DNA of 32,000 nucleotides from Propionibacteriaceae bacterium (GCA_031256725.1 JAIRQE010000019.1:120001-152000); one strand, 5' to 3'; shown: positions 1 through 32,000, numbered from the stretch's first letter. Made by a program: numbers and translations. Notes: a model not told the origin generated them from the letters alone.

Positions 1-22
1 TTCTACATAAGCAATCCATGAG

Positions 23-1183
23 GTGAGTATGACAACCAGCGAGCAGATCTCCACATCAGAGAGTGCCATTAGGGCCCATCTTTCCTCGGCGCGCAGGATC
101 GTTGTAAAAGTGGGGTCCTCATCACTGGCCTCCACCGAAGCCGGGTTAGATATGGAACGCCTGAGCTCCCTTGTCGATGTTCTCGCCGCTAGACAATTGG
201 CTGGTTCCGAGGTGGTGCTTGTCAGCTCTGGGGCTATCGCCGCCGGATTGGAACCACTCGGATTCACTCACCGTCCTGTCGATGTTGCACAACAGCAGGC
301 CGCTGCTGCGGTGGGTCAGGGTCAACTCATGTCGGCCTATACCCAGGCTTTCGCTGCCCATGGGCTGCACACGGCACAGGTCCTTCTCACCAAGAATGAT
401 TTGGCCCGCAAGTCGAGTTTCAATAATGCCCTTCGTACCTTTGGCGCTCTCACACGTTTGGGGGTCGTACCCGTTGTCAACGAGAACGACACAGTTGCGA
501 CCAGGGAAATCCGCTTAGGCGACAATGACCACCTGGCTGCCCTCGTTGCAGAATTGGTACACGCTGATGGCTTGGTTCTTCTCTCCGATGTGGATGGACT
601 CTATACCGCCCATCCCAAAGACCCTGAGGCTAAACGGATCACCTTTGTTAAAGATGTTCTCGAATTGGAGGTTGATGTTCTCACCCCTGGTACCTCCGGG
701 GTTGGCTCTGGTGGGATGGCAACCAAGGTTGAGGCTGCTCGTTTGGCTGCTGGAGCAGGAATCCCCGTCGCCCTCGCCCGTTGGGATCAGGCTGGGGCCG
801 TACTCGCAGGTGAACAGGTGGGTACAGTGTTCGCTGCCTCATCGAAGCGGATGTCCCGACGCCATGGATGGCTTGCTCACGCCTCCGACACCCAAGGCCA
901 GATCTATGTTGATCCGGGTGCCGCCAAGGCTCTGATTGATACTGCCGCCTCCCTCTTGGCCATAGGTGTACGCCGAGTCGAAGGCCGATTCCATGCTGGC
1001 GACTCTGTCGAAATCATTGGCCCCAATGGCCTGATTGCTCGTGGAGTCGTCGCCTATGATTCGACTGATCTGCCGAAGTTGGTGGGCCGTACCTCGTCGG
1101 AACTCACCACCTCCATGGGGGGACAGTACGCAAGACCTATTGTCCATCGTGACGACCTTGTGATGAGTCGTACTGTAGTCTGA
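23..1183 (+). CDS. proB: glutamate 5-kinase with C-terminal PUA domain
   Basis: 386-aa ORF with amino-acid-kinase motifs (VVKVGSSSL, VSSGAIAAG, VNENDTV). It ends 4 nt before proA, giving the classic proBA pair. The start could be GTG 23 or ATG 29. Confidence 0.93.
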   Translation: MSMTTSEQISTSESAIRAHLSSARRIVVKVGSSSLASTEAGLDMERLSSLVDVLAARQLAGSEVVLVSSGAIAAGLEPLGFTHRPVDVAQQQAAAAVGQGQLMSAYTQAFAAHGLHTAQVLLTKNDLARKSSFNNALRTFGALTRLGVVPVVNENDTVATREIRLGDNDHLAALVAELVHADGLVLLSDVDGLYTAHPKDPEAKRITFVKDVLELEVDVLTPGTSGVGSGGMATKVEAARLAAGAGIPVALARWDQAGAVLAGEQVGTVFAASSKRMSRRHGWLAHASDTQGQIYVDPGAAKALIDTAASLLAIGVRRVEGRFHAGDSVEIIGPNGLIARGVVAYDSTDLPKLVGRTSSELTTSMGGQYARPIVHRDDLVMSRTVV

Positions 1184-1187
1184 ATCT

Positions 1188-2435
1188 ATGACGACACCCG
1201 ATTTTCATGATCAAGCATTGGGTGCGCGTGCAGCTGCCATCAGTGTGGCTACTGCCACTCGCGCCACCAAGGATGCCGCCCTTCATGCTATGGCTGATGC
1301 ACTCCTAGCCAATGAATTATCCATCCTCGTGGCCAATCAGGAGGATGTCGAAAGGGCTCGCGCCGCTGGTACCTCTGAAGCAATCATTGATCGTTTGAGC
1401 CTCGACTCTTCCCGCCTTGCGGCGATGGCTGAAGGTTTACGGGATCTGGCCCGCCTGGCTGACCCTGTGGGTGAGGTCACACGCGGCTGGCAGCTTCCCA
1501 ATGGTGTCCACATAGATCAGGTACGTGTCCCCCTCGGTGTCGTGGGGATCATTTATGAGGCTCGACCCAATGTGACCGCCGATGCAGCAGGGATCTGTCT
1601 GAAGTCCGGGAATGCTTGTTTGCTTCGCGGATCATCAAGTGCGGTGAGTTCCAATAGGGCCATTGTTCAGGCTTTGAAGGCTGGTCTCGACAAAGTTGGG
1701 GTCGATGCTCGCGCCGTGAACCTCATTGAGGGTGGTCATGAGATCACCGACGTCATGATGGCAGCCCGTGGGCTGGTCGATGTACTGATTCCTCGCGGGG
1801 GTGCCTCCCTGATTGAGGCCGTGGTACGAGGCTCCCAGGTTCCCGTCCTTGAAACAGGTACAGGCAACTGCCACCTCTATGTTGATTCAAGCGCCGACCA
1901 GGATATGGCATGTTCGATCATGTTGAATGCGAAAGTACAGCGCCCCTCAGTGTGCAACGCCTTGGAGACCCTGGTCGTTAATGCTGACATCGCTGGGGCC
2001 TTCCTCCCGACGGCTGTTGATGTCTTGGTGAAGGCAGGGGTCACTGTCCATGGTGATGACCGCGCCAAAGCCATCGATTCACGAATCGTTGATGTGGTCG
2101 ACGAGGAATGGGATTCCGAATTCCTGAGCCTTGACATTCGCGTCGCCATCGTTGACAACCTGGATAAGGCCATCGACTTCATTCGTGCCCACAGTTCCGG
2201 TCACTCTGAAACGATCATCACCAATGATGCTGCCCATCAGAAGCGCTTCATTGCTGAGGTCGATGCCGCAGCTGTACTCGTGAATGCTTCTTCTCGTTTT
2301 GTTGATGGCGGCCAGTTTGGTTTTGGCGCCGAGATCGGTATCTCCACCCAAAAGCTTCACGCTCGTGGCCCCATGGCACTCCCTGAGATGACAACAACCA
2401 AGTACGTCATCACCGGAGATGGACAGATTCGATAG
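1188..2435 (+). CDS. proA: gamma-glutamyl phosphate reductase
   Basis: 415-aa ORF of the aldehyde-dehydrogenase fold. It has typical ProA strings (IYEARPNVT, GNACLLRGSS, VCNALETLLV-like VCNALETLVV, HSETIIT) and follows proB directly. Confidence 0.93.
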   Translation: MTTPDFHDQALGARAAAISVATATRATKDAALHAMADALLANELSILVANQEDVERARAAGTSEAIIDRLSLDSSRLAAMAEGLRDLARLADPVGEVTRGWQLPNGVHIDQVRVPLGVVGIIYEARPNVTADAAGICLKSGNACLLRGSSSAVSSNRAIVQALKAGLDKVGVDARAVNLIEGGHEITDVMMAARGLVDVLIPRGGASLIEAVVRGSQVPVLETGTGNCHLYVDSSADQDMACSIMLNAKVQRPSVCNALETLVVNADIAGAFLPTAVDVLVKAGVTVHGDDRAKAIDSRIVDVVDEEWDSEFLSLDIRVAIVDNLDKAIDFIRAHSSGHSETIITNDAAHQKRFIAEVDAAAVLVNASSRFVDGGQFGFGAEIGISTQKLHARGPMALPEMTTTKYVITGDGQIR

Positions 2436-2468
2436 CATTCCACTGGCTGTCTTGAGTACACATACTGT

Positions 2469-2627
2469 TACGTCTTTACTCCAGGCAACGACAAAGACCT
2501 CACTCACAGCACCGTCGGGTTCACTCTCTCCAAGGAACAGCCGACAATACTGATACACCATATTGAGGTGTTCTTTGAGCAACAGTTCGAACTCCCTTCG
2601 GTCATGAGGTTCTTCGCCTAGTGAGCC
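2469..2627 (-). pseudogene. possible remnant of an ECF-type sigma-70 factor (region 2 only)
   Basis: The minus frame opens after TAG (2628-2630) and reads EEPHDRREFELLLKEHLNMVYQYCRLFLGESEPDGAVSEVFVVAWSKDV. This fits the ECF region-2 pattern (F..L...H...VY.......LG.....AE..VQEVF..AW). There is no ATG start and no region 4, and the frame then runs antisense into proA. Confidence 0.3.
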
Positions 2628-2777
2628 CTACTCTCAATCAAGACGTTGTACTTCGTATAACAATAAGATTTTTCTCCCCCTATCAATTGCTACACAGCGA
2701 TGAACACTGTTTTCCTCGATTCACAGCGCGCAACCTGGACAGCATGCACCCAAACAGGTAAGGTAGGTACTCGCATT

Positions 2778-2853
2778 GGGGCTATGGCGCAGTTGGTAGC
2801 GCGCTTCCATGGCATGGAAGAGGCCACGGGTTCGAATCCCGTTAGCTCCACCA
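2778..2853 (+). tRNA. tRNA-Ala (anticodon GGC), CCA encoded
   Basis: Cloverleaf folded by hand. The acceptor stem is GGGGCTA/TAGCTCC and includes the G3:U70 alanine identity pair. The D stem is GCGC/GCGC. The anticodon stem is CTTCC/GGAAG with loop AT-GGC-AT. The T arm is ACGGG-TTCGAAT-CCCGT, followed by discriminator A and CCA. Confidence 0.95.
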
Positions 2854-2885
2854 TAGGTTCTTTGTTCGAACCTAAGACATGATAA

Positions 2886-2922
2886 ACGCCCGAGGATCTC
2901 CTCAGGCGTTTTTTCTGTTTTT
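2886..2922 (+). terminator. rho-independent terminator after tRNA-Ala
   Basis: The stem ACGCCCGAGGA / TCCTCAGGCGT has one C/A mismatch. It is followed by TTTTTTCTGTTTTT. Confidence 0.75.
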
Positions 2923-3028
2923 GGCTAGGGGTAATACAGACTGTTGAAGTGCGAGCTAGGAAGTTGGCATAGACGAGGTCACCATTTCGAGGTGGTGAGC
3001 TTTGGTGTTTTTTCTCGCTATTGGCAGC

Positions 3029-3358
3029 GAAGATGTCACGAGGCTCTTGCGTACTTTTGGCGGTCTGTATGATGCAGGATGCTTCGTCGTAGATAGGTTG
3101 TACGTCTTCTGTGTGAACAGTTTCTTCAATCTTGATGGCAGTGGTGTCATCGTTGATGAGGATTTGTTCGTGCCAGGTTTGGTTGTAGGCGCGGCGTACA
3201 GTTGAGTTGGCCGTTAGATACCCGGATGCGCTTTGGCTGAGTAGAGTGAGGGCTTTGTCGATGAGTTCGCGACTGTCGTGATCCCCGGCAGTGAGCGTAG
3301 ATAATCTGGCTCGTGCGGATGCTAGATTGGCGGCCAGTTCTTCTTGTTTTCGGCTGGC
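3029..3358 (-). pseudogene. 5'-truncated large serine recombinase remnant (C-terminal region only)
   Basis: This Met-less frame, absent from the ORF track, was translated by hand. It reads ASRKQEELAANLASARARLSTLTAGDHDSRELIDKALTLLSQSASGYLTANSTVRRAYNQTWHEQILINDDTTAIKIEE. That is a coiled-coil stretch followed by the RRxxNQxxxExIxIxDD motif I associate with the C-terminal part of actinobacterial large serine recombinases. The frame is closed by TGA at 3359-3361, and no catalytic domain lies upstream. The lower boundary is approximate. Confidence 0.5.
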
Positions 3359-3493
3359 TCACCCCCACCTAATTTGAGAGGAGCCCGTTCGACGGGTGCT
3401 CTAGTCTTTGCGCCAGACAATGCAAATGAGAAGCGGGGCAGGCGGGCGATCATGGGCACAAATGACGGCGACTGGGAGTCGCGTGAAGCAAAG

Positions 3494-3533
3494 GTGCCCA
3501 AAGGCGCAAACTGCGCCGTCTCCCAAAGGGCAC
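3494..3533 (-). terminator. candidate two-tier hairpin terminator downstream of the NACHT gene
   Basis: On the minus strand the sequence reads GTGCCC-tttgggagac-GGCGCA-gtt-TGCGCC-ttt-GGGCAC, followed by CTTTGCTTC. It lies about 65 nt after the stop at 3599. The U-tract is weak. Confidence 0.3.
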
Positions 3534-3598
3534 GCCGAGCGTCATCGCCGATCAACTCATTACCGAGCGGCCCCGCGAGCTTGGCGAAAACCCACCAA

Positions 3599-6500
3599 CT
3601 ACCCCGGGGCCAAATCGAACCGACTCGGGTCAACCTCAAGGTCGATGATGGCAAGACCGGCAGCAACAAGAACCCCGTGATCACCGAAAGCAAGCCCACC
3701 AACTGTGTCCAGACACCACACCGTAATACCTGCTTGTTCCCCATTCTTGTACCAAAGTCGTACGGCTCCATCGTCGCTGCTGGAGGCAACCACATCACGA
3801 TCACCCAGGCGCCCTAACGCCACCGCAGTCACATGACCAGTGTGGCCTGTCAAAGGCTGACCGACAGGGTTTCCGCTTTCATCCCAAATCCGTACCGTCG
3901 CATCGCGACTGCCGGAGACGATCACCTCACTGGCACCCAAGCGCCCTAGGGCCACGGTGTTTACCATGCTCGTGTGCCCAGTCATCGGTTGGCCGATAGG
4001 GTGTCCGGTTTCATCCCAAATCCGTACCGTCTTGTCACCGCTCCCGGAGACGATTACGCCGCGAGCACTCAGGTGACCCACTGCCAACGCCCTCACGCCA
4101 CCGGTGTGGCCTATCAAGGGCGCACCCAGAGGCTGCCCGTCTCTGTCCCATAACCGTATCGTCTTGTCGTTGCTGCCTGAGACGATTACGTAGCGGTTGG
4201 CCAAACGACCAAATGCCATTGCCCTCACAAAACTGGTGTGACCGGTTGCTGCGCTACCCGTTGACCGACTTGTTTCATCCCAAATCCGTACCGTCTTGTC
4301 GTTGCTGCCGGAGATGATCACATCGCGGTCACCAATATGGCCCACCGCCACCGCCCTCACACAGCTCGTGTGACCAGTCAATGGCTCACCGACCGGGTGC
4401 CCGGTTTCGTCCCACAACCGCAAGGTTCCATCGTTGTCGCCGGACACGATCACATCACGCCTGCCCAAACGGCCCAACGCCACGGCAGCCACCTTACCAG
4501 TGTGGCTTGTCAACGGTTCACCAAGAGGCCGACCATCTCTTTCCCATACCCGTACCGTCTTGTCGTTGTTGCCCGAGACGATCACATCACGGTCGCCCAG
4601 GCGGCCCAACGCTACACTGCTCACCCCGCCAGTAAGGCTGGAGACGAGTTCACTGATAGGTTGTCCGGCTGTACTCCAAGTTCGTACCATCCCATCGCCG
4701 CTGCCGGAGACGATCACATCACGATCACCCAAGCTGCCCAACGCGACCGCATTGACTACGCTGATGACATCACTAGAGTCGACCCACAGGCTCACTCCGA
4801 CCCCGACATGCGCCCAATCGGCGTCACGCGATAGGGGTTCACCGACAGGGTCGCCGCCTTCGTCCCAGAGTCGCACTTTCTCGTCGCCTCCCCCAGATGC
4901 AATCACATCACGATCACCCAGATGGCCCACCGCTACCGCGTTCACCCTTCCATCATGGGCTGCCACCATCTCAGTGACAGAGTGACCGTACTCATCCCAC
5001 ACTCGAATCGTCCCACGGGCATCACCGGACACAATTACGTCGCGGTTGACCAACTGGCCGATCGCCACTGAGCACACCGCACCCCGGTGTCCCCTCAGCG
5101 ACTGCTGAGGTAGACCTATGCCGTGAGCCCATGCGACACGGAAAAAGGCACCCGACCGAGCGTGAAACTCGGCGGCTAGGTCAGACAACCCCAGATGCAC
5201 TGCAGCTAAGGACAAGACGGCTGCTCGCTCCTTGGAGACATGCCCTGCCAGTTGTGAGGCCACCTGCAGAATGACCTTGGCGACCGGCGGTTGTTGCTGG
5301 AATGGCATCGACAAGACGGCCGAAACCAACCGATCAGCATCGGCGTGAATGATGAAGTCCAGATCGGTCAGGAGCGCCGACAACTGCCCAGCATCCAACG
5401 CGTACTCCGCGGCGTGAACACGAATGTGATCATCGACGCTCGCCCAGCTACTAGGCGAGCGCGTGGCCTTCAGCACCACCTCAAGAATAGCGGCTCTGGC
5501 ACCTTGAGCAGGCTCGCTCACGAGCAACTGATCGATCAGCGCCTGGTGGAAAAGCCGTGTCACCAAGCCGTCTTGATTGGTGCCAGTTTGCAGCAGAAAG
5601 TCCGCTATCGGGGTGGCCCTAAGCTCGTCAAGGTCAGATCTAGTAAACATCCTTCCGCTGATCGCCTCGGCAAACTGCAACCACATCGCGTCACTAATAC
5701 CATCACCTTTGGCGTACGCCAGCGCGCGCAATAGGATCGTTTTATTATGCCGAAGTGGTCCACCCAAGGTGTCGAGATACTTGTCAAGCGCCTCACTAAC
5801 GGTGCTGGGAATCGCATTCCTGGCTGCGGGGTCGTACGGATCGAGGGGCGTTTCCCTCTCCATCAACGACGCGGCAGCAAGCACCGCAACTAGAAAGTTG
5901 TTACCTGCTCTTTGTGCAATAATCCGAGCAATGTGGCCCGTTTGCGTGTCATGGCACCGGTAATACTCCCAGGCAGCATGGGCGGGACGCGGCTCCGAAA
6001 TGCCCTTCTGGATAAGAATCGTTGTAGCGAGTCTTTCTAGCGCTTGAGGATCCCGGTACGGATCGCAGTCCAGGTCTACCAGGTTGGAGGCCTCAGAGGA
6101 CCTTGCGCCAAGTCGGTATACCAGCCCGTCTTGGGCGAAAGGATCAGTATTCAAGGGGCGGGTTGCTACAACCACGCGCACATTTGGTATTCGGCTAAGT
6201 CCGTTTAGCGTGTTCGCATACTCGTGAAGATCGGCAAACATCTCGGAGTAGCCAAGGCGGTCTGTCTGAACCAAAGCTTCATCGAGTGCATCCATCAGCA
6301 CCAGCAGTCGTTCGGAAAGGCGGCCATACAACGCCGAAATGAGCTCGCTCCCGTTGGTCGTCTCCGGTACGCCAACGAAATGCGCCAATGCCCTACAAAA
6401 CGTCGCATGAGGTGCTTGGCGCGCATGAAACACCAGGCCAGCGCCGGGATGGCTCAACTCCGCATCTAGCGCTGCCCGACTAAGGACAGCCGACTTCCCC

Positions 6501-7318
6501 GCTCCAGGTTGGCCGATGATGACCAATACTCTGCCCGGGTCTTGTGTCGCATCAAGCCAGTCGTCAATCTTCCTCAACGCCTGTTCTCGGCCCTGGAAAA
6601 ACTGACCGGCAATTACACTGCCGGGTCGGCCGTTGCCCCGGGTTTCGACGTGTGAGCGGGCGTACAAGCCTGCATAACACCACGGAATCGGCAGCCCTGG
6701 GATGCGGCGTACCGGCAGATAGCGATCAAAGACACCGTCAGTTGAGCCTTCCTGCAACACTCCCACCAGACAATGAGTTTCTTCATCGATGATCGCGCCG
6801 CCCGACTGTCCAAGCAATGAACCCTTCGGCTCTGTCCACTTCAGTTGAACCAACCCAGAAGCCGTTGGGCCACTCACGTCAAAAGACCGCCACACACCCT
6901 CCTCCGTACCATCCGCAAGCGGAAAACCAAACAGGGCCACCTGCCTGGGGAGGCCACGGTTCGGGTCTATCGGTACCGGCGTTGGTGAAGGCACCGGTAT
7001 GGGGCGGAGAGATAGGAGTGCGACATCAGCGTCTTCGAGGAATGTGACATCATTATCAAGATCAATTAGCACATCTGGTTTGTCGTGGAACCGCAGCCGA
7101 AACGGCTGGGTGGGAGTCTCCCCCTGGTCTACTCTTTTCGTGATAACGTGGGCGCAGGTCAGTGCAGTGCCGACCGTGGCAAGCACCGCCGTGCCAATTG
7201 GCGAATCATCATCGTAAACGATGGCGCAGCCGGAGACCACGACATCTCTGATGTTTCCGTCTACAGCGCTCATCGTTGTATCGTTTACGACTTGTCGTCC
7301 GAAACGGTCTGTTTCCAT
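3599..7318 (-). CDS. trypsin-like serine protease / NACHT (STAND) NTPase / WD40-repeat protein
   Basis: 1239-aa ORF. The protease triad contexts are TCAHV (His57), DADVALL (Asp98) and GQSGGAI (Ser172). Walker A is GQPGAGKS (res 269-276, nt 6491-6514). Walker B is LLVLMDALDEA, the NACHT-type D-x-x-D-E form. A helical region of about 390 aa follows, then 10-11 WD40 repeats (res 743-1239; VIVSGSxDKTVRIWD...GHTxxVxAVA). An alternative start at Met16 (ATG 7273) would remove the 34-nt overlap with the upstream gene. Confidence 0.9.
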   Translation of the reverse strand: METDRFGRQVVNDTTMSAVDGNIRDVVVSGCAIVYDDDSPIGTAVLATVGTALTCAHVITKRVDQGETPTQPFRLRFHDKPDVLIDLDNDVTFLEDADVALLSLRPIPVPSPTPVPIDPNRGLPRQVALFGFPLADGTEEGVWRSFDVSGPTASGLVQLKWTEPKGSLLGQSGGAIIDEETHCLVGVLQEGSTDGVFDRYLPVRRIPGLPIPWCYAGLYARSHVETRGNGRPGSVIAGQFFQGREQALRKIDDWLDATQDPGRVLVIIGQPGAGKSAVLSRAALDAELSHPGAGLVFHARQAPHATFCRALAHFVGVPETTNGSELISALYGRLSERLLVLMDALDEALVQTDRLGYSEMFADLHEYANTLNGLSRIPNVRVVVATRPLNTDPFAQDGLVYRLGARSSEASNLVDLDCDPYRDPQALERLATTILIQKGISEPRPAHAAWEYYRCHDTQTGHIARIIAQRAGNNFLVAVLAAASLMERETPLDPYDPAARNAIPSTVSEALDKYLDTLGGPLRHNKTILLRALAYAKGDGISDAMWLQFAEAISGRMFTRSDLDELRATPIADFLLQTGTNQDGLVTRLFHQALIDQLLVSEPAQGARAAILEVVLKATRSPSSWASVDDHIRVHAAEYALDAGQLSALLTDLDFIIHADADRLVSAVLSMPFQQQPPVAKVILQVASQLAGHVSKERAAVLSLAAVHLGLSDLAAEFHARSGAFFRVAWAHGIGLPQQSLRGHRGAVCSVAIGQLVNRDVIVSGDARGTIRVWDEYGHSVTEMVAAHDGRVNAVAVGHLGDRDVIASGGGDEKVRLWDEGGDPVGEPLSRDADWAHVGVGVSLWVDSSDVISVVNAVALGSLGDRDVIVSGSGDGMVRTWSTAGQPISELVSSLTGGVSSVALGRLGDRDVIVSGNNDKTVRVWERDGRPLGEPLTSHTGKVAAVALGRLGRRDVIVSGDNDGTLRLWDETGHPVGEPLTGHTSCVRAVAVGHIGDRDVIISGSNDKTVRIWDETSRSTGSAATGHTSFVRAMAFGRLANRYVIVSGSNDKTIRLWDRDGQPLGAPLIGHTGGVRALAVGHLSARGVIVSGSGDKTVRIWDETGHPIGQPMTGHTSMVNTVALGRLGASEVIVSGSRDATVRIWDESGNPVGQPLTGHTGHVTAVALGRLGDRDVVASSSDDGAVRLWYKNGEQAGITVWCLDTVGGLAFGDHGVLVAAGLAIIDLEVDPSRFDLAPG
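3602..5092 (-). repeat. intragenic tandem array of WD40-coding units, 132-bp period
   Basis: The landmark string (g/a)atcacatcac / attacg recurs at 3791, 3923, 4055, 4187, 4319, 4451, 4583 and 4715. These are eight units at exactly 132 bp. It recurs again at 4904 (+189, a 19-aa insertion) and about 5045. Confidence 0.9.
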
Positions 7319-7608
7319 GTCACCGTGATCTTGACGGAGCCCTCAAGGCTTGACTTGGCGATGAACCAGCCCGCTTCGCCCGACAATTTCACGCCTAGTT
7401 CCAGACTGATCTCATCTGGGGCCAAGCGCTGCCTCAATGACTCACACAACAATGCGGTGCTGCTCGCCAGATTGTCCAAATGAGTCAGCTTTGGGTCAAC
7501 CGATTCTGTCCTGTCTCTGCCGCCGCGCTGTTGAATGAACCCATCATCCGCGTTCTCAAACAACACGGTGCTGCCATCATCCATGGTGACACTCAGATAT
7601 CTCGCCAT
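7285..7608 (-). CDS. Trypco2-type (trypsin-co-occurring domain 2 / CU044_2847-family-like) small protein
   Basis: 107-aa ORF with a strong RBS GAGGAGGA 6 nt before the ATG. The N-terminal strand (YLSVTMDDGSTVLFE) and the C-terminal ISLELGVKLSGEAGWFIAKSSLEGSVKITVTWK match my remembered pattern for this family. It overlaps or abuts the protease-NACHT gene on the same strand. Confidence 0.7.
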   Translation of the reverse strand: MARYLSVTMDDGSTVLFENADDGFIQQRGGRDRTESVDPKLTHLDNLASSTALLCESLRQRLAPDEISLELGVKLSGEAGWFIAKSSLEGSVKITVTWKQTVSDDKS

Positions 7609-7792
7609 CGAAGTCCTCCTCGTGGTTGCCCTGGCTACGTATCATCCTATATCAGGTGCCAGACAGTAGCCCTTCAGTCTCACCAACCCCCAGGGAACAA
7701 CGGTTACGCATGCTCCTTGTCGGCGGAACCTTTATCCACCCCATGATCAACTCCCCGACCCAAAAGGAGAAGTCGCAAAGGTGGCGAGGCGT

Positions 7793-8065
7793 CTACATGT
7801 TCTCTCCGACGTGGATGAGGAAGTTCATCCAGGCGACACCAGCACCGGAGAGCGCGGCTGCGCCGAGGGCGACGAGGACGCCGATCTTGCCTTTCTGGGT
7901 GGCTTGGTAGAAGCCGTTGGCTTCGCCGTACGCCCACAGGATCGCCGCCGCGATCAGCGACGCGACCGAGGCGATCAAGACGATGGTCAGCAGCGCGCCA
8001 ACGACTGACTCGATGGTGGTGCCGTTGACAGCGGAGAAGTCGGGGGTTACGTCGAGCGGGATCAT
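7793..8065 (-). CDS. small two-TM membrane protein, DUF6112 / VirB2-TrbC-like (actinobacterial conjugation module)
   Basis: 90 aa starting at ATG 8065, preceded by AAGGAGG. The start overlaps the upstream stop as ATGA. The sequence has two hydrophobic helices, and GKIGVLVALGAAALSGAGVAWMNF resembles ICE pilin-like DUF6112 proteins. Confidence 0.6.
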   Translation of the reverse strand: MIPLDVTPDFSAVNGTTIESVVGALLTIVLIASVASLIAAAILWAYGEANGFYQATQKGKIGVLVALGAAALSGAGVAWMNFLIHVGENM

Positions 8066-8607
8066 GCGTTGCCTCCTTGGACATAGCAGCCTTGTGGGCT
8101 GGTGGTTGCGCCGTCGAGGCCGACGGCTCCGTGGTCGGCGAGCCACCTGTTGGAGTCGATGACTTGGCGGTAGTCGTTGTTTGGTCTGATATCGAAGTGC
8201 AGGTGCGGGCCGGTCGAGTTGCCGTTGCTGCCAACGTCGGCGATGTGTTGCCCGGCGACAACGTGGTCCCCAGCTTGGACGTAGAGGTGGTCGTCCCACA
8301 TGTGCCCGTACAAGCTGGTGTAAGCGCCGCCGACAGCGTGGTTGATGAGGATGGCGTTGGCGACGGGTTCCCAGGTGGCGTACCGCTCGGGGTAGGCGGA
8401 CACTTCGACGGCTTGCACAGCGGTACCTTTTGACAGCGACTGCCAGTTGGGGATGTCGAACAGGCCACGCGGGGACGGGTAGCTGGGGCCAGTCGATCCG
8501 CCGAGGAACGCCCGGACTTGGTAGGCGGGGTCCATGAGATCTTTGACGCTGCCCCACCCGGATTGGTGGCGCACCCGTACTACCCGATCTATCCCAGCGA
8601 CACGCAT
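8062..8607 (-). CDS. M23-family peptidase fragment fused to the tail of a lysozyme-like domain (probably degenerate)
   Basis: The ORF contains the C-terminal M23 block YGHM....VQAGDHVVAGQHIADVGSNGNSTGPHLHFDIR. Its N-terminal part (HQSGWGSVKDLMDPAYQ...AVQAVEVSAYPERYATWEP) resembles the end of the transglycosylase-like domain of ICE cell-wall hydrolases. There is no signal peptide, the HxxxD zinc motif is missing, and the frame is closed upstream at about 8686. Confidence 0.6.
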   Translation of the reverse strand: MRVAGIDRVVRVRHQSGWGSVKDLMDPAYQVRAFLGGSTGPSYPSPRGLFDIPNWQSLSKGTAVQAVEVSAYPERYATWEPVANAILINHAVGGAYTSLYGHMWDDHLYVQAGDHVVAGQHIADVGSNGNSTGPHLHFDIRPNNDYRQVIDSNRWLADHGAVGLDGATTSPQGCYVQGGNA

Positions 8608-9025
8608 TCGCCCGTTGCTGACCTCAACCTTGGGTCGATGCGTAGTGGTAGTACTCGTCTTATTTCCAGACCGAGCCGTCGGTTAGCTCGACGATGGTCT
8701 CGCCCGACTATCCGTTCCACGAACCGTTTATCTAAAGCATCTCTGCCTCCTTCCTCTTGATGTCGCTTTGCAGTCGACTGGCGCTGACCGACGTTCACGA
8801 CAGTACGGGTGGCCACCGACATTCCTGACCGGGACGGGGAGCGGGTGGTGCACTTACCAGGCATGAACGAACGGCTCGCGCGCATTGAGAAGGACATCGC
8901 CAAAGCGCTCAACAACGGTGACCTGGCGCGGGTCCGCAGACTGGCAAAGCAATGGAGCCGCCTGTGGCTGCTGAACCGGGTGAAGCAGCATGGCTGCAAT
9001 CACCGCCGACCAAGTACGCTAACTA

Positions 9026-9361
9026 TTGACCGGCACCCACGAGTTCCTCACCAGCGCCGAAGCCGCCACCAAAGCCCGAGACGCCCTCGGCATCCTGTTC
9101 ATCGACGTGGCGCGAAAATCCAAGATCGGCCTACGCGACCTGTCAGCCGTTAGTGGCCTGCATCGCTCCACCGTCCGTGCGATGATCCAACGCGCTATCG
9201 GCCCCGGCCTCCCCGACGGCTTTGAGCAACCTGAGCTTCCGGTCTACGTTGACCTGGCGGTCGGACACGCTGTTCACGCGGAGACAACAACTGCCGACCA
9301 CCTTCAGATCGTCTCGCCGTCCCGTGCCGCCACGAACCACAGCCCGGCGGTGAACCTCTAG
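9026..9361 (+). CDS. hypothetical HTH-like protein
   Basis: 111-aa ORF with a TTG start and high third-position GC, like the island. It has a possible HTH at IGLRDLSAVSGLHRSTVRAMIQ. I recognise no family. Confidence 0.4.
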   Translation: MTGTHEFLTSAEAATKARDALGILFIDVARKSKIGLRDLSAVSGLHRSTVRAMIQRAIGPGLPDGFEQPELPVYVDLAVGHAVHAETTTADHLQIVSPSRAATNHSPAVNL

Positions 9362-9678
9362 CCCCTGTGCATGGACCGACGGACAGTGGCCGGATCGACA
9401 CCGAAGCGTTCGCCAAGACGGTTGTAGCTCCAACCCTCGGCGCGCAGTCGGGCGACCTCATCGCGTTGCGACTCGTTCAATACGAGCCTCCGCATCGTCA
9501 CGTCGTGCCGCTCCAAGATTCGACTCACCGTGGTCCGGTGGATGCTGAACTCGGCACCCAGTTCGTAGACTGTCTTGCCGTTCTTGTACTCCTCGACGAG
9601 CCGGTCAACCTCGTCCTGGCTGAGTTGCCGTACCTTCCGACGAACGGGCTTCGGGGCCATACTGCGCTTGACAAGCAT
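9358..9678 (-). CDS. tandem helix-turn-helix DNA-binding protein (resolvase/sigma-70 region 4-like HTH x2)
   Basis: This is the C-terminal 106 aa of the 253-aa ORF. It has two HTH units, LSQDEVDRLVEEYKNGKTVYELGAEFSIHRTTVSRIL and ESQRDEVARLRAEGWSYNRLGERFGVDPATVRRSM. The start is uncertain (Met at 9678 or 9660, with no clear RBS). Confidence 0.55.
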   Translation of the reverse strand: MLVKRSMAPKPVRRKVRQLSQDEVDRLVEEYKNGKTVYELGAEFSIHRTTVSRILERHDVTMRRLVLNESQRDEVARLRAEGWSYNRLGERFGVDPATVRRSMHRG

Positions 9679-9780
9679 TTTCGGTAACTTAGGGGCGGTT
9701 CGAGTAGCGTCCAGGAAGGCCCACCAAAGTTCGCTTATCCGAACACCTGGCCTTGAAATGATTTCACCGTCGAGTGCAAG

Positions 9781-10071
9781 ATGACCCAAGCCCAAGTGCA
9801 ACGCAAGCAGAAGCGCACCGAGCAGGAAGTCACCTCGAAGGTCGATTGGGCAAAAACCGAACACGGCATCACGGTGAGTCATCTCCGCGACGAGTTGGCC
9901 GCCGCTCCGACCGAGGCCGACAAGGTGATGGACAGAATCGATACTTTGAAACACTTCATTGAAGAAACCTTTCCCCTCTTGGCTTCTCAGGTTGAGTCTC
10001 TTCCACGTGAACCAAAGAAGGACTGGGATGAACTCAATACCATCTTTCAAAGGATACTGAGTACCATGTGA
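9781..10071 (+). CDS. hypothetical protein (helical)
   Basis: 96-aa ATG ORF that reads more protein-like than the antisense extension of the 9358-10119 ORF. The RBS is weak and I recognise no family. Confidence 0.3.
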   Translation: MTQAQVQRKQKRTEQEVTSKVDWAKTEHGITVSHLRDELAAAPTEADKVMDRIDTLKHFIEETFPLLASQVESLPREPKKDWDELNTIFQRILSTM

Positions 10072-10087
10072 GGTCCAAGGCAGATTT

Positions 10088-11101
10088 TCAGGGGAATCGG
10101 GGCGAACAGGTGGATTCACGTACTACCAAAGAGGTGGCCAACTGTATATTCGTGGTGCCAGGATAGCCTTGACCGTTTGTGATAGACAGAAGGATTCTGG
10201 TCGCCTGGCGGGCCATATCTTCTAGCGGTTGGCGAATCGTTGTCAAGGTTGGAATCATCCAATCACACAGAGGTGAATCATCAAAGCCGACAACTGAAAG
10301 GTCTTGGGGAAGGATGAGTCCCTCTTCGCTCGCCGCACGATAAACACCATTAGCTTGAAGGTCGGACCCGGCAAAGATAGCAGTAGGCGGATCGGGTAAA
10401 GCCAGGAGAGCCTTAGCCGCCTTGTACCCTCCCTCGACTTCGAAATCACCATAATGAACATAGTCCGGGTTGGGTTGGATCCCTGCTCGCGCAAGCCCAG
10501 CTTGGTACCCGTCAAGGCGTTGTTGAGCACAGGTGATGTTTTTGGGGCCTGTGATGATAGCAATACGGCGGTGGCCCAATTCGACCAAATGATCCACCGC
10601 CGTACGCCCCCCCTCGGTATTTGTTGCTCCCACGACGGGTACCCCTGGAGGAACAATCCCAATGGGATCTACGATCACATAAGGAATCCTCAACCTCGCC
10701 AACTCAGAATCAACACCATCAGTGAGCCGGGAGACCACCAGAACTAACCCATCGGAGTGACGTCTAGAGAGCCGGTCGATCCACTGGGGGTTACCCATGT
10801 CGCGCCCATGGGAGACCGAGATCACTAGGCCCACACCCGCTTGAGCAGCCTCAGATTCAGCACCCGCCAACACACAACTCGCCCAAGGGTTACTGATGCC
10901 ACGCAGTACCAAATCAATCAACTTAGCCCGCTTCTGGATCCCTTTTCCTCGGGGACGGTACCCCACCTGTTTCGCTAGATCGAGGATCTGGTCTCGTACT
11001 GGTCCACTGATTCCGGGGCGACCATTGAGTACCTTCGAAACGGTCGCCACTGATGTATCGGCCATCTTAGCGATATCCGCAATGGTGATCCGATCCACCA
11101 T
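10088..11101 (-). CDS. LacI/GalR-family transcriptional regulator
   Basis: 337 aa from ATG 11101, with RBS GGAGGAAAG. The N-terminal HTH is ITIADIAKMADTSVATVSKVLNG, followed by a periplasmic-binding-fold body. The longer 421-aa version overlaps the permease gene and was rejected. Confidence 0.9.
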   Translation of the reverse strand: MVDRITIADIAKMADTSVATVSKVLNGRPGISGPVRDQILDLAKQVGYRPRGKGIQKRAKLIDLVLRGISNPWASCVLAGAESEAAQAGVGLVISVSHGRDMGNPQWIDRLSRRHSDGLVLVVSRLTDGVDSELARLRIPYVIVDPIGIVPPGVPVVGATNTEGGRTAVDHLVELGHRRIAIITGPKNITCAQQRLDGYQAGLARAGIQPNPDYVHYGDFEVEGGYKAAKALLALPDPPTAIFAGSDLQANGVYRAASEEGLILPQDLSVVGFDDSPLCDWMIPTLTTIRQPLEDMARQATRILLSITNGQGYPGTTNIQLATSLVVRESTCSPRFP

Positions 11102-11130
11102 CTTTCCTCCAGACCTAAAACCAGACAGGA

Positions 11131-12015
11131 CTAGCCTTTCACTGCACCTGCCAAGCCACCAACAATTTGCTTCTCCGCAATGAGAAAGAATACCAAAGCT
11201 GGCACCATCGAGATAGCCGTGTACGCCAAAACTGAGCCAGTATCTTGGGAGTACTGAGTCGCGAACTGAGTCGCCCCGAGAGGCAGAGTCCACGAATCTT
11301 GAGGCATCCCACCAGCAGCCATGACCAGTAATGGCAGGAGGTAGGCATTCCATGATCCAATGAAAGCCAAGACGCCCACAGTCACCAATCCAGGCATTGA
11401 CAAGGGAAGAAGAATCCTCCAGAAGAAGCCAATCCGGGTGGTACCGTCAATGGCAGCAGCCTCCTCAAGTTCATCAGGAATGGCTCGCAGGAATGGTACC
11501 AAAATGATGACTGTTACCGGTAGGGCGAAGGCTATCTGAGGAAGAATCACTCCAAGATGGGTACCATGTAGCCCGATGTTGCGAACAAGGATATTCAACG
11601 GAAGTGAAGCCACTGTGAGTGGGAACATCAACCCTGCTGTGAACAGAGCATAGAGTGCTTGACGCCCCTTGAAGGAGTACCGAGCAATAACGAAAGCTGC
11701 CATAAGTCCCAAGACGACCACACCCAAGGTGGTACTGGCCCCAATGATGACCGAGGATGATAAAGATCCCCAGAACCTCTCAGAAGACAGCACTCGGGAA
11801 TAGTTGTCAATGATCCACGGGTTGGGAAGGCCTCCAGGATTGGAGTTAATGTCCACACCGGAACGGAAGCCACCAATCCAGACGTAGATCACTGGTACCA
11901 CAGAAGACAGAATCGCCACGATGGCGACAAGGTAGACCGCCATATGGGACAAAGCCTTGGTCACTGCATAGGGATCAGTTCGAGAGTCTTGGTGAGTCTT
12001 TGATTGTTGACCCAT
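11131..12015 (-). CDS. carbohydrate ABC transporter permease (MalG-like)
   Basis: 294 aa from ATG 12015, which lies 1 nt after the upstream stop. It has multiple TM helices and the EAA loop PDELEEAAAIDGTTRIGFFWRILLP. Confidence 0.9.
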   Translation of the reverse strand: MGQQSKTHQDSRTDPYAVTKALSHMAVYLVAIVAILSSVVPVIYVWIGGFRSGVDINSNPGGLPNPWIIDNYSRVLSSERFWGSLSSSVIIGASTTLGVVVLGLMAAFVIARYSFKGRQALYALFTAGLMFPLTVASLPLNILVRNIGLHGTHLGVILPQIAFALPVTVIILVPFLRAIPDELEEAAAIDGTTRIGFFWRILLPLSMPGLVTVGVLAFIGSWNAYLLPLLVMAAGGMPQDSWTLPLGATQFATQYSQDTGSVLAYTAISMVPALVFFLIAEKQIVGGLAGAVKG

Positions 12016-12016
12016 A

Positions 12017-13021
12017 TCAACGCACCCCCCTAGTGATCGCACCTTCAAGATCCCGGCGCATCGCAAAGCGTTGGTACACGAGAGCCACTGTCAATGAAAT
12101 CGCGAAGAGGATCACCGCAATAGCACTGCCATATCCGGGCGCTGTCTGACCATTTTTCAGCATGTAGACCGCCATTGTATTTGTAGAATTCAGTGGACCT
12201 CCACTGGTTGTGACCCAGACCATGTCGAAGAGTTGGAGGGAACCAATCATCGACAAGAAGACCCAGATGCGGATCGTTGGACCCAGGAGCGGCAAGGTGA
12301 TGTGCCATTGGGTTTTCCACCACCCAGCACCATCAATAGCAGCTGCTTCATGGAGTTCCTCGGGTACACTCTGAAGCCCGGCCAGCATAATGAGTACAGC
12401 GAACCCAAGATATTTCCAGGTCAGGATTCCGAACATCACCCATAGTGCAATACTCGGGTCACCAAGAGCTCCATCACTAGGAGCGGGAAGTCCGATGGCT
12501 GTTATCCAGGAGTTGATGGCCCCTCGCGGCGAAAGCAGGAGGCTCCACGACAGAGCAGCGATAGCCTCTGCGAGAACATAGGGTACAAAGATGGCTGCAC
12601 GAATGAAACCCCGTCCACGCATCTTTCGGTTCAACAGAAGTGCAACGAGAATCGCTAAAGGACCCTGGATGAGGATTGATGCGATGAGGATGAAGAAGTT
12701 GTTCCCGATGGCTTGTATGAAATCAGGATCAGTGAAAGCTTGGATGTAATTATCGAGTCCATTGAAGCAAGATGTTCCCCGCACTCGCTCTGGTGAACTA
12801 CAGGAAATGTTGTTCAGTGATGCTACGCCATTCCAACGGTAGAGGCTATAGTACGCAGCCTGGATGACCGGGACAATGACGAAGGTGACGAAAACGACCA
12901 AAGCTGGACCGACGAAGATGATGATCTCCGCCCATTTGCGTAGATTCGAATCCTTACGCTTGGATTTGGATGAGGCAGGACCCGCCACGAGTGCGGGCCC
13001 TGCCTGAGTAGAAGTTGACAT
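12017..13021 (-). CDS. carbohydrate ABC transporter permease (MalF-like)
   Basis: 334 aa from ATG 13021. It has the EAA loop VPEELHEAAAIDGAGWWKTQWHITLP and TM helices. Confidence 0.9.
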   Translation of the reverse strand: MSTSTQAGPALVAGPASSKSKRKDSNLRKWAEIIIFVGPALVVFVTFVIVPVIQAAYYSLYRWNGVASLNNISCSSPERVRGTSCFNGLDNYIQAFTDPDFIQAIGNNFFILIASILIQGPLAILVALLLNRKMRGRGFIRAAIFVPYVLAEAIAALSWSLLLSPRGAINSWITAIGLPAPSDGALGDPSIALWVMFGILTWKYLGFAVLIMLAGLQSVPEELHEAAAIDGAGWWKTQWHITLPLLGPTIRIWVFLSMIGSLQLFDMVWVTTSGGPLNSTNTMAVYMLKNGQTAPGYGSAIAVILFAISLTVALVYQRFAMRRDLEGAITRGVR

Positions 13022-13028
13022 TGTTGGA

Positions 13029-14333
13029 TTACTGCTTTGCGGCTGTATCCTCGAGTGCTTTGACAACAGACTCAGGGGTACCCTTGCCTGCCATAAGGTC
13101 GACGACTGCCTGGTTGAGTGGGGAACCGAAGTCCGGACCAAGAGCCGAATCCAGCCACAGTTGCACATAAGTAGCATCAGCTAGGCCATCAGCAACCATC
13201 TTCAGGTTGACATCAGTGAGCCCAGAGGTACCCGCAGGATTGGTGGGGATACCCGAACCGGTCTCTGCGAAGCGCTTCTGAACATCATCAGATACTATGT
13301 AAGCTACTAATTCGACTGCAACATCAGGAGCGTCTTTGTAGACTCCCCATCCGTCACCGCCACCCATAGCGATGCCAGGAAGACCAGCAGCACCTGGGAC
13401 TGAAACCATGGGGAACCATCCAACGAATTCAGGAACTACTCCACCAGGAGCCAGTTCACCGATCTTGCCGGAGTTCCAGTGGCCCATCAGTTCCATACCG
13501 GCATTGCCATTGGCCACGAGACCAGCAGAGGAATCTGCACCAGTCTGTGCTGAGGTTGCCAACCAACCATCCTGGAAAGGCTTGGTGTCAACGAATTCTT
13601 TAAGTAGGGTTCCTGCTTCCACCCAGCAAGGGTCGGAGAAGTCGAGCTGTGGAATGGCAGATTCCAAGGTCTCCACCGAACAAGAGGCGAGAGCGAATTG
13701 GTACCACCAGTGACCGGCTGGCCACAGGTCTTTGGCACCCACGGCAATCGGGGCAACATTGATAGCCTTGAGCTTGGCGACAGCGTCGTTCAATTCAGGC
13801 AGTGTCGTGGGAACCTGAGCGATTCCAGCTTCCTCGAAGAGATTCTTATTATACCAGAATCCTTCAATCCCGAAGGTGTAGGGAACGCCGTATTGCTTGC
13901 CATCAACCTGCCATGGGTTAATTGAGCTACCCAGCTTGGAAAGGGAACTCGCAGCAGAGGTTGTGAGATCCTTGAGGTACCCCGCCTGAACCTGAGAGCG
14001 AACCTCGCCACCAGGCCACACCATGAAGACATCTGGGGCAGCATCTCCACCAGCTAGAAGTGCTTGGGGGATCAATGTACGTTGAAGATCCTCGTTCTGG
14101 TACCCAGTCACAGTGATCTTCACACCAGGGTGATCATTTTCGAATTCCTTGGCGACCTGTTCCCAGACCCCCTTCAGCGGATCAGAAGTCGCGTTGTGCC
14201 ACCAGGTTAGTTCAACGGTCTCGGTGCCCGTATCCCCGGTGTTACCTGGATCAGCGGTTGTGGCGCATGCAGACAGCACGAGGGTACTGGCAGCCATGAT
14301 GATGCCTATTGCAGTCAGTTTTATAACTCGCAT
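13029..14333 (-). CDS. ABC transporter sugar-binding lipoprotein (solute-binding family 1)
   Basis: 434 aa with a signal peptide and lipobox (LVLSAC) and RBS GAGGAGGA. It is the first gene of the importer operon. No ATPase gene is present in the operon. Confidence 0.9.
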   Translation of the reverse strand: MRVIKLTAIGIIMAASTLVLSACATTADPGNTGDTGTETVELTWWHNATSDPLKGVWEQVAKEFENDHPGVKITVTGYQNEDLQRTLIPQALLAGGDAAPDVFMVWPGGEVRSQVQAGYLKDLTTSAASSLSKLGSSINPWQVDGKQYGVPYTFGIEGFWYNKNLFEEAGIAQVPTTLPELNDAVAKLKAINVAPIAVGAKDLWPAGHWWYQFALASCSVETLESAIPQLDFSDPCWVEAGTLLKEFVDTKPFQDGWLATSAQTGADSSAGLVANGNAGMELMGHWNSGKIGELAPGGVVPEFVGWFPMVSVPGAAGLPGIAMGGGDGWGVYKDAPDVAVELVAYIVSDDVQKRFAETGSGIPTNPAGTSGLTDVNLKMVADGLADATYVQLWLDSALGPDFGSPLNQAVVDLMAGKGTPESVVKALEDTAAKQ

Positions 14334-14483
14334 TTCAGAGATTCCTCCTCTTTGAGCTTCCCGGATTTGTCCGGTTTGTAGGTCATGAGTGGACTAGTGG
14401 ATTACTCCTTGAACTAGTCATGAAAGTTAGGTTACGACAGAAGAGCACCAGTTTTGGTCACAAAACGGTAACAAAGGAAATTC

Positions 14484-14498
14484 GTGAGAAAGTTTCAC
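14484..14498. promoter_or_regulatory. candidate LacI-type operator 1 (imperfect palindrome)
   Basis: GTGAGAAAgTTTCAC shares the core GAAAGTTTC with operator 2. It lies in the divergent intergenic region between the binding-protein gene and the GH3 gene. Confidence 0.35.
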
Positions 14499-14583
14499 GC
14501 TCATTACATCTTCTGATGGCATTCATCATCAGTATTAGTGCTGGTAACATACGATTCAGGGAGGGAGGTTAGGAAGTCATTGT

Positions 14584-14598
14584 TACGAAAGTTTCGTA
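14584..14598. promoter_or_regulatory. candidate LacI-type operator 2 (perfect 7-1-7 palindrome)
   Basis: TACGAAA-g-TTTCGTA lies 39 nt upstream of the GH3 start codon. Confidence 0.45.
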
Positions 14599-14620
14599 CT
14601 TTGCACTTCAGGAAAGTACG
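14595..14620 (+). promoter_or_regulatory. 8-bp inverted repeat in the GH3 leader, adjacent to the RBS
   Basis: CGTACTTT-10 nt-AAAGTACG ends directly before TAAAGGAG (the RBS). Its left arm overlaps operator 2. Confidence 0.3.
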
Positions 14621-14636
14621 TAAAGGAGCCACGAAT

Positions 14637-16937
14637 ATGACCGCTACCTCAACCCCCATGATCTCCCAACGTGTCCAGGAACTCATGGCAACCATGACCC
14701 TGAAAGAGAAGCTTGCTCAACTTCAAGGGATCTGGTTAAGCGCCCATGAGGGTGGTGTCGTCGCCCCTACAATGAATGCTCAAGGACAACTGGTTGCAGA
14801 GTATGAATCCTTCTCACAATCAGGCCTGGGGCACCTCACTCGCATCTATGGTACAAAACCGCTCACCCCTCGACAGGGTTTGGAAACTGTCATCTCACGC
14901 CAACGCTGGTTAGCTGATCATACTCGTCTACGGATTGCTGCCTTAGTACACGAGGAATGTCTGACCGGACTAGCCGCATGGACAGCCACGACCTTCCCCA
15001 CTCCCCTCGCTTGGGGAGCAACCTTTGATCCCGACCTTGCTCATGACATGGGTTCAGCAATCGGTGAGACCATGGAAGCCCTCGGCATCCATCAAGGTCT
15101 GGCTCCCGTCTTGGATGTCATTACCGACCCTCGCTTCGGACGAGTCGAAGAATGTATCAGCGAGGACCCGTACGTCATCGCAACCATCGCAAAAGGATAT
15201 ATTGAAGGGATCCAGAAACACGGCCCATTAGCCACTTTGAAGCATTTCATTGGGTACTCAGGATCCAAGGGCGGACGCAATCTGGGACCTGTTCATGCAG
15301 GGTGGAGAGAGATCGAAGACCTCTACATGCTCCCCTTTGAGGTTGGGATCTTGGATGCCGGTGTAGGTTCAGTCATGAACGCCTATCCCGACATCGATGG
15401 TGTACCAGTCGCCGTTCATGAGTACCTTCTTACAGGGATCCTCCGTGACCGTTGGGGATTTACTGGTACCTGTGTGGCTGATTACTTCGCTGTCGCCTTC
15501 ATCATGGAACTCCATCAGGTGGCTGAGAACCTCGGCGATGCTGCCGCCCAAGCTCTTAAGGCGGGTATAGATGTGGAACTCCCCACAGGCAATGCCTTCC
15601 GCGAACCCCTAGAAACCTGGATTGAAACCCATCCCGAAACCCTCCCGTGGATTGATCGTGCACTAGCACGGGTCCTCACTCAAAAAGAAGAGCTTGGCCT
15701 ACTCGACATCGACACCGTCATCTCTACGTTGGAATCCAAACTTGAGCAGGTACCCGAAACTCTGGATCCTCCCGCTCATCGCCAGGTCGCCCGAAGGATC
15801 GCTGAGGAATCAGTAGTCCTCCTCGATAATTCCGCAGGGTTACTCCCCCTAGGTCCCGAAACCTCGATTGCAGTCATCGGTCCCAATGCTGATCGCCAAG
15901 CAGCACTCTTCGGGTGTTATTCCTTCGTTAATCATGTCCTCGCTCATAATCCTGGGGTACCCTCCCATATTGAGGCGCCCACCATCCTTGAAGCCCTCTC
16001 TACAGAGTTCACTCACGTCAGTTATGCACAAGGGTGCTCTGTACGCGATCAGAACACTGATGGTTTCGCTCAGGCAGTGAGCCTCGCAGAATCCGCTGAT
16101 GTTGTCATAGCAGTCATGGGTGACCAATCAGGCCTCTTCGGTGAAGGTACCTCCGGTGAAGGATGCGACACTGACTCCCTCAACTTGCCAGGAGTACAAG
16201 AACAACTCCTTGAAGCCCTCTATGCCACAGGTACACCGGTTGTACTCGTTGCCGTGACTGGACGCCCCTATGCACTCGGCCCTCTAGCCTCCAAGGCCAA
16301 AGCCACTGTTCAATCCTTCTTCCCAGGCGAGGAGGGTGCTTCCGCCATCGCAGGAGTACTCACTGGTCGAGTCAATCCTTCGGGTCGCCTCCCAGTATCA
16401 ATGCCCGCCTGTGTGGGTAGCCAGCCCTTCTCGTACCTCCATGCGAAACTGGGTGAACCCAGCGATGTCACTACTGTGAACTCCAAGCCCTGGCGACCCT
16501 TCGGATATGGTGAGTCTTATACCTCTTTCGAGTACACAGGTCTTCAGATCAGCGAGTCTGCGGCCACCGATGGTTGGATCCAAGCACAGGTACGAGTACG
16601 CAATACTGGGCAACGCGACGGATCAGAGGTTGTTCAACTCTATGGTCATGATCTCGTGGCTTCGATTGCACCACGATCTGTCCAACTCTTAGGGTACGCT
16701 CGACTGGATCTCGAAGCGGGCGCAGGGCGCGACATCACTATGCGTATCCCAGCAGCCCGATTCGCCTTCCACAATCGAGATATGAAACGTGTCGTCGAAC
16801 CTGGTGGAGTCGAGTTGTGGTTTGGATCCTCCAGTCAAGACGAGATCACAGCCCGTACCCTCGTTCACCTCACGGGCGGTATTGCTGAGGTCACCAAAGA
16901 TACACCCCGACTGGTTGAGGTAGTTCTGTCCTACTGA
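14637..16937 (+). CDS. glycoside hydrolase family 3 (beta-glucosidase/beta-xylosidase type)
   Basis: 766 aa from ATG 14637, with RBS AAGGAG. It carries GH3 strings (KHFIGYSG, and GFTGTCVADY with the putative nucleophile Asp) and a C-terminal Fn3-like domain (EVVQLY). Confidence 0.9.
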   Translation: MTATSTPMISQRVQELMATMTLKEKLAQLQGIWLSAHEGGVVAPTMNAQGQLVAEYESFSQSGLGHLTRIYGTKPLTPRQGLETVISRQRWLADHTRLRIAALVHEECLTGLAAWTATTFPTPLAWGATFDPDLAHDMGSAIGETMEALGIHQGLAPVLDVITDPRFGRVEECISEDPYVIATIAKGYIEGIQKHGPLATLKHFIGYSGSKGGRNLGPVHAGWREIEDLYMLPFEVGILDAGVGSVMNAYPDIDGVPVAVHEYLLTGILRDRWGFTGTCVADYFAVAFIMELHQVAENLGDAAAQALKAGIDVELPTGNAFREPLETWIETHPETLPWIDRALARVLTQKEELGLLDIDTVISTLESKLEQVPETLDPPAHRQVARRIAEESVVLLDNSAGLLPLGPETSIAVIGPNADRQAALFGCYSFVNHVLAHNPGVPSHIEAPTILEALSTEFTHVSYAQGCSVRDQNTDGFAQAVSLAESADVVIAVMGDQSGLFGEGTSGEGCDTDSLNLPGVQEQLLEALYATGTPVVLVAVTGRPYALGPLASKAKATVQSFFPGEEGASAIAGVLTGRVNPSGRLPVSMPACVGSQPFSYLHAKLGEPSDVTTVNSKPWRPFGYGESYTSFEYTGLQISESAATDGWIQAQVRVRNTGQRDGSEVVQLYGHDLVASIAPRSVQLLGYARLDLEAGAGRDITMRIPAARFAFHNRDMKRVVEPGGVELWFGSSSQDEITARTLVHLTGGIAEVTKDTPRLVEVVLSY

Positions 16938-17233
16938 AGGTCAGTACATACTAATCCTGCCCGAAACCCGCCACATTGGAGATTTCTTGGCCTCCACGAC
17001 GACGCGGCAGGGTTTTGGGTACGATTTGAGTACAAACCCCTACCGCGTCGATTTCGAGGCTGGTGTGAGGGGGACGTCCCCGGTGGGGATGGTTTGCGCA
17101 CCTGGTCATCAGGGGCTTGGTTTTTCGCCTGGAACTGGTCTGGGACGCTGGTGGTGACCGCGATCTGCATCGGGATGGTGAACCGCTCGGTGGCGGCGAA
17201 CCATAGGTCACAAATTGACCAGTGAGATTGCTT

Positions 17234-17302
17234 CAAATTAACTACTAAAGAACCTTTAAAGTAACTAATAGAATCTCTGCAAACCAACTAATGACATGAT
17301 AG
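17234..17302 (+). repeat. three imperfect 23-bp direct repeats upstream of the ATPase gene
   Basis: The core AACTA(C/A)TA/G occurs at 17240, 17263 and 17286, an exact 23-bp spacing. Each copy is preceded by AAA-n-n. The region is AT-rich and ends 10 nt before ATG 17313. Confidence 0.5.
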
Positions 17303-17312
17303 GTTTACCTGC

Positions 17313-18563
17313 ATGAAGTATCTAAAACGCCTTGTTGACGAGGAACTTGTACAGGCTCTTCGCCGATCCGGAGCAGTCCTGATCGAAGGGGCTCGTGGAT
17401 GTGGGAAAACTTCAACTGCGGAACGGGAGGCAGGCAGTGTTTTCCGCCTTGATACCGACCCGTTGACAGACCTCTACATGCAAACAGATCCTTCACAAAT
17501 GCTTGAAGGGGCATCGCCTCGACTGCTTGACGAGTGGCAAATACATCCAAAGATTTGGGATCTCGTGAGGCGGGCCGTTGATGATCGCCAGCGAAAGGGC
17601 CAATTCATCCTGACCGGTTCTGTAACCCCAGAGGATACGATTCGCCGCCATTCCGGCGCTGGACGATTCACAGTGATTCGAATGAGACCCTTGACTTTGT
17701 GGGAAGAAGGAAAAAGCGATGGGGAGGTGAGTCTAGGCCAGCTAAGAAAGACTTGTGAACTCCCAATGATGCAGTCACCACAACCAACTCTTAACGAATG
17801 GACCGAGATTCTCTGCCGAGGGGGATGGCCTGCCATGGTTGAAGCAGATCTGAGCGACTCCATGAGATACGTCAAAGATTATCTTGATCTGATTGTCAGC
17901 GTGGATGTGGGCATGACTTCAAGCAGAAAACGTGATCCTATCAGAATGACGCGACTGATCGCCTCCCTTGCGCGAAACACCTCGTCTGAAGCTTCAATCA
18001 ATACCTTGCGATCTGATGCAGGAGGACCTGATAATCCACTCGCCAGAGATACAACCTCGGATTACCTTGACATATTGGAAAGACTGATGGTGATTGAGCC
18101 ATTACCTGCTTGGCAAACTGCTCTTCGTGGTTCAGCGACCCTCAGACAAGCCCCCAAATGGCATTTCGTTGACCCATCTTTGGCTGTAAGTGCGTTGAGA
18201 GCTAACCCAGCGAAAATCCTGAAAGAGCCGAAGACACTCGGAATGCTATTCGAATCCCTGGCAATACGGGACCTAAGAACATATGCAGAAGCGGATGGTG
18301 GAGTCACTTTTCACGCACGTGACTCGGTTGGGCGGGAGGCAGACCTGATCATTGAATACTCGGATGGGTGGATGGCCTGCGAAATCAAGTTGGGCATGGG
18401 ACAAGCAGACCAAGCAGCTGAGTCCTTGACTCGATTTTGCGCAGCAGTTGATACGCAAACTGTCGGTCCTTGTCTAGGAAAAATCGTCATCGTAGGGAAT
18501 GGACCGGCATATCAAAGAAATGATGGGATTATGGTTGTTCCTTTGGCCAGTCTCCGCCAATAG
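17313..18563 (+). CDS. AAA+ ATPase with C-terminal DUF4143 (PD-(D/E)xK-like) domain
   Basis: 416 aa. Walker A is GARGCGKTS and Walker B-like is LLDEWQ. The C-terminal part has FESLAIRDL...READLIIE...ACEIKLG, a D...E-x-K nuclease-like motif. Confidence 0.8.
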   Translation: MKYLKRLVDEELVQALRRSGAVLIEGARGCGKTSTAEREAGSVFRLDTDPLTDLYMQTDPSQMLEGASPRLLDEWQIHPKIWDLVRRAVDDRQRKGQFILTGSVTPEDTIRRHSGAGRFTVIRMRPLTLWEEGKSDGEVSLGQLRKTCELPMMQSPQPTLNEWTEILCRGGWPAMVEADLSDSMRYVKDYLDLIVSVDVGMTSSRKRDPIRMTRLIASLARNTSSEASINTLRSDAGGPDNPLARDTTSDYLDILERLMVIEPLPAWQTALRGSATLRQAPKWHFVDPSLAVSALRANPAKILKEPKTLGMLFESLAIRDLRTYAEADGGVTFHARDSVGREADLIIEYSDGWMACEIKLGMGQADQAAESLTRFCAAVDTQTVGPCLGKIVIVGNGPAYQRNDGIMVVPLASLRQ

Positions 18564-18702
18564 TGAACGCCAGTAAATCCCACTGTTTGAGAATCATGGT
18601 AAAGCAGAAATGGGCTTCGACAAGGAAAAATGACAAGCCTGACAGTGTTCGGATAAAGTCGTATTTCCTCCACAATCATATTATCTTAATCATCCTATAG
18701 GT

Positions 18703-20061
18703 TTATTCCTCCAGCCATCCAGGGCCTGAAGGGTCTCCCTTTTCGGCCATTTGTACAGGTGTGGAACGCAGTTCAGAATCATCAAGGGCGAAGGTACGAA
18801 CCGGGCCGGGTCCGGTCTCAGCGGTCTCAAACCTCACGGTTACTAGGCCTCGTCCTGTTCCCCAGACCCATCCGGGACCATAGAGATCATGGGTAACATC
18901 ATCACCTGGGCGGTACCCCTGATAGGAGTGACGTACTGTTGCCTGGGGCAGTTCGATACGTGACTCGTCGCCACGAGCAGCGCTGATCTCGAAGAGAGCC
19001 TCCTGAGCTTGGGTCGTGAAGCCAGAGACACCGACACCGAGCAAGCGGATCCCATTGGCCAGCAGGTGATGCTGTTCGTGAAGGAGGGAGACTGCGACCC
19101 CTGCGATGGTTTCATCAGAGTCAACTGCACCCAAGAGGGTACGTGAGCGTGTGTGGATCGTGAAGTCTGCCATCTTCAGTTTTAGGGTGATCGTACGAGC
19201 GAAAAACCTGGCCTTACGCAGACGCTTGGCCACCATGATGGCATCCCTAATAGTGACAGGCTCAAGTTCCTCTAGGGTTCGTAGATCCTTGTCGAAGGTG
19301 TCCTCAGTGGAAATAGACTTCACCTCACGGGAAGCAGAAACACCGCGATCATCGTGGGCATAGGCTAAGGCGGTCAGCCACTCGGCTGTGAGGTTGCCGA
19401 GTTCGCGTCTCAACTCATTGGGTGTAGCCTCACGCAACTCTGCCACCGTTTTGATCCCTAACCTTTGGAGTCTTTCGGCGGTCGCAGGGCCGACCCCAGG
19501 GATAGCGCGTACGTTCAGGAAGAGAATGTGGTCGGCTTCTGTACCGACTTCAATGATCTTTAAACCATCAGGTTTGGCCTCTTCTGAGGCCAACTTCGCC
19601 ATGAACTTGCTTGAACCTATGCCCACGGATGCCGTGAGTCCCCCTGTAGTTTCGCGTACCTCGTGACGTAGATTCTCACCCAACCTTGTCAAAGCTTCAG
19701 CAGAGAAATCCGTGACTCCCCCAGCCCTCAGATCCACGAAGGCTTCATCAAGGCTTAGGGGTTCCACTAGGGGAGACAGTCCCTTTAAGATGGTCATCAC
19801 CTGCGCTGAGGCGATCCTATAGGGGTTGAAACGCCCGGACAGAAAAGCAGCATTGGGACACAGACGTCGAGCTTCATGGGTCGGCATTGCAGAATGTACA
19901 CCGAAGCGCCGAGCTTCATAAGAGGCCGTTGAGACGACGCCCCGACCAGAGACCCCACCGACGACCACGGGTTTCCCCCGAAGACTGGGTTTATCCCTTT
20001 GCTCGACTGCGGCAAAGAACGCATCGAGATCCAGGTGAAGGATGGATGCCTCAGACCGCAT
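18703..20061 (-). CDS. dinB: DNA polymerase IV (Y-family) with actinobacterial C-terminal extension
   Basis: 452 aa with ILHLDLDAFFAAVEQRD, SLDEAFVDL and an HhH region (IPGVGPATAERL). The C-terminal extension is an SH3/Tudor-like tail (GDDVTHDLYGPGWVWG..VTVRFET). Confidence 0.9.
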   Translation of the reverse strand: MRSEASILHLDLDAFFAAVEQRDKPSLRGKPVVVGGVSGRGVVSTASYEARRFGVHSAMPTHEARRLCPNAAFLSGRFNPYRIASAQVMTILKGLSPLVEPLSLDEAFVDLRAGGVTDFSAEALTRLGENLRHEVRETTGGLTASVGIGSSKFMAKLASEEAKPDGLKIIEVGTEADHILFLNVRAIPGVGPATAERLQRLGIKTVAELREATPNELRRELGNLTAEWLTALAYAHDDRGVSASREVKSISTEDTFDKDLRTLEELEPVTIRDAIMVAKRLRKARFFARTITLKLKMADFTIHTRSRTLLGAVDSDETIAGVAVSLLHEQHHLLANGIRLLGVGVSGFTTQAQEALFEISAARGDESRIELPQATVRHSYQGYRPGDDVTHDLYGPGWVWGTGRGLVTVRFETAETGPGPVRTFALDDSELRSTPVQMAEKGDPSGPGWLEE

Positions 20062-20608
20062 CTGAGGTCAGAGCCCCCAAAGCATCGACAGCGTCCGAAC
20101 CTATGCGTTCATAGGTGACAAAATCGAACTCATCCCTCGGCTCGCGGCTGGTTTGCCTCCAATGAACCGGGTCAATCTGGGGGAAGGTCACCTGCCCCTT
20201 AGGCGCCAGCCTGACCTCAGTTAGATCAAGATGGGTGGTGTAGGGCCACAGAACCCGATAGATCTCTCCCCCACCAATGGACCACCATCGCTGCTCAGGC
20301 CGTACAGCAAGCAGACGCCCGATCTGCTGAATCTGTGAGACTGACACAACCTCGGATCCTCTGGTATTGCTCGGTTTCCACAGCCTGCTCCTCGTCAAAA
20401 CGATAGAGGTACGCCCCGGAAGCGCGCCACCGAGAGAATCATAGGTACGCCGACCCATGATCAAGACCCCACCCATAGTCACACGCTTGAAGCGACCGAA
20501 ATCCTCTGGAAGATGCCACAAGAGTTGGTCACCATCCCCAATCACTGCGTTCTCACCCACAGCAGCGATAGCTGTCAGGGAAGGAAAGGGCCACTCACTC
20601 TTGATCAT
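20051..20608 (-). CDS. folA: dihydrofolate reductase
   Basis: Contains IAAVGENAVIG...LPEDFGRFKRVTMGGVLIMGRRTYDSL. The ATG at 20608 overlaps the thyA stop as TGATG, and GTG 20611 is an alternative start. The 3' end overlaps dinB by 11 nt. Confidence 0.9.
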   Translation of the reverse strand: MIKSEWPFPSLTAIAAVGENAVIGDGDQLLWHLPEDFGRFKRVTMGGVLIMGRRTYDSLGGALPGRTSIVLTRSRLWKPSNTRGSEVVSVSQIQQIGRLLAVRPEQRWWSIGGGEIYRVLWPYTTHLDLTEVRLAPKGQVTFPQIDPVHWRQTSREPRDEFDFVTYERIGSDAVDALGALTSDAV

Positions 20609-21402
20609 CACACTGCAATCGGGGCTGGTATCGCGAGTTCAGGATCGTACCCATCAACACGGATATCACTCAACTCGAAGGCATCAATATCTGTGACATC
20701 TGGGTTGATCCACAGTTGCGGAAGTACGCGGGGAGCACGACTCAACTGCAGTCGCGCCTGATCAAGGTGGTTGGTGTACAGGTGGGCATCACCGAAGGTG
20801 TGAACGAACTCCCCCACCTTGAGACCAGTGACCTGAGCAACCAGGTGGGTCAACAGCGCATAGGAAGCAATATTGAAAGGAACACCCAGGAAAACATCAG
20901 CCGATCGTTGATACAACTGACAGGACAGCTTCCCCTCCCCAACATAGAACTGGAACATCGTATGACAGGGTGGCAAGGCCATCTGATCCATATCAGCCAC
21001 ATTCCACGCCGACACAATATGTCTGCGTGAATCAGGGTTGGTACGGATCTGGTTGATCACCTGGGAAATCTGATCAATATGGCGGCCATCAGGGGTGGGC
21101 CAGCTACGCCATTGGTATCCATAAATCGGCCCCAAATCCCCGGATTCATCAGCCCATTCATCCCAGATCGTGATCTTGTTTTCGTGGAGCCAAGCAATAT
21201 TGGTGTCCCCCTTGAGGAACCACAACAACTCACCAAAAACGGATCGGATATGGATCTTCTTCGTGGTGACGAGGGGAAATCCTTGAGACAAGTCGAATCT
21301 CATCTGATGACCAAAAATGGATAGGGTCCCTGTTCCTGTCCGATCAGACTTCTCTACACCCTCATCGATGATGCGCTGTACCAAGTCAAGATATTGCTTC
21401 AT
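20608..21402 (-). CDS. thyA: thymidylate synthase
   Basis: 264 aa with [19 protein letters not shown], the active-site block [13 protein letters not shown], and DAHLYTNH. Confidence 0.95.
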
Positions 21403-21405
21403 AAC

Positions 21406-22146
21406 TCACGATCCATCCGCTGTCTGGATGATGCGACTTCGCGCAGCATGATGGGAATCCTGTGTACAACACCTGTCATCCCGCGCAGTACCACCGTCAT
21501 CCTGCGTGCCACCACTGTCATCCTGCGCGCAGACGCAGGATCCAACACAACAGGAAGCCAACTCTTCAATCCGGGGAATCATCGCCCTCAAAGCCCGACC
21601 TCGGTGGCTGATGGCATCCTTTTCCTCATCAGTCATCTCAGCAGTTGTCCGTGTTTCCCCTTCTGGGACGAAGATTGGGTCGTACCCAAACCCATGATCC
21701 CCGCGAGGAACCCGCGCAAGATTACCTTCAACGACTCCACGGACAACAATCTCCTGATCACCAGTGACCACAGCCATCGCACACACAAATCGCGCACTAC
21801 GACGCTCATCATCGACGTCTTCAATCTGGCGAATCAACAGATCAAGATTCACGCCATCACCCGCGTCACTACCAGCCCAGCGAGCTGATCGCACTCCTGG
21901 CATTTGATTCAGGACATCGACCTCAATTCCCGAGTCGTCGGCAAGGGTCACCAACCCTGTTTGATTAAACCCGACCCGAGCTTTGATCAGGGCATTCTCT
22001 TCAAAGGTTGCACCATTCTCAACAGGTTCAGGATAGGGCTCAACATTAGCCAAGCCCACAACCTCAACAGAAACCGACGCTGAATCAAGAATTCTCCTCA
22101 GTTCTGTGACCTTATGGGCGGAACCGCTGGCCAGAAGTAGCTTCAT
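21406..22146 (-). CDS. rdgB: non-canonical purine NTP pyrophosphatase (RdgB/HAM1) with atypical 49-aa C-terminal tail
   Basis: Contains LLLASGSAHKVTEL, FGYDPIF and ISHRGRALRAM. Family-like sequence ends near residue 197, but the ORF continues to residue 246 through a repeat array. Confidence 0.88.
   Translation of the reverse strand: MKLLLASGSAHKVTELRRILDSASVSVEVVGLANVEPYPEPVENGATFEENALIKARVGFNQTGLVTLADDSGIEVDVLNQMPGVRSARWAGSDAGDGVNLDLLIRQIEDVDDERRSARFVCAMAVVTGDQEIVVRGVVEGNLARVPRGDHGFGYDPIFVPEGETRTTAEMTDEEKDAISHRGRALRAMIPRIEELASCCVGSCVCAQDDSGGTQDDGGTARDDRCCTQDSHHAARSRIIQTADGS
21457..21541. repeat. phased 21-bp motif array plus terminal inverted copy (hairpin)
   Basis: ATCCTGYG-type motifs occur at 21457 (atcctgtg), 21478 (atcccgcg), 21499 (atcctgcg) and 21520 (atcctgcg). 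An inverted copy cgcaggat lies at 21534-21541. Together with the last direct copy it forms ATCCTGCG-cgcaga-CGCAGGAT. Confidence 0.85.
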
Positions 22147-22866
22147 TCAGGACTCCAAACTGAGTCGCTGGATCTCAGCCAACTGTGCACACCCCGCCAG
22201 TCCATAATCCATCAACATGTCGAGTTCCTTACGACTGAAGGGATCACCTTCCGCCGTACCCTGTACTTCGACAAGACGACCATCCCCAGTCGCAACGATG
22301 TTAAGGTCAACCTGGGCCCGCGAATCCTCTTCATAAGGCAGGTCAAGCATGGTCACACCATCAATGATTCCCACAGAGATCGCCGACACAGATCCAAGCA
22401 AGGGCTCCGAAACCAGTAGTTTGCGTTCCCTCAACCAGGACACCGCATCAGCCAAGGCCACATAGGCCCCTGTGATGGAAGCAGTACGCGTTCCCCCATC
22501 GGCCTGCAAAACATCACAGTCGATGTGGATCGTATTCTCCCCCAAAGCCTTATAGTCGATGATGGCGCGAAGACTGCGACCAATCAGGCGCGAAATTTCA
22601 TGGGTACGACCTCCAATGCGCCCACGTACAGACTCTCGATCATTGCGAGTCTCGGTCGCCCTAGGCAACATGGCGTACTCCGCTGTCACCCAGCCTTGAC
22701 CGGAATCCTTGCGCCACCTGGGCACCCCTGGTGTTACTGAGGCCGCCACGAGGACCTTCGTCTTGCCGAACTCGACCAAGACTGATCCTTCAGCAGCATC
22801 AAGCCAATTCCTTGTGATTCTTACTGGGCGAAGTTCATCCGCCTGCCTACCATCTGCTCTACTCAT
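22147..22866 (-). CDS. rph: ribonuclease PH
   Basis: 239 aa with [13 protein letters not shown] and [17 protein letters not shown]. It abuts rdgB and overlaps murI by 4 nt. Confidence 0.95.
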
Positions 22867-23690
22867 AGTTCCACCCTAACGTGCTCTAGAGACAATTCTT
22901 CACAGGCCTCTGCTGTACTCACAAAATCACCCAAGAGTCGCGAGGCAATCCGCGCAAACCTATCCGGGCTTCCAGTTGTCAGGAAACGTCTGATTCCCTG
23001 GGTCTTTGGGGCCAGCAAACCCTCCCGAGCCAAGAGAGCATAAGTGGAATTCGCGCACTCCTCAGCCGAGGACACCAACGTCACCTCATCACCAAGTACA
23101 TAAGAAATCACACCAGACAACAAAGGATAATGAGTACACCCCAAGATCACCGTGTCTGCACCATAATCAGTCACAGGCTCTAAGTACTCCTGAGCGACCC
23201 CCAACAACTCCTCACCACCAGTGATCCCAGCCTCAACAAACTCCACAAACCGTGGGCACACAGCCGTCATCAAATCCACACCCGTCGCCGCAACAGCATC
23301 CGCATAAGCCCCCGAAGTCGCTGTCGCTTGAGTAGAAAGTACTGCAATCCTCCCCTTATGAGAAACCCTCACTGCTCGACGAGCAGCCGGAAGTACCACC
23401 TCAGCCACAGGGATCGCGTACCTCTCACGGGCATCAGCCAAAACAGCCGAAGAAGCCGAATTACACGCAATGACAAGGGCTTTCACGCCCATATCGACCA
23501 GAGCATCCAAACACGCGAGTGCATACTGACGTACCTCCGCAATAGGACGCGGACCATAAGGGGCCCGAGCAGTATCCCCAAGATAAATAATGTCCTCACC
23601 AGGCAACTGATCCACAATCGCCCGAGCGACAGTCAACCCCCCAAACCCCGAATCAAAGATCCCCACCGGGGAATTCACCTTATTACTCAC
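22863..23690 (-). CDS. murI: glutamate racemase
   Basis: 275 aa with [21 protein letters not shown] and LGCTHYPLL. Confidence 0.95.
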
Positions 23691-24012
23691 CCTCCTATCG
23701 TAGAGGTTCAGTTACTCAGAGCAATCCTCAGGTTTGTATCGGACTGTGAAAACATGTGCAAGAATCTTCGTTTTCAGCCAAGTCTAGAATCTTGTCACTG
23801 TTTTCCACGCTGTGGTGGTCGAATACGGGAAACAGGTACAACTCTCTCAACCGACCGAAATTCGAGGGGTCATCTGCGATCAGTTGTTGTACGTGGTACC
23901 ACCCAACTCAAACCTAAGCTCCTAGTGGTGTGACGATGAATAAAAGACCACATACCCCCTGTTACTAGGGAAAATGGTGATTGTTGTTCTCCGCAAACAT
24001 AATCGATTGCCC

Positions 24013-24077
24013 CTCACTAATTTCTAGTGAGTAGTACATCTCGGCATCATTAGTTCCTCATGATTCATAGGAATCAT
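24013..24077. promoter_or_regulatory. two short perfect palindromes upstream of the MFS/cai operon
   Basis: CTCACTA-atttc-TAGTGAG lies at 24013-24031 and ATGATTC-atag-GAATCAT at 24060-24077. They sit 100-165 nt upstream of ATG 24179. Confidence 0.25.
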
Positions 24078-24178
24078 CACATCTGTGGGATGGGAGAGTG
24101 GCTCAGGCCCCGCATCATTGTGGAGAAACCCTTCTGGACGACTAGCAATGGCGCCCTGAGAACCACGAAAGGTCCACA

Positions 24179-25576
24179 ATGACACAAGTAAAGGCCTCTT
24201 CGACAGAAGAGAAAACTTATAGTCAACTTAGCGCAGGTCGGCGCTGGTTCCTATTGATCCTTGCCAGCATTGGCAGTTCTATTATTTATGCCCCTGCCTA
24301 TCTGAAGGCTGTTTTTTACGATCCATTGATGCAAGCCCTTGGTGTCACAAACACCCAATTGGGTGCAGTCTTTGGCGCTTATGCCATTACTGCATTGGTC
24401 TGCTACCTGCCCTCTGGGATCATCGCTGACAAGGTGCGTATGCGTACCCTCTCTAGCGTTGGATTCATTTCAACAGGCATCCTGACCGCAATCTATGCGA
24501 TGCTTCCGAGCCTGACCGTTCTATATATTCTGTTCATCTCTATGGGCGTCACAACGATCCTCATTTGGTGGGGAGTTCGGTACAAGCTGGTTCGCTTGGT
24601 ATCCACAGAAGAGCAGTACCCAAGGAGAATAGGTATCTCCTATGGCTTCTATGGTGCAGCAGGTCTCATTATCGGTCTCATCTCAACTTGGGTCGTTACG
24701 ATGGTTGGCGAAAACCTCAAACTTGGCGTCTCCATCTACCTGGGCTTCCTCGCTGTTGTGATCACGACGCTGGGTATTCTCTCCTGGATCTTCATTCCCA
24801 AGTTCGCTGGCGAAATCAAGACCGATGGTCAGGGCTTCTCGTTGACAGAGTTCACGAGTGCATTCCGTAACCCCGTGGTATGGATTGCAGCTATCTCACT
24901 GTTCTTCGTGTACTTCTACTACACAGGTGTGACCTACACCACACCGTACCTCACTGGTGTTCTGGGAGCCTCCCTGGTTCTCACCACCATCGTTGCCAAC
25001 ATTCGTACATATGGTATCACTTTGTTGTCGGGACCGATCTTCGGATACATCTCATCCAAGTTCAAGCCATCCATCACAATTGCTGTCGGCTCAGTATGCT
25101 TCGTTGTCGCTTTGGGAGCTATGATGCTCCTTCCTCCAGGCCCGGCCATGGTCATCGTCGCCTTGGTGCTCGTCGTCGTACTTGGATTCATCGCCAATGG
25201 CGCCTTCTCTGTCGTCTCAGCTCAGTTGACTGAAGGCAAGGTACCGCTTCACTACTTCGGTGCAGCCACTGGCTTGCTCTCCATCATCGGCTTCCTTCCA
25301 GACACCTTCTCCTCGACATGGTTCGGCGCCATCATGGATGCCGGCATTGACGCATCAGGCAATGTTGGCGCTGGAGCCTACCAGACGATCTTCATGATCC
25401 TCATCGGTTCAGCAGTACTCGCGGCCGTCTTCTCCCTAGTCCTGTACCTCTACCTTCGCAACAAGAAGAACAAGGGTACGGACGAGGTCGCAGATGGTAC
25501 CTCTGCTGCGGGCGAAGCAGAAGATTCTGTGAGCAACTCCTCTGACCTCGTTTACGACAACACTGACAACGACTAA
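24179..25576 (+). CDS. MFS transporter
   Basis: 465 aa and strongly hydrophobic, with about 12 predicted helices by eye and an acidic C-terminal tail. It is the first gene of the cai/fix-like operon. Confidence 0.8.
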   Translation: MTQVKASSTEEKTYSQLSAGRRWFLLILASIGSSIIYAPAYLKAVFYDPLMQALGVTNTQLGAVFGAYAITALVCYLPSGIIADKVRMRTLSSVGFISTGILTAIYAMLPSLTVLYILFISMGVTTILIWWGVRYKLVRLVSTEEQYPRRIGISYGFYGAAGLIIGLISTWVVTMVGENLKLGVSIYLGFLAVVITTLGILSWIFIPKFAGEIKTDGQGFSLTEFTSAFRNPVVWIAAISLFFVYFYYTGVTYTTPYLTGVLGASLVLTTIVANIRTYGITLLSGPIFGYISSKFKPSITIAVGSVCFVVALGAMMLLPPGPAMVIVALVLVVVLGFIANGAFSVVSAQLTEGKVPLHYFGAATGLLSIIGFLPDTFSSTWFGAIMDAGIDASGNVGAGAYQTIFMILIGSAVLAAVFSLVLYLYLRNKKNKGTDEVADGTSAAGEAEDSVSNSSDLVYDNTDND

Positions 25577-25588
25577 GAGGTCCCCACG

Positions 25589-26569
25589 ATGACCGCATCC
25601 AATAAGCTCAATGTTCTTCAGTTGATCTCTGATGACATGCAAGCTGTAATCCAGAAGTCAGCAGAACTGGCACCCGATGCCTATGATGTGAATGCTGGTT
25701 TGGACTCCATGCGTACCGCCTATAGTAAAGAACGCGCGTACTGGAATGAAGGCGGACCTGAGGTCCCCTACACGGATGCGGTCATCACCACCTCTCAAGG
25801 CGATGTACCTGTTCGCTTCCACACCCCCACTCACGAGGTCTCCCCTGCGATTATCTATATCCACGGTGGCGGCTTCATCCTCGGTGGCCTGGATACCCAT
25901 GATCGCATCATGCGTATCCTGGCTGACCAAACTGGGGCAACCGTCGTGGGAGTCGACTATTCTCTCTCACCTGAAGCCAAGCATCCTCGCGCACTTCGTG
26001 AATGTGTCGAGCTTGCCCAGTACCTTCACACCCATGGGTCGAAGCACGGAATTGATGGGGACTCCATTAGTTTCGCTGGTGACTCTGGTGGAGCCTTCCT
26101 GAGCTTGGCTTCCTACCTTTACCTTAAAAACGAGGTTGATGGTGCTCGATATATTCAAGCATTGATCCTCTATTACGGACTCTATGGTCTTCGCGACTCA
26201 GTTTCACGTCGCCTCATGGGTGGCACCTGGGACGGATTGACCGAAGAGGATCTGGCTTATTACATGGACTCCTATCTTGCCGATCCGGCTGATGCGCGTA
26301 GTCCCTATGTCGACTGCCTGAGCGCCGACCTCTCTACAGTACCGCCCTGTTTCATTGCAGCGGCCGAGTACGATCCCCTGATCGATGATTCGGCAGCCCT
26401 TGCGGCAGTACTGAGCAAACACGGGCTACACCACCGCTATGTGGTGTATGCCGGTGTTTTGCACGCCTTCCTCCACAATTCCCGCCACCTCGATACCGCT
26501 ATGGATGCACTCGTCGATGGGGCTCAGTTCTTCCGTGACCTCGTGAAGAACCCACAAACCTCCCTATAA
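25589..26569 (+). CDS. alpha/beta hydrolase, hormone-sensitive-lipase-type esterase
   Basis: 326 aa with the oxyanion motif HGGGF, the nucleophile elbow GDSGG, and a late HAF histidine context. Confidence 0.85.
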   Translation: MTASNKLNVLQLISDDMQAVIQKSAELAPDAYDVNAGLDSMRTAYSKERAYWNEGGPEVPYTDAVITTSQGDVPVRFHTPTHEVSPAIIYIHGGGFILGGLDTHDRIMRILADQTGATVVGVDYSLSPEAKHPRALRECVELAQYLHTHGSKHGIDGDSISFAGDSGGAFLSLASYLYLKNEVDGARYIQALILYYGLYGLRDSVSRRLMGGTWDGLTEEDLAYYMDSYLADPADARSPYVDCLSADLSTVPPCFIAAAEYDPLIDDSAALAAVLSKHGLHHRYVVYAGVLHAFLHNSRHLDTAMDALVDGAQFFRDLVKNPQTSL

Positions 26570-26599
26570 ACCACCGAATAAGAAACAAGGAGAACCATA

Positions 26600-27736
26600 A
26601 TGGATTTCGCACTCAACGATGAACAACAGCTATTCGTCGAAAACTTCCGGGAACTCATGGAGCGAGAAAATTGGGAACCTTACTTCGCCGAATGCGACAA
26701 GACCCACACCTATCCCGAGCGTTGGGTGAAGGCCCTATGCGAATTAGGCTTCGATCAGATCATGCTCCCCGAAGAGCACGGCGGCCTCGACCTTGGCCTG
26801 GTCACACTGATGTCTGTGTACGAAGAACTCGGACGCCTCGGCGGCCCGACGTACATCCTCTACCAGCTCCCCTGCTTCGACACCATCCTGCGTGAAGGTA
26901 CCCAAGAACAGATCAACAAGATCATGGCCTATGTTGGCACAGGCAAGCAGATCTGGAATAGCGCATGTACTGAGCCTGGTGCTGGCTCTGATGTGGGCAG
27001 CCTCCAAACCACCTACACCCGCAAGAATGGCAAGATCTACCTCAACGGACACAAGACCTTTATCACTTCTTCAGCGAAGGTGCCCTTCCTCGTCGTGATG
27101 GCTCGCGATTCCGAGAACTATGACACCTTCACAGAGTTCTTCTTGGATATGAGCCTCCCAGGCATCAAGATCGAGCCCCTGGAGAAACTGGGTCTGCGCA
27201 TGGATTCCTGCTCCGATGTCTACCTCGACAATGTTGAACTTGATGAGTCCGACATCTTTGGTACAGAGGGCAATGGCTTCAGGCGTGGTATCGGCGACTT
27301 CGATCTTGAGCGTTTCCTTGTCGGAGCCAGCGACTACAGCTCAGCTCTGTGCGCCTTTGAGGATGCAGCCAAGTACGCCAATGTACGCGTCCAGTTCGGT
27401 AAGACGATCGGTCGCTTCCAGTTGAACCAACTGAAGTTTGCCGAGATGGCAATCAAGCTCAAGGCCATGAAGTACATGCTCTACGAAGCAGCATGGTCCT
27501 TCGATCAAGGCGAGATGACCTCTGCTCAGGCAGCGATGTGTAAGTACTACGGCGCTAATGCTTCCGCAGCAGTCGTTGACGCTGCCATGCAGGTGATGGC
27601 TGGTGTTGCTGTTGCTGGCGACCACAGGATCCAGCGCATCTGGCGTGATCTTCGCGTTGATCGTGTCTCCGGTGGTACCGACGAGATGATGATCCTCACC
27701 CTCGCCAAGGGTGTCCTCAGAGAATACGCAGCCTAA
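26600..27736 (+). CDS. caiA: crotonobetainyl-CoA reductase-type acyl-CoA dehydrogenase
   Basis: 378 aa. It is collinear with my recollection of E. coli CaiA over the whole length (MDFx[19 protein letters not shown], [14 protein letters not shown], [31 protein letters not shown]). Confidence 0.85.
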
Positions 27737-27746
27737 GGAGTTCGCC

Positions 27747-28958
27747 ATGACACTGCCAACACAGAAACCGTCTTTTGGCCCCCTTGACGACGTACGCGTG
27801 GTCTATGCAGCCGTAGAACTGGCTGTACCCAGGGCTTGCTGCCTCATGGCTGAATGGGGTGCAGATGTTACCTGGATCGAGAACACTGGCGCGGGTGACA
27901 CCATCCGCGACACCGCTTATATTAAGCAGGCTGAACGCCGTAACCAGCGTTCTGTTGCCCTCAACTATTTCAGCGAAGAGGGTACGGAAGTCCTGCTGAA
28001 GATGTTGGAGAATGCGGATGTTTTCATCGAATCCAGCAAGGGTGGTACCTTCGCAAAGCGCGGAATCACAGATGAGATGCTCTGGGAACACAACCCTAAC
28101 TTGGTGATCGTCCACGTCTCCGGTTTCGGCCAAAAGGGTGTACAAGACATGGTCACTCGCGCGGCCTATGACCTCACGGTGATGGCCTATTCGGGGTACA
28201 TGAGCCAAAACGGCACACCCGAGCAGCCCATGAATCCTGGGCCCTACACCGGTGACTACATCAACTCTTTGATGATCCTGTCCTCGACCTTGGCTGCTCT
28301 GCATAAGGTGAAGATCACTGGTCAAGGCGAATCCATCGACCTTGCTATGTTCGAATCCCTGCTCGCCATCGGTCAGTACTATCTCGTTGACTATCTCAAC
28401 GCGGGAATCATCTGGCCTCGCCCAGGACCACGAAACCAGAACCTGTGCGCTATCGGTGAATACCGCTGCTCAGATGGATTCATTGGCCTGTGTGTCTATG
28501 GGGTCACCCAGAATAAGTACCTCCTGGAAGCTATTGGACTGGGAGACCTCTGGGGTAGCGATGACTACCCAGAAGACACCTCGGCCCTATGGCTATCCAG
28601 CCCAAAGGCCGAACTCATCGAAGCCAAACTCGAAGAGTACCTCTCCACACGGACAGTCGCTGAGGTTGAGAAGGACTTTGCCGCTAACCGAATCGCAGCA
28701 CAGAAGGTGATGGAGTTCCCTGATCTGGTTGCTGATGATCATATGAAGGCACGCGACGTCTGGATGGACTGGACCACCGCTGATGGCGAAGAGTTCCACG
28801 GCCTTGGTGTCTTCCCGAAGTTCGAGAAGAACCCTGGTGGAATGTGGCGCCCCATGCCGGCCCAAGGATACGACACCGAGGATGTTCTGCGTCGCATCGG
28901 TTACACAGATGAACAAATCGAGCATTTCGTCGCCACAGGCGTTGCTCTACAGGCATAA
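27747..28958 (+). CDS. caiB: family III CoA-transferase, carnitine CoA-transferase type
   Basis: 403 aa from ATG 27747, with RBS AAGGAG 6 nt upstream. It resembles E. coli CaiB (FGPL, AEWGA.V.WIEN, RGITDE.LW.HNP.LVI.H.SGFGQ, LAALHKV..TG.GESID.AM, PKF..NPG..WR.MP). Confidence 0.85.
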   Translation: MTLPTQKPSFGPLDDVRVVYAAVELAVPRACCLMAEWGADVTWIENTGAGDTIRDTAYIKQAERRNQRSVALNYFSEEGTEVLLKMLENADVFIESSKGGTFAKRGITDEMLWEHNPNLVIVHVSGFGQKGVQDMVTRAAYDLTVMAYSGYMSQNGTPEQPMNPGPYTGDYINSLMILSSTLAALHKVKITGQGESIDLAMFESLLAIGQYYLVDYLNAGIIWPRPGPRNQNLCAIGEYRCSDGFIGLCVYGVTQNKYLLEAIGLGDLWGSDDYPEDTSALWLSSPKAELIEAKLEEYLSTRTVAEVEKDFAANRIAAQKVMEFPDLVADDHMKARDVWMDWTTADGEEFHGLGVFPKFEKNPGGMWRPMPAQGYDTEDVLRRIGYTDEQIEHFVATGVALQA

Positions 28959-28974
28959 GAAACAAGGAGAAAAA

Positions 28975-29721
28975 ATGAAGATAGTTGCCTCGTTCAAAGT
29001 CTCTCCCGAGACCCAAGATATTCAGACCCGTCCTGATCGCAGTCTCAACCTTGAACGCGCACAGTGGAAGGTTGGCACCTATGACCTCAATGCTATTGAG
29101 GCCGCACGCCAACTCGCTGATGAGGTCGGTGGTACGGTCGTCGGTCTTAGTGCTGGTGGATCAGCCCTCGAGAATGCAAAACTCACCAAGGATGCCCTCT
29201 CTCGTGGACTCGACGAATTAGTCACCGTGGTTGATGAAAACCTCGTGGGTTCTGAGAGTTATCAAACTGCATCAGTCCTGGCCGAGTCCCTCACTGAAAT
29301 CGGTGACGTGGATCTGGTTCTCGTAGGTGCTGGTTCCTCAGATGAGTACACCCAGCAGGTTGGAAACCACCTGGGTCAGATCCTGGGATGGCCCACACTC
29401 AATGCCATCGAGACTATCGAAGCTGAGGGTGACCATCTCAAGGTCGAAAGAGTCCTCGAAGATGGCGTCCAAGTCATTGAGGTCCAGCTCCCCGCTGTAC
29501 TCTCGCTGACCTCTGGCGCAAACACTCCAAGGATCGCTGGAATGAAAGACATCCTGGCGGCAGGCAAGAAGCCGGTCACCTCGGTTGCTGCTGGTGTACT
29601 CCCCTCACCAACAGCCACCCCAGTCTCCCAGCTTGCTCCCGAGCAAGTTGACCGTCGCCAGATCATCCTCGAAGGCGTGGACGCAGCTGCGGAACTCGCC
29701 ATCCACCTCAAAGCACTCTAA
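28975..29721 (+). CDS. fixA: electron transfer flavoprotein beta subunit (FixA type)
   Basis: 248 aa from ATG 28975, with RBS AAGGAG. It shows FixA/EtfB-like strings (YDLNAIEAA.QL, LSRG.DEL, QQVG, LPAV). Confidence 0.85.
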   Translation: MKIVASFKVSPETQDIQTRPDRSLNLERAQWKVGTYDLNAIEAARQLADEVGGTVVGLSAGGSALENAKLTKDALSRGLDELVTVVDENLVGSESYQTASVLAESLTEIGDVDLVLVGAGSSDEYTQQVGNHLGQILGWPTLNAIETIEAEGDHLKVERVLEDGVQVIEVQLPAVLSLTSGANTPRIAGMKDILAAGKKPVTSVAAGVLPSPTATPVSQLAPEQVDRRQIILEGVDAAAELAIHLKAL

Positions 29722-29730
29722 GGAAGAACC

Positions 29731-30624
29731 ATGACAAAGATATGGGTTATTGCACATGATGACACTGTTGCCGCGGATCTTGTCCGCAGCGCGCGAGGAT
29801 TGGGCTCCTATGTGGGCACAGTCTGCATAGGCGGTCACGCGGTACCAGGTGCCGATCTGACACTGACAGCACCACAAATACCCGAGACTCTCATTGAAGG
29901 CTACTCTTCAGCCATTGCTGAGGTTGTCAAGGATGGCGACCTGGTTATCTTCAGTACAGACACACAGTCCCGCCTTCTTGCTGGGCTGGTCGCCTCCACA
30001 CTGAAGACCTCTGTACGCAACATCACCTCGATCTCGGCTGAGGGTGATACCTTCACCATCACGAGGCCTTTGTACGGTGGTTTGGCTGTGGTAACGGAAA
30101 CCCTGGGTAGTGGGGCATCTGTACTCGTTGTCGGACCTGGTGCTCTACCTGAGTATGAAGGCGACCTTCCTTCTGGAGAGGTCAAGGACCTTGAAGGTAC
30201 GCCGTCCACGCCCGGATTGAAAGTTGTTGAAACCCGAACCAAGCAGGTCCAGGCAGTCAACCTTGCTGCCGCAAAGCGTGTGATTGGTGTGGGCCGCGGA
30301 TTCGCCCAGGAAGCAGACCTTGAGATGGCTCGCGAACTCGCAGCCAAACTCGGTGGTGAACTCGCCTGCAGCCGTCCTATGGCTGAGGGTGTGAACTGGA
30401 TGCCAGTCGAATGCTACCTCGGAGTCTCCGGGGCAACCATTAGGCCCGACCTCTACCTCGCCATCGGTATCTCTGGTCAGATCCAGCACATGGTTGGCGT
30501 CAACAGATCCAAGGTGATCGTCGCCATCAACAAGGACAAGAACGCACCGATCTTCACCCATGCCGATTACGGCGTTGTGGGGGATCTCTACGATGTTCTT
30601 CCTGCTCTGATCCAGGCACTATAA
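29731..30624 (+). CDS. fixB: electron transfer flavoprotein alpha subunit (FixB type)
   Basis: 297 aa. The FAD-binding C-terminal half has VGRG, ELACSRP, LYLAVGISGQIQHMVG-like LYLAIGISGQIQHMVG, and INKDKNAPIF. Confidence 0.88.
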   Translation: MTKIWVIAHDDTVAADLVRSARGLGSYVGTVCIGGHAVPGADLTLTAPQIPETLIEGYSSAIAEVVKDGDLVIFSTDTQSRLLAGLVASTLKTSVRNITSISAEGDTFTITRPLYGGLAVVTETLGSGASVLVVGPGALPEYEGDLPSGEVKDLEGTPSTPGLKVVETRTKQVQAVNLAAAKRVIGVGRGFAQEADLEMARELAAKLGGELACSRPMAEGVNWMPVECYLGVSGATIRPDLYLAIGISGQIQHMVGVNRSKVIVAINKDKNAPIFTHADYGVVGDLYDVLPALIQAL

Positions 30625-30638
30625 AGGAAGTCATAACC

Positions 30639-32000
30639 ATGGTGGACATTGTTGGTACGACCACATTCCCACAGATGTGGGATGCGGCTGTACGCTGTGC
30701 AGGAGACCGAGTCTTCTTGGCCTTCCTGCACAGTGATGGTACTCGCCTCGAGTTCACTTATCGAGAATTCGACAAGGTTGTATCACGAACCGTTTCTCAT
30801 CTGTCCCATCTAGGGATAGGTCACGGCTCGATGGTCGCTATGCAACTATGCAACTCCCCATGGTTCATATCCTGCCTTATCGGCATCACAAAGCTCGGAG
30901 CCATCGCGGTACCAGTAGGCCCAGGTGCTACTGGTACCGAGTTGGCCGGGATCTATGCCACCTGTGATGCCCAATGGGCCATCGTCGAGTCCATTCACGT
31001 GGACACCCACAAAGAATTACGCTTTCAAGGATTGATTCGCCACGGAATCATCTGCGTGGATGATCTCGTATCTAACGTGTCAGGGGACGCATATTGTGAC
31101 ACCTCAATTCCTGTAGTGATTGGGGTGTCACAATATGCGTCCCCTGACGCTCCGCCCCCTGACACTAGACCAAACACAGGACCAACCAGTGATGACATTG
31201 CGGAGGTGATGTTCACCTCGGGCACAACCGCAGCACCTAAGGGTGTGCTGGTTACCCATGCCAACTTGGTCTACTCAGCTCATGTTGCCACCTGGCAGGC
31301 ATCGCTGCGACCAGATGATCGTATCTTCACGACCATGCCAGCCTGCCACTCCAACTTCCAACTGGTGGCATTAACGGGCGCGATTCTTTCAGGAGCCCGA
31401 CTGGTCCTTTCCGAGAAGTACTCTGCTAGCCGCTTCTGGTCCCAGATACGCACCGAAAAGGCAACAGTGATCCAACTGACTGCCATGATGGCTCGTACCC
31501 TCCTTCTTCAACCATCGAGTGAAGACGACTCCACCCACAATGTGCGGGAGACCTTGTACTTCATGCCTTTGCCTGATGCCGACAAACTGGAGTTTGAGAA
31601 GCGCTTCGGCGTGAGGTTCATGAACTCCTATGGGTCGACCGAATCCATCTGCTGGGCGCTCACAGACCCACCTGTCGGGGAACGCAAGTGGCCTTCGGTG
31701 GGCCGTCCTGCTCTCGGGTACGAGGTCTCTATTGTGAGCCCTGAGGGTGACCATCTTCCAGCGGGGAGTCTTGGAGAGATCTGGGTGAAAGGTGTCCCCG
31801 GTCGTACCCTCATGAAAGGCTACCTGGGCAACGACCAGGCTACACATGCAGCCTTGACTGAGGACGGCTGGCTGCGTACCTCTGACACCGGATATTACGA
31901 CGAACAAGGCTGGTTCTATTTCGTGGATCGGGCCCGCAACCTCATCAAACGTGGAGGCGAGAATATCTCAGCAACAGAGATTGAGACCCTACTCAACTCC
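30639..32000 (+). CDS. caiC: carnitine/crotonobetaine-CoA ligase-type acyl-CoA synthetase (3' partial, runs off window)
   Basis: The frame is open from ATG 30639 to the window end (454 codons). It is not in the ORF track because no stop is reached. It has the AMP-binding motif FTSGTTAAPKG, and SYGSTE, DGWLRTSDTGYYDEQGWFYFVDR and IKRGGENIS. It is collinear with my recollection of E. coli CaiC. Confidence 0.85.
   Translation, partial: MVDIVGTTTFPQMWDAAVRCAGDRVFLAFLHSDGTRLEFTYREFDKVVSRTVSHLSHLGIGHGSMVAMQLCNSPWFISCLIGITKLGAIAVPVGPGATGTELAGIYATCDAQWAIVESIHVDTHKELRFQGLIRHGIICVDDLVSNVSGDAYCDTSIPVVIGVSQYASPDAPPPDTRPNTGPTSDDIAEVMFTSGTTAAPKGVLVTHANLVYSAHVATWQASLRPDDRIFTTMPACHSNFQLVALTGAILSGARLVLSEKYSASRFWSQIRTEKATVIQLTAMMARTLLLQPSSEDDSTHNVRETLYFMPLPDADKLEFEKRFGVRFMNSYGSTESICWALTDPPVGERKWPSVGRPALGYEVSIVSPEGDHLPAGSLGEIWVKGVPGRTLMKGYLGNDQATHAALTEDGWLRTSDTGYYDEQGWFYFVDRARNLIKRGGENISATEIETLLNS
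31077..31150. repeat. 25-bp perfect inverted repeat (27 bp with one G-T pair) inside caiC
   Basis: The left arm GTCAGGGGACGCATATTGTGACACC spans 31079-31103 and the right arm GGTGTCACAATATGCGTCCCCTGAC spans 31124-31148, with a 20-nt spacer. The reading frame is maintained across it. Confidence 0.9.

Follow-up and report, generated by a model that had tools for sequence, protein, structure and literature searches.

The two-gene locus described here is best read, at a probability of about 0.55, as an effector module gated by a protease, in the 'protease-STAND plus Pepco' class, most likely an immune or conflict system of the abortive-infection type. It is a putative relative of an anti-phage system that was solved mechanistically in 2025, and the small partner at this locus is probably cut to damage the membrane. 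Protease-gated death effectors now look like a dominant logic of prokaryotic immunity, with parallels in the caspase/gasdermin and Apaf-1 pathways. The 'Pepco' class is very abundant, and Trypco1, the family of the small partner, is its uncharacterised half in the literature searched, where no experimental study of it was found. The locus and its roughly 35 relatives are a compact and well-delimited test case for pore formation by Trypco1, for its cut site and for the ligand of an Apaf-1-like propeller. The following features were located in the window, which is the whole stretch of 32,000 nucleotides analysed.

3599-7318, minus strand: trypsin-STAND-WD40 gene, intact ORF, 1239 aa from Met1 (1224 aa if the start is Met16 at 7273)
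7285-7608, minus strand: gene of the small Trypco1 protein (Pepco class), 107 aa, a putative membrane effector activated by proteolysis (Pfam and NCBIfam)
7614-7621 (reads 7621-7614), minus strand: Shine-Dalgarno-like GAGGAGGA, 5 nt upstream of the Trypco1 ATG (direct sequence reading)
6758-7195, minus strand: trypsin-like serine protease domain, residues 42-187 (Trypsin_2 37.1 bits against a cut-off of 27.6)
7148-7150, 7025-7027 and 6803-6805, minus strand: protease catalytic residues H57, D98 and S172, in motifs TCAHV, DADVALL and GQSGGA
5159-6601, minus strand: STAND NTPase module, residues ~240-720, with P-loop NBD, helical and winged-helix domains (AAA_16, AAA_22, NACHT and nSTAND1 matches)
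6491-6514, minus strand: Walker A GQPGAGKS (K275), invariant alignment columns
6275-6307, minus strand: Walker B LLVLMDALDEA (D343, D346, E347), invariant alignment columns
3602-5095, minus strand: sensor region with WD40 beta-propeller, 10 clear blades of 44 aa in residues 742-1200 and a degenerate C-terminal blade (WD40 E 3e-54)

The two genes form a tight operon. Both ORFs are intact on the minus strand and overlap by 34 nt, or are separated by 11 nt with the Met16 start, as the initial annotation had described; the strong ribosome binding site that it placed before the small gene is also present. Codon-position GC is uniform along the entire large gene, and full-length homologs of its product were found at 37-53% identity. 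The N-termini of these homologs align near residues 17-21, and residues 1-21 have a pLDDT below 50. For the small protein, 376 cluster representatives were obtained at E<=1e-3. Many of these alignments run from residue 1 to residue 1, and therefore Met1 is supported as its start.

The N-terminal 720 residues of the large protein gave a confident AF2 model with trypsin and STAND folds. As judged from sequence and model, the N-terminal domain is trypsin-like (PA clan) with an ordered His-Asp-Ser triad. The three catalytic motifs are intact and kept in every trypsin-bearing homolog, with H/D/S invariant in the alignment (A6). In a profile comparison with the V8 glutamyl endopeptidase 4jcn (E 8.6e-8), the H57/D98/S172 triad proposed earlier was aligned with the catalytic motifs TNKHV, SDLAIL and GNSGSPV of the V8 family. 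Foldseek matched the protease model to DegS (TMt 0.71), SplE and exfoliative toxins (ETA), with TMt in the range 0.5-0.7.

The central module is a STAND NTPase, with a Walker A/B NBD, helical and winged-helix modules and the order effector-NTPase-WD40. Its model has a pLDDT of 82. The proposal of a NACHT-type STAND held for the STAND part and the invariant Walker motifs, but the NACHT label is marginal, since NACHT scored 28.9 against a cut-off of 26.7 while AAA_16 reached 34.2 and Apaf-1 was the nearest structure; nSTAND1 scored 26.7 against 27.1. The top Foldseek match was Apaf-1 (3shf), aligned over 564 columns with E 8e-10; NRC4 (a plant NLR), CED-4 and Sr35 (a plant NLR) came next, and no NLRC4 or NLRP chain appeared among the top 50 structural matches. 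In the sensor region, nine stretches were matched by Pfam and ten copies of a 132-nt repeat were found in the DNA, and the protein carries the 10-11 blades counted earlier as ten clear and one degenerate. The blades share a mean of 52% amino acid identity, and columns 6, 8, 36 and 38 are the most variable. This position-restricted variability of the sequence suggests a diversifying ligand surface. The WD40 repeats of fungal NLRs of the NWD/HET-E type are highly conserved internally. The tandem blades here are likewise unusually alike, with variation at few positions, although their identity is far lower than in the fungal proteins, and the N-terminal effector and the kingdom are different. Known ligands of WD40-sensor STANDs were not found in the literature searched.

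The small protein had been assigned to Trypco2, and this assignment has to be replaced. The 107-aa protein matches Trypco1 (PF19493) with an E-value of 1.9e-17 and 64.1 bits against a cut-off of 24.6, and it covers positions 2-98 of the 98 in the profile, which makes it a full-length member. The match to the CU044_2847 family (NF041216), whose search had been suggested, is also clear (E 3.6e-13, 50 bits against a cut-off of 23). In contrast, the Pfam profile search gave no match to Trypco2 (PF19631) at E<=1, whereas the same Trypco2 model matches SsPepco and the L005 neighbour with 5e-18 and 1e-22. The AF2 monomer model of Trypco1, of moderate confidence (pLDDT 66), consists of a hairpin (residues 3-19), a disordered stretch (22-34), a helix (39-62) and a long hairpin (66-97), and no match to it was found in the structure search. 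Trypco1 carries the sequence features of a membrane-active protein. Using family-averaged hydropathy, the helix 39-62 is amphipathic (moment at 100 degrees, p<0.001), and the strands 66-79 and 84-98 alternate strictly (moments at 170 degrees, p<=0.001). The conserved residue at the C-terminal end is W98. The tail behind it is of low complexity with a median of 11 aa (range 0-36 aa); it has no conserved Ile or other conserved aliphatic residue, and I/L/V of any kind occurs in 67 of 139 tails.

The conservation of the gene pair, which had been proposed as a check, was examined in 66 related STAND loci. A Trypco neighbour is present in 35 of them, all 35 of which carry the trypsin domain, and it lies upstream on the same strand in 31 of the 35. 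In the 25 loci where no trypsin domain was detected, a Trypco neighbour is always absent (Fisher p 7e-13, for loci that are not phylogenetically independent). The relatives with swapped effectors, whose N-termini are TIR, TIR/SEFIR, caspase or HTH, have no Trypco. In five of five metagenomic homologs, the Trypco1 gene immediately precedes the large gene on the same strand, at a spacing of +3 to -22 nt (gap or overlap). The evolutionary coupling of Trypco is strictly with the trypsin domain rather than with the STAND/WD40 chassis. No Trypco neighbour could be detected for six relatives that bear a trypsin domain; one of the six is at a contig edge. The same coupling is known from trypsin-like peptidases, whose neighbour is either Trypco1 or Trypco2 but never both (Kaur, Burroughs, Iyer, Aravind, eLife 2020, PMC7159879). 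The small protein belongs to the same family as in those pairs and the neighbour rule is reproduced, but the pairs occur mainly in vWA-MoxR/VMAP ternary systems, in contrast to the single-chain STAND-WD40 chassis of this locus.

The initial annotation stated that a protease with Trypco2 had never been tested experimentally. The claim fails as written because such a system, SsPepco/SsAvs4, has already been tested (Evans et al., bioRxiv 10.1101/2025.11.14.688446). The SsAvs4 trypsin cleaves SsPepco after a conserved isoleucine in the tail and arms a pre-assembled beta-barrel pore; toxicity requires both the catalytic Ser and Pepco. SsPepco forms an SDS-resistant 9- to 10-mer beta-barrel with a hydrophobic exterior and a charged lumen, its amphipathic helix is needed for toxicity, and the processed form is toxic (Evans et al., 10.1101/2025.11.14.688446). 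The experimentally characterised Pepco, SsPepco (WP_069919158.1, Streptomyces subrutilus), is a Trypco2 by its match to the PF19631 profile. The present locus resembles that system in the small protein gene (~110 aa) immediately upstream of a trypsin-STAND gene, in its actinobacterial origin and in a protein that combines an amphipathic helix with beta-strands having one hydrophobic and one charged face. The logic of sensor, protease and small effector would by analogy be shared. Unlike SsPepco, the small protein is a Trypco1, with an extra N-terminal hairpin and an internal instead of an N-terminal helix. In hhalign, the Trypco1 and Trypco2 profiles paired a helix, a strand and a hairpin in matching order, at a non-significant probability of 2-4% (E 0.01-0.02). 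BLASTP detected no similarity between the protease domain and that of SsAvs4, a WD40 propeller stands in place of the portal-binding Avs4 sensor, and the NTPase falls in a different STAND clade.

Avs2-trypsin (VcAvs2) is activated by tetramerisation and cuts a neighbouring effector that is latent until then (Evans et al. 2025; Guo et al., bioRxiv 10.64898/2026.08.25.746987). The fused trypsin-like domain and the adjacent putative effector gene are common to both systems, and activation driven by oligomerisation is proposed here by analogy. VcAvs2 differs in its MBL-fold DNase effector, which is cut twice after Ile, in its TPR-like terminase-binding sensor and in its proteobacterial hosts. A WD40 propeller sensor is shared with bacterial Apaf-1-like STANDs (bioRxiv 10.64898/2026.01.04.697583) and with eukaryotic Apaf-1, the closest solved NTPase fold. 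The bacterial variants reported carry caspase-like proteases, while a trypsin-like domain with Trypco1 is found here.

From these comparisons, the following mechanism is proposed. The WD40 propeller would bind a ligand derived from an invader, probably a protein. This binding would free the STAND NTPase for ATP binding and oligomerisation, which would assemble the N-terminal trypsin-like domains into an active form. The active protease would then cut the co-translated 107-aa Trypco1 at a specific site. In the processed protein, the amphipathic helix and the 14-residue amphipathic beta-hairpin may assemble into an oligomeric beta-barrel, or open one, in the cytoplasmic membrane and so halt the infected cell. 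Oligomerisation upon ligand binding, cleavage of Trypco1, pore formation and the anti-phage role are all inferred from the sister modules. The initial annotation had already suggested a WD40 sensor, STAND oligomerisation, a protease and a small neighbour as substrate or pro-toxin. This reading is now much better supported because the co-occurrence of trypsin and Trypco is strict and the mechanism of a sister module has been published. The neighbourhoods of the relatives, which are variable with many mobile-element genes and in one locus include Hachiman HamB, also speak for the proposed module. A modest defence-island signal speaks against it, as does the finding of no relatives on viral contigs.

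The cut itself would have to differ. The SsPepco tail is long, unstructured, charged and proline-rich with a conserved Ile at P1, and Trypco1 is without these features. Since the Trypco1 tail is of 0-36 aa, low-complexity and without a conserved Ile, the activation step of Trypco2 is not simply transferable, and by sequence a cut after Ile in a C-terminal tail does not fit Trypco1. The candidate cut sites are the disordered linker (residues 20-37), which holds a semi-conserved [DS]-L-[VLF]...[GS]-[GR] island (F24-I25...G29-G30 in this copy), and the near-invariant E18 at the boundary of hairpin and linker. A tentative and rather doubtful extension is that Trypco1 would be another beta-barrel pore-former gated by a protease, either independent of Trypco2 or so diverged that the relationship is no longer recognisable. 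It would be armed by a cut in the linker (~E18 to G30) that sheds the N-terminal hairpin and not by tail trimming, and the diversifying WD40 region would sense a class of invader molecule that is new as a STAND trigger.

Trypco1 could instead regulate the protease as an inhibitor, chaperone, adaptor or decoy substrate, with the active protease attacking cellular or invader proteins directly, like the promiscuous prokaryotic caspases or Lit. Adjacency and co-evolution fit a regulator equally well, homology of Trypco1 to the proven pore-former Trypco2 was not found, and for Kaur et al. (PMC7159879) the Trypco domains were partners or adaptors whose role was unknown. The protease may also have other targets because of the six trypsin-bearing relatives without a detectable Trypco. 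However, the family-conserved amphipathic 14-residue beta-hairpin and helix are hard to explain in a soluble inhibitor, and the mutually exclusive Trypco1 and Trypco2 hold the same position, of which Trypco2 is a proven effector. A regulatory role is considered unlikely. Also improbable is a module without antiviral function, which would serve actinobacterial programmed cell death or self/non-self signalling upon stress, development or incoming conjugative DNA or proteins. Members of the family come chiefly from Actinomycetota, among which filamentous or multicellular forms are frequent, as Kaur et al. (PMC7159879) noted for such systems, and the copy in the window has the remains of a conjugative element next to it. 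Few of the neighbouring genes of the family are known defence genes. The PADLOC run advised earlier returned no convincing model for either protein, with PADLOC-DB v2 giving weak matches of the protease domain to RT-Protease_XI (E 4e-5) and none of the small protein. Against a module without antiviral function stand the response of tested related trypsin-STAND modules to phage proteins, the N-terminal swaps (TIR, SEFIR, caspase) typical of immune STANDs and the restricted WD40 variability described above.

That the window copy no longer functions and is a relic that travelled with a decayed mobile element is very improbable. The locus lies in a patch of ~7 kb whose GC is slightly raised and which holds remnants of conjugation and IS genes next to tRNA-Ala, and a consensus scan found no convincing promoter or terminator. 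The remnant of the element consists of DUF6112, an M23 peptidase and an HTH fragment, and plasmid homologs of the M23 gene sit in transfer modules. No integrase, relaxase, coupling protein or T4SS/VirB4 ATPase was found at the locus in the window, nor was a tRNA-derived direct repeat (att). The ICE-like island of which the genes had been called cargo is only a decayed remnant of a conjugative element. The genes themselves do not look decayed, as neither ORF is interrupted, no catalytic or NTP-binding residue has been lost, codon-position GC is uniform and the Shine-Dalgarno sequence is strong. The public annotation of the large gene gives only a truncated 898-aa product and leaves protease and P-loop without any annotation. 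Its start was mis-set inside Walker B, which explains the short call, and the locus illustrates how public annotation hides such systems.

The pair is formed by two overlapping open reading frames (ORFs) on the minus strand, with the coordinates, spacing and ribosome binding site that the initial annotation had described.

3599-7318, minus strand: large gene, ORF of 1239 aa
3602-5095, minus strand: WD40 region of the large gene, with 10 clear 44-aa blades and one degenerate blade at the C-terminus
7285-7608, minus strand: small gene, ORF of 107 aa
7621-7614, minus strand: ribosome binding site GAGGAGGA, 5 nt ahead of the small-gene ATG

The two ORFs overlap by 34 nt, or are separated by a gap of 11 nt with Met16 (7273) as the large-gene start. 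Met16 seems a likelier start than Met1, because the N-termini of homologs fall near residues 17-21 in the alignment and disorder is predicted for residues 1-21. Met1 of the small gene is backed by many homologs in which residue 1 is aligned to residue 1. The codon-position GC of the large ORF is even over its full length. In the public annotation of this Propionibacteriaceae MAG, the small gene starts at M9 (99 aa) and the large gene starts at M342, within Walker B. Therefore, the large product appears there as an 898-aa "WD40 repeat domain-containing protein" lacking the protease and the P-loop, and both are invisible in databases. Promoter and terminator consensus scans around the pair gave scores not above those of shuffles.

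The small protein had been taken for Trypco2. The profile search identified it instead as Trypco1 (PF19493, E 1.9e-17), with NCBIfam CU044_2847 also matched (E 3.6e-13), and the Trypco2 model gave no match. Its monomer model is of moderate confidence (pLDDT 66) and contains four elements.

Residues 3-19: short hairpin
Residues 22-34: disordered linker
Residues 39-62: helix
Residues 66-79 and 84-97: long hairpin

When averaged over the family, both long strands showed strict hydropathy alternation (shuffle test, p<=0.001), and the helix came out as amphipathic (p<0.001). W98 is near-invariant, and A84, P64, E18 and E89 are highly conserved. A Foldseek search of the monomer against solved structures gave no significant match, the best being OsmC-like at E 0.26. 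Weak alignments of 35-42 residues to the hairpins of leukocidin and CytK, at E~3, do not count as evidence.

The claimed trypsin-like protease domain was recovered at residues 42-187 of the large protein (Trypsin_2, 37.1 bits against a cut-off of 27.6). The N-terminal 720 aa gave no significant phmmer match among PDB sequences, and a domain profile was needed for matches. The profile, built from nine family members, matched V8-family glutamyl endopeptidases, SplA, exfoliative toxins and HtrA (best E 8.6e-8). In the profile alignment, H57, D98 and S172 fall on the motifs TNKHV, SDLAIL and GNSGSPV of a V8-family glutamyl endopeptidase, and the three residues are unchanged in all trypsin-bearing homologs. 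AlphaFold2 modelled residues 1-720 with confidence (pLDDT 82, pTM 0.74), and the N-terminal domain of the model resembles DegS, SplE and exfoliative toxin A (TMt 0.5-0.7). The model as a whole comes closest to full-length Apaf-1 (E 8e-10 over 564 columns), and NRC4, CED-4 and Sr35 are next in rank. P-loop and STAND profiles matched weakly, with 34.2 bits for AAA_16, 28.9 for NACHT against a cut-off of 26.7 and 26.7 for nSTAND1 against 27.1. Walker A (K275) and Walker B (D343, D346, E347) are invariant among homologs. From the profile scores and the fold matches, therefore, the label of STAND NTPase is solid and that of NACHT type is only marginal.

The WD40 blades, 10-11 in number as had been estimated, are unusually alike, with a mean identity of 52% in amino acids and 61% in nucleotides. 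Their variation centres on columns 6, 8, 36 and 38, on either side of the invariant V7 and G37. Fungal NWD-type NLRs carry a diversifying ligand surface on their WD40 blades, and the pattern found here appears to resemble such a surface.

The pairing of the two genes held in related genomes. For all five homologs of the large protein taken from metagenomes (37-51% identity), Trypco1 is located directly upstream on the same strand, with a spacing of +3 to -22 nt, and a TIR-bearing relative has no Trypco1 at its locus. A wider scan, with one genome per species and the NTPase alignment as query, gave 60 further loci with a STAND of this family, nearly all from Actinomycetota. Trypsin domains were called by our own HMM scan, and exceptions were then checked against Pfam, which added divergent domains in L030, L032, L041 and L054. 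Every locus with a Trypco neighbour (35/35) has a trypsin-like N-terminal domain; 31 of them have the Trypco gene upstream, on the same strand, and across the 35 it is Trypco1 in 33 and Trypco2 in two. The 25 loci in which no trypsin domain was detected, a class of which only part was covered by the Pfam re-check, are all without a Trypco neighbour. The trypsin-negative loci examined carry HTH, TIR/SEFIR or caspase domains in place of trypsin. At six trypsin-bearing loci no Trypco neighbour could be detected; one of these loci lies at the edge of its contig. The co-occurrence is strong (Fisher p 7e-13, from phylogenetically non-independent loci). Therefore, Trypco goes with the protease domain and not with the chassis of NTPase and WD40 sensor. 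Such co-travel is the pattern that would be expected for a protease-substrate or protease-effector pair.

Several loci depart from the simple arrangement. Trypco1 is downstream of the trypsin-STAND gene and convergent to it in L041 and L054 (7271-7651), and divergent in L047; therefore, the pairing can outlast the loss of the operon. In L005, a Trypco2 gene (4845-5180) is found downstream of a Trypco1/trypsin-STAND pair, at a distance of about 1.6 kb, so both Trypco types occur within one locus; the WD40 region of this trypsin-STAND is split into several ORFs. In L007, Trypco1 is directly preceded by another STAND NTPase ORF from the same family (2-3400), giving tandem paralogous sensors. The sole non-actinobacterial close relative is from a Gammaproteobacteria MAG (L022, 3869-6444); its STAND gene is fragmented into four or more ORFs, either as a pseudogene or by assembly error. 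On the same NTPase, the N-terminal domain is a caspase (Peptidase_C14) in L023 (2405-4048), TIR/SEFIR in L018 (3266-4045), HTH_31 in L015 (3581-4114) and a double effector of TIR and Trypsin_2, without Trypco, in L039 (2843-3997). These architectures clearly point to effector swapping on one chassis.

Trypco1 and Trypco2 were named by Kaur et al. (eLife 2020, PMC7159879), who described them as mutually exclusive neighbours of trypsin-like peptidases; "Pepco" is a new name for both (Evans et al., bioRxiv 10.1101/2025.11.14.688446). In the tested pair from Streptomyces subrutilus, the small protein SsPepco forms SDS-resistant beta-barrels of 9-10 subunits, the trypsin domain of its STAND partner SsAvs4 cuts SsPepco after the conserved Ile97 and takes off a 2-kDa C-terminal tail, and the toxicity of processed SsPepco needs an amphipathic helix (10.1101/2025.11.14.688446). 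SsPepco is labelled as Trypco2 in the figure legends of the same work, and its supplement sequence matched Trypco2 in our search (E 5e-18). Tetramerisation activates Avs2-trypsin (Evans et al. 2025; Guo et al., bioRxiv 10.64898/2026.08.25.746987). Apaf-1-like STANDs that combine WD40 sensors with caspase effectors were noted in bacteria by a 2026 survey (bioRxiv 10.64898/2026.01.04.697583), and trypsin-like peptidases are also used by CARD-NLR/LypABC systems.

The reach of this analogy is limited. BLASTP found no similarity between the protease domain and that of SsAvs4, and four tests of homology between Trypco1 and Trypco2 were never significant (hhalign probability 2-4%), although the weak, non-significant alignment keeps the order of the elements, matching helix to helix and hairpin to hairpin. 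Unlike SsPepco, Trypco1 has no conserved isoleucine tail, and Trypco2-style activation is therefore not simply transferable. The family tail after W98 is of low complexity, with a median of 11 aa (range 0-36 aa), and half of the tails are without an aliphatic residue; on these statistics, a Trypco2-style tail cleavage was rejected for Trypco1. The cut might instead fall in the disordered linker, at a semi-conserved [DS]-L-[VLF]...[GS]-[GR] island (F24-I25...G29-G30 in this protein). Another candidate is the near-invariant E18, because the closest solved relatives of the protease are Glu-specific V8-type enzymes.

The pair is best explained as a protease-gated membrane-effector immune module, a reading to which we give a probability of about 0.55. 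The initial interpretation survives in outline, but its claim to novelty no longer stands after the sister module was studied in 2025. Its underlying observation was largely right, except that the Trypco family was misassigned and the NACHT and ICE labels were put too strongly. The interest of the pair now rests mainly on Trypco1 and WD40-sensor STANDs, as the searched literature yielded experiments neither on Trypco1 nor on a trypsin-STAND-WD40 protein. PADLOC did not recognise the system, and no relatives were found among IMG/VR viral contigs.

The pair lies within a stretch of ~7 kb from a tRNA-Ala gene to a LacI/ABC/GH3 sugar cluster, with a GC of 0.57-0.62 against 0.50-0.56 elsewhere.

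2778-2853: tRNA-Ala(GGC)
2854-3598: ~750 bp beside the tRNA without a convincing gene, ending at the 3' end of the STAND gene
~7793-8060, minus strand: DUF6112 gene, directly upstream of the pair
8062-8607, minus strand: M23 peptidase gene, directly upstream of the pair
9358-10119, minus strand: ORF with HTH_38/HTH_23 motifs at its C-terminal end only

The plasmid homologs of the M23 gene are within conjugal-transfer modules (e.g. pGnpA106, L067), which suggests a decayed conjugative element. The 9358-10119 ORF may be either a small regulator or an IS30-like transposase in truncated form; the adjacent ORFs 8589-8999 (minus) and 8809-9153 (plus) have no family matches. No integrase, relaxase or T4SS ATPase was found in the window, nor an att-like direct repeat derived from the tRNA-Ala. 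Therefore, the "ICE-like island" is at best a decayed remnant, represented by the DUF6112 gene, the M23 peptidase gene and the HTH fragment. Homologous pairs have variable neighbours including transposases, resolvase and integrase. A Hachiman HamB helicase (PADLOC E 8e-191) at 6301-8490 of L001, ~1.8 kb from the closest homologous pair, was the only clear known defence neighbour among 24 loci scanned. The remaining genes of the window are housekeeping, and one gene for an AAA_14 + DUF4143 ATPase (17313-18563) stands by itself, with a GH3 glycosidase gene on one side and dinB on the other.
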